A model generated the notes under the pieces. That model ran no database searches and was not told where the DNA came from. It worked only from the letters and a program-made list of their open reading frames with translations. A stretch of DNA of 64,000 bases from Chiloscyllium plagiosum. Its lineage: Eukaryota. How positions within the stretch are numbered: position 1 is the stretch's first letter; every line of letters starts with the position of its first letter. Shown here in pieces: positions 1 to 64,000 of this stretch. Location: contig NC_057718.1 in assembly GCF_004010195.1 (NCBI RefSeq), positions 92,823,404 through 92,887,403 of the forward strand. Direction: 5' to 3'. Both the position numbers and the translations under genes were made by a program.

Positions 1-147
1 CACCCCCACCCTCCTCTAGCTTATCTCTCCACCCTTCAGGCTCTCTACCTTTATTCCTGATGAAGGGCTTTTGCCCGAAACGTCGATTTTACTGCTCCTC
101 GGATGCTGCCTGAACTGCTGTGCTCTTCCAGCACCAATAATCCAGAA
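1..147 (+). mobile_element. 3' terminal repeat of a Penelope-like element (family A terminus), running off the window start
   Basis: Pyrimidine-rich UTR, then attcCTGATGAagggcttttgcccGAAAcgtcgattt...ggatgctgcctgaactgctgtgctcttccagcacc. The same terminus caps the GIY-YIG PLE fragments at 4122 and 16900. Confidence 0.85.
53..88 (+). ncRNA. Minimal type I hammerhead ribozyme motif, intact core (family A)
   Basis: CUGAUGA (57-63), A, stem II GGGC-UUUU-GCCC, GAAA (77-80), palindromic ACGU stem III, putative GUC cleavage triplet. Confidence 0.8.
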
Positions 148-1487
148 ATAGATCTTGAAGGATGTCTCATTACTTCACTCCGGAGTGTGATTGGCTCCTG
201 ATCTTGTGTAAAGTGGAAGCTACATTGCAGTGATGCCAAAATTCTGAGGTTAACATGCCTTAACAATATTTACCATGGTGCATCAAAGAGTGTATGAATT
301 TGGAAATGACCAGATAACTTGCCAGAAAAATCTGGTAGCCTTGAATGTGTGCTCTGCAACATTATTTTCCTGCCTCTGTAAATGATTAAACATTCATATA
401 CCAGCAGTTACTGCAGCAGTTGAGGCAAGAATGGTCAAATTTGCTTTGTCTCCTTCGAAGCGTAATTTACATGTAGTATTTGATTAATTTCATTCTCTGA
501 ATTGGAATATGACGGGCCAAAACCTACCTTTGTTTCATCATTGTAATGAAGAGCAGGTTTGGAATTTTGCATTGTGGTTCCACACAATTATGAAAAAAAA
601 ACAACTCTTCACCAAATGCAAAATGTTTTGAGGATGAGGTTTTTCTATTGCTTGAAAGACTTAAGGTTAGATGAACATATTTATCTTGTTCCAGCATTGT
701 TCATTCTGTCTGTTGCATTATCATTCTCGGACAGCCTTGGGCTCAAACTGAAGTGCCCTCTAGTGTTAAATGCCACTATTCATTCTGGAATTCAGTATTT
801 TTTTGTTGTTGACTTAAATGGAAGTTCTGAATCATGAATATCTCTCAAGCTGCATAAGCTGACAAAATGTCTGAGAATGAACACTGAAGATGCAACAATG
901 GCAGTAAAGCAACAGCATCAACAAAAAGTGGCCTTGACATATAAAAATGCATTCTTAAGTTGTTGGTACATTTATTGAATGTATAAAAGAGCTAGAAAAT
1001 GCCTTTCAGTTTTTCTGCAATTGCCTTCCAGGTGAAACACTTTGAGTTTCAGTAATTGAGAGATTCAAGAAAATACACATATTTTGAGCTTTGACAATTT
1101 AGTCTGATATTCACACTATTGTAAAGCACAGGCTTTATCTGACAACTAACTTGACTTAGAATTTCATCTGTTTTTTTAGCTGTGATTCTAACAACTGTCA
1201 AGCTAAAGTATTCTAGAAAGAGGCCCAAATATCAGGATTAAATTTCCATTAAACTAATTTCAATCTGAAGCTGTAAGAAATTAAGTCATGAGGGCTTGGC
1301 TTGCTTGCATTGAGATATTTCAGAGTAACTGACAATTATTCTGTTTGACATTCCCCATCCTTTATGAAAACACCAAGAGCCCGTTTAGTGTCTTCCCCTG
1401 TTATGTTCTGATCATCTAACCATAGGGAAGGATAACATAGTCTTTTAGACAGCAAAAAAGGTAAGGACAATAGATGATTCTCAGTAA

Positions 1488-2905
1488 AATGCGAAAGAAC
1501 TGTGGATGCTATAAATCAGAAACAAAAAGAGAGGTTGCTGGAAAAGCTCAGCAGGTCTGGCAATTTCAGAGGAATTCGTACTGCTTCCCTCTCTTGTCTG
1601 GAATTGGAAAAGTTAATGGATTTTGCTTCCAATCTCCATCCTGTCCTCACTTTCACCTGGTCTATCTCTGACTCCTCCCTTCCTCGGCATCTCTCTTTCC
1701 ATTTCTGGTGTTAGGCTGGCCGCTAATATCCATGATAAACCCACTGACTCCCACAGCTGCTTGGACAATACACTCTTGCACACTGTTTCCTGTAAGGATT
1801 CCATTCCATTTTCCTAGCTCCTCTGTCTCCGTCACATATGTTCCAATGAGGTCAACTTTGACAAGGGAGCCTCTGAAATGTCCACCTTCTTCCTCAACCA
1901 AGGAGTCCCCAGAACTGTTGTCAACAAGGTTCTCAACCAGGTCCAATCCATCTCCCGTACTTCCGCCCTGACCCCCTCTCTTCCCACCTTCAACAATGAT
2001 AGGGTTCCCCTTGTCCTTATCTACCATCTCACCAGCATCCACATCCAGAAGATCATCAGCTGCCATCTGCCATCTCCAGTGAGACTCCACCACCAGACAC
2101 ATATTCCCCTCCCCTCCTTTTCCCGCCTTCTGTAGGGACCCTCCGGGACATCCTGGTCAACTCTTCCTCACTCCCAATACCCCTCACAGCCCCACCTTCC
2201 CCTACAACCGACAAAGGTATAACACGTGCCCATTTACCTCCTCCCTCCCCATTATCCAAGGGTCCAAACATACCTTCGAGGTGAAGTAGCACTTTACATG
2301 CACTTCTCACAATCTAACCTACAGCACTCGCTGCTTACAATGTGGTCTCCTCTGCATTGGGGAAGCAAACCATAGCCTGGCTGAATGCTTTTCAGAATAT
2401 CTACGTTCTGCCTGAAAAAAAGACACTGACCTTCCAGTTGCCTGCCACCTTAACACACCACCCTGTTCCCTGGCCAACATCTCTGTCTCAGGCTTGTTGC
2501 ATTGATCCAGCAAAGCTCAGTGCAAGCTGGAAGAACAATACCTCATTTTCAACTTGGGAACCCTGCCGTGCTTTGGACTCAATATCAAGTTCAATAATTT
2601 TAGGGCCTGAGCTTCCCACATGCCGCAGCCCCCTACCCCACACACCAGGCCTTGTTATCACGTAGTCTGTCATTACACCCTTCCTATTGTTAGTCACCAA
2701 CAGTTTTCATTAATAGCTATTCAGCCTCCCAGCTAGTTTGTTATCGACTCCTTTGTCTGTCCAACTGTTCTTCTCTCTCTTTGGGCTCTATCCCTATCTA
2801 TCATTTACTCCTTACTCCCTTCCCCACCCTTTCTTCTGCATAAAAACTGACATTTTCTTAGCTGTCATCAGTTCTGAGGAAAGGTCACTGGACCAGAAAC
2901 ATTAA
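1488..2905 (+). mobile_element. Penelope-like retroelement (Neptune-like), 5'-truncated and degraded, with an inverted terminal fragment at its 5' end
   Basis: RT C-terminal remnants (HDKPTDSHSCLDN; MSTFFLNQGVPRTVVNKVLN) and GIY-YIG remnants (TCTSHNLTYSTRCLQCGLLCIGE). A decayed hammerhead lies at 2874-2903 (CTGAGGA-a-aggtc-actg-gacc-a-GAAAcatt). 1488-1563 is a reverse-oriented terminus. Confidence 0.85.
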
Positions 2906-3011
2906 GTTTGAAAAGTAGGCAAATTAATTTGAGACATTGGTGGATTTAATTTGACAGGGGGCAGGTTGACTCTTTTTGTCTTTGTAGCCACAGAAGATCA
3001 CAGTTTTTCTT

Positions 3012-3333
3012 TTAGATTCCTTACAGTGTGGAAACAGGCCCTTTGGCCTAACAAGTCCACATCGACCCTCCGAAGAGCAACCCACCCAGACCCATACCCC
3101 TACACTTACCCCTGACTAATCCACTGAACACTATGGGCAATTTATAATGGCCAATTCACCTAACCTGCACATCTTTGGACTGTGGGAGGAAAGTGGAGCA
3201 CCCGGAGGAAACCAACGCAGATGCAGGGAGATTGTGCAAACTCCACACAGACAGCTGCCCAAGGCGGGAATTGAACCCGGCTCCCTAGTGCTGTGAGGCA
3301 GCAATGCTAACCACTGAGCCACCGTGCTGCCCC
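3012..3333 (-). mobile_element. HE1-type tRNA-derived SINE (V-SINE superfamily), full length
   Basis: Minus strand has an A box (ggtggctcagtggttagc), a B box (gggttcaattccc), the conserved core tgtgtggagtttgcac...gggtgctcc and a LINE-related tail ending aatct. Confidence 0.92.
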
Positions 3334-3447
3334 AATTTTGAATTGCATCTCTCCATTTGAAGGTTTGCTGTTTGAAATTCCCTTATCACCTTTTCTGATG
3401 TAAAATTCCGTGCTTCCTCTCAGGCATTTGTGTGACAGTCACTGAAT

Positions 3448-3971
3448 TTAGATGTTGTGAAACTTGAAAGGGTTCAGAAAAGATTTACAAGGATGTTGCC
3501 AGGGTTGGAGGATTTGAGCTATAGGGAGAGGCTGAACAGGCTGGAGCTGTTTTCCCTGGAGTGTCAGAGGCTGAGGGGTGACCTTATAGAGGTTTACAAA
3601 ATTATGAGGGGCATGGATAGGGTAAATAGACAAAGTCTTTTCCCTGGAGTCGGGGACTCCAGAACTAGAGGGCATAGGGTTAGGGTGAGAGGGGAAAGAT
3701 ATAAAAGAGACCTAAGGGGCAACTTTTTCACACAGAGGGTGGTGTGTGTATGGAATAAGCTGCCAGAGGAAATCGTGGAAGCTAGTGCAATTGCAACATT
3801 TAAGAGGCATTTGGATGGGTACATGAAAAGGAAGGGTTTGGATGGATATGAGCTGGGTGCTGCAGGTGGGATTAGATTGGGTTGGGATATCTGGTTGGCA
3901 TGGACGGGTTGGACCAAAGGGTTTGTTTCCATGCTGTACATCTCTATGACTCTATGACTCTATGACTCTAT
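3448..3971 (+). mobile_element. CR1 (HER1-like) LINE 3' fragment
   Basis: ORF 3457-3957 (KLERVQKRFTRMLPGL...LRGDLIEVYKIM...FFTQRVV..WNKLP) is a CR1 ORF2 C-terminus; (tctatgac)n tail. Confidence 0.95.
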
Positions 3972-4121
3972 GGTTTTGCAGTGAATTTTGTGCTCTTTCA
4001 AAAACACATTTTGCAATTAATGCTTAATTGCAATATGTCTGAAAGTAAATTGGGACTATAATTCATTATCATGACCAGACCCACTCGTCCTCTTCTGAAA
4101 CCTGGCACATTGAAGAGCTTA

Positions 4122-4615
4122 GTGTTGAGAGTGGGGTGCTGGAAAAGCACAGCAGGTCAGGCAGCATCCGAGCAGCAGAAGAATCGACATTTCAGGCAAG
4201 AACCCTTCATCAAGAATGAGGCTTGAGAGCCGAGGAGGTGGAGAAATAAATGGGAGGGGGTTGGGGCTAGGGGGAAAGTGACTGAGAGTGCAATAGGTAG
4301 ATGTAGGCGGGGGTAATGGTGATAGTTCAGAGAGGAGAGTGGAATGGAAATGTGGGAAGGAAGATGGACAGGTTGGACAGTTCATGAGGGTGGTGCAGAG
4401 TTGGAAGGTTGGAACTGGGATAAGGGTGGGAGGGAGGGGAAATGAGGAAATAGGTGAAATCCACATCGATGCCTTGTGGTTGGAGGGCCCCAAGGCGGAA
4501 GATGAGGTGTTCTTCCTCCAGGTGTCGGGTAGTGAGGGTGTGGCAATGGAGGAGGCCCAGGACCTGCATGTCTTTTGCGGAGTGGGAGGGGGAGTTGAAG
4601 TGTTCGATCACGGGG
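4122..4615 (-). mobile_element. Penelope-like element 3' fragment (GIY-YIG C-terminus plus family A terminus)
   Basis: ORF 4327-4611 EHFNSPSHSAKDMQVLGLLHC...LEEEHLIFRLGALQPQGIDVDF; decayed hammerhead at about 4181-4216. Confidence 0.88.
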
Positions 4616-4699
4616 AGTGGTTATCTGAGTCTACAGTAGGAGAACTAATCAGCAACACCATCCTCCAAGTGAACAAACACTTGAACTACATTTCTCCAC

Positions 4700-5352
4700 T
4701 CGCAGCACCTTCCCTTGCTGCCGCAAGAGATGTAAAATTTGCACCCACATCTCCCCCCTCACCTCCATCTGAGGCCCTAAAGGATGCTTCCACATCCAGC
4801 AGAGATTTTCCTGCACATCCAAACACCTCATCTACTGTGTCTGTTGCTCTCGATGTGGTCTCTCCTACATTTGGGAGACAGGACGCCAACTCGCAGAATG
4901 TTTCAGGGAAAATCTCTGGGACACAGGCACTAAACAACCCCATCACCCTTTGGCCGACCACTTCAACTCCCCTGCCCTCTATCCATGCAAGTCCTGGGCC
5001 TCCTCCACCGCCAAATCCAAGCCACCCAACGCCTGGAGAAAAACGCCCCATCTTCTGCCTTGGGACCGTCCAACCACACAGCATCAACGTTGACTCCCCA
5101 GGTTTCCTCATCTCCCCTCCCCCCACTTCATCCCAGATCCAACCCTCCAACTTGGCACCACTCTCTTGAACAGTCTTACCTATCCAGTTGCCTTTCCACC
5201 TATCTGCTCCACCTTCCACTCCGACCAAGCCTTCCCAACGACCTCACCCCAACCCCATCCCAATCTGTCTGAAAAGCAACCCTCCACCACCACCCTCTGT
5301 CTTCTATCACTTTTCGACTCAGATGTCCATCATCTGCAGTCCTCACTTTCTC
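4700..5352 (+). mobile_element. Penelope-like element fragment (Cys linker plus GIY-YIG), inverted relative to 4122-4615
   Basis: PCCRKRCKICTH linker, TSSTVSVALDVVSPT frame-shifted GIY-YIG region, MQVLGLLHRQ; ends with the tail catctgcagtcctcactttctc. Confidence 0.85.
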
Positions 5353-5503
5353 TGACATTTCTCCTCTGCCCTGGCCAAAGACAGCTCATATCTAGTGTCC
5401 ATGCCAGTTGGTATTGCCAAACCCCTTATTTCACCACATCACTGGGGTTGCTTTCAGTCGAACCCTCACATCACTTTGACCCTTCAAGGAATTCACTTTG
5501 GAG

Positions 5504-5716
5504 TTGAAAATCACACAACATCAGGTTATAGTCTAGCAGGTTTATTTGGAAGCACTATATTTCGGAGTGGTCTCCTTCATCAGCTGGTTGTGGCCGCCTG
5601 ATGAAGGAGCAGTTCTCTGAAAGTTAGTGCTTCCAAATAAATCTGTTGGACTATAACCTGGTGTAGTGTGATTTTCAACTTTGTCCACCTCAGTCCAGCA
5701 CTGACACCTCCAAATT
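5504..5716. mobile_element. Fold-back PLE-terminus insertion (family B) with two opposed hammerhead motifs
   Basis: Inverted arms (ttgaaaatcacacaac.../...gtgtgattttcaa); hammerheads at about 5553-5583 (-) and 5598-5629 (+); 12-bp direct repeat ttcactttggag at 5492-5503 and 5717-5728. Confidence 0.88.
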
Positions 5717-5939
5717 TTCACTTTGGAGCACAGGGTTACTTATAACCTGCATGTTTCGTCAGGTTGCTTTTCCTGCAGGGGCATACATGAATCTCATGTA
5801 TCTGCATTGGATGCATCTTATGTCTTTTAGCTTGCTTTCTTAGCATTCATTCACTTTGCATTTACTTGGGGCTGATAACCTCTGCATCAAGCATTTCCCT
5901 TTAGCATAGAGGGAGAGGTAGGCGATTGTCATAGTTCAG

Positions 5940-6157
5940 GAGAAAGGGAGGACTGCAGATGTTAGAGTACATTGTCGAGAGTGTGGTGCTGGAAAAGCAC
6001 ATCAGGTCAGGCGGCAACTGAGGAGAACTGACGTTTCGGGCATAAGGAATCGAGGTTTCGCCATTCCTAATGAAAGGCTTATGCCCAAAATGTCGATTCT
6101 CCTATACCTCAGATGCTGCTTGACCTGCTGTGCTTTTCCAGCACCACATTCTCAAGA
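5940..6157. mobile_element. Fold-back PLE-terminus insertion (family A) with decayed hammerheads
   Basis: Inverted arms (gtgtggtgctggaaaagcac.../...gtgcttttccagcaccaca); 15-bp direct repeat attgtcatagttcag at 5925-5939 and 6158-6172. Confidence 0.88.
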
Positions 6158-6245
6158 ATTGTCATAGTTCAGTGTACTAAATATTCAAATGGGTTGGCAT
6201 GTTGCTGTACAGTGTCATGTGTTGTCAATATTATATCTACAGCAT

Positions 6246-7115
6246 GTCATAGACTCATAGAGTCATAGAGCTATACAATACTCCTTCAAAGTGGAGTCGC
6301 AGGTAGATAGGATAGTGAAGAAGGCATTTAGTATGCTTTCCTTTATTGGTCAGAGTATTGAGTATGGAGTTGGGAGGTCATGTTGAGGCTGTACAGGACA
6401 TTGGTTAGGCCACAGATGGAGTATTGCGTGCAATTCTGGTCTCCTTCCTATCGGAAAGATGTTGTGAAACTTGAAAGGGTTCAGAAAAGATTTACAAGGA
6501 TGTTGCCAGGGTTGGAGGATTTAAGCTATGAGGAGAGGCTGAACAGGCTGGGGTTGTTTTCCCTGGAGCGCCGGAGGCTGAGGGGTGACCTTATAGAGCT
6601 TTACAAAATTATGAGGGGCATGGATAGGGTAAATAGGCAAAGTCTTTTCTCTGGGGTTGGGGAGTCCAGAACTAGAGGGTATAGGTTTAGGGTGAGAGGG
6701 AAAAGATATAAAAGAGACCTAAGGGGCAACTTTTTCACACAGAGGGTGGTACGAGAAAGGAGTGAGCTGCCAGAGGAAGTGGTGGAGGCTCATACAATTG
6801 CAACATTTAAGAGACATTTGGATGGGTATATGAAAAGGAAGGGTTTGGAGGGATATGGGCCGGGTGCTGGCAGGTGGGACTAGGTTGGGTTGGGATATCT
6901 GGTTGGCGTGGATGGGTTGGACCGAAGGGTCTGTTTCCATGCTGTACATCTCTATGACTCTATGACTCTAATTTGAAAACAAACCATTTGGTCAAAGTCG
7001 TCCATGCTGACCAGATGTCCTTGCTTAATCTAGTCCCATTTGCCAGTATTTGGCCCATATCCCTGTAAATCCTTCCTATTAATGTACCTTTCCAGATGCC
7101 TTTTCAATGTTGCCC
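6246..7115 (-). mobile_element. Older CR1 3' UTR fragment split by the CR1 at 6282-6970
   Basis: Tail gtcatagactcatagagtcatagag at 6246-6270 continues at 6975-7115 (ctagtcccatttgccagtatttggcccatatccc). Confidence 0.7.
6282..6970 (+). mobile_element. CR1 LINE 3' fragment, relatively young
   Basis: ORF 6380-6883 [22 protein letters not shown]...; (tctatgac)n tail; closely similar to 3448-3971. Confidence 0.95.
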
Positions 7116-7372
7116 ATGTGATAGCAGCTTCCACAGCAAAATATACACTTGCTTCAACCAAACAGCCATGTGTGAAAGTCAAGGTAAGACCAAAAGGGTC
7201 TATGGTCAGTTAGTGGGTACCATCACAAGAATCAAGGGACAAGTCCCTTTCTAGTCCAGGGGTTGACAATAGTCAGCCCTGCAGGACAGGTGTGACTAGT
7301 CTGGGTATTGCAGATATGTCCATTTGGGTGTTGTGGAGATATCTGTCCAGGTAATGAAGCAGGTGGGCATTT

Positions 7373-7687
7373 GGGTGACACTGTGGCTCAGTAGTTAGCA
7401 CTGCTGCCCCACAGCACCAGGGACCCGGGTTTGATTCGCACCTTGGGCGACTGTCTGTGTGGAGTTTGCACATTCTACCCATGTCTGCATGGGTTTCCTC
7501 TGGATGTTCCGGTTTCCTCCCACAATCTAAGATATGCAGGTCAGGTGAATTGGCCTCGCTAAATTGCCCATAGTGTTAGGTACATTGGGCAGGGGAATGG
7601 GTCTGGGTGGGTTACTCTTCGGAGGGTCAGTGTGGACTTGTTGGGCTGAAGGGCCTGTTTCCATTTTGTAGGGAATCTAATCTAATC
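7373..7687 (+). mobile_element. HE1-type SINE
   Basis: A/B boxes, conserved core, gggaatctaatctaatc tail. Confidence 0.92.
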
Positions 7688-7759
7688 AAGTTTTCCTGCA
7701 ATGAGACAAATGGAAGGAATTTGTATGATGGAAATGAATGTAAAAGCAGTTATTGATGA

Positions 7760-8480
7760 TGTGTGCAGGAGAGGTGAGATGGTACCTAGAGGGAAGAGTG
7801 GGAAGCGCAGTAGGCAGAAAATGTTGGCAGTTTGTTAGCATGAGGTGAGTGAGAGCCGTTGAGTGGACATGATGCGTGGAATAATAAGAGTTGTAGTCTG
7901 TGAGCCTTGGTAATATGAGTGTACAAAGTCAGAGCTCTACATCCAATATGTATGAGGTAGCTAAGAGAAGATGGTGGTGTATACCTTTGTGGAGCACATG
8001 GTATCACTAAACTTCTCTTTATATTGCTGAGTGTTGAGTTTCACCCAGCACACTGCACTGACCTTGGCTGCTATCTCTGTCCAGGGTGCCTGAGTCTAGT
8101 GGCATGGCCTTCTTTGCCATATAGTAGGGAAAAGCACTGCCCTCCTTTCCATTATCCCTGACCAGAAGTATCTCCAAGTTCGTCTGGTGAACCTAGGAGC
8201 TAACTTGCCTTGCTGGAGCCATTGCCTTTGGGGAGACAGCACAGGTCCATAATGTGAAGGGCTATTTCTGGCTTGCAGCAACTAGTTGTTGAGCTCAGAT
8301 TTAAATATTGGGGCAGCGGTATGAATATCGCACAATCCTGGCAGTGGTGAGCACTTCTGCTTCTCCTGCTGCACAATTTGATGAGGAAGGTGTCTGAGAG
8401 GCTGGTTGCATAACTAACAAGCTGAAGATTGGAAGGTTACTTGAGACAAGTCAACTTGGGCCATGATGGAGCACCTGCCA
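7760..8480 (-). mobile_element. Degraded PIF/Harbinger-like element with Myb/SANT-like DNA-binding remnant
   Basis: Minus-strand GKLAPRFT...GIMERRAVLFP...QRRPCH and LNTQQYKEKFSD, homologous to 53350-53541. Confidence 0.55.
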
Positions 8481-8826
8481 TAAATCTTTTCCTCCCAAAA
8501 CACATTTTACCAAGAATTAGGAAAGTCCATTGTTTAGTTTCTCTGTCATTTTCTTTTACCACTTTATAAGTTATCCTGTCTCTGCCTGTAATGGGTCAAC
8601 ATATATCTTTGATAATCTTTTCCTTTTTCCCTCCTGATAGAAGATTTTATCATCCACTTTTAGTTTTTTCAGTCATTTACTTTTTATTTTATTTTCCCTT
8701 TCTACAACAGTTTCACAGTTCTCCTTTGCTGAATTCAAAAATACTCCCAATCCTCAGGATTATATTTATTTTGGCAATTTTATAAGATTCCCCTGTGATC
8801 TAATAGAATTTTTAAGTTCACTTTGT

Positions 8827-9131
8827 GGGTGGCACGGTGGCACAGTGGTTAGCACTGCTGCCTCACAGCGCCTGAGACCCAGGTTCAATTCCTGCCTCAG
8901 GCGACTGACTGGGTGGAGTTTGCACGTTCTCCCCGTGTCTGCGTGGGTTTCCTCCGGGTGCCCCGGTTTCCTCCCACAGTTCAAAGATATGCAGGTCAGG
9001 TGAATTGGCCATGCTAAATTGCCTGTAGTGTTAGGTAAGGGGTAAATGTAGGGGTAGGAGTATGGGTGGGTTGCGGGTCGGTGTGGACTTGGGCCGAAGG
9101 GCCTGTTTCCACGCTGTAATGTAATCTAATC
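8827..9131 (+). mobile_element. HE1-type SINE, young (CpG-rich)
   Basis: ggcacggtggcacagtggttagc, aggttcaattcc, conserved core, taatctaatc tail; flanked by decayed minus-strand CR1-like sequence. Confidence 0.93.
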
Positions 9132-9389
9132 ATTATTCATCACAATTTAACCCTTTTCTTGTTGGAATTTTGTGCCTCAAAGGAATGGATATTTGCTGTA
9201 AACGGTGTATTATTTATTTAGACACCAGCCATTGTCTATCTGTAATTATATCTCTGAATGTAGTTTCTCAATCTACCATAGCCATTTTCTTAGTCTAGCT
9301 TTAGGATGCTAGTTTTGGACTGAACCTTCCCTGAACCCGGTTCATCCCCGCCTCCTTGACTCCAAAATCACTTGCAATGTCCTTTCGAT

Positions 9390-11690
9390 GAACAAAGAAC
9401 AAAGAGCAAAGAAAATTACAGCACAGAAACAGACCATTTAGCTCTCCAAGCCTGCGCCGATCCAGATCCTCTAACTAAACTTGCTGCCTATTTTCTAAAG
9501 ATCTGTATTCCTTTGCTTCCTGCTCGTTCATGTATCTGTCCAGATACATCTTAAATGACGCTATCTACCACCTCCACTGGCAACACGTCCCAGTCCCCCA
9601 ACACTCTCTGCGTAAAGAACTATTCATGTATATCTCCTCTAAACTTTTCCCCTCTCACTTTTAACTCGTGACCCCTAGTAATTGAGTTCTGCACTCTTGG
9701 AAAAAGCTTCTTGCTATCTACCTTGTCTATGTCTCTCATAATTTTATAGACCTCAACCAGGTTCCTCCTCAACCTCTGTCTTTCTAATGAAAATAATCTT
9801 AATCTACTCAACCTCTCCTCATAGCTAGCGCCCTCCATACCAGGCAACATCCTGGTGAACCTCCTCTGCACCCTCGCCAAAGCATCCACATCCTTTTGGT
9901 AATGTGGTGACCAGAACTGTATGCAGTATTGCAAATGTGGCTGAACCAAAGCCCTACATAACTGTGACATGATCCGCCCACTCTTGTACTCAATACCCTG
10001 TCCACTGAAGGAAAGCATGCCTTATGCCTTCTTGACCACTTTACTAAGCTGCATTGTCACCTTCAGGGAACAATGGACATGAACACCCAGCTCTCTCTGT
10101 ACATCAATTTTCCCCAGGACTTTCCATTTTCTGTATAGTTCGCTCTTGAATTGGATCTTCCAAAATGCATCACCTCACATTTGCCCGGATTGAACTCCAT
10201 CTGCCATTTCTCTGGCCTTCTCTCCAATCTATCTATATTCTGCTGTAACCTCTGGCAGTCCTCGTCATTATCTGCTACTCCACCAATCTTGGTGTCATCT
10301 GCAAACTTGCCAATCAGGCAACTGCTACCTTCCTCCAAATCATTTATATATTTCACAAACAATAGTGGTCCCAGCATGCATCCCTGTGGAACACCACTGG
10401 TTATAGGTCTCCAATTTCAGATACTCCCTTCCACAACTACTCTCTTCTCCTTTTGCCCAGCCAGTTCTCTATCTATCTAGCTAGTACACTCTGGATACCA
10501 TGCGACTTCACCTTTTCCATCAGCCTACCATGGGGAACCTTATCAAATGCCTTACTAAAGTCCATGCATATGACATCTACAGCCCTTCCCCCATCAATCA
10601 ACTTTTTCACCTCCTCAAAGAATTCTATTAGGTTTGTATGACATGACCTTCCCCGCACAAAACCATGCTGCCCACTACGGATAAGCCAATTCTCTTCCAA
10701 ATGGGAATAGATCCTCTCCCTCAATATCTTCTCTAGCAGCTTCTTTACCACTGAAGTCAGGCTCACCAGTGTATAATTACCTGGAGTATCCTTGCTACCC
10801 TTCTTAAACAAGGCGACAACATTAGCAATTCTCCAGTCCTCCAGGGCCTCATCCATGTTCAAGGATGTTGCAAAGATATCTGTTAAGGCCTCAGCTATTT
10901 CCTCTATTGCATTCCTCAGTAACCTGGGGTAGATCCCATCTGGACCTGGGGACTTGTCTACCTTAATGTCTTTTAGAATATCAAAAACTTCCTCCCTCCT
11001 TAAGCCGACTTGACCTAGAGTACTCAAAGATCTATCCCTAACCTCAAAATCCGTCATGTCCCTCTCCTCGGTGAATACCAATGCAAATTAGTTATTAAGA
11101 ATCTCACTCATTTTCTCTGACTCCATGCATAACTTTCCTCCTTTGTCCTTGAGTGTGCCAACCATTTCTCTAGTTACCCTCTTGTTCCTAATATATGCAA
11201 AAAAAAGTTTTGGAATTGGATTACCTACAGTATGGAAACAGGCCCTTTGGCCCAACAAGTCCACACTGACCCTCTGAAGAGTAACCCACCCAGACCCATT
11301 CCCCTACCCTATATTTACCCCTGACTAATGCACCTAACACTATGGGCAATTTAGCATGGCCAATTCAACTGACCTGCACATCTTTCGATTGTGGGAGGAA
11401 ACCAGAGCACCCGGAGAAAACCCATGCAGACATGGGGAGAATGTGTAAATTCCACACAGATGGTCACCTGAGGTGGGAATCGAACCCAGGACCCTAATGC
11501 TGTGAGCCACCAGGCTGCCCACAGTGTTTTCCTTAACCCTGTTTGCTAAAGCTATCTCATGACCCCTTTTAGCCTTCTTAATTCCTCATTTCATATTGGT
11601 CCTACATTCCCGATATTCTTTGAAAGGTTTGTCTGTCTTCAGTAGCCTAGACCTTATGTACACATCCTTTTTCCTCTTAGCTAGTCAGAT
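9390..11690 (-). mobile_element. CR1 LINE, about 2 kb of ORF2 reverse transcriptase region with frameshifts
   Basis: ORFs 10473-11081 (KSPGPDGIYPRLL...QHGFVRGRSC.TNL...DFSKAFDKVPH), 10063-10377 (LGPLLF..YINDL...KFADDTK) and 9620-10018; (gaacaaa)n tail at 9390-9410. Confidence 0.95.
11213..11520 (-). mobile_element. HE1-type SINE nested in the CR1
   Basis: HE1 core and tail in reverse orientation, with a short deletion in the tRNA head. Confidence 0.9.
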
Positions 11691-12754
11691 GTGAAATGCA
11701 GCCTTTTTAAAACTCTGGCTTGTACCCTACCCAAAAAGTGTATTTTCTATTGTGAATGACTTAAACTCAATCGTTTCCAAGATAGTTGAGCTTTTCATTA
11801 TCTGGCTGAACTGTGCTCCTATTTCATATATCTCCCATTTGTAGGATCTCTTCGAATACTATGATTATTGCATCCAACACTTGCTTGACTGCTTTGATGT
11901 TTACCAAAGAATTTTGTGTGTTTATTTTGTGGAGATGTGTAACTCTCTCCTCCATTCTCCAGCTTTGAGGGTCAGTCCTAAGTTGATTCCACTGCTATGT
12001 CTGTATACAGGCTGTACATTGCTGATTTTTTTAAAACTTTCTGTCCTGAACAATCAACTCTTGAGGTCCTTGAGAGACTTTGCTGTGACTCATTCTTTTT
12101 TTCATTTATGTGCTGACCTTCAATGGTACCAGGGACAAGCATAGGTTCAGTTATCACGAATGTTCTGTTAACACTGAGTTCTGTCTTTCACTACTTCTTT
12201 CAATGGGTGTTTTAGACTGCCTGTCTATTATCCACCCTTTGGTTAACCATAACTTCCATCTGCTAAATATCAAGAGGATCAAAACTATTTTTTCTTGTAT
12301 ATATGACTTGAAATCCATTCTAGCAATATTGATTTCATTTTTCTCCCTGTGCTCTTTCTTATGATGAACAAGAGTATGGTGCTGTTCATCGCAAGGTCCT
12401 GGTGTTTTATTAAATTATAAACTGAGATCCAAAGCCGACGAACAAGTTATTTATATCTGTCTGTGTTGCATTGTCCAACTCTTCCCTTACATGAGGGCTG
12501 AATCCTGAAACTCTTCGCCAGACTTAATTATTTCAATCAATCTTCATTCTCAGTCTTTACTCCATTCCCAAGGTGCCTAAAATCCATTGGCACTAATTCT
12601 GTCTCTGCATGGCCCCAAATGGCCATCACTTTTATTATTTTGCATTCATGTTGCCTTGCTATCCTTCAATATCTTTAACGTGGCATCTTTACATCTTGTC
12701 TCCAAATACTCTCATGCTGTATCTGTAACTCCCTCGATACATGCCAAAGAGATA

Positions 12755-12898
12755 GATTAGCCATAGGAAATGCAGGATTACAGGGATGGGATGGGATGGG
12801 GGGTGGAGGGTGGGGGTAGGTCTGCACTGAATGCTTTTTGGAGGCTGAATGGCCTGCTTCCTCACTGTAGGGATTCTATGATTCTATTCTATGATTCT
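12755..12898 (+). mobile_element. HE1-related SINE 3' part within a decayed L2-like 3' end (about 12590-13150)
   Basis: gaatggcctgcttcctcactgtagggattctatgattct tail; flanks resemble the L2 3' end seen at 16200-16770. Confidence 0.65.
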
Positions 12899-13984
12899 AC
12901 GGTATTCCCTCAAACATGATCCTGTTTCCAACTCTGGCTCTGTGAGTATTCTCCCTTCCCTCTGCCTCATCAATGAAACAGAGCCTTCAGTCACTTACAT
13001 CCTGCTCTCCAGCACTCCCCCCGTCACTCTTCTCATCTTGAAATATCTCCCTGAAACAAACTTTTTACTCAAACCTCCTATTGGTCTCTTGACTCACTAT
13101 TGTAATCCTCATGTAATATTTTGTAAAGTTTCCCAGAATCTTTTGCATATTAAACAAACAATTTTATTCTTCTAATTGTTGACAAGTACATTTAAAAATG
13201 ACCCGCTAACATGCCCATTTTCAGTGTTGATAACTTTGCAGGACCAATTCCTTTACTATAATTATCAGTGATAAACTTTTCCTTATTAACCTCTCATACA
13301 TCTGCTTCAGTGCTTCCTAAATGTATTTTTTTTACTGTGGACTCATTTTAATGCTGGAAAATTGGTGCATTTCAGAATGAGTGAGATAGAGAGGAGCTTT
13401 GTGTTTTTTTGGGTCATTTGGAGTTGCTGAGTGGGAAAATTGGCTCATCTACAACAGCTTTGAAGACTCTGATGAGGCAATTGTTGCCTGCGTACAATTG
13501 GCTTTGTCAGTAATAGTTCTGAAGACTTTTTGGGGTCTTGGAGCTGGGTATTGTGTGCTCATATGTAATGGAGCATTGGTCTTACTCTGAGTGCAGTCTT
13601 GCCATTCACCATAGCATGTACTCAAATGACCCCCTCCACTGTGAGCTTGTCCAAAGACATCACTAATTAATCAATTGGAGCACTGAACTATACAACAAAT
13701 CATGGAAGTGAAAAGCTGTCCATTGATGAACCTTTGGGAAAAATTAAATGCATTTCCAGCCAATGTCTCCACTCAACAGTTGCTACCGCTGCCTTAGTGT
13801 TTGTGATCCCAGTGGATCTTTTGGGGTCATGTTTAGGAACATTTGCCACACGGTGAAGCATCAGATCACCGACAACAACATCTGAATTTCCTCACTTAAC
13901 TGCACACAGGCAGTCTCCAAAAGTGCATGTTGGTTCAAAGGAGTAAAGACTGAGAGCGCTGACATATTTGCCATCATCATTACC

Positions 13985-15320
13985 AGAAGTTCTGAGTCTA
14001 TGTATAACATAGTGCTGACTTATTTCACATCTAATTGGCCTAACTCTAATTCAAAGATTATACCCCTTGCCAGAGCGAATCATTTAATTTTATCTGCTCT
14101 ATCGAATCCCTTAATCTATTTAAATGTTTCAGTTAGGTCATCCTTAATTCCATCAAATGAAAAGGAATACACACCAAGTTTATGCAATGTATCGTCATAC
14201 TTTTTACCCATCCAAGTTCTCATTAATCTGCAACACTCTAAGATTAAAATGTCTTTTTGGTGCCCAAGACTAAGTGCAATATTTTGATGGAGTTTGAATA
14301 AGAATCTGTTCCTTCTCCTTGTATTCCATCCTTTTTAGAACTGCATTTTGTGGCTTGAGCATTAACATTTCATATTCGCTTACATGTATACCAAAGAATA
14401 TAAGAACAGGTGTGGGCCACTCAGACCCTCAAGACTGTTCAACCACTCAATGAGATCATTGGCTCAGAATTGTAGCCTAACGCCATACACCTGCCTTCGA
14501 TACCTTTAATTCACAAAAACAAGTTAATCTCAGATTTAAAATTAACAACCGATCTAGCACCCCGTTTGTGGAAGAGAGTTCAAAACATCTACCAACTTGT
14601 GTGTGGAAGTACTTCCTAACATATCTCCTGAACTGTCTGGCCCTAATTCTCAGATTATGACCCCGAGTTATAGAATTCCAGCCAGTGAAAATAGTTTACC
14701 TTTATTCACCCTGCCTTTTCCTGTTAATAGCTTGAAGACTTTGACCAGATCACCTTCTAAATTTTAGATAACTAATTTACATAAGCTGTGTTGGTACTAT
14801 AACCCTGAAGTCCAGTTTTCATTCAGCACTTTGCTGTGGTTAGCACCTAGGTTTCCACCAGGAAGGAAACATTCCAATTTATCTTTATCGAATTCAAGGT
14901 TCACTACCTTGATTTCCACTTACTATTGTTTTGGCCAGATGCTTAATCTGTTTTGATCTTTTGTACTTTCACTCTTCCCATGCCCAAAATTTACTGCTAC
15001 CACCTAGTGTATTGTTGAACATGTTAACTTCTCTATTCCTGTATTGACATATACAGTTTGGTGACAGGACAGATCCCAGGTGAACACCACTTGTCACTTT
15101 GGGCAGGATGTGTGAGACAGTGGGGCATTTCGCACTGTAGTGAAGAAGCTGACGTCTCTGTTGATGTTGGTAGCCATTTAGTTTGTTTTCTGATGACTCC
15201 AATGCACCCATACCACAGCATCCCCTCCCCTGTTCTTGTGATAAAGTCCAACCTTAGTGAGCTGCCAAACAATTTGATTGACAAGCTATTCTGTCATCAC
15301 AGCCATATAACTGGGATCTG
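13985..15320 (-). mobile_element. Ancient CR1 fragments, nested and heavily degraded
   Basis: KVTSGVHLGSVLSP resembles the RT motif SGVPQGSVLGP; a second CR1 3' UTR starts near 14395 (aagaatataagaacagg). Confidence 0.6.
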
Positions 15321-16199
15321 TGCCTACCACTCAGACTGTAGGAAGTGCCCAGGTGCTCACTGCCAGGACCCCAGTACCAAATAACAATTTGGGACTTGGA
15401 GAGGCGGTGCCTGATGTGGATGGTTGGGATCAGATTGTAAAGTTTAGCGATGGTGATGTGGGAGAAGTTGGGGGAAGAGGGGGAGCTGTGTGGGTGGGGT
15501 GGAATCTACAGGAAGTGATTAGGAAGGGGACCCATGAGGTTGGTATCCCTCCCTTACTCACCCGTTGTCTGAGCATACTAACCTGCTGGGCATCCCCTGG
15601 GTTCTAGACCTCAAAGGTCAAGGCTCAAAGTTTCCACTTGAGGCTCTCAACTGAGGGCAAAGTCGGATAGGCTACTCTTCTCCACCTTTACCCCACTGTA
15701 AAATTTCAGACAGATTGGGAGCTGGCTGGTAGGTGGTGTGACTGCCCAGGTAATTTTATCGACCACTCTGCTTTGATACTTGTTGGTGAAGTGGGGGTGG
15801 GGTGTGGGGGAGGCGGGGCGGTGATGGGATTTTGCTCACTGGGGAAGGTTTTCATTTTTATCATTCTGGTGCAGTAAGGAAACTCAGATATAGAGATTTT
15901 CTGGGCACCTTACAGAATTCTGACGGAATTGGTGGAATAAATTACATTACACCAAATATTCCTGTAACCTAGAATAGGTTTAGAATACAAGTTTCATCCA
16001 ATAAATCTATCTCACTGCATCACTTTGACCAGAAGGCAGAAACATCAATGGAAACAGTCTGTGTTAATGCTTTCATTAGTGATGTTTCCCTAAACTATTC
16101 ATAATTCTGGTGTTACATTGGACCTGTGATGAATTTCTGACCATAAATCCATGACATCTCTAAGACAGTCCATTTCCATCCCCATAATATTGTCTGATT

Positions 16200-16770
16200 T
16201 TGCTCTGATCTCATTTTATCTTTTGCTGAAAACCTCATTCATGCCTTTGTTATCTCTTCCCTTAACTTAAAAGCACTCCTGGTTAACTTCCCATGTTCTA
16301 CCCTCCGTAAATACGAGATGATGCAAAATTAAACTACTTGTGTCCTTGCTTACATTCATCTATCATTGCTGACCTACATCGGCTCCTGATTAATCAATAT
16401 CTTGATTTTAAACTCTCATCCTTGTTTCCATCTTTGCTTTAAGGCTTTCCATCTCTGTCATTTCCTTTAGTGCCACAAGCTGCCACATATTTGCCCATTA
16501 ATTCTGGTCTCTTGGCATCTCTCATTTAAATTCTTCCATCACTGGTGACTGTGCCTTCAGTGACCAAGACCCTAATCTCTGGATGTGATCTATACCTTTT
16601 TTGTCTCACTTCCCTCCTACACGGCATGACTCAAAACTTAGCCCAATGTCTAAACTTTTAGTCTTCTAAATTTATAATTGCCTTATCTGACTCAATATTA
16701 TATAGCATTTTGTTTCTAAAGCTTCTGTTGAAAGGCCTTGGGACATGCGATATAAATATTAGTAGTTGTT
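16200..16770 (+). mobile_element. L2-clade LINE 3' end, degraded
   Basis: ctgaaaacctcattcatgcctttgttatctc (ETLIHAFV-like), gccttcagt...cctaatctctgga, 3' end aggccttgggaca...tataaatattagtagttgtt. Confidence 0.6.
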
Positions 16771-16899
16771 TATTCATTTTACATGTTTTTGACCATTACA
16801 TGATTTCAAATAAATGATATTAGTTAGATTTACTTCTTCCTCAAAATTAACTTTTGTTTCAGCAATGACCTCGTTGACCTTCTATATGGTTCATGGGGA

Positions 16900-18730
16900 T
16901 AGTGAGAATTGCAGATGCTGGAGAAGTCAGAGTCGATAAAGTGTGGCGCTGGAAAAAGAACACCAGGTTAGGCAGCATCTGAGGACCAAGAGAGTCGACA
17001 CTTTGAGCTTAACTCTTCAATAGGACTGGGGAGGGGCAAGGGGGCTGAGAAATAAACAGGGAGAGGGTGTGTGGGGCTAGGGGAGAGGTAGTTGGGTCGG
17101 CGACAGGGTAGGCGAAGGTAGGAGGTGATGGTGATAGGTTGGTGGGAAGTGTAGAATGGATAGATGGAAAGAAAAATGCATAGGGTAGGACAGGTCAAAG
17201 GTTGGTGCCAAGGCTGAGAGTTGGATCTAGGATGGGGTGGGGGGATGAGAAGTTCTGGTGAATTCAATGTTGAGGCCATGTGGTTGTAGGCTCCCGACGC
17301 AGAAGGTGAAGTGATCCTCCTCCAGATTGGTGGTGGCCTTGTGTAGTTGTTGGAGGAGGCCCAGAATGGACATGTTGTGGGGAGAGTAGAACGGTGAGTT
17401 GAAATTGATGGCCACAGGTAGGTGGGGTTGGTTGTTGCGCATGGATCAGAAATGTTCCCTGAACCATTCTGTGAGTTTGTGCTTGGTCTCTCCCATATAG
17501 AGGAGACCACATCGAGAGCACTGGATGCAATAAATGAGGTTGGAGAACACACAAGTAAATCACGCTGGATTGGGAATGATCCTTTGGGGCCTTGGTCTGA
17601 GATCAGGGGGGTGGTGTGAGCACAGGTTTTGCACCTCTTACAGTGGCAGGGTAAGGTGGCAGGTGTGGAAAGGGGATTCATGGGGAGTATGGACCGAATG
17701 AGGGAGTCACAGAGGGAACGATCCCTACAGAATACAGATAGGAGTGGGGAGGGATATATATTTTTGGTGGTGGTATCTGACTGTAGGTGGTGAAAATGGC
17801 AGTGGATGATACGCTGAATTTGGAGATTAGTGGAGTGGAATGTGAGGACTGGGGGATTCTATCATTTTTGCAGTTGGAGGAGTGGGGTTCGAGGGCAGAG
17901 GTGCAGGAAATGGAGGCATGAGACTGAGCGCATTGTTGATGACAAGGGAGGGGAAATTACGATCCTGGAAGTAGGAGGACCTCTGAGATGTCCTGGAGTG
18001 GAATCACTCACCCTGGGAGAAGATACGGTGGAGATGGAGGAATTGATTGCATAGAAGATCACGATTTTACAGGAGGAGGGTGGGAGGAAATGTAGTCAAG
18101 GTAGCTGTATGAGTCGGTGGGTTTGAAGTAGATGTCAGTGTTAAACCGGCCACTGGAGACGGAAATGGAGAGATCCAAGAAGTGGAGGGAGGTGTCGAAG
18201 ATGGTCCAGGTGAATTTTAGGTCAGGGTGGAAGGATGAACTGTTCAAGCTCCTTGTGGAAGCATGAGGTTGTGCCAATACTGTCATCGATATAGCGAAGG
18301 AAAAGGTAGGGGATGCCAGTGTAGATGTGGAAAAAGTACTGTTCCACATATCCTACGAAAAAGCAAGCATTGCTGGGACCCATGTAGTTAGCCATAGCCA
18401 TCCCTCTGATTTGTAGGAAGTAGGAGGATTGAGAAGATGTTTACGGTGAGGACCTGTTCTGCCAATTGAGTGAGAGGGGAACTGGCTGGGTCAGCAGGAG
18501 AGGAAGAGATGGAGGACTTGGAAGTCTTCCACATGGGGGATACAGGTGTAGAGGGACTGGACGTCCACAGTGAAGATGCAGTGCTGGGGGCTGGGGAATT
18601 GGAAGTCATGGAGGAGGTGGAGAGCATGGGTGACACCTCAGATGTATGTGGGGAGTTTCTGGACCAAGGGGGACAGGGTGGAGTCAAGATAAGTGGAGAT
18701 GTGTTTGGTAGGCCAGGTATAGGTGGAGGT
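16900..18730 (-). mobile_element. Penelope-like retroelement (Neptune-like), about 1.8 kb, degraded
   Basis: RT motif RYIDD at 18282-18296, GMAM..GPS motif, FLDLSISV...DIYFKPTDSYSYLDY, linker PCHCKRCKTCAH, GIY-YIG tail LEEDHFTFCVGSLQPHGLNIEF; family A-like terminus at 16900-17025. Confidence 0.92.
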
Positions 18731-20209
18731 AATCAGTTCATGGGGCAACTTAATTCCAGGGTGTAATTTCTTTGTGAGAATGAAGTACAAAATTTCTGGT
18801 CCTAAATCACTTACCCCATCAGTTCCATAATTTGCCTGACCTGAGAAATGATTACATCAAGATTAGCAAACACAATCCTCTTGGTTTGTACTGTCACCTT
18901 TAACTTCTGTTTTTACTGCCACACTTAACCCCCTTAGTTTTCAGTATCACTGCTTTGTTTTCCACTGCGACTTTATAATTTCTTCCTTTTCATTCTCCGT
19001 ATTGCTCTGATTCTGACTTGCTGTTGCTTCAGTGATGAAAGGCTGCAGTTGGTTTGACTGAGGAATAAAATGAAGAGCGGCAAAACAGTTTGACTTCCAG
19101 GTAGTGAAAAGGAGCATGTTAGTGTGGACACTGCATATAGCCAGCTATGGTGTACAGTATGAAGTGATGTAGTGCCATCAGACAAATTTCTGTGCAAACA
19201 CACCTATGATCAGGATGTCTCTTAATTTGAAAGAAGTATCCAGTACTTTCCAGAAATACTTGCTGTGTCTGGTAGGAGGAAATGTAAAGGCTAATCCCCA
19301 CTTGAGTGCAGAAGCCCAGGGGATTTCATGAACTATGCATAACTAATTGACCCTCATGCAGCCAACATAACTGCAGCAAGGCACTTTTTGCTCGAAAATT
19401 AAAAATTCTAGGCATTTGTATTACTTTAGGAAACAAACATCAAATTTGCGCCATTGCTGTTCTTTGTGTAAAGATGTTTGAAAGAACTGAGCATATGAAC
19501 ATGTGGAACTGGTGGATGAAATGACTGAAGACTAATGCCAATTGAAATATTATATTCTTGAATGATTATGTCTTGAGATCAACTTAATCCATGAACATGT
19601 ACTAGAGAGGTCAAAGAGATCTTTACCGAGGCTAAAGCTGTTTTGACGAAGATGTGAATCAGACTGATGTTATTCACTTTAAAACTTGCTGTCTACTTTT
19701 ACTGTATAGAAAAATAATTGAAATATTGTGAATTACAAAATGAATACAAAAACAATAACACACTGGCTGTTTTTCTACAATCAATATAAGAACCAACTGA
19801 CATTGTCCCATTGAGTATTTTAAACGCTGATTACGTGAGAAATTGGAACATTACTAAGATATACTGTTCATTTTCATCTCCAATTAATTAGCTTACACAA
19901 AATTGTGAATGTGTAACCAGTGAAAAATTATCTCAGTATTATTTCAAAGACAAGGTTTCCTGGGTAGATGCAGTTTCTGTCATGTCTATCCTGTCTGAGG
20001 ATTTTTGTTAGGACCAGTTTAAGAATTTCATTACAATCATGTCTTAGATCAGTCTATTACATATTCACATAGGTTATTGTTCTATGGTCTACATTAATAA
20101 AATTATACCAACTAACTCTTACACTGCAAATTAATGATATGTGCTCTTTAGGAATGACCTTGCATTTGTTTTATAACTGAAGACTCTGATGTATCTTATA
20201 ATTGAAGAT

Positions 20210-20620
20210 CTGATCACTCATTCTCTTTGAATCACTTGATCATGAGTTCAAGATGTATTCCAATATCTAGGCACATGACCTAGGCTGATACTTTGATGCA
20301 GTACTGAAGAAGGACTACATTGCGAGGGGTGAGATGTTAAACTCAACATCTGTTGATCTGTTCAGGTGAACATAAAATATCCCGTGGAAACTTGAAGAAG
20401 AGCAGATGGCATTGCTATTATGCTGCCCATATTTGTTCCTCAACTGAAGCACAATGACTAGTCATTTATTTCATTTGCAATATGTGGGACCTAGCTGTGT
20501 GCAATTGGTCGCTGTATTTGCCTACATAATAACAGTGACTGCACTTGAAGAATAATTCACTGGCCGTGAAGTACTTCAGGACTTTCTGATGATATGAAAA
20601 GTGTAAGTCCTTTCTTTCAA
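20210..20620 (+). mobile_element. DeuSINE (SacSINE1/AmnSINE1-like), degraded
   Basis: Deu-domain landmarks ctaggctgatact..tgcagtactga, gagatgttaaac, caggtgaacataaaatatcc, gaagaagagcag, tgtgggacctagctgtgtgcaattgg, aacagtgactgcactt. Confidence 0.75.
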
Positions 20621-20769
20621 TTTTTGAAGACAAGTTGGTTCCATCTACACCACCAACTTGCATCCTGCTTTTGTCCGCTGATTATGCACTCAGACAGTAA
20701 ACAGCAGGACAGTCAATAAAACTGAATTTGGTGAGTCTAGGAGTTCATGCAGGAAGCTAAAATGCATAG

Positions 20770-21400
20770 GGACATAAAACCAATGAAACAGAGGCGGAAG
20801 AGCTTGCCTTTGTCAGTCAAGGATGCAGTTTCCAAGGAGCCGAAGGTTCTAGAAAACAATGGCATAATTGAGAGAATTGAGGCATCGAATGGGCTTTCCC
20901 TATAGTTGTGATGCAGAATAGAACAGGTGGTATCCGTGCATGTGTTGACCTTCATGAACTTAATAAGGCTATTATGGTTGATAGTCATCCACTATCTCTT
21001 ATTGAAGATATTCTTTCTGAGTTAAGGGGTTTTATGATGTACTCAACACAATTTGAAAATTGTGTAGCACCAAGTTGTATTCCATGAGGAGAATGGCGAG
21101 CTAATTGCTTTCATTAGTCATGAAGAATTGTGCCGATTCTGTTGTGCGTGCTATAGTTTTAGTTCTGCACCTGCAGCCTTTCAAAAAAAATGACAATAAT
21201 ATTATATGGTTGACAAGGCACACACTGTTACCTGGACAACATAATTGTCTATGGATAATCGTCATCTGAAGATAAGGAAAACTTGTTTGTTACATTGTTT
21301 CATATTACTGATGCAGGGCTTAGACTCAATATTTACAATCTAGAGTGAGTAAGCTATGATTCCTTGGCTTTCTCATTTCATTAGAAGGATTATAGATGAT
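20770..21400 (+). pseudogene. Ty3/Gypsy reverse transcriptase remnant
   Basis: Hand translation across stops and frameshifts: LPLSVKDAVSKE..LENNGIIERIE, PIVV..RTGGIRACVDLHELNKAI..DSHPL..IEDI, SAPAAFQ, CYLDNIIVYG. Confidence 0.85.
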
Positions 21401-22189
21401 CCATCTCATATTACTACAGTTGCTGATGTTGCATTGTCTACAAATATTGTCAAACTAAGTCTTTTCTCTGTGTGATATAATAAGCTTGTAGCAAAATATA
21501 TGCTGCTGTTTCTATCCAAGGAAACCATTATAGAAATAAAGCATTTACTGGAGTGATATTGATGGAAGCAGTTTTCACAAGTTCTAAGAAATGATTGCAG
21601 TGAGTTCTGTTTAGCACATATTAATTTATTCATGCTGTTGTGTACATTAGCACTACCTATTGCTTCTGCAACTTATTTATACTACTATAGTTTGGGTTAC
21701 TTTGGATTACAGCTCCTTTGGGTTACTCTAATATTCCACCAGATTTATGATCCATTGTCCTCCCTTCATCTTAACTGGATTGAAATCAAAGACTCTCACA
21801 TTGTTTTCTACTGTTATTTATTCTTTACCAGGACCTCTGCAAGATGTCTTACTTCCCCTAGTCTTTATTTCTTTTTCAGATTGTAGACTTTCAAAAGTCA
21901 GGTTTGGTGGTGATTAATCAACAGTCTCATATTCTTAGTCAGTTGAATCCTGCTGTCACCCTCTACTGTGATACTGGCCATCACTACATATTACTTACTC
22001 ATCTAAGAGGATGGGTTTGAACATACAATTACTTTTTATTTATGGCTCTGAACTATGTAGAAAGGAAATACTTCACAATGGAAAACATTCTTGTGCATGT
22101 GTTCCAGAAATGTTTTCACTCCCAAGTCCCCTATATAATGTCCTCATGTTAATTCTAGTTTCTTTATTCCTGACTGTTCATCAATCTTT

Positions 22190-22672
22190 CATTGGGTTCA
22201 AAAGAGATTTACCAGGATGTTGCCTGGAATGGAGGGTTTGTATTTTAGGGAGAGGCTGATTAGGCTGGGACTTTTTATCACTGGAATGTAGGAAGTTGGG
22301 AGGTGATCTTATATAGGTTTTATAAAATAAAGGGGAGTATAGGTAAAATGAATGGTAGATGTCTTTTCCCTAGAATGGGGCATTTCAAGACTAGGGGACA
22401 TATTTTTAAGGTGACAGGAGAAAGATTTAAAAAGGATATGAGGGCCTTTTTTTAACACAGAGAGTGGCTCATTTGTGGAATGAACTTCCAGAGGAAGTGG
22501 TAGATATGGGAAAAGTTACAACATTTAAAAGGCATTTATATAAGTACATGAATGAGAAATGTTTGGAGGGATATGGGCCAGGATCAGGCAGGTTGAAATA
22601 GTTTAGTTTGGGATTATTGTTGGCATAGACTGGTTTGACTGAAGGGTCTGTTTCCCTGCTGTATGACTCTAT
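22190..22672 (+). mobile_element. CR1 LINE 3' fragment
   Basis: gggttcaaaagagatttaccaggatgttgcc...gaagggtctgtttccctgctgtatgactctat. Confidence 0.88.
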
Positions 22673-22759
22673 AAATGTATTGCGTATCACTGAAGATTAG
22701 AAAATGTACCTTATTAAATAATTAGTGAACTTCAATAGATCTGTCCCAATAATCCTAAA

Positions 22760-23865
22760 AAATCATACAGAATAAGATGTAGCTGAAAAATGGTCACGAG
22801 ACAGATTGATAATGCAATTGAGAACCAGGCTGAATGTTAACAATTCAGACAGGAAGTGAAAGAAAGGAAATAAGAAAATTAAAAAGAGATGCTTCTAAAG
22901 ACGGTGGAAGACAACATAGTTGAGGCACTGGATCATCTAAAAATTAATAAAGATGTGTTACTTGAAAAGGCAGCTATAATTTTGGTGAAATATCATCAGG
23001 TCCAGACGGCATGCATTCAAGGACCCTGAGGGAACTTCCAATCTACTACAATGCACATTATTGCACTGAAGGATTGAAAATGCTGCATTGTTCTTCAAAA
23101 AGAGTGCCAGGCCAAACCCAGCAATTACAAGAAAATCAGTTTAATTCCAATGCTGGAAAAGTTTTTGCATGTGACAATCCAGGACAAAATTATTAGTCAC
23201 TTGGAAAAATGTGAATTAATTAGGGAAAATCAGCATGGATTGGTTAAAGGCAAATTGCTTTTATCTAGCTGACTGAGTTTTGTGATGAGGCAACAAAAAA
23301 ATAGTTGAAGTGGAAGAGCAATTGACTTTGTTTCTAAAGATGTTTGATAACGAGCCATAGAAAAGGCTTACTAACAGAGTTACAACCTCTGGAATAAAAG
23401 GAAAGTTGATGAAAGTTATTTTCTGAAATAGAGGAAGGCATTCAGCAAGGTTACAGAAGTGCTCGCGCACAGATCATTGCTTTTCTGTTCTACTGACTTG
23501 GATTTGGATTATAAAGGACCAATTGGTGCTTGTGGATAGACTGAAGAAGTTGAGGTCATTTGCCTTAGAAACGGTTCAGGCAAGACTCAATAGGGATGTT
23601 TAACATCGTGAAGGCTTGAGACAGAAATAAATTGTTCCCATTTGTGGAAAGGTCAAGAATGAGAGGATCTAAGGTGATTTGTAAAACAGCCAATGGTGAC
23701 ATGAGGAGAAAATATTTTCAGCAGTGAGTGATAATGATCTGGAGTGCACTCTACCTGAGAATATGATGGAGGCAGATTCAAGCATAGTTTTCAAAAGTAA
23801 TTGGATAAGTCACCGAAGGGTAACAGTTTGCAGGGCTTTGGACAAAAGGTGGTAGAGTTGGACTT
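22760..23865 (+). mobile_element. Old CR1 ORF2 fragments with internal deletions
   Basis: caggtccagacggcatgcattcaagg (GPDGMH), cagcatggattggttaaaggcaaa (QHG..KGK), 3' UTR-like end. Confidence 0.7.
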
Positions 23866-24344
23866 GTTTTGTCTTTAGTTCAGTGTAACTTGTTTCTCTT
23901 CAACTATTCTGAAGTCATCTGGTTGTATTTCAACACAAGCTTTATTTGCATACAAACACTACATGAGATATTGATCTACACTAGCTCAGGGCATCTCCTT
24001 CATGAAATATCGTTCCAGTTCTTTCTCTTAATCATATTACATCATCATTCTGTCATGATCATCTAGGTTCATGCTTTAAAATCATTATCCCACACCTCTT
24101 CTCACTCTTTTTTCCCCATTATTTACAACACACACCCTCCCCAACCCCACTCCCATCAAGAATCAATCATTCAAACTCTCTGTAGCAAGTTGACAATTCA
24201 TCCTGATCTTGTTAGATTTGCTTCTGAAATTGATGATCTGGTGCACTCTGCCTTCACTTTGCTTAGGTGTCCATGCCTTGGACATGTGTAGAGATTTCAG
24301 TTGCTCATCTGCCTTCTACAGACTCATAGTAGCATGGACATATA

Positions 24345-25200
24345 GTCATAGAGTCATACAGCATGGAAGCAGGCCCTTCAGTCCAACTTGCCCACATCAA
24401 GCATGCTCCCAAAAAAACTAAATTAGTCCCAGCTTCCTGCATTTGGCCTATTTCCCTCCAAACCTTTCATATTCATGCACTTATCCAAATGTCTTTTAAA
24501 TGTTGTAACTGTACCTACATCTACCACTTCCTTTAACAGTTCATTCCACAGACCAAGCACTCTCTGTGTAAAAGAAGTTCCTCGTGTCATTTTCAAATCT
24601 TTCTCCTCTCACCTTAAAAATATGCCTCCGAGTCTTCAACTCCTCACCTCAGGGAAAAGACCTTTGCTTTTCTCCTTACTATGCTCCTCATGATTTTATA
24701 AAACTCCTTAAGATGAAGAGTCCCAGCCTATCCAGCCTATTTTTACAACTCAACACTCCATATCTGGCAACAGCCTGGAAAATCTTTTCTGAACCCACTC
24801 CAGTTTAATATCCTCCTGTAACAGGGTGACCAGAACTGGACACAGTACTCCAGAAGAGGCCTCACCAATGTCCTGTGCAACCTCAACATGACGTCCCTAC
24901 TCCTATACTCAGAAGTCTGAGGAATGAAGGCAAGCATGCTAAATGCCTTCTCAATCACTCTGCCTAGTTGTAAATTTCAAAGAATTATGTACCTGAGCAC
25001 TTATGTCTCTCTGTTTAACAACAATACCTAAGGCCCTATCATTAATTGTATGAGGCCTGCCCTTGTTTGTTTTTCCAAAATGCAACACTTCTCACTTATC
25101 CAAATTAAACTCCATCTACCACTCTTCAACCCATTGATCCAAATGATCAAGATCTCTTTATAAGCTTAAGGTAACCTTCTTCACTGTCTACTATACCACC
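24345..25200 (-). mobile_element. CR1 LINE 3' fragment
   Basis: ORF 24743-24958 [22 protein letters not shown]; gtcatagagtcat tail. Confidence 0.9.
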
Positions 25201-26419
25201 AATGCTCCTATGGTTCTCTGGGAACAGATACTAAGTCTCTTTTATTTCTGCTTATAATAGCTTTTTGGTATTTCCACTAGGTATGATCCTAGCTGACCTG
25301 TTTTTTCAACAATTCATCCTTGCTGCTTGTCTCAGATTCATAGGCTGAAAACTTGACAATTCTCTTGCTTGATGTAGCTGATTGAAGTTACCAGTTTGCT
25401 TCTTTCTCTGAACTTCTTCACCTTGTTGCACTCTCTCAGGGTTTTCCATGGTATTTTGCAGTTTTAATGTCTTGGACAGTTATGGAAATTGTGTTCACAA
25501 ACTTCTTCGCATGAGTAATTCTGCTGGTGTAGTCTATTCTGTAATAGTGATAATGTACAATTTAATAGAATTAAAGCAATATTAATATTCTTCTTCAGGA
25601 GTTCTCTTATGATTCTAACTTCTCACTCTGCTACACCATTCACATCCAGGTAATGAGGCAAACTTCTTATCTGAATGATTCCATATTCCTAGGCAAATTC
25701 AGTAAATTGCTGCTTGAAAAGTTATCAGATACTACTGCACTGGGAATGCTGTGAGTGAAATAAATTTGTTACAATGACTTTATCACCATTGCTGATGGAA
25801 GACTATGTAAACAATTTATGTCAATTGATCTTGAGTAACAGTTAATAAAAAGGATGCCAACTTTTAAACTCCAGCAAGTCTTTCCTAAAGTCTTCATGAA
25901 AGCATTGATGACAATAAATGTTCTTTCCATTTCTGACAGTTGATTGTGCAAGTTCTGCATTTTTAAAATTAATCAATTAATTCCTGGACATCAAACAATA
26001 TGATGGGCTCTTGGTCTGCATTTTGATATTCTTGGGTTACCTTGATGCTAATTTTAAAGAATATCACTTCTTGTACTCCAGGTATTACCAATCTATAACT
26101 AAACATTAACAAATTATAACTATAATTGTATAATCGCTACAGATATTTGTATGCATGTACATATTTACATTGTTTATAATTGTTGGATATCTCTGTTGCT
26201 TGAATTACTGTCTCAATATTAGGTTACTAGGGATGTGTGTTGACAATTAATTCTAATCTATAAGTATTCATTGTCTCTGCTTGAAGATTCTTCTATTTCT
26301 ACATATTTTCTATGATGTCAGTGAGTTTTATGTTGCTGAGGACGGAACAATATCTACTTCTGCTATCAAAACTGAATCATGCCTTGCAGCCTCTTTCACT
26401 GGCATTTTAGGCGTTTTTT

Positions 26420-26596
26420 TTAGATTAGATTACTTTAGATTAGATTAGATTACTTTACAGTGTGGAAACAGGCCCTTCGGCCCAACAAGTCCACACCGAC
26501 CTGCCGAAGCGCAACCCACCCAGACCCCTACATTTACCCCTTACCTAACACTCTGGACAATTTAGCATGGCCAATTCACCTAACCTGCACATCTTT
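26420..26596 (-). mobile_element. HE1-type SINE 3' half with duplicated tail
   Basis: ttagattagattactt occurs twice, followed by tacagtgtggaaacaggcccttcggccc...acctgcacatcttt. Confidence 0.9.
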
Positions 26597-28116
26597 AATG
26601 ATGAAGATCAGAAGTGGGGATTTCATTGATGTTTGCACTATGTTCAGCAGAAATCACAGCACTTCATATACCAAAGCTGTCCACCTCCAAATGCAGATGG
26701 TAGAGTGTTAACACTGTCATCTGTGAGCTCACAGGTTTCACAGGTATGCGCTGCCTTTTTCATAGCTAACTTAATACATTGTCAACTAACTACGTAACTA
26801 CATCACATATGAGATGAATGATAATCAACATTTTCTGGAATATTGTCGATACATATATTGGCTCTGCAATAACATTATGAGCATTATGATCACTCAAAGT
26901 GGTGATATAATGTGGGTTGGAAAAAAGTTTCTTCCTACATGCAGAACATGAGGAAATTCAGACATGATACTCAGGAATATTTCAGGAACTCTGCTATTTC
27001 AAATGGCAATCAATGAAAGTGCACAACAGAAGTTGTATCTTTATAGAAATCACACTTGACCAATCATCCATGATCATATAATGGGTATACACAAATGTTC
27101 TGCAAACCAGGAGCTCACAAGTTCAACAAGTAACCGGTACTTGTCTTCTCCTAATGCTTCTGTTATTATTGTGTTGGATTTAAGCAGATATATGCGGTGC
27201 AATACTCTAGATGGGAATACAGTCCAAAGATTTTTCATAGTAACTATTAATTTCACATTAATTATGTACATTCTCACTAAGGAAGTCTCTCTTCAGAGTC
27301 TGTACATCATCATGTGATCTATTACATCATCATTAACGTATGTACATACTCAATATTAAATACTTTACTCTGCAAGACAAACCTCAAGGTGGAGACCAAT
27401 CCAGAAACGAGATTCTCAACATTTTCCACTAACTTAAGTAGGATGATCATGTATATTAATATAGAGCTAAAGGTTGTTGCATGATCCTTGACATGAACAG
27501 TGAACACACTTCTTGGGTGAGATGCCAGAAGGCTGCCAAAGTCCGTTGAATCCCACCCCAGCAACATTCCGCATCTTCAAGAGAAAAGTGGAGAAGATTG
27601 ATAAAAATTGACATGAGCACACATTGATTCATATCAGCAGTGCTCCACCACTAATTTTTACATGCAACAACATTTGTAAAATAAAAATGATTGAAACTAA
27701 ACAGTATGCATCTGGGATTGCTGCTTTAAAATATTTTGTATCTTCCATATAGAGTTAGATAACTAGCTTGTGCACTTACCTTCTTTGTTGGGAATATATC
27801 ATGTTTTACATCCTATCACCAAACAACCCCAACTGCTACGACAGCCTTTCTGACATCTTCCAAGGGGGTGTGAAGGAACCTGCCTTTCAAATGTTTTAAG
27901 GACTATCTATAATGGGTTTTCCAATCATAAGCATTAATTATTTTTAGCTTGTGTTCATGGGAATTAGCAGTAGAATCTCACCCAGCAAAATAATTTGACT
28001 GAGGACACCAAATATTGGTGATGTCAGGATGTTACTAATCATGCACTGTCTCCATATGGCCAGTCTGGAATCCTAATACCTAGTTGTATTTTGTCTTTTA
28101 TAATATCTATTCACTT

Positions 28117-28280
28117 ATAGAGTCATTGAGTTATACAGCATGGAAACAGACCCTTTGATCCAACCAGTCCATTCCAAACTAATCCCAAACTAAACTAATC
28201 CCACTTTCATGCTCCTGGCCCATATCTCTCCAAACCTTTCCTATTCATGTAATTATCCAATGTCTTTTAAACATTGTAAT
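28117..28280 (-). mobile_element. CR1 3' UTR fragment
   Basis: atagagtcattgagttatacagcatggaaacagaccc... Confidence 0.8.
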
Positions 28281-28923
28281 TATCTTTAACTTTAGGAGGA
28301 GCACCACATTCAAAAAAAAATGTTGGAGGAGTTAATGGAAGAGAAATATTTTTGCGCATGCAGTTTTGCCTTTTTGCTCACACTCTCGACTTATATTAGG
28401 TGTCACCAGGGCCGTCTCCCCAATATTCAAATTTGTGCCAACTTTTGCACGTAAGTAATCAGCTATCCATTCCCTGCTGGCATACCTTTGTTGCTGGCCA
28501 TTCTGGAGGAGCTGAAAAGTTACAGGGGCAATAAGTTCCTGCGGGACACTGTTGACAGTCAACAACATGCAACTCAATACTAATAAAATGCAATAACATC
28601 AGCATCTGTTGTCACAGCAACATTAAGGGGACCATTCCCTGCACGCACAAACACAGTTAGTGGTATCATAATGACAGCTTGCCTGGTTCAATTATGGAAT
28701 TTATTCTCTAATTCTTTAAAGATAAAATAGAAAATACATTTGGGAGTAGTAAAAGAAACATGGAATTATATTTAAAAATAAATGAAAAAATGGGAAAGTG
28801 ATTTAAAAATCAATAATGAACAAATCTGAGATTGACCTTGTAGCTGTCTACTGGCAAAAAAGGATCCGGATCTCAACTCCATCTCAGATTTTCAATTTTG
28901 AAACCTTTGAATGAGTTGATAGA

Positions 28924-29203
28924 TAGCACTGCTGCCTCACAGTGCTAGTACCCTGGGTTCAATTCTAGCCTTGGGTGACTGTCTGTGTGGAGTTTGCATA
29001 TTCTCCCAGTGGCTGCGTGTGTTTCCTTCGGGTTCTCCAGTTTCTTCCCACAGTCCAAAGATGTTTAGGTTAGGTGGATTGGCCATGTTTAATGCAAGGT
29101 TACGGGGAGAGGGTCAGATTGGGTGGGATGCTCTTCGGAGGGTCAGGGCAGATTCAATGGGCCAAATTGCTTTCTTGTGTACTGTAGGGATTCTATGATT
29201 CTA
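28924..29203 (+). mobile_element. HE1-type SINE (atgattct-tail variant)
   Basis: B box gggttcaattc, conserved core, gggattctatgattct tail. Confidence 0.88.
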
Positions 29204-30061
29204 ATTTTAAAAAATGATTTGACTACATTTTTTGAAGAAAAATCTCTCTTTTGCTCAAACCTGGGGTTATGAGCCACATTATGCACCAACTGAGCTAGTG
29301 GGCTTTGAAGGAATTCTCCTTACATTGCCTGTCCAACTTGTTAACTCAATTTATACAGCTTTGCACACTCTATGGTGGTCATACAAATGAACTATTTGCC
29401 ATTAGATGCCTTTATAGCAGGTTGGTGCTTGTAAAGTGGTGAAAGGTAATCTTTCATTCTTGCCCACATTTGGATGGTCCATGAATTGTAAATTTCCAAA
29501 TAACTCATTTCGACTATTATAGTTTTTTTTTACGTGTTTAAAAACAGCCAGCAGCAAAACATCAGTCTTAAACTAGAGAAAGTTTAGTTTATTGCAACAC
29601 TTTTGCTGAAAGTTACATAAGTAAAATGTGACGTATTTGTTGAGCAAAGTCTATTATCATCGCAGGCCTGTTGAGATCTTCAGGATCCTCTCTGTTTGAG
29701 GTGAAGAGGTAAAATAGCTGAAATCAGAATTCAGCAGCCACAACGGCTTGTCCAGTGGTTGGAGGTTGCTTCTAGCTGGGCAGAGGTGGACTGAGAAAAA
29801 CAAGTTCTGGAAGAGAGTGAAGACCCCATTATTTCACTTTTTCAGTAATGCAGATTGTGGCCAGCCTGGTTTAGTAAAGCAGTTGTTAGCCATCTGCCTT
29901 TCTTTCTGTCTGTCTGTCTGTCTCTATCTGATGGTCTCTCTCAGAGGTTTTCCTGAGTTCTATTTAAGCTGGTGTCTCACAGCCTGTCATATGCAGATCA
30001 GAAACTTTAAATGGCTGCTATGAAAACTTTGATGAATTATTGTTCCGCAAAGCAAAGGTTT

Positions 30062-31010
30062 CATTTATGGGATGTGGACTTTATTGCCTGGACCAGCATT
30101 TATTGCCCATCCCTACTTACCATTGAGAAAGTGGTGATGAGCAGTCTTTTTGAATCGTTGTAGCTCATTGGTGTAGGTATACCCACAATGCTATCCAAGA
30201 AGGAATTCCAAGATTTTGACCCAGCAATACTGAAATAATGGCTAATATATTTCCACAACAGGATGGTGAGTGACTTGGAGGGGAACTTGCAGACATTGAT
30301 GTTCCCATGTATTTGCTGCCCTTGTCCTTATTGATGACAATGGTGAATGGCTATCTGAGGGGCCTTGGTGAATTTCTTCAATGCATCCTGTAGTTGGTTT
30401 GTACTACTGTTACAGAATGTCAGTGGTGGGGGGACTGAAAGTTCATAGAAGTGATGTTAACCAAGCTGGCTGCTTTGTTCTGGATGATGTCTAGCTTCTT
30501 GAGTGTTGTTAGAGCTGCACCTGTTCAGGCAAGTAGAGAACAGGCCTTTATGCTCCTGACTTGTGCATTGTGGATGGTGTGTGGGCTTTGGGAAGTTAGG
30601 GATGAGTTACTCACTGCAGGATTGCTAGCCTCTGACTTATTCTGTTGTCATAGCATTTATATGGCTGGTCCAGTTCAGTTTCTGCTCAGTGGTAATGCCC
30701 AGGATGATTTTACATGACGTTCAGCATGTTAATGCCATTGAATGTCAAGGGGTGAGGGTTAAATTCTTTCTTCTCGCGGATGGTTTTTGTTTGTCTCTTG
30801 TGTGTTACTAGAGTTACTTGCCACTTGTACCCTACATATTGTCCAGGTCTTGCTATATTTGGACATGGACTGTTTCAGTATCTAAGGAGTCATGAATGGT
30901 GTTGAACATTGTGTAATTGTCAGCAAACATCCTCATTTCTGACCCTATGGCAGAGAGAAGGTCATTGACGAAGCAGCTGAAAATGGTTGGTCCCCAGACA
31001 CTTCCATGAG
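30062..31010 (-). mobile_element. CR1/L2-group LINE 3' portion of a second family; related pieces at about 32875-33435 (+), 39020-39200 (-) and 56330-56440 (+)
   Basis: Recurrent 3' end ccagcatttattgcccatccct; minus-strand ggatgtttgctgacaat resembles the RT motif MFADD. Confidence 0.65.
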
Positions 31011-31016
31011 AAATAT

Positions 31017-31127
31017 GGGGTTCTTATGGTGCAATGGTAATGTCCTCACTTCTGAGCTGGATGGCTTGGGTTCAAGTACAACCTGCTCAAGAGATGTGCA
31101 ATAACATCTCTGGGCAGGTTGATTAAA
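31017..31127 (+). mobile_element. Short tRNA-derived SINE (non-HE1)
   Basis: A box tggtgcaatggtaa, B box gggttcaagtac; related minus-strand head near 63120-63180. Confidence 0.55.
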
Positions 31128-31217
31128 AGCATCTTTCTACTCTGAAGAAACTCCTGCCGACATGTTCTGGATTTCTAATGACTGACTTCCAATAAATACA
31201 AACGTCTTCTTTTGTGA

Positions 31218-31352
31218 TTTGGAGATGCTGGTGTTGGACTTTGTACTTTTGGAGCGCTGCTTGACAACCACCTGATGAAGGAGCAGTGCTCCAAAAGGTA
31301 GTGCTTCCAAATAAACCTGTTGGACTATAACCTGGAGTTGTGTGATTTTTAA
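31218..31352. mobile_element. Family B fold-back PLE terminus with most of the left arm deleted
   Basis: Tail ggagatgctggtgttggact, then cacCTGATGAaggagcagtgctccaaaaggtagtg; 13-bp direct repeat tcttcttttgtga at 31205-31217 and 31353-31365. Confidence 0.85.
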
Positions 31353-32386
31353 TCTTCTTTTGTGACATACAGCAGAGAGTGTTCCAATTGACTCTAATTT
31401 TACTCGGGTTCATATCTTTAAATAAAGACTCAACTACTGTCTTAGCAATCCTTGTTGGTTGATTAGTACATTAAGATAAACAAAAGAACACAACATGGTG
31501 GCAGCGGTGTTTTTGAAGAGTCACTGTGAAATGTATAAGCCTCAACATTTTCATGTACAACAGAAGAACTGATGTGGAAGTGACTCACAATATTGAACTG
31601 TGTAAGTGATTCTGCAACACTGTAAGTATCCCACACATAGTCCTTACATCCTTGGATATCATACCTTGCTCCATTAAGCAGGTAGTGTCTCCCTGTAGGA
31701 TTGCTGACCTGGGAAATCATGAGTCTATCTGCTGTGGAGATTTGTGTAGGAATAGCCACCAGATAGCTGATTCCTTGTGTGTAGAATTTGGTATTGTTCC
31801 AAAGACATGAGGCTCCACTCTTGTGGCAGGGCACCTTTTCAGGAGTTTGGGGGTGGGATGGGAAAGGGACAGTGAGAATTAAGCACCTGAGATTGGAATA
31901 AGAAATGAGGCGACCCAGTAACTGCATGTAAAAGCTTGTAGAAGACCTTTTTGTTTTCATTGTTAAATTTACCATTGAAGTTCACAATAATTTTTGAGTT
32001 AAGATTGGTGGAGTGTTTAGAAAACTCAGGAAGGCAGCAACAACACCACCATTGCAACAAACTGTTGCTGGTTAAGATACTGCAAGTCAGGAACTCACAG
32101 GAAATCAGGCTCTGAAGAACTGAGAATGTTGAACATTTGAAGCTTTTACAGAATATACTACTGATTCTGCAAAAAAAGCCACAGATTGACAATTACATTT
32201 CTAATACTTAATGGGACAGCAGCAGGCCTACTGTTTGAGTTCACTCTGTTCACACAACAGAGCCTATTTTCTGGACCTGTATTGTTTTGAACTGGATAAA
32301 CAAGTCACCAGGGTTAAAATTGTTCCAGGCAGTTAAGAACTTCACAGCCTGAACACTTCAGGTTTGTCAGATAATCACCTTAGAAT

Positions 32387-32510
32387 TTTCTTCCTGGTGG
32401 TGGAAATTGAATAAAGATTTGTGCCCCTTGTGTCTTTCACTGTGTCTCACACCTGCACACACACAACATGGGTGCTGGGGAAAAAAAATAAAAAAATGAG
32501 AAAAAACATA
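32387..32510 (+). mobile_element. L1/Tx1-clade LINE 3' UTR fragment with A-rich tail
   Basis: Near-identical to 35270-35342 (gaataaagatt...tgtgtctttcactgtgtctcacacctgcacacac); accttagaat repeated at 32377-32386 and 32511-32520. Confidence 0.65.
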
Positions 32511-32514
32511 ACCT

Positions 32515-32852
32515 TAGAATCATAGAATCCCTACAGTGTGAAAGCAGGCCACTTGGCCCATCAAGTCCACACTGGCTCTCCGAAGAGCACAATCCCCTCA
32601 CCCTATCCCTATAACCCTGCATTTCCAGTTGCTAATCCACCTAGCCTGCACATCCCTGGACACAATGGGCAATTTCCCATGGCTTGCACATCTTTGGACT
32701 GTGTGCAGAAACTGGAGCACCCAGAGGAAACCCACACTGCCACAGGGTGAATGTGCAAACTCCACACAGATAGTCGCCTGAGGGTGGAATAGGATCAAGG
32801 GTCCTGATCTCGTGAGGCAGCAGTGCTAACCACTGAGCCACCATGTTGCCCC
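32515..32852 (-). mobile_element. HE1-type SINE (atgattct-tail variant)
   Basis: Reverse A/B boxes, conserved core, tagaatcatagaatccctac tail. Confidence 0.9.
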
Positions 32853-33436
32853 TTAAAAACCCAAAAAAATGTAGTCAACACTCAAAGATCAAGCAATGTC
32901 TGAATGACTCCATCTTTTGATTCATGTCCTTTAAACAACAAGTGATGAGGGCCAATGACCACTTTATTAACTGGTTCAGAGGCAAGGGATCTGATGGCAA
33001 TTTCACAGTAGAGTTCACTAACACAATAATTGAGCATGTGATAGCAATTGCTTTCATTGAAGCGTTCCAAAGAGTTCTTGGATGAATCCAAAGATTACAT
33101 TGCTACATAATGAACCACAGACAGAAAGTAATACTGCTGTAGACAGCCTAGAGATTATGCATAATTTGTCCATCATTGGCACTAAGGCCAATGTTGGCAA
33201 GTATGACAAACAGCAGCCTCACATTTGCCATCAAGGATTTGGCTGGCTTTCAATAATACCTGCAAGGCATGTGGCATCAGAAGATGCTTAAAACTCCAAC
33301 ACAAAATCCAAAGGCCAGAACTAGTGGTTTGGAATCATGAGAAGTCACAAGTAAAGGCCAGGGAGATACAGCATTCTAACCAACCAAGAGAGTGTACCAA
33401 ACATTCTCAAAAGATGATCCACAAGATAACCGTCAC

Positions 33437-33695
33437 TTAGGACTGAGGTGAGGAGAAACTTATTCACCTACAGAGTGTGTGCCTGTGGAATTTACTGCCA
33501 CCGAAAGTGGTAGAGGCCAAAACATTGAATGTTTTCAAGAAGGAGATAGATATAGTACTTAGGGCTAAAGAGATCCAAGTGTATGGGGAGAAAGTGGGAA
33601 CAGAGCATTGAACTGGATGGTCAGTCATGATCATGTTGAATGGTGAAAGCAAGCTTGAAGGCCTGAACGGTCTACTCCTGCTCCTATTTTCCATG
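33437..33695 (+). mobile_element. CR1 3' end
   Basis: ttaggactgaggtgaggagaaacttattcacc...ctactcctgctcctattttc. Confidence 0.8.
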
Positions 33696-33779
33696 ATGTG
33701 TGATCAGATGATGAGGATGACCAGCCTACCTAAAAGCAAAGTGAGCAAATATAGATTATGGTGAACATCAAAGAATACA

Positions 33780-34110
33780 TCCACACAGTGGTACCATCAG
33801 AAGTCTTTGCCATTAGCTGAACCATCTACCCAGATGCAGGGGTAGGATAACTTATATGCAACTGGATACTGGGGCAGTTGCAAACATTATTCCATTTTGC
33901 AGGCTGTTATGAATATGTTCATAAAAGTGGTGGGTAATGGCTCAACCAACTATGACTAGATTTACTGTGTACAATGGCTAGGAAGTTCTGTCCTGGTTTC
34001 CATTACACTTGGGTGTTACCACAACAAACAGCTATGCTGTTCTATTTTATATTGTTGACACAGTGGGTCCAGTGATTGCAGTTCACCTCTGAGACTGGTG
34101 TGCAATGACC
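33780..34110 (+). pseudogene. Ty3/Gypsy aspartic protease remnant
   Basis: QLDTGAVANIIP at 33859-33894 (retroviral-type D-T-G motif) and downstream FYIVDTVGPVI. Confidence 0.6.
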
Positions 34111-34930
34111 TGCTCTTGGTCAGTACACATGGTATTAAAAAGACAAAGCTGAGGATCAGAGATCACACAGGCCATCATTACTTGAAGAATTGAACTCTTG
34201 CCTTAAACTCAGTATGCTTTGCCCAGAGCTGTAACTCTGTGAAGTGAATTTGGATTGTGCAGTCTGTCACCCTATATTGTATGACTATGTGTGTGCGTGT
34301 CTCAGAAAGAGGAAAGACGACTCATTACATAACAGTTCTAACTTTTGTTTTGTGTGACTGGTGTCAAAACAACACCTTAAACCCCTTACTCATCGGTTTC
34401 CCAATACTAGTGTCAGACAGAGTCAAGCAATCACAAATAAGTGAAAATTCCTGTGAGTTTGAAAGGATTGTAGTGATGGATTTTCCAAGTACATCCACAC
34501 AGGAGACAGTGGAGATGGTTAGGAATGCCAAAGGAAGAACTCATGAAAGTCATGGACCATGGGTTTGCGGCTCATATCTTGTTTCTAATGAATGAACAGA
34601 GATTGTAATTTCAAAGGTAAGTACTCAGAATAATAATCTCTGTGCACCTGAGTGCATGGACTCACTGGCAAAGACTCTCTCGAACATCAGTGGTACAATG
34701 GAGGATTTCACGTCCTTTGATGTAAATTGTAGCTCATGGCGCCCTTGCCCTGCTGATAATCACTAGGATCGCCTCAATCACTGTTTTATATGAGCCATAT
34801 CTCCCTCCTCTTCCTTGTATCAGGAGTTACAGACATCACTCATTCTATTTCTCAGGAATGTGTATACAAAGAAATTGACAAAACCTGGACAACAACAATC
34901 TTGAAGATTGCCAGAAAGCAAGACATGTTG

Positions 34931-34959
34931 CTGAAGCTTTTCATCTTGCACTCATCAGG
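34931..34959 (-). ncRNA. Hammerhead-like motif (family D) in an old PLE-like terminus
   Basis: Minus strand cCUGAUGA-GU-GCAAG-AU-GAAA-AGCUU-C with a palindromic AAGCUU stem III. Confidence 0.55.
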
Positions 34960-35027
34960 CCAAACACATGAATATCTCATGGCAACCAATCAGAGCAATT
35001 TATAGTATAGATAAAAAGGCTGCTGTT

Positions 35028-35343
35028 ATTGGGTGTGGGCGTTTGCACTCCCTTTTTGATTTTCTGAAAAACCTTCTCCTCTGTTTTTGGAAAAAAAAAA
35101 TAAATGGGACATTAGAGGTGGGCGCCGCAGGGAGTGGAGTGCATCATTTCTCCCTCCAACTCTATTTTGATTTAGTCCCTACCCTCCCCCTCACTGTTTT
35201 GATCACACAGCACTGTCCTTTGATGTGAAGGGCAGTGTTTGTCACTGGCCACCCGGGTGTTTTCCTGTCTTCCTGGTGGTGGGAATTGAATAAAGATTCG
35301 TGCACTTTGTGTCTTTCACTGTGTCTCACACCTGCACACACAA
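35028..35343 (+). mobile_element. L1/Tx1-clade LINE 3' fragment, internally deleted
   Basis: Homologous to 35361-35897; flanked by ataaaaaggctgctgtt at 35011-35027 and 35344-35360. Confidence 0.7.
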
Positions 35344-35360
35344 ATAAAAAGGCTGCTGTT

Positions 35361-35897
35361 TGTTCTGTGGTGCTTTGGAGTCCATGGACCATGTACATAT
35401 GGGGTGTGGGTGTCTGAACTTCGTTTTCAGTTTTCTTAAAGATCTTCTTCTATGTTTTGGTTGCACTTCAGCCCCACGTTCCTGATCTGTGGGCACTTGG
35501 TGCAGGTCAGAGGATCTCCTCGTGGGTCTGCTCCAGGGCCTGGTCAAGCTGGCCATTAACATGTCTAGGCAGTGGGCCATGGAAGAGGTTGATACAGCCT
35601 TTCCCTCTTCCGCGGTTATGTTTGGGACCAGGTGTCCCTGGAGATGGAATGTATACCAATACCCTGGACCTCTTTAGAGAGAGGTGGGCACCGTGGGGTG
35701 TTGTGTGCTTTATTTTCCCGTCCAATTCTATTTTGATTTAGCTCCCACCCACCCCTTCACCTTTTCCATGTAAGCATTGCTCGCTCTGGGCTTTGCTTGT
35801 CACTGGTTCATTGGCTGCACGGTGTTTTTCCTGATGGTGGAATGTTAATAAAGTTGTTTTCACTTGGTGCTTTCACTGTAAAAAATATAAAAAAAAG
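35361..35897 (+). mobile_element. L1/Tx1-clade LINE 3' fragment with poly(A)
   Basis: DLLVGLLQGLVKLAINMSRQ resembles a Tx1-type ORF2 C-terminus; AATAAA and A-rich tail; followed by aaaaggctgctg. Confidence 0.7.
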
Positions 35898-36239
35898 AAA
35901 AGGCTGCTGATTGGCTAGCAAATCAACTTTAATTGTTGTTGGCATGGGCAAAGTAATAGGATCTACTGGCTCCTCTAGGTCTGGGATAATTCATAAAAGG
36001 TGCAAGATTTCACTGTGTTCCTTTGTTTGCAGATGAAATGTCCTTGCATAATAATCTATGTCACTTCCAGCAATCTAAAATTAGCTATGCTATCAGTTTC
36101 ACTGATTATCCTACATTGTCTGTTCATGTAGCTCTTTGCACATCTAGATTGTTCTGCAAATGCCTCCCAATCATGAATCAATAGATGTTTTCATTTTGCA
36201 ATTTGCAAAGCGGCTGGCTGAGTATAGTCTGTCATTTGC

Positions 36240-37095
36240 TATCATTTTGGCAGAACGGATAGGAAGCGACAATGTAGACAAATGGTACACTTCTAAAGAG
36301 TGTGTAGAAATGGAGGATGCCATATGCACAGATCCTTGAAGGTCATAGGTATATTGAGAAAACAGTTAGCAAAGCACGTGGGGTCATCAGTCCTAGGTAT
36401 TAAGTACAAAAGAAGGAAAACTTAACTGAAATTGTATAAAGTTCTACTTAGTATAAAACAAATGCACTGTTCCAGTCCTGGCTACCACACTTAAGGAAGA
36501 ATGTAAAAGTTCATGAGTGCATGGGCGATTTCTCAGAATAGTTTCAGCGCTGAAGGTATTTAGCTAAAAACAAAAACTGAGAGAACTGTGGACGCTGTAA
36601 ATCAGAAACAAAATCAGAAATTACTGGAAAAGCTCAGCAGGACTTTTGGAGAGAAAAATTTTGAGGAACATTATCTCTGATTTCTCAACACAGATGTAAC
36701 CAGACTTGCTGAGCTTTTCCAGCAAATACTGTTTTTGTTTTCGAAGGTATTTAGCTACATGGTTAGGTTGGAGAAGCTGGGGTTGTTCACCTTGTGAGAT
36801 TGAGGGGGGTATTTGATAGAAGTGCTCAAAATTGTAACAGATTTGATTAAGATACTTAAAGAAAATCTGTTCTGATTAGCAGGTGGGACTATGGAATACT
36901 GTTTTAAGATTTTGGGCAAGAGATTCACAAGGATGGTGAGGAAGGAGATTAATGATTTCAAAAAGAAATAGGTTGAACACTTGAGGGAAATAAACTTGAA
37001 GGGCTGTAGAGGAATGGAGCAAGCTGGATTGGTCCATGGAGAGCTGGCATGGACTGAACAGACCAAATGGCCTCCTTCCATATCATAACGATTCA
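36240..37095 (+). mobile_element. Old CR1 3' fragment interrupted by a PLE terminus insertion
   Basis: cattttggcagaacggatagg..., ggttaggttggagaagctggggttgttcacctt, accaaatggcctccttcc. Confidence 0.75.
36567..36742. mobile_element. Fold-back PLE-terminus insertion (family C)
   Basis: Inverted arms ctggaaaagctcagcag/ttgctgagcttttccag; 15-bp direct repeat gaaggtatttagcta at 36552-36566 and 36743-36757; matches 1488-1563. Confidence 0.82.
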
Positions 37096-38142
37096 ACCAA
37101 ATCGTGTGCTGCATCACTCCACCTAATGTTATCAGCAAGATGTCTGACCAATATTTGCAAGTAGATTTTATTTCATTGACAATGGCTCACACTCACGGCT
37201 TTGGAGAGTGCACTTGCCAATTATTGATAACAGGAAGGGGGACAGGACCAGGAAGTCTCGTCAATGCTGGCACAGAGTTCAACTGTCAAACTTCAATTGA
37301 AAGACAACAGGCTGGATGTGGGATGGGTGTGTGCATGCGTGCGTGCTCTGGGAGAGGCCTGTGGGCAGACCAGTAAAGGGCAATACCATTCTTTGGGAAG
37401 CCTGAAGGAAGATACATACTCTCATAGCACTGCAAAAGAACAATTTCAAAAAAATCAAACAATGTTTACTTCAGTCTGGTCACCAGGAGGTGAATGAATA
37501 ATACTTGTTTGAACAAAAATGTTCAGCTCATTCCTTATGTCCAGTGCAAGTTCAAAATTGCATTGGAGTCCGATTTTACATGAGAACAATAGCTATATGT
37601 CATATTTGTAATGGTCTACAAAGGTTAAACATGACTCCTATTCTTGTTTTTGGCAGACTCTGAGTTAGATGAATCTTACCAAAAGGATCATTCTAGACAT
37701 CTATAAGAATAGGATAGAAACTGAAGAATCACTATTTTGCGGGCTACTATTGGACTGTTCTCATTTGGGAAGTTTGGACCAACATCAGCCCCATTCACCA
37801 TCTGTTTCGAAAACTCCCACATTGAAAACCCCAATCACAGTGACACCTACAGGGATAGTGGGTACTGCAAAAGTTTATGCAAAATTGGCAAGAATGTACT
37901 GGGAGCAAGGTAGGTTGACTTCTCTGAACATTGGAAGCTAGCCCCTCAATCTTACAGCTCTGTACATAAGAAAACAGGCACAAGGGAGCCTGGGAAGAAA
38001 CCATAAGCCAAAAGACAACAGCTCCTCAGTAACAGTTTCTTCCCAATAAGAGAAAAGTGATGTCTGCTGCAGCTAAAAATCTGTTTCTTGGAACATTGTC
38101 ACTAGTTTCAGAAAGAATGTAGAGAGATAAATTGTTTGGAAA

Positions 38143-38762
38143 TGTGATGATGTTGCTCGTTTAACAAGGTTATGTTGTCCTCGGTTTTTTTCAGAGGGGT
38201 TATAAAGGCAGAGGTTCCGATATGTCTGGGTTTATCGATTTGAAGAGGCTTTTAAGTTAAAAAATAACGCTCGTACAATGAAAGGGGAGTGTTCCAGTTC
38301 TCCCAGCTCAAGTTTTCTCTGGATTGTTTTGGTGTTAGCAGGCTGTTTTGTTTGCAGCTGCATGTCAAGTTTTATCTGGGAACCCAGAGAAGCTGCTGAA
38401 CTCAAAGAAACAGCTCCATGCTGATTCTCTCTCTCTCACTCTCTGACATCTCTCCTGTAAGAACCTATGTTTGCTTTGATCTTTTTTTTGCCAAGGGTTT
38501 TTTTTAATGGGGATTGGCAAGTATTTGGAACAGCATCATTAAGTTGTGATAGAGTCAATTGGGTTTTCAAATAGTTACGTTATTCTAAATTTGGTTTTCT
38601 TTTGTTGTGTGTAAATAAATTCTGTTTTGTTAAAACTGAGTGGTTGGGCCAGCTGCATCACCCCTGGAATATCCCCCAACACCTGCTTAAAACAACTAGA
38701 AAAGTTAGGGTGTGGGCTGCCTTCTTGAAATATTTTGAGGGGATCTGGCCTGGTCCATAACA
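38143..38762 (+). mobile_element. Probable solo LTR (about 620 bp)
   Basis: Starts TGTGATG and ends CATAACA (imperfect terminal inverted repeat, TG...CA); internal AATAAA at about 38613; no clear TSD. Confidence 0.6.
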
Positions 38763-38799
38763 GGTGCAAGAAATGAAGAGAATAACCTATTTATGAATG

Positions 38800-38910
38800 A
38801 ACAAAAACTGAAATTGCTGGAAAAGCTTGGCAGATAACAGATAACATTTCAGGTGTAGTGACCCTTCCTTAGAAATTCATTTCCAGCATCTGCAGTTCTT
38901 TCAGTTTCTA
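38800..38910. mobile_element. Decayed family C PLE terminus with hammerhead remnant
   Basis: Minus strand ctaaggaagggtcactacacctgaaatgtt; tail ttccagcatctgcagttcttt. Confidence 0.6.
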
Positions 38911-39204
38911 TGTATGTCAGATGCCCTTTGAAAGCTATTCTGTAGGAAGTCCTGGGAATAAACTATCCACCATACCATTAAATCATTCTTAGTATGTGGG
39001 TATTAGTATTAACCCTGGCACTTATTGCCCATTGTCTTTTCCTTTGTGAAATTGAATGGCTTGCCAATTTGGAAACTGATTAAGAATCAAACATGTTGAT
39101 TTGGTGCTGGAGTCACATAGGCCACAACAGGTAAGTATGGCAAGTTCCTTTTTCTCAAAGACATTAATGAATCACTTGGGTTTTTCTGACAACAACAAAC
39201 TAAA

Positions 39205-39260
39205 ACACAACTGAACACAAGTGAAATACTGTGCACACAACTGAACACAAGTGAAATACT
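39205..39260 (+). repeat. Tandem duplication, 26-bp unit twice (period 30)
   Basis: acacaactgaacacaagtgaaatact at 39205-39230 and 39235-39260. Confidence 0.9.
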
Positions 39261-40139
39261 CTGAAATAAAAGCCAAATGTGCTGTAGGAACTCAGCATAC
39301 CTGGTAGCATCATTGGTCAGAGACACAGAACTAATGATTCAAGTCCAACATGATTCTTTATTGGGCTTTTATGACTATCATGTTTCTCAACTTTATTGAC
39401 AATTTCTTATTGCCGATTTTGTTTTAGTCTGATTTCAAACTCTCAAGCCTGACGTTTTGCACTTGCCAGCATAGACAAAATGGTACCTGAGGACTGAAAC
39501 TGGAAGTTCTGTACCTGAACCCAGATCTTGCTCCCACCTTTTTCACTGGAGTGGAGGGATTAATGTAACGTACACATCTGAGGAAATTGCACAATTTGAA
39601 GTACAGCTGCCTTCAGCCACATCCAATGTTCGTGAAGGGATTGTTCAAAACATGACTTAAGTACTTTTGAGTCATGAGGTCTAAACCTGCTGGATTTTTT
39701 TGGGGAACTATGGCCCCCTTTTGGAGAGGTTTGGTACATGTTTGGATATGGTCATGGGTAACCTTTGTGAGAGGTGAAGTGTTGGGTAAAAGTAGGCATG
39801 ACTGTCTGTAAAAAACAGATAAGCTCATTGTTTTGCTAAGGGAGTTATCAAGGGCTTGTGCAGGGAGTTTTCAAGAGTACAGCTAAACTGTCAAAGTACT
39901 TATGTTTTCTGGTTTTTAAGTATTTGATAAAGACTGTCTACAGTTTTAAACAAATCTGTGATTGCTATTTCACTCTACCTGTTGACATAAGCTTAAGTGT
40001 CAATGTTATAGCATTCTTGCTGCATGGCTGATTTCACAAGCCCCCATCATCCATGTTAGTCCAGTTTGATTGACAGTTATAAGTGCTTATACATTCTTTG
40101 AAATGGAACTGTGAATACAAATAGTTGCGTTCAAAAGGA

Positions 40140-40880
40140 ATTCATGTCCTTATTCAAATGTCTTTGAAACGTTGTAACTGTACCTGCGTCCATCACTTCC
40201 TCTGAAAGTTTATTCTACACATGAACCACTCTCTGTACAATACAAGTTGCCCCTCATGTCTTTTTAAAATCTTTCTCTTTTCATCTCAAAAATACTGCCC
40301 CTAGTCTTGAAAAGCCCCATCCTCTGGAAAAGACACTTGCTTTTCACCTTTTCTATACCCCTCATGATTTTATAGAGCTCTATAAGGTTACGCCTCAATG
40401 TCCTGCACTCCAGTGAAAAAAATCCCTGTCTATCCAGCCTCTCCTTATAACTCAAACCCTCCATTCCTGCAACATCCTTGTAAGTCTTTTATGAACACTG
40501 TCCAGCTTAATAATATCCTTCCTGCAACAGGAAACCAAAGGATATTGCACTCTAGAAGAGGCCTCACTAATGTCCTGTACAACCTCAACATGTTGTCCCA
40601 ACTCCATGTCGTCCAGTCAAAAGACTGAGCAATGAGGGTTAGCATACTAAACATCTTCTTAACCACCCCGTCTACATGTGAGACAAACTTTGAAGAATTA
40701 TGAACCTGAAACCCTGGGTCTTTCTGTTCTACAACACTATCCAAGGCCCTACTTTTAATTGTAAAAGTCCTGCCCTACTTCACATTTATCCAAACTAAAA
40801 TCTATCTGCCACTCCTCAGCCCATTAACCCAATTGATCAAGATCTCTTTGTAATACCTTCTTCACTGTCCACTTTAAAAC
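40140..40880 (-). mobile_element. CR1 LINE 3' fragment
   Basis: ORFs MLRLYRTLVRPLLEC and MEGLSYKERLDR..LRRNLIELYKIMRG. Confidence 0.9.
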
Positions 40881-41989
40881 CAAGTTACCACCTTCTCTAG
40901 ATAATTTTGTTTACTTGGACTGGTTTACACTGATAAAACCTCTGGCTTAAAACCACACACAGTTTATAGCAATTCATGCAGGAAAATAAAGGTTCAAGCT
41001 GGACCTGTTTTAATGCTGAGTAGAAGCAGCTGTTGCAGTTTTGATTGCTTCTCCTTTGAACATCCACATCCACAAGTTGTTTGACTCTTTGACAGTCAAT
41101 CACATAGTTGTTGGCAGCCAGGAGGCCTTTTTCATTGATAACTGGTCACTAGTCTATAGACAAATTGCTACTTGTTGCCTGCCGAATCTCCATTTGTACA
41201 TAGTGCTTGGCTCCAGTTCATCTGTAACCAGACTTCCACCACTGCTTGAACATACAGCTGTGTAAATATCACTTACAATGTCAAGTTACTTGTGTTTAAA
41301 AACTGCAGAAATCCTTGGTTTTTAAACTAATTCTTTTCCTATTTCAATCAACAAACAAATATATAGAAAAATAAAAGATACAGTTGTTGCAATACATCTG
41401 GTGATGCTGGAATGAATCTGATGCCAATATCCATGGACATGGATGCTTTTTGCTCTCCATGAAGTATTGGTGGCTGAATTCCAAGATGGAGGTCCAGAGG
41501 TGCAGGCAGTGAGCTGGAGTCAGGTCACTGCTCTAACTTTCTGGTTGGGAAATGTCACTGCCTCGCTTTTATCCAATGAGTGGGAGAATAGGAAACTGCA
41601 TAATAATGAGGTGACATTTATTAAAATTGAGATGTTATTGCATGCTAATGGACCTCTCACCACTCAGTATTGAGATCTTTATCTCGCCATTCAACACTTG
41701 ATTGGAGAATGGGAAATTTTTCTCCTGCTATTCAAAAACTCTTCTCTGGTTCTCTCAGCTTTCCTAATCTCTTAGCCATGGCTCATGTTGGTCAGGGGTT
41801 GATACGGTTCTGTCCCTTCTTTTCATCATTAAAACTTTCAGGGAAGGTTATTTTCATGGTTACTTAGTAGTTTTCAGCTTCTGTCAAGGTCATTTGCAAC
41901 AATGAGGTTATAAAGAGTCTGGTTCAGCCTCAGTCATTTTCCTGGGATGGAGTTGGTGAGAAAGGAATGGAGTTTGTGATGTTCATGCC

Positions 41990-42220
41990 TTCAGCAGTCA
42001 ATGCCCTAAGCCCTGGAATTCCTTCCTTAAAACCTCTGCTTCTTTATCTCACATTCCTGCTTTAAGTCACTCCTTAAAACCTATCTGTTTAACTGAGCTT
42101 TGTGTGATCTTACCTAATGTTACCTTTTACGTCTCAGTGCAAAAACTTTGTTTGATTACACTTGGAAAGCAACTTGGGAGATTATTATATTGAAATACCA
42201 TATAAGTGTAAGTTGCTGGT
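41990..42220 (+). mobile_element. L2-like 3' end
   Basis: ccctaagccctggaattccttccttaaaacctc...tttaagtcactccttaaaacctatct; similar to 16560-16770. Confidence 0.6.
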
Positions 42221-43599
42221 TTTCTTTCTGATTGAATATTTTTAGCTACTATCCTTCTTATTAATTTACAGAATTTCCTCAGGTCTAGTTTTCTGCTCCC
42301 CTTCCACTCTCTACAAATTAAATCAGTTGTTTCTTTTGATTTTAGTGCAAACCTATTTAAGCTCTGATCTCTGCATTACATACTAATTCCTGACCTTGAG
42401 AAGCAGCTACAAATTCTACACTTTATCTGTCAAGCGCTGATGAACAGCACAGCATGTCTCATTACTGACCTTTTCATTGAGTTTCTTTCGTTGAAGAGTT
42501 AGATCTTCACCTGCGTTCATTACCTTCTGAGGCAGACAGATACTCAACTGGACCAATACGAGAAAAATGAATCAACAACTGGTAAACAGAAAAAGAAAGA
42601 AAAATTACCTTGAGACTTTCATTACCCTAGGTTACCCTGCACAGCCAATAAAGTTCATTTAAAGTGAAGTCACTTGTTCTAGGTAATAGATATATAGCAA
42701 GGCTTGTTTATGGAGTCCTTGAGTTGGAGATTTGCTGTAATTTTCTTTCCCTCACTTTCACTCCCACCTTGTTCCCCCAAATTTGTATTCCAAGTTGGCT
42801 GCCATAGCTCTTCTAAGCCTAAGTGCAGTTTAAACATCATTACAAAGCTATTGTGTCTTTCTGTCTGTCCCTCAAACCCTTCAATACGGTCACACAGGTC
42901 AATCTGGCTTTGGTTCCAGCACAAAAGAAGAACATGGACAAAAAAAACATTATTACAAAAATAGGAAAACAACACAAAGTTGTAATGGATGAGGAAGGAA
43001 CAAACTACATTAAACATAACAGATGGGGAGCTTTAACTATGAGGCAAAGAACAAAGGATATAAGTGAGCAAATATATCATGGATTATCTGTTTAAAGATG
43101 TCATTAAAGCTAATCTTACTTTGGTAAAAGGCATTAAATGTTCATCTGCACAATAACAACTCACTTAGTGACACAAGCAGCTTTTGGTATTAGCTTTAAT
43201 CTTTTGCTAGGGCTGTAATTGGCTTAATATTCCTCGCATGTCAAGATTGCAACTTGTATTATCCTTTACGGGGAGATTGCATGCAGTCAGTGAGAAGTGG
43301 CCATATCCTTGGGAAAACAAAAGAAATTCACCACTTTAGTGAATCAAAATACTTCCAGATATACCAAAACAACAGGACAGCTGCACAGGCGATGTCAAGA
43401 TTTTTTTTGCAGACAGGATGATTAATTATTGGATGCGTTGCCAGGAGGAGTGATCAATATCAGGATACTGTACTCATTTACAGAGCTGCTGGCTTATCTA
43501 ATAGCAAGATTGTAGGATTGGTAGGCAGGGAAGGTGTGATCCAGTGGGCTGGAGGACCGCTTCCATCCAAACCTATGGTCTGAATTTGCCGCCTTAGGC

Positions 43600-44410
43600 A
43601 CAACAACAATGTAATTTTATACAGCGTTTTGACAGAATAAAATAGTCGAAAATGCTTTTCTGAAGTATTCCAAAACAAAATATACACCGAGCCACATGCA
43701 AAGGTATTTTAAGGCAGATCGGTGAGTTTTAAAGAGTATCTTAAAAGAGGTAAGAGAGAAAGAGAGGCTTGGAAGAAAATCCCAAAGCACAACACCTCAG
43801 CATTTGAAACCATACTCGACGATGGAGGGATTTACATTAGGAAAGCATGAGAGGCCAGAAATAGGGGGGCAGCACGGTGGCTCACTGGTTAGCACTGCTG
43901 CTTCACAGCACCAGGATTTCAGGTGCGATTCCAGCCTTCGGTGACTGTCTGTGTGGAGTTTGCACATTCTCCCCGTGTCTGTTGGGCAGGTGAACTGGCC
44001 ATGCTAAATTGCCCATAGTGTTAGGTGCATTAGTCAGAGGGGAAACGGGTCTGGGTGGGTTTCTCTTCGGAGGGTCAGTGTGGACTGGTTGGACCAAAGG
44101 GCCTGTTTCCACACTGTAGGGAAACTACTCTAATCTAGAGAAACACAAACATCTTAGTGGATTGTACTGCTGGCTAAAGTTACAGAGATTGGGCCATGGG
44201 GGTCTTAAGGTGGGTACATAACAATTCCAAGAATTGAGATATTGACAAAACTGGACTGATGTAGATCAGAGAGCACAGAAGCAGTGGGTGGACAAGACTT
44301 GGCTTTAGTTAGGGTGTGGAGAGCAGATTTTTGAATGAATTTAAGTTGATGGACAGTGCAAGTTGGGAGGCTGGTCAAACATGGACTGGAATAGTCAAGC
44401 TCACAGGTTG
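43600..44410 (-). mobile_element. L2-like 3' end interrupted by an HE1 SINE
   Basis: caacaacaatgtaattttatacagcg tail; ggaatagtcaagc near 44390. Confidence 0.55.
43865..44136 (+). mobile_element. HE1-type SINE, internally deleted
   Basis: gggcagcacggtggctcactggttagc...gggcctgtttccacactgtaggg. Confidence 0.9.
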
Positions 44411-44987
44411 GTCAGGGCCATACTTAACTGCTTTTTAAAAAATTATATTTATTCATAGCCCACTAACAATTGAAAACAGCTGATAGAAGAGCTTAATACG
44501 TGAAGCTGAACATTGTCCTTTCAGCAGAAGGAGACTGAATGATTTTCTGCTCTGTGTACATGACACAGAAGCTGACATATGTGCATCGTAAATGAACAGA
44601 TAGGACAAGCACCACAGAAGGAGATGTTTGTATTAGCACAGGTTCAGTTAAACATATGTCCGACAGGTCCGCCTGTAGAACTACATTTGACAGTGTTTAC
44701 CTTTCACTTGTTAAGAAAGATTTTAAATCTGGGAAGAGGTGAACACTAACATTTGAGTTGTCTTGCCCCCGGCTTCGTCCTTGCACATGCTTATAAACTG
44801 TGATTAAACTAGAATGACTTTCAGAAAAAAATGCTATACTCAAGTTGGTTGTGTACTTAACAAGCAGACGCAAAACATCAATTTATGGAAAGGCAGCCTG
44901 GTGTCCCCAAGACAGAATTAGGATGGCATTTTAAAAAAGCAAAACATTTCGTGAAAATGCCATACAGTATTGTGTTAAAGTTACAAG

Positions 44988-45219
44988 TCATGATTTAGAG
45001 ACGCCAGTGTTGGACTGTGGTGTACAAAGTTAAAAATCACACAACACCAGGTTATGGTCCAACAGGTTTATTTGGAAGCACTAGCTTTCGGAGCGCTGCT
45101 CCTTCATCAGGTGGTTGTGGGAGTAGTGCTGAAGAAGGGCTTATGCCCGAAATGTCGATTCTCCTGTTCCCTGGATGCTGCCTGACCTGCTGCGCTTTTC
45201 CAGCAACACATTTTCAGCT
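44988..45219. mobile_element. Chimeric fold-back: family B terminus (-) joined to family A terminus (+)
   Basis: 44988-45120 is family B; 45125-45219 is family A (gCTGAAGAagggcttatgcccGAAAtgtcgattc...). Confidence 0.85.
45079..45113 (-). ncRNA. Minimal type I hammerhead ribozyme motif, intact (family B)
   Basis: CAC-CUGAUGA-A-GGAGC-AGC-GCUCC-GAAA-GCU-A-GUG: stem I CAC/GUG, 5-bp stem II, palindromic AGCU stem III. Confidence 0.85.
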
Positions 45220-46309
45220 TAGTCTCAGCTCTGGCTCATATGGCTGATAGCACATGGCTTTTGGACTTTGTTTACTTCTGTGTCCTCTTCTGAACAGAGG
45301 TTGGACAAAATGAACATTCTCCCCTTCAGTGCTACTATATCAGATGTCTGTCTAACTTCCCCCATAAAGAATAATCACTTTGCTGAGGTGTGGGAGAGCA
45401 TATCATGGTGACATCTGGTGCCTTTGAGAAGCGCAGTGATGTGTAAAAGATGAAAGACAAACAATGGCCTAGATTTTAACATGGCTGGGGTGAGTTTTGG
45501 GTGGCAAAGTCAGGGATCTGAAGGCTCTTTCTTCAACATTTGGTTGAGTAAAACATTCCGGATTCTAGTTGGACCTTCAAGCTGTGCTTGGTATCTGCAT
45601 GGTGGGTTGGACTGCGAATCTGGCCACCATAGGGAACCCAAGGGAATAGACCCTGAATGTTATTAGTGGGAAGGAGAGGCTGAGACTTTATGCATTCAGC
45701 AATTGTGGAGGTTCCATTGGCTCAAAAGATTGGGGACTCTAGCAGCATGGGGTAGGCCTATGATCCCTTGCTCCTCCTGACCCACAAGGAGTTCAAAAGC
45801 AGGCCAAGTTTAAAACCCTACCTTGGCTTATTCCAACCAATTGACTCCTCTGATTTTGTATCTGCTGCTGGGAAACATTCAATGCAGAATCACTGCTGTG
45901 TGGATCTTAGCTTCTATTTCCCTTCCAAAAATAAACCTTGTCCATAAAAATACATTATAAAATAATTCAACTTGAAAATTACACAGTTTACTATAAATGG
46001 GATTAACATTTCAAATATACATTCCACATCAGGTACAACAAGGTCAAAAGGTTTCAAGGAAACTGTTAAAAGCCCAAACAGGAATAAAATTTTCTCCATG
46101 CACCGTGTTTCACACTGAGGTGCCTGTGTACAATTTCAATATTCTTGAAATTCTCAATGTCCAATCTCTGTCAGTCATACACCCCAAGGGATCTGAGACT
46201 TTCCAGCCCTTCATGCACTATGGCACCAACCTCTCCCATTGCACATCTTCAGTGGGTGTCCCCAGGCTTTACCACATGAAGTAGTCCTGTTACTGCAACA
46301 GTGGTGACA

Positions 46310-46720
46310 TTTTTTTAAATTTCAAAATGTACGTTATTCATAAAAATTATATATGCATACATAGTCACAAATGTAATTTGACTCTGTGTAGTAATATTTC
46401 AAGGAAACAAACACACTTTGGAGTTTGAATCCATCCAAACAAAGCAAAGACATCTCTTAATGAACCAGACTATGTTGACATGCATTTGAGGCACTAGGAG
46501 GGTCCGCTAACTAAATGGACCTCCATTTTACTTCAGCAGGAAGACATCAGACAATGGTCTTTCTCCACTGTGCCTTGGCAGGAGGTGCCCCAAGCTTTGA
46601 TGTTCCCCTCAGCACGTAGTCCTAGACCTTGTAATGTCCCAGTCTACAGCACTCTGCCGAGGTAACTCCTTACTCTGGGAGACCAGCAAGGTTCAGGCTG
46701 ATCAAAGGGTGTCTTTCAGC
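46310..46720 (-). mobile_element. L1/Tx1-clade LINE 3' fragment, older copy
   Basis: T-rich tail, then sequence collinear with 46731-47140 (acaatggtctttctccactgtgccttggca). Confidence 0.7.
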
Positions 46721-46730
46721 ACTAGTGACA

Positions 46731-47410
46731 TTTTTCTTTTTATTTAAAAGGGATACTTTATTTATAAAAATCTTTTGTGTATGTACACATTGTCACAAAT
46801 GCAGATCGAGTTTGTACAGTTGCATATCAAATAAACAAAACAAAAACATTGGACTTTGGCTCTATCCAACTCTCTTATACATACATTACCAATATTTACA
46901 TATATTTGAGACACTGGGAGGGTCTGATAACTGAACGGATCCCCATTTACCTTCAGCAGAAATACCTTAGACAGTGGTCTTTCCCCACTGCACCTTGGCG
47001 CAGCTGCCCCAGGATTTAGTGCATCCCTCAACATGTAATCCTGGACCTGGGAATGTGCCAGTCTGCAACACTTGGTCAGGATCAACTCCTTGTTTTGGAA
47101 AACCAACAAGTTTCGGGCTGACCAGAAAGCATCTTTCACTGAGTTGATGGCCGTCTAGGTGAAGTTGATGTTTGTATCGGTGTGCGTCCCTGGGGAACAG
47201 ACCGTAGAGCAAAGAGTCCTGCACCAAGGAGTTTCTCGGGATGAACCTCGATCAAGGGCACTGCATATCTCTCCAGGCTTCCTTTGCAAAGGCACATTCC
47301 AGAAGGAAATGTGTGACAGCCTCAACCCCCTCCCCCCTTCAACCCTGCAGCTGCTTCGAGGAAAGTATGAGGTCTGCTCCTACTTTCACCAGGAGCCATG
47401 TCCAGACCCT
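46731..47410 (-). mobile_element. L1/Tx1-clade LINE 3' fragment
   Basis: KDAFWSARNLLVFQNKEL..CCRLAHSQVQDYMLRDAL, QDSLLYGLFP, and a Cys/His-rich segment (...ETVTHFLLECAFA). Confidence 0.8.
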
Positions 47411-49156
47411 CAATCATTGCCAGTAATATTACAGTGACTTGAAATGAATGGATGTGTTGGAGACAGGATTTTGAATTTTAGGATTTGAACCACTTGTCAA
47501 ACCCTTTCCTGCTCTTTAGGGACTTGACTGAGACATTTGCCTTGCTTAAATATGAGAAGAAATTTGAAGTGGCACTTAAATTATTATTTTTCTTGCTAAT
47601 TGAGTCCATTAACCTTCAGCTCAAGATCATTGTAAAGCAGTCTTATCCAGAAAATCTGAACTTCAATCAGTACATGGAGCTGGTACCTTGACAATCAGCT
47701 AAAGATCAACTTGATTTAAAAGGAAATATCTTAGGCTTAGCTGCAATGAATACAGTCAATGTCAATTGGCAACAAGTTATTGCAGTGGTTGGGGCCTCTG
47801 GCTCCTGGATGTAAAATTCAAAAGTTGCTAGCTATTTAAAAAAAAACACAGGATGCAAAAACTACGACACCTTCACATGTCTCGTCTGAATAAAGCCCCC
47901 ATTCTGAGATTGTCAAATTAACAAGGTGCATTGCTGTTAAAATTACAAATGCAGAGGTAGAGACAAAAGCTGTGATCTAATTTTAACACATTAAAGGCAT
48001 AATGGTTACTAGTCACAGTATGCAACAGAAGGCATTCAGGCAAAGGCTATTGTCTGTAGTGTAGGACCATGGGTTATTGTTTTATTGTTTAATATGTTCA
48101 CACATTATGGCTACCTAGCTCTTGTGGTTGCCTGGATACAACCTAATCAATGCGACAATATGTGCAGCAGGAAAACAGAGGTAAAATTGTTGACTCTTTG
48201 ATAAGTACCTCTTCAATGGAAACATTTCTCATCCTATTTTAGTCATAAAACTATTTTCCTTTTTTAAGCAAATCTCTGGTTCATATGCGGTATCTGTCAC
48301 ACTGTGTCTAAGCTTCCAGGAGATTTTACATGCAGGACTAATTAATTCATTATGAATAGTATTCTTTTTGCAACATTACTAAGCAATATTATTCTTACCA
48401 CCCTGTGTGCATGTGAGCTGCAACACTCGGATGTCTCTTTATTAAAATAAACAAAGAGATAATTAACCACAGTCTAATCTAAACATTACCAATAGGCCTG
48501 TTCAGGAAGTCATTGTTCAGTGAGTTATGTGTGTTTGTGCGTGTATGTGTGTGAGAGCAGCGTTGATAAATAGTGGGTGCTAGATGACTCATTAGACAAT
48601 CCTTTAATCTTCCAATGTACTAAGTGTGTGCCCATTGTCACCATCTTTTGTGTTCTCCTTAAAGGCTAAAATCCTACTGAAACCTCACTAGAAATGTTCT
48701 TTTTGTCAGCCCTGTCTGAATGATGAATCTTTGTGTTGAATTTTTGTACATTGATCAGAAATTAATGCAAGTCATATACAGATGACTCCACTTGTGGCTC
48801 TTTAGGGGAAAGAGCAGAAGACTGGGGATTAACTGGATAGTTCTTTCAAAGAGCCAGCATGGTAATAATGGGTCAAACTGCCTTCTCTGTGCTCTCTGAT
48901 TCTGTGAGTCTATTTCAGGGTTACAATGCATAGATATGAATGTGTGTGAAGTGAGGTGAATATGATTGGCAAGTTGCAGATGCATTTAGTCATATGGAAA
49001 TAAGATATTGTGGCAACAGCAGAAACCTGGTTCAAAGAAGGCAAGACTGGGTATTAAATATTTCATAGATCTACAGTGATTAGGAACGAAGGGAAGAGGG
49101 ACAACAGTATTGATAAAGGAGAACGTTTACAGGAGGGAAAGGATGTCCAAGATGGA

Positions 49157-49496
49157 TCATAGAATCCTTACAGGGTGGAAACAGGCCCTACAGCCCAACA
49201 AGTCCACACCAATCCTCCGAAGTGTAACCCACCCAGACCCATTGCCCTACTGTCCTAGATTTACCTGTAAGCAATGTACTTATCCTGCACATCCCTAAAC
49301 ACTATGGGCAACTTAACATGGCCAATTCACCTAACCTGCACATCTTTGGATTGTGGGAGGAAACCAGAGGACCCATCTAAAGCCCACACAGACACGGGGA
49401 GAATGCGCAAACTTTACACAGACAGTCTCACAAGGCTGGTATTGAACTCGGGTCCCTGGCTCTGTGAGGCAGTAATGCTAACCACTGTGCCACCCC
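49157..49496 (-). mobile_element. HE1-type SINE nested in the CR1
   Basis: Reverse HE1 head, core and tail. Confidence 0.88.
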
Positions 49497-50848
49497 AAGG
49501 ACTGAATTTATTTGACCAGAGCTCAGGAACAAAAATGATGCAATGACATTGCTGAATGTACTCTGCAGGCCACCAGTTGGCAGGAAGGATGTAAAGGAAC
49601 AATATTGCAAGGAAATTAAAGAAATACAAGGCACATACAGTCGTTAATAAGAGGTCTTGACTTACTGGGTATCCAAATATTGACTGGGATAGTAGGATTC
49701 TTGGGAAAGTGGTTGCTGAAATGGATCAAGACAAAAAGACAAAGAGAAATCCAAACAAGAAAAATTAATGAGGGATGGTGTAGGATTGGGCAAGAATGGA
49801 TCTAGCCCAGATAAAGTGGAAAGAAGGATCTGCAAGCAAAACTGTAATTAAACAATGAGTTAACTTTAAAGAACAAACAGTTCAAGTATGGTCAAGGTAT
49901 ATTCCCATGAAAGCATAGGATAGTGCAATTGAACAGGAAATTAGAGACACATGCAAGATAGAAACATCTAAAATTATGGATGGCTTTAATCTGCATATAG
50001 ATTTGACAAAACAAATGAATAACAATCTCATTGAGGAGGAATTCCTCGAGTGTATACAGAATGGTTTTCTGGGCCATTAGATTGATGAGCCAACTAGGTC
50101 ATTACCATCTTAGCCTGGGCATTGTAGGATGAGAAAAGAATAATTGATAATCTAGTTGTGTGGGTCCCATTGGGGATGAGTGATCATAATATGATAGAAT
50201 TCCTCATCAAAATGGAAAGAGACGTACTTGATTCTGCACTTAGGGTCCTGAATCTAAGTAGAAGAAATGATGATGGCATGAGGCGTGAGTTGGCTATGAT
50301 AAATTGGGGATGTTACTTAAAGGGGTGATGGTGGAAAGGCAATGGCAGCCATCCAAACAGTGTGTGGGTGAACTGCAACAAATGAAAACTAGGAAAAGTG
50401 ACCAAACCGTGACTTAGCAGGAAACATTAGACCCAGGAAGATGCTTACAAATTGCTCAGAAATAAAGGAATGGAGCTGAGGAGTGGGAGCAGTTTCGTAC
50501 TCTACAAAGGAGAACAAAGGGATTGATGAAGAACTAGAAAACAGAGGCTGAGAATAAGCTTGCAAGGAACATAAAAACTGACTGTAAAGAGATGTGAAGA
50601 GAAAAAGATTTGTGAAGACAAACATAGGTTCCTTATAGGAGAACTTGTAAAGGGGAGCAAAGAAATAGTCAATCAACAAAAAGCAAAGATTAGTTCTGTA
50701 TTCACAAAGGATGACACAAATAACATACCAGAAATGTTGATAAAGACAGCATTTAATGAAATGGATGTTTTCAAGATAATTGGTGGGGATACAGTGTTAG
50801 GGAAATTGATGGTATTAAAGGCCAATAAAACCCTAGGCCCTGATAATC

Positions 50849-50948
50849 AGGCCCCCATTCCTGATGAAAGATTTATGCCTGAAATGTCGACTCTCCTGCT
50901 CCTCGGATGCTGCCTGACCTGCTATGCTTTTCTAGCTCAACATTTTTT
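50849..50948 (+). mobile_element. 100-bp family A PLE terminus (hammerhead plus downstream) inserted into CR1
   Basis: attcCTGATGAaagatttatgcctGAAAtgtcga; 13-bp direct repeat ggccctgataatc at 50836-50848 and 50949-50961. Confidence 0.88.
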
Positions 50949-52299
50949 GGCCCTGATAATCTACATCCCAGCATACTTAAGGAAGTGTCCCTAGAAATAT
51001 TGGATGTATTGGTGGTCAGTTTTCAAGATTCTACCAACTCTGGAGCAGTTCCTTCTGATTGGAAGGTAGCTAATGCAACCCCTCTGCTTAAGAAGTGAGG
51101 CAGAGAAAGACCAGGAATTTTAGACCAGTCAGTCTGAGGTCAATCGTGGGGAAAATGCTAAAGATTATTGTAAAACATTTACTAGCTGAGTAATTGAAAA
51201 GCAGTGGCAGAATCAGACAGGGTCAGCACAGATTTACTTTGGGGAAATCATGCATAACAAATCTACTGGAATTTTTTGAGCATGTAACTAATTGAGTTGA
51301 TGAAGTGGAGCCAGTGGGTGTGGTTTATTTCAACTTTTGGAAGGTTTTTTACAAAGTCCCACTACGACAGTAAAATGTTAATAATAAAATTAAAGTACTT
51401 CGGATGGGGGCTACAGCATTGAGATGGATAGAAAACTGGTTTGTAAACACGAAACATAGGGTAGAAATAAACCTTTTTCCAAAGGATAGGCAGTGACTAG
51501 TTGGGTAGTGCAGGAGTCAGTGCTAGGACCACAGCTAATCACAATATATGTTAATGATTTGGATGAAGGAACTAAAGTGGCAGATGACACAAAGCTTTGT
51601 GGGAGGCTGAACAGTGAGCAGGCTGCAGAGATTCTTCAATGTGATTTGGGCAAGCTGAAAGAATAAGCAAACACATGACAGATGCAGCATAATGTGGATA
51701 AATGTGCAGTTATCCACTTTCGTAGGAAAAACAGGAAGGCAGATTACTATCTAAATGGCTATAAATTGAGACAGTTGAATGTGCAATGAGACTTGGATGT
51801 CCTTATACACCAGTCACTGAAGGTAAGCATGCAGGTACAGCAGGTGATAAAGAAGGCAAATGGTATGTTGGCCTTTATAATGAGAAGATTCGAGTACAGG
51901 AGATGGGATGTCTTGCTTCAGTATCTGTGGATCTCACTATCTCCTCACAATTATTCAAGGCCTTGGTGAGGCCACACCTGGAACACTGTGTGCATTTTTG
52001 GCCTCCTTAACATGGAAAGGATGTTCTTCTGATAGAGAGAGTGCAGCAGAGATTAAACTGACTGACTCCTGGATGGCGTGACTGATGGGTGAGGAGAGGT
52101 TGCAGCTGTTGTGATTGTATTCACTGGAGTTCAGAAAAATGAGTGGTGGGATCTCATATAAACCTATAAAAACTTTAACAAGAGCAGAAAGAGCAGATGC
52201 AGGAAGGACGTTCCTAATGATGGTGGAGTCCAGAATAAGGGGTCACAGCCTAAGGATAAGGGGTACTCGATTTAGGTTTGAGATGAGGAGAGCAGTGAG

Positions 52300-52425
52300 C
52301 CTGTGGAATGGAGATTGAGAGGAAGAGTCCTCCATGGTAATTTTAGCTGGTGTGGAAAGTGAACCCAAGCTGTTGGTATCGCTCTGCCTTGCTAACCAAC
52401 TGCCTAGCCAATTGAGACAAACCAA
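52300..52425 (-). mobile_element. tRNA-derived SINE head (non-HE1)
   Basis: Minus strand ctcaattggctagg...gggttcactttcc resembles A and B boxes. Confidence 0.5.
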
Positions 52426-52439
52426 GCCTCATTTAAAAG

Positions 52440-52980
52440 GGGGAATAAAGGAGGCCTGGGGTCAATTAGAGTCCAAAAAGGAGGCTTACTCATGTCGGCA
52501 AGGGGAATGACTGAGGTATTAATGATACTTTGCATCTGTCTTTACCAAGGAAGAAGGAGTTCCTCAGGTTACTGTGGAAGGAGGAAATAGTTTAAGCATT
52601 TGATGGTTTTAAAATTGCTAAGGGTGAAGTATTGGACAGACTGTCTGTACTTCAATTTGATAAGGTACCAGAACTGGACACAATGCAGGAAAGAAGTGAA
52701 AGTTGAAATTGTGCTCGTACTGGTCATAATTTTCTATTCTTCCATAAACACAGGAGTGGTGCCAGAGGACTGGAGAATTACAAATGAAATTACCTTGTCC
52801 AAAAAAGGGTGTTAAGATAATATTGGTAACTACAGGCCAATCCATTCAAATTTATTGCAGCATAAACTTTTACAGTTGATAATTCAGGGCAGAAATTCAT
52901 GGTCACTTGGGCAAATGCAAGTTGGTTAAGGAAAGCCAGCATGCATTTTAAGGGCAAACTGTAGAGTTTAACAAGGAATG
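52440..52980 (+). mobile_element. CR1 ORF2 fragment
   Basis: YFASVFTKE, TGVVPEDWRITN, GNYRPI, ESQH. Confidence 0.8.
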
Positions 52981-53289
52981 GAGGTGCTTTACTCCATGGT
53001 ATAGTGCATATTGCTCATGGCACTGTAACAGATTTCCTTCCAGTGGGGTCTTCTAGATAGTGAGCCAATACTTACTTTTTTTTGACTAAGTCTGAGTGGT
53101 AGGACGTTCCACCATGATCCCTGATGAGTTTTCTTGCTAATCTTACCAAACTCTCCTCATTGTTATCCTTGCACAAAGGTATCTCTCACTTCATCTTACC
53201 AACTTGCCATTCAACGGATGACCACTGAAACACTGGCATCTCTTAACATCTGTGCCATCTTCAAAAGGCAGCTGTGCACCTTGACAAGT

Positions 53290-53690
53290 ACTGGCATTTA
53301 AAAGCTGCCCCACTCATTGAAGGTCTGGGTCAGAACATGGTGGAGAAGGGGACAATGGCACCATGATTCTCTGATAGGGGACCTGGATGGCTTGGTGGAT
53401 GGAGTGTTGCAAAGGAGAGGAGTGCTCTTCCTGGAGGACAGTCAGGTCCAAGGTCGCCACCCTGGTCAGTGAGGTTTCCTGGGTAGGGAGGAATGACCAG
53501 CAATCCAGAAAGAAAGCCAATGACATTCTCCGCTCTGCCAGGTGAAGTGCCACACCCTTCTCTCAGCCACCTCATACTCTGCTACTTCATTCACCTCCCA
53601 CAAATGCTCAAGCTCTGCTACTCTCATTATTACATGCAACACCTTCCATTACTCACTCTCATCCCTCCCTGGAGCACTTTCAGCAGGTAG
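53290..53690 (+). mobile_element. Degraded PIF/Harbinger-like element with Myb/SANT-like remnant
   Basis: FSDRDLDGLVDGVLQRRGVLF...RNDQQSRKKANDILRSAR followed by AG/GT. Confidence 0.6.
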
Positions 53691-53691
53691 T

Positions 53692-53778
53692 TGCCTGATG
53701 AAGGAGCAGCGCTCCGAAAGCTAGTGCTTCCAAATAAACCTGTTGGACTATAATCTGGTGTTGTGTGCTTTTTAACTT
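53692..53778 (+). mobile_element. Family B PLE terminus (single arm) with intact hammerhead core at 53695-53726
   Basis: CTGATGA-a-ggagc-agc-gctcc-GAAA-gct-a-gtg...tttttaactt. Confidence 0.85.
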
Positions 53779-54379
53779 CATTATCTTTGAAATGCTTAGA
53801 GACATCTGAAGGTTGTGAAAGACATTGTAGCAATTCCAATCTTTCTTTTCTATTCTGAAAAGAAAATGTTCTTCTGCTCCATCTAGGCCAGGGTTGGCCA
53901 GGATTTTCTGTTTGCTGACCGCATTGATGTCCATTGTAGCCTTAGGGCCACATGTACATCTTAAATCCACAGTCCTGCTAATTTACATACTTCTAAGTTA
54001 GCGCTGACAGATCTTTGAGCAGAATTAATCACTAATGAGGCAATAGTCATGAAGCCCCTGGGTCCTTCATGTACAAACAGGAAAAACTGGCAAACAAGAA
54101 ATCTAAACAAAACCGAACTGAGTTTGCTAGACTTCAGTTACTGGATTGACAAGACAGAGCTGCATGTGAGCCTTGAGCTCTCGGTTGACGTTTCTGCTTA
54201 AACAGTATTTTTTCTGTTTCAGTAGCATTTTTCAGAAGGTTTGTAAGCTACATCCAGAATACAAGTAACATTTTCGATCAGTCCCATGGGAAACCCCAGC
54301 AAATTGGTCAAAAGACTGCAGAAAATGTTTACGTCCATTAAATGCTACACACTTGTGAAGAATTAGGTACGAAAAAGGT

Positions 54380-54578
54380 GTGCGGGTGAGGTGGATTGGC
54401 CATGCCAAATTACCCAGAGTGCCCGGGGATATGCAAGCTAAGTGGGTTAGCCACGGGAAACGCAGGGTTACAGGGGTAGGGTAGAGGTGTGGGTCTGAGT
54501 GGTAGGCTCTTTGGAGGGTTGGTGCATTCTTGATGGGCAAAATGGCCTGCTTCCCAACTATAGGGGACTCCATTCTAT
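54380..54578 (+). mobile_element. HE1-related SINE 3' half
   Basis: ggtggattggccatgccaaatt...aatggcctgcttcc. Confidence 0.8.
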
Positions 54579-54825
54579 GAAATGTGCATTTGGGACATTG
54601 TGTTAGGAATGGTAGCCCATTACCAGATCCACACAGGTTTGGAAATCTGGTTTTGATTGAGCTTTGGTTAGATGAGAAGAGGGATGTGTCGACATGAACA
54701 TCATGGTCATCCGGCATCTCGGAGATGAAGCTGACCGCACTGGATTGCCGTAATGTCAGCAACATTCCTCAGCTGAATCCCAAGAGGGGAGTGAAGTTTA
54801 TGCCTGTGATCATTTGAAATCAAAT

Positions 54826-55060
54826 CCCCACAGTGTGGAAACAGGCCTTCAAGAAGTATCCCACCCAAACCCATTACCCCTGGCTAATGCACCCAAACTA
54901 CATATCCCTGAACACTATGGGGCAAATTAGCATGGGCAATTCACCTAACCTGCACATCTTTAGACTGTGGGAGGAAACCCACACAGACAGTTGCCCAAGG
55001 CTAGAAGTGAACCTGGGTCCCTGGTGCTGTGAGGCAGCAGTGCTAACCACTGAGCCACCA
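54826..55060 (-). mobile_element. HE1-type SINE with deletions
   Basis: cagtgtggaaacaggcc...gtgctaaccactgagccacc. Confidence 0.85.
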
Positions 55061-55339
55061 CATGAACATTTACAAAATGGGTGCGGAAGGAGATCAATTG
55101 GCCCTTTGTGATTGCTTCGTCATTCAGCAGGATTATGGCTGATCTTCTACCTCAACATCTGCACTATCTTCGGACCTTTAGTTTCTCCAAATACCAGAAA
55201 TCGCTGACTTGAATCTCAATGACCCAGCATCTGGCATAGAGAATTTCTAATATTCACTGCTCCAATATCTCCCGACACTCATCTAAAAATACTAAATGAT
55301 GAAGGGGGCAAAAGGTGAATAATAAATATATAATGACGG

Positions 55340-56320
55340 GGCTAAAGATGGAGGAGGAAACAAACCATCACCATCAAACCAAGTATCACACAAGGAAAAG
55401 TGCTCGGGAAACCTATGGAGCACAAGACCATTGGTTCCCCGGACGTGATGAGTTGCATCCTAGGGTTTCAAAGGAAGTAGCTAGGAAGGAGATAATGGAT
55501 GAACTGGGAGTAATCTTTGAGGAATCCTTATATTCTACAACAGTCCCAGAGGATTGGAAGAGCATCAATACAATGCCCTTATTGATAAAGGGAAAGACGT
55601 AAAAAACTGGTAACTGTAGACCAATTAGCTTAATGTTGTCCTTGGGAAAATGTTAGAGTTCAAAATAAAGGCTGTCATAGCAGAGTGCTTAGACTGCATA
55701 ACATAATCAAGTAGGGTCATCATGGCTTTTTTTTCATTCACGGGATTCATGTGTAGGGGAAATCATGCCTGACAAATGTATTAGAATTAGTTATGGAGAT
55801 AACAAGCAGGCAAGAAAAAGGGTTTCAATGTAATATACTGGAGTTCCAAAGGGTGTTCAGGTAGGAACCATACACAAGGCTACTTAATAAGGTAAGTGCC
55901 CATGGTGTTGGGGGTAGTATATTAGTATAGATTGAGGATTGGTTAACTAATTGGAGACAGAGAGTTGGGATAATGGGGGCATTTTCAGAATGGCAACCTG
56001 TAACCAGTAGAGTACCAGTGTTGGGGTCACAGTTATTTACAGTATATCTTATGACTTAGATGATGGAAATGAATATACTGTCACCAGATTTGTGGATGAC
56101 GCACAAACTTGAAAGCAAGTGGTGCAGATAACACAAGGATTCTAAAGATAGACAGATACAAACTTAGCAGATGGAATATGATGTGAAAAACATGTGAGGC
56201 TTTCCATTTTGGCAGGAAGGGGCAGAATATTATTGAAATGGGAAAATTCTGCAGAAAGCTGTAGTGAGAGCGGGATTTAGGGCCCTTTGTACATGAATCA
56301 CAAAAAGCTAGTATTCACAG
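55340..56320 (+). mobile_element. Degraded CR1 ORF2 fragment
   Basis: PGRDELHPRVSKEVA, TVPEDWK, GKSCLTN, FVDD. Confidence 0.8.
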
Positions 56321-56444
56321 AGAGGACAAAGCAGCTTGCTTGACTAGCACCACACCCACATTCACTACCCCCATCACTGAAACGCAGTAGCAGCAGTGGG
56401 TTCCACCTATATGGCACACAGCAGAAATTTACTTCCCTCCACAG

Positions 56445-57750
56445 CATAACTTTCACATTATCTATTTCTGACACTTCCTTTCCTTTATCCATCTGTCTCC
56501 ATTTCAGGGAATAAACTGTCCACTGCCACCCACTACAAAGCCAAGGACTCCCATAGCTATCTTCACTACAGTTCGTCACACCCCACATCCTGCAAGAATT
56601 CCAGCCCATTCTCCTAGTTCCTTCGCCTACGTTGCATCTGTTCAGTTGATACCAAACTACCAAAACAATGTTGCTGATATGGCTCACTTCTTCCATGACT
56701 ATGGTTTCCCACCCACTGTTGTTGACAGGGCCCTCAACCACATCCGACCTATCACTCAGGCTTCCGCCCTTGCCCCTTCCCATCACTCACAACAGTGTGA
56801 TCAGGTTTCCCTTGTCCTCACTTTCCATCCCACCAATCTCTGCATTCAGCAGATCATTCTCCGCTTTTTCAAACAACTCCAGTAGAATGCCACCACCAAA
56901 CACATCCTCCCCTCACTGCCCTGGTCTGCATTTTGCAGGGATCATTCTCTCTGGGACACTCTCATTCCACAACCACCAACACCAACCACTTTTCCATTGG
57001 CACCTCCTCATGTAACTGTAGAAGGCACAACACCTGCCCCTTCTCCTCCTCCCTGCTCACCATCCAAGGGCCGACACAGTCTTTCCAGGTGAAGCAGCAT
57101 TTCACCTGTACATCCTCCAATCCTGTGTATTGTATTCGCTGCACCTAATCTGGCCTACTCTCCACTGGAGAAACCAGACGCAGACTGGGTGACCGCTTTG
57201 TGGAATACCTTCAGTTTGTACGCAAGCATGACCCCAACCTTCCCATAGCCAGTCATTTTAGTACAGTGTCCTGCTCACCTGCCTATACGTCTGTCCTTAG
57301 GATGCTGCAGTGTTCCAGTGAATCACAACGCAAACTGGAGGAACAACATCTCATCTTCAGACTAGGTACTTCACAGCCTTCTGGACTTGAGTTCAACATC
57401 TTCAAATTGTGAACCGTTTCTTCCCTTTCTTTTAGTTTGTTATCATGTCCTCTCTCCCCTCCCCTCACCCCACTACCTGTCCTTTCAAGTCTGGCAGGAG
57501 ACAGACCATTGTTCTGGCATTCACCCATTCCGATTACTTAACCTGAACTATTAACATCTTTTCACCACCAGCACCCTATACCCATTACCCCCACCACCCA
57601 CCATCCACCACCCAAAAAATAGCATAAATGCTGTCCTTGCCGCACTTCACTTCAGATTTGATGAAGAGTCATCTACACTCGAAACATTAGCTTACTCTCT
57701 CTCCATGGTTGCTTCTGACCTGCTGTGATCTCCAGCATTTTTTGTTTCCA
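56445..57750 (+). mobile_element. Penelope-like retroelement (Neptune-like), 5'-truncated
   Basis: MAHFFHDYGFPPTVVDRAL, VSLVLTFHP, CNCRRHNTCPF, HFTCTSSNPVYCIRCT, RKLEEQHLIFRLGTSQPSGL; decayed hammerhead at 57658-57688 (ttgatga-a-gagtc-atcta-cactc-GAAAcatt). Confidence 0.92.
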
Positions 57751-57764
57751 TCAAAGATCAAAAT

Positions 57765-58385
57765 TTGGTATGCTTGTCTTTATTGGTCAGCGCATTGAGT
57801 ATAGGAGTTGGGAGGTCATGTTGTGGCTGTACAGGACATTGGTTAGGCTACTTTTGGAATACTGCATGCAATTCTGGCTTCTCTGCTATCGAAAGATGTT
57901 GTGAAACTTGAAAGGGTTCAGAAAAGATTTACAAGGATGTTGCCAGGGTTGGAGGATTTGAGCTATTGGAAAGGCTGAAAAGGCTGGGGCTGTTTTCTTT
58001 GGAGCTTTGGAGGCTGAGGAGTGACCTTATGGAGGTTTATAAAATCATGAGGGGCATGGATAGGTTAAATAGACAATATCTTTTCCCTGATGTGGGGGTA
58101 TCTAAAACTAGAGAGCTTAGACTTAAGGTGAGAAGGGAAAGATTCAAAAGGGGCAACTTTTTCACGCAGAGGGTGGTGCGTGCATGAAATGAACTGCCAG
58201 AGGAAATGGTGGAGGCTGGTACAATTGCAAATTTTAAAGGCATAGTTAGATGCGTGAATAGGAAGGGTTTAGAGGGAGTGAGGGCCAAATGCCAGCAAAT
58301 GGGACTAGGTTAATTTAGAACATTTGGTTGACATGAACAAGTTGGGCTGAAGGGTCTGTTTCTGTACTGTACAGCTCTATTGCTC
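57765..58385 (+). mobile_element. CR1 LINE 3' fragment
   Basis: Closely similar to 6330-6970; ERLKRLGLFSLE..LRSDLMEVYKIM. Confidence 0.93.
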
Positions 58386-58586
58386 TTTATTTCATTTTTG
58401 CGGTAATTGCACTCACAACAAAATAGTACACCAAAAATCACAGCTGAAACTTTAGCCACTAATGCACTAGCAACAAACATACAAAACTGCCAATCAGAAA
58501 ACAAATGTCAATAATTTATCAATGGACAGTTGGCAAGGAACAATTAAACCATTCAAAATACTTCTTCAAAATTCCTTCAATTGCCA

Positions 58587-58803
58587 ATCATGATTGGGAG
58601 ATGCCGGTGTTGGACTGGGGTGTACAAAGTTAAAAATCACACAACACCAGGTTATAGTCCAACAGGTTTAATTGGAAGCACACTAGCTTTCGGAGCGATG
58701 CTCCTTCATCAGGTGATCACCTGTTGAAGGAGCGTCGCTCCGAAAGCTAGTGTGCTTCCAATTAAACCTGTTGGACTATAACCTGGTGTTGTGTGATTTT
58801 TAA
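58587..58803. mobile_element. Young fold-back PLE-terminus insertion (family B) with back-to-back hammerheads
   Basis: 90-bp arms 58627-58716 and 58717-58806 with 2 mismatches; 12-bp direct repeat cttcaattgcca at 58575-58586 and 58804-58815. Confidence 0.93.
58681..58715 (-). ncRNA. Minimal type I hammerhead ribozyme motif, intact (family B)
   Basis: CAC-CUGAUGA-A-GGAGC-AUC-GCUCC-GAAA-GCU-A-GUG. Confidence 0.85.
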
Positions 58804-59127
58804 CTTCAATTGCCAGGACATGGTTTTAAAAATAGGAATAACATTATAAATGCCATTTTAAAATATGCCCTTTAAACTTATCTAAGGTTTCCTGTAAATC
58901 CATCTGATAAATTTGGCAATGAATTCTACCTCTTCTCATGAGCCAGGTGCTAGTGTTATTTATTTCCAACATGTTTGTATGAACTTTGCCTTTTCTCTCC
59001 ATCATTGGAGTGGCAAGTATAATTTTGCTATTGTTGGCATCAAAACAGTTGAAATCTTGATTTGAAGAGTGAAAAATGCAGGAATGAGTACATCTTTATT
59101 CAAGTTTGAGAGACAATCCTGAAAAGA

Positions 59128-60160
59128 AGTCATCGAGTCCTACAGCATTGAGAAAGGCCCTTTAGCCCAAACTGGTCCATGCCAACCAAAATGTCCATCT
59201 ACGCTAACCCCATTTCCCTGCGTTTGGCCCATAGCCTTCTAATCCATTCCTATCCATGTATTTGTCCAAATGCCTTTTAAATGCTGTTAATGTACCCATC
59301 TCAACCCACTTCCACTGGCAGCTCATTCCATGTGCATACCACCCTCTGTATAAAAATGTTGCGCCTCAGGTTCCCTTTTATTCTTTCCCCTCTAACCTTA
59401 AACTGATGCCCTCTAGTGCATAATTCCCCAACCCTGGAAAAGGATTGAGTGCATTCACCTTATCCATGCCTGTCATGATCTTTTTTGCTTCGATGAGATC
59501 TGCCCTCAGTCTCCTACCCTCTAAAGAAAAAGGTCCTATCTTGTCTAAACTCTTCCTATAATTCAGATCCTTGAGTCATGACATATCCTTGTAAATTTCT
59601 TTTATACTCTTTCCAGTTTAATAACATTCTTCCTATAGCAAGGTGACCAAAACTGAACACAATGCAGCAAATGCAGCCTCATCAACGTCCTATACAACTG
59701 CAACATAACTTGCTAACTTCTGTACTCAATGCCCTGACTGATGAAGGCCAGTGTGCCAAAAGCTTTCTTCACTGCCCTGTCTACCTGTGACTCCACTTTC
59801 AGAGAACCATGCACCCAAACTCCAAGGTCTCTCTGTTCCACTACAGTCCTTAAGGCCCTACCATTTACCATGGAACACCTACCTTGATTTGATTTTCCAA
59901 AATGCAGGACCTTACACTTGTCTATATTAAACTTCATATGCTATTTCTCGGCCCACTTCCCCAATCGATCTAGGTCCTGTTGCATTTTCTGACTACCTTC
60001 TTCACTGTCCATATTAAAGCCTATTTCAGTGTCATCTGCAAACTTGCTAAATATACCTTGTACATTCTCATCCAAATCATTGATACAGATAACAAACAGC
60101 AATGGGCCTAGCACTGACCCCTGAGACACTCTACTTGTCACAGGCCTCTAGTCTGACAAT
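59128..60160 (-). mobile_element. CR1 LINE 3' fragment
   Basis: VSQGSVLGPLLFVICINDLD...SKFADDT; MKFNIDKCKVLHFG. Confidence 0.93.
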
Positions 60161-60254
60161 TCCTGATTTTAAAAAAATCTTAAACCTTTGAGTTCCACTA
60201 AAAGCATTGCAAGAAATATGTCCAGAAAGGAAAGATGAAAAGTACAACGTAAAA

Positions 60255-60760
60255 CATATAAGCATAGAAAATGGGAGCTGGAGTAGGCTATTTGGCCTTT
60301 GAGCCAGCTCCACCATTCATTCTGATCATGGCTGATCATCCAAATCAATAGCCTGTTCTTGCTTCCCCCCCCATCCTTAGATCCCTTTAGCCCCAAGTGA
60401 TATATCCAACTTCTTCCTGAAATCATACAATGTTCTGGCCTTGACTGCTATCTGAGGTAGCGCATTTCAGAGGCTCAGCACTGAAGACATTTTTCCTCAT
60501 CTCAGTCCTAAATGATTTACCCTGTATCCTTCAACTGTGACCCCCTGGTTTTGGCTCCCTGCCCCATCCCCATCATTGGGAATATCCTTCTCACATTTAC
60601 CCTGTCTAGTTTTGTTCGAATTTTATAGTTCGCTGAACTCCAGTGAATATAATTCTAAATGATTCCTGCTCTCCTGATATGTCAGTCCTGCCATCACAGG
60701 AATCAGTCTGGTGAACATCTGCTGCACTCCCTCTATACCAAGAACATTTTCCTTGGACAA
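60255..60760 (-). mobile_element. CR1 LINE 3' fragment (different subfamily)
   Basis: catataagcatagaaaatgggagctggagtaggc...gatcatggctgatc 3' UTR. Confidence 0.8.
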
Positions 60761-60821
60761 ACAGGCAAATTAACCTCTTTGTGTTTTGATCTTTGTTAAC
60801 TCTTTACTATATAATCTCAGT

Positions 60822-61145
60822 GTTTAGAGAGCCAGGGACCTGGATTCGATTCCAGCCTCGGGTGACTGTCAGTGTGGAGTTTGTATGTTCTCCCTGTGTC
60901 TGCGTGGGTTTCCTCCGGGTGCTCTGGTCTTCACCCACATAAGTTAACATATGTAAGTGAGGGTGGACTGGCAATGCTAAGTTACCCATAATGTCCAGGG
61001 CTGTGCAGGCTGGGTTGGTTAGCCATGGGAGATGCTCGGTTACAGGGATAGAGTAGAATGGGAGTGGGATACTCTTCAGAGGGGCAGTGTGGACTCGATG
61101 GGCCAAATGGCCGGCTTCCACGCTGTAGGGACTCTATTATTCTAT
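60822..61145 (+). mobile_element. HE1-type SINE lacking the A box
   Basis: ccagggacctggattcgattcc, conserved core, gtagggactctattattctatg tail. Confidence 0.88.
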
Positions 61146-61539
61146 GAAATAAGCTGGTTTGGCACTCCAGGTAAGGAGCTATTCTCCAACAGTAACATTG
61201 AAAGGTTGTAAAACGCACATCATTTTTCTTCACTGTGAAAGAAACTAGAAAACAAGTTGCTGACATTTAAAAACACATATCCTTTCAGGTTAACTGCTGT
61301 ATTGTACTCTGAACTAAAGAATGAAATTTTGTCGTGCCTACTTGGAATATCCCCAAATGTTTTACAATCAATGAAGTTTAGCCACAGCTCTCAGACAAAC
61401 CCTCTCCTACTCATCAGTTAAACTATGGTGTCACATTTCTAAGTTTTGATGGGAAGATTTCTTCTCTTAGTAGAAGTTAAACCAATTGAAGATTAATCTA
61501 GTTTTGGCCAAAGCTGTAAAATGGGTAACGAAATAAGGA

Positions 61540-61740
61540 ATGAATGACTGAATGAATTAATCAGCTTTATTATCACATGTAAATGAGTACAGTGAAAAGT
61601 TTATATGTCGCCACTTACAATGCCAGCTTAGGTACAAAGGTACCTAGGCACAGCTTTTTCAGTTACAATATCTTAGCAAATAGAGAAATAAAAATTCCAG
61701 CATTGCAGAAAGAAAAGTTCAGAACAATGGTTAACCAATC
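61540..61740 (-). mobile_element. 3' end of an unclassified LINE-like repeat
   Basis: (gaat)n tail, then ctttattatcacatgt...tacagtgaaaagttt. Confidence 0.4.
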
Positions 61741-61754
61741 CAGACCACATTGGT

Positions 61755-62353
61755 GTGATTTTATCTCAAGAGGGTTGGAATATAAAAGCACCGTTGTGCT
61801 ACTGAGACTTTATAAAGCTCTGGTTAGGCCCCATTTGGAGTACTGTGTCCAGTTTTGGTCCCCACACCTCAAGAAGGACATGCTGGCACTGGATGATCCC
61901 TGGAATGGTAGGTCTAACATACGAGGAACGGCTGAGGGTCCTGGGATTGTATTCATTGGAGTTTAGAAGATTAAGGGGAGATCTAATAGAAACTTACAAG
62001 ATAATACATGGCTTGGAAAGGGTGGACGCTAGGAAATTGTTTCCGTTAGGCGAGGAGACTAGGACCCGTGGACACAGCCTTAGAATTAGAGGAGGTCAAT
62101 TCAGAACAGAAATGCGGAGACATTTTTTCAGCCAGAGAGTGGTGGGCCTGTGGAATTCATTGTGGCAGAAAACAGTGGAGGCCGGGACACTAAATGTCTT
62201 CAAGGCAGAGATTGATAAATTCTTGATGTCACAAGGAATTAAGGGCTACGGGGAGAATGCGGATAAGTGGAGTTGAAATGCCCATCAGCCATGATTGAAT
62301 GGCGGAGTGGACTCGATGGGTCGAATGGCCTTACTTCAACTCCTATGTCTTAT
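61755..62353 (+). mobile_element. CR1 LINE 3' fragment, young (CpG-retaining)
   Basis: [22 protein letters not shown]; LRGDLIETYKII...FFSQRVVGLWNSL. Confidence 0.95.
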
Positions 62354-62653
62354 TAGATTAGATTCCCTACGGTGTTGAAACAGGCCCTTCAGCCCAACAA
62401 GTCCACACCGACCCTCCGAACAGTAACCCACCCAGACGCATTTCCCTCTGACCAATGCATGTAACATTATGGGCAATTTAGCATGGCCAATTCACCTGGC
62501 CTACACATCTTTGGGCTGTGGGAGAAAACCAGAGCAAACCCCACAGACATGGGGAGAATGTGCAAACTCCAAACAGCCTGAGGCTGGAATAGAACCTGGG
62601 ACCCTGGTGCTGTGAGGCAGCAGTGCTAACCACTGAGCCACTGTGCTGCCCCC
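62354..62653 (-). mobile_element. HE1-type SINE, tail-to-tail with the CR1
   Basis: tagattagattccctac...ccactgagccactgtgctgcccc. Confidence 0.92.
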
Positions 62654-63179
62654 ATGTAGCCTCTCATCCTCACTGGGCCTCACCTCAAAGTTCATAAGGC
62701 TGGGAGATTGCTCTGGAATCACCTTGAGAGTGGGAGACCATGCTAAGGCCATGCCAGCTGGGAGACTGCCATGTAACACCGGAAGACTGCCAGGTCGGGT
62801 CAAGAGGACTATTGAGTTGGCTGCAGATTATATAATATTGTGTAGTATGTTCCAGTGCCAAGCACTGCAGGCTTATGCTTGGGATCGAGTACTGCTGCCA
62901 GACCTCCCTTCTACAGCTTTGAAATAAGACCAATTACTGTTCGAACAAAAGACTTAGAACTGGCAATCTGTGAAAGGTAAAATGACCAAAGTAAAGGACT
63001 TCAAAGGAAACTTACCATTTAAATTAAAATGTCATTTTGAGAGGTGATAGTGCACCCTAGCACTATGAGGCACTCTGCTCCTTTCTAAAAAAAATCACTT
63101 TCAATCCTCATGTTCAGACAGGTTATGACACACTATCATGACAGATGGAACTTGAACCCAGACCTTCTGTCCAGAGGTA

Positions 63180-63352
63180 GATGCAGATACAATTACAACA
63201 TTTAAAAGGTATTTGGACAGGTACGTGGATAGGAAAGATTTAGAGGCATATAGGCCAAACTCAGGCCAGTGGGACTAGTTTAGTTTGGGAAACTTGGTCA
63301 GCGTGGCATGGATGAGGGGGTCTGTTTCTGTACTGTATGACTCCATGACTCT
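63180..63352 (+). mobile_element. CR1 3' UTR fragment
   Basis: acaattacaacatttaaaagg...ctgtatgactccatgactcta. Confidence 0.85.
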
Positions 63353-63866
63353 AAGTAGGGACATGACTAATACAGCAACACAAAACTCCTTAACCTTCCT
63401 TCCTGTGCAGGCTTCGAGGGCATACGGCAATATTTTAGGATGAACCAGTATTGAGACAGTTATGCGAATTGGCCCTTGTCTAAACAATACGACATAGTTT
63501 TTTTGAATGATAACATTATGCATAAGTTACATTGACAACTTCATCCCAATCACAGAGACTATCAGGAGCCAGAGATGACATGTCTGTGTCCATCAGTGAC
63601 TCTTATCTGATTGTATTTTCTCTACCCAAGAGCTGTACAACATCATCAGACTGGGTGGAGCTTAATGCAGCTTTAACATTAACACTTTCAGTACCCTTAC
63701 CTTACACAGCAACGTTGCTTTCCACTGAACCCAATGGAAGGAGATTATGAGATTGGGTTTATGTCTGCCAACCCAGTTCAATAATGACCATCCAAAGTTA
63801 AAATGAGCACTTTTTGTTTTAAACATCATACAATGTGAGCTTTCTCCCTTTGGATTTCCAAGAAAA

Positions 63867-64000
63867 CCTTGGTCAGTTGGGCTGAGGAGTGGCGGATGTA
63901 GTTTAGTTTAGATAAATGTGAAGTGCTGCATTTTGGTAGGGTAAATCAGGGCAGGACTTCTACACTTAATGGTAAGGACTTTAGCGTGTTACAAACAAAG
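63867..64000 (+). mobile_element. CR1 ORF2 fragment running off the window end
   Basis: LGQLG.GV/DKCEVLHFGRVNQGR. Confidence 0.85.

Follow-up and report, generated by a model that had tools for sequence, protein, structure and literature searches.

A 241-base, hairpin-shaped insert at 58575..58815, with a hammerhead motif on each strand and no apparent gene, raises the question of what kind of mobile element it is and how it acquired two nearly identical arms. Its palindromic outline resembles that of a MITE, its motifs suggest a ribozyme cassette, and its long TSD and one-sided tail recall the insertions left by Penelope-like elements (PLEs). Here we weigh these readings against the insert itself, its relatives in the window (the whole 64-kb stretch of DNA analysed) and the family's representation in sequence-read data. 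A PLE stub of some kind, whether its second arm arose by twin priming or by fold-back copying, is very likely. With moderate confidence, we favor a dead stub that was made at insertion, with both cut ends of the target priming reverse transcription. The assignment to PLEs rests on sequence architecture.

Anatomy of the insert

The two arms, each 90 nt long, abut with a spacer of 0 nt and are complementary at 88 of 90 positions, the mismatched pairs being 58699/58734 and 58709/58724. The centre reads GGTGA on one side of the joint and TCACC on the other. Apart from the mismatch positions, these features had been given in a preliminary description of the locus, as had a 40-nt tail on the left only and a 12-bp TSD that overlaps the arm end by 3 nt, and all of them are borne out by the arm coordinates and alignment (Table 1). 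A 12-mer match of such composition at fixed ends has a chance probability near 7e-8. The overlap between the TSD and the right arm is a possible primer-template microhomology, and the self-complementary AT at the centre would, as read from the sequence, be a possible 2-nt microhomology join. We infer that the right arm end marks a first reverse-transcription start and the outer end of the tail a second. Both arms fall in one subfamily, which is recognizable by ATTAAA and two extra bases. Each arm also carries a single private change. The plus strand of the insert has a folding energy of -177.5 kcal/mol (z -25), a value reached by 0 of 200 shuffles. The insert lies between CR1-type LINE ends in AT-rich surroundings (75% and 73% over 40 nt per side).

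Table 1. Features of the insert and of related copies in the 64-kb window
Feature	Position	Strand	Remarks
TSD, left copy	58575..58586	+	12 bp, CTTCAATTGCCA
Putative PLE 'tail'	58587..58626	-	family sequence running 39-40 nt past the arm end, left side only
Left arm, putative pLTR 3' end	58627..58716	- (sense)	5'-truncated 5 nt upstream of the hammerhead core
Family polyadenylation signal	58638..58672	-	AUUAAA 58672-58667, poly(A) addition 58655-58652, GU-rich element 58648-58638
Minimal type-I hammerhead motif, core intact	58681..58715	-	descriptor match
Centre	58716..58717	.	self-complementary AT common to both arms
Right arm, putative pLTR 3' end	58717..58806	+ (sense)	without tail
Second hammerhead motif	58718..58752	+	core CUGUUGA, A6 to U at 58724
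Mirror polyadenylation signal	58761..58781	+	AUUAAA 58761-58766, predicted site 58778-58781
TSD, right copy	58804..58815	+	CTTCAATTGCCA; first 3 nt are the last 3 nt of the right arm
Older two-armed copy (5.5k)	5492..5728	-	tail, 12-bp TSD, different centre
Family copy (31k)	31205..31364	+	12-bp TSD, part of tail, rearranged left arm, intact right arm, different centre
Single tailed arm (45k)	44988..45120	-	adjoins the end of a second hammerhead-like repeat family
Untailed arm with opposite-arm remnant (53k)	53679..53780	.	different centre

The insert had been described as lacking coding sequence, and this holds for the three sense frames of arm plus tail, which are short or stopped. The ATG at the tail end could be the start of a parent ORF. 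By inspection, the minus strand of 58587-58633 resembles a 3' splice site, with a branch-point-like TTTAAC, a pyrimidine tract and an AG at 58616-58615, and the ATG (58591-58589) is downstream of this splice-site-like arm end and tail. To judge from these motifs, the stretch and the ATG could be a PLE intron acceptor and ORF start; if an intron does end there, splicing would remove the hammerhead and the poly(A) signal. The TSD end and tail start also form a 14-bp palindrome (58584-58597), which needs a copy-private change at 58596, where most family contigs have T, and is probably due to chance. None of the five family copies in the window is long, and none has an RT or GIY-YIG ORF next to it. 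Stop-to-stop frames of 45 aa or more number 625 in all, a set in which short exons would be missed; a Pfam search of 116 of the 150 longest returned one CR1-type RT, two sub-threshold matches and no host gene.

Hammerhead motifs

The minus-strand motif in the left arm has a 3-bp stem I (CAC/GUG), the core CUGAUGA (58712-58706) followed by an extra A, a 5-bp stem II (58704-58692), GAAA, and a palindromic GC in place of helix III. Its cut site is predicted after CUA, between 58684 and 58683; registers after CUU or UUC yield no stem I and were dropped. The left arm fits every part of the minimal PLE hammerhead consensus (core, extra base after A9, G10.1-C11.1, palindromic 15.2-16.2). The right arm departs from it at A6, a position that is A in the other six aligned arms, and is predicted from its sequence to be inactive. 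The earlier account of an intact minus-strand core and an altered plus-strand one is therefore accurate as far as the motifs go, with no Rfam match. A minimal-hammerhead descriptor finds four sites in the window, the left arm among them and every one in a family copy; in 50 shuffles it finds 0. Over the whole window, Rfam gives 0 matches at the gathering score, and so no hammerhead model match; matches at E up to 10 were of generic hairpin type (mostly miRNA and snoRNA), far below threshold, and were rejected. The ribozyme call is thus a putative one, with a motif descriptor and the literature as its basis rather than a curated model or assay. MFE folding of single arms did not recover the hammerhead (z -0.4 to -1.9), which is expected because the motif is without helix III.

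Minimal hammerheads as treated in the sections of PMC4209133 used here share with ours the extra base between 9 and 10.1, the G10.1-C11.1 pair, the palindromic 15.2-16.2 and the missing helix III, and the same sections note hammerhead pairs that, like ours, lie on opposite strands, there 100-700 bp apart. Stem I has 4-5 bp in the Schistosoma families described there, against 3 bp here, while our stem II has 5 bp; sharks are not named in those parts of the main text. Such hammerheads are reported to need a same-sense partner, monomers being uncleaved and dimers showing weak cleavage (PMC4209133, same sections). The read data list no position where many molecules begin or end, although a poly(A)-primed library would reveal self-cleavage poorly. 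In our insert the motifs are on opposite strands, and a transcript of either strand has one sense core and its complement, the plus-strand transcript holding the A6-mutant core. A hairpin is predicted for both strands, and in the full hairpin the predicted pairing probabilities of hammerhead stems I and II are below 1e-13. The preliminary description had proposed that this hairpin could sequester both ribozymes. The fold prediction agrees that the core is buried, but any one transcript has only one sense hammerhead to bury. The arms run through the predicted cut, and therefore uncut RNA would have been copied, with the hammerhead motifs likely passengers.

Related copies in the window

BLAST identifies five family copies in the 64 kb, including the insert at 58k. 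All four two-armed copies have different centres. The three complete copies (58k, 5.5k and 31k) all carry a 12-bp TSD that begins after the same arm position, and no TSD was found at the 45k and 53k copies. The tail recurs at 5.5k, at 45k and, in part, at 31k. Eight of the nine arms in the window end 1-14 nt upstream of the hammerhead core, and the ninth is rearranged. Complementarity to the primer at the arm end is present in only two of the three TSD-bearing copies, and no clear microhomology was seen at the other three centres. The left arm at 31217-31265 is a patchwork of a tail piece, a 9-nt inverted arm-end piece and a stem II piece that leads into the right arm, a pattern that suggests repeated template switches in the course of insertion.

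A second repeat family, with the hammerhead-like core CUGAAGA, adjoins the 45k arm at 45129-45216 and has relatives at 53-136, 4125-4221, 6058-6155, 16938-17032 and 50853-50946. Immediately 3' of a degraded frame with weak HTH_animal and GIY-YIG look-alikes is one of its copies; for this frame, which belongs to a family other than the insert's, an Atlas search gave HTH_animal and GIY-YIG as leads, with scores under 0.9.

The family in sequence-read data

We compared the left flank, tail and left arm with four of 24 read sets: X7 (organism A, DNA), X9 (organism B, DNA), X15 (organism C, taken for RNA only by guess) and X21 (RNA). The family is covered by 87,720 contigs in X7, 71,665 in X9 and 13,293 in X15, and by 2,527 of 12.96 million reads in X21, totals that are not copy numbers. 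Mixed flanks begin at 58626, 58628 and 58629 in X7 (535, 526 and 489 contigs), at 58626-58629 also in X9, and at 58589-58590 in X15, which sets the family's two ends about 40 nt from each other. Family sequence goes on beyond the centre in many records, and longer copies therefore exist. In a set of 15 of 65 joints, all are strand switches at differing places, and 12 pair an end at 58711-58716 with one at 58649-58681; on this sample, the family as a whole has more scattered arm ends than the copies in the window. Perfect palindromes are under-represented in assembled contigs, and the share of any one centre cannot be read from them. In rare cases a contig fuses the tail end directly with an arm end on the opposite strand, at 58588-58626 (six in X7, one in X9) or 58591-58629 (five in X7, two in X9), a structure that tandem stubs, circles or self-insertions would produce. 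Searches of metagenome, viral and prokaryotic collections for a 30-nt pattern of the family gave 0 exact matches.

In organism B, one 594-nt contig aligns to 58390-58586 and differs at 5 of 197 positions; it departs exactly at the TSD end and runs on for another 364 nt, a geometry that fits an empty site. If collinear with such a site, the contig would span 58357-59179, reaching from one flanking LINE into the other. Going by this geometry, rather than by the letters after the TSD, organism B likely carries the empty site. For organism A, X7 has no depth over most of the flank. The 58k insert is young; its arm divergence (2 of 90) and the flank divergence (5 of 197) overlap widely.

Origin of the insert

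The insert and its relatives share the main features of EN+ PLE insertions: an inverted, 5'-truncated copy head to head with a pLTR, a 30-40 bp tail at one end only (39-40 nt, on the left), 5' truncation that varies between copies (four of four centres; at least 65 joint types) and, by descriptor, a hammerhead motif in the pLTR. One of the two origins put forward in the preliminary description was a 5'-truncated PLE insertion with an inverted terminus, and this architecture, together with the differing centres, supports it. A typical PLE unit is described in the parts of PMC8557442 and PMC8969392 drawn on here as an inverted truncated copy with a one-sided 30-40 bp tail, and those of PMC3846280 describe 8-10 bp TSDs and inverted junctions with palindromes. 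As far as these accounts go (Arkhipova et al. 2013, PMC3846280; Craig et al. 2021, PMC8557442), our insert resembles the EN+ PLE unit in its head-to-head inverted ends, one-sided 40-nt tail, long TSD, junction palindrome and AT-rich target. It differs in that both halves are ~90 nt, no ORF lies between them and copy number is very high, and its TSD of 12 bp exceeds the 8-10 bp of the rotifer examples (PMC3846280).

Twin priming is the simplest account of the insert. The element's 3' ends face outward against a 12-nt stagger, and both 3' overhangs would prime cDNA, one at the arm-end start, with 3 nt of complementarity, and the other 40 nt further on. The two cDNAs would then be joined at the shared AT, and the ribozyme would be copied uncut, as a passenger. 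A close experimental parallel is Poseidon_Ac (PAc) of Anolis carolinensis (Frangieh et al. 2024, PMC11167929), whose protein, in the portions of that study relied on here, cleaves both strands and extends them, takes uncut RNA as its template and initiates reverse transcription at two internal positions that bound the tail. The likeness thus extends to ends a tail apart, copying of an uncut hammerhead and use of both target strands. The PAc ORF starts in hammerhead stem II, whereas here an ATG at that place meets a stop after 8 codons, and the same portions do not mention a poly(A) site for PAc, while the family here has one (PMC11167929).

The same PLE stub could instead have gained its second arm by self-priming, the first cDNA or antisense template folding back and being copied, with endonuclease resolution leaving the one-sided tail. 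Fold-back has been proposed to explain both the palindromes seen where inverted copies meet (PMC3846280) and the tail (PMC8557442), again in the parts of those papers used here, and in vitro evidence in the PAc study weighs on the other side, both strands being extended from RNA with two starts that match the tail (PMC11167929, in part). The two arms agree at every subfamily-diagnostic position, an agreement that fold-back copying explains equally well, and the asymmetric centres of three sister copies could be former loops. The 58k copy, however, is without a loop: a snap-back loop requires unpaired bases, and with zero spacer its centre cannot be one. The sister centres, by inspection, would also give a snap-back 3' end no pairing. 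We regard fold-back as possible but rather doubtful. The other origin in the preliminary description, a non-autonomous ribozyme cassette, would here be a palindromic unit of retrozyme- or SINE-like kind, transcribed whole and retrotransposed by a PLE enzyme. It has in its favor the very high abundance of the family, the rare 58588-58626 joints and the narrow range of arm ends in the window, which makes copies look alike. Animal retrozymes have moreover been proposed as PLE derivatives, and the non-LTR retrozymes in the consulted portion of that work are likewise short, non-coding, PLE-related and equipped with a type-I hammerhead; they are head-to-tail tandems with two or more same-sense motifs, whereas our insert is head-to-head with one per strand (bioRxiv 10.64898/2026.07.22.740005). 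No head-to-tail units with at least two same-sense hammerheads are present in the insert, and its hairpin leaves the hammerhead stems with the vanishing pairing probabilities given above. An independently amplifying cassette is further contradicted by the differing centres of all four two-armed copies, the outcome that the preliminary description had named as counting against it, and by the many strand-switch joints (15 of 65 listed), and we judge this origin improbable.

The preliminary description had also remarked that the insert looks like a MITE but that its features point to retrotransposition, and we concur. A MITE moved by a DDE transposase recognizing inverted ends would be short, non-coding and palindromic, as the insert is, but the insert has no symmetric terminal inverted repeats, fixed ends or uniform interior: a 40-nt tail makes the ends asymmetric, the arm ends are ragged over 58626-58629 and the centres vary. 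Solo arms and longer one-directional copies exist, the arm has a hammerhead motif and a used poly(A) site, and the common MITE superfamilies have TSDs shorter than 12 bp; this origin is highly improbable. A fold-back chimera of reads is equally hard to credit. Perfect inverted repeats are a known sequencing artefact, but each arm here has a private difference, a TSD stands at both ends, the tail is one-sided, older diverged sister copies have the same layout, and eight organism A runs contain 0.62-0.78 of the stretch's words. We therefore retain a PLE stub, with twin priming as its probable mode of formation.

A polyadenylation site in the arm

On its hammerhead-sense strand, the arm of this family serves as a polyadenylation signal that is in use. 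Among the 2,527 family reads in X21, 922 with the first mate on the plus strand have poly(T) loose ends, 503 at 58652 and 419 at 58655, two positions that may be one site. Depth in the first-mate-plus class climbs from 477 to 1,436 across 58652-58655, with no rise in the other class, and the DNA contigs show no step at the site. Poly(A) addition takes place 12-15 nt after AUUAAA or AAUAAA and ahead of a GU-rich tract, with no templated A-run, and AATAAA or ATTAAA is retained in seven of seven arms examined. Judging by their mix of variants, the poly(A) reads come from several loci, and they are assigned to the family, not to the 58k locus. RNA reads that run past the centre into longer family sequence number 457 plus 123, and fold-back joints are found in 0-3 reads; longer copies thus appear to be the source of most poly(A) RNAs, unless hairpin RNAs go missing from the data.

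The two inferred reverse-transcription starts are 28 and 68 nt downstream of the poly(A) site, and because both follow it, a normal PLE mRNA would hold these starts only near its 5' end. This arrangement could explain why stubs dominate over full copies. We tentatively suggest a run-off model, in which a polyadenylated PLE mRNA has start signals only in its 5' pLTR, and twin priming from them would yield run-off 'strong-stop' cDNAs, with palindromic stubs as the main product. The model as a whole is speculative, and places the transcription start 1-14 nt before the hammerhead, with the start signals just downstream. According to the parts of PMC2377424 and PMC4209133 used here, Drosophila Penelope begins transcription 46 bp ahead of a 75-bp intron whose end lies at the hammerhead; the run-off model needs a start less far upstream. 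No description of this geometry of poly(A) site and reverse-transcription starts was found in the literature searched, whose scope lay outside Repbase, Dfam and the supplements of PMC4209133 and PMC11167929; among the papers listed, PMC6765202 and PMC2678813 mention polyadenylation.

Double-stranded RNA and editing

It had been suggested that the hairpin could feed ADAR or Dicer, and such a fate would have precedent in other animals: in the portions of the sources used, a lizard Penelope and palindromic frog repeats are edited (PMC5625713), and siRNA arises from inverted Penelope copies (PMC3681739). No RNA record of the locus was listed, an absence that speaks neither for nor against its transcription. 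We counted places with A>G plus T>C changes. They make up 6 of 39 in X7 and 8 of 45 in X9, both DNA, and 22 of 77 in X21 (p 0.17-0.20 vs DNA). In X15, which is from another organism and RNA only by guess, they make up 17 of 34 (p about 0.002-0.003). When rows were split by mate class (28 of 40 listed rows tabulated, majority-type and later rows left out), six of eight A>G/T>C rows were higher in the class expected from editing, one of them marginally, and two were not; non-editing changes were equally asymmetric. In the RNA runs, T>C and A>G are raised at the UAG of the predicted cleavage triplet (58684) and at the UAUA of the poly(A) site (58652-58656), the change at 58684 reaching 7.2% in RNA vs 0.8-0.9% in DNA. 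These raised changes could be A-to-I editing or variants of expressed loci.

Implications

As a single locus the insert matters little beyond being a clean example of a described insertion type, and the 58k locus is likely a presence/absence marker between two related organisms. The family is of wider use, as a large natural data set on how PLEs make inverted ends and tails, whether by twin priming or by fold-back, and the geometry of its poly(A) site provides a testable reason for stubs outnumbering full copies. If the run-off model is true, stubs of this kind would have spread very many poly(A) cassettes, able to act in either orientation, and ADAR-edited hairpins through the genome. If such stubs terminate or edit host transcripts, they would represent a sizeable regulatory input in this lineage.
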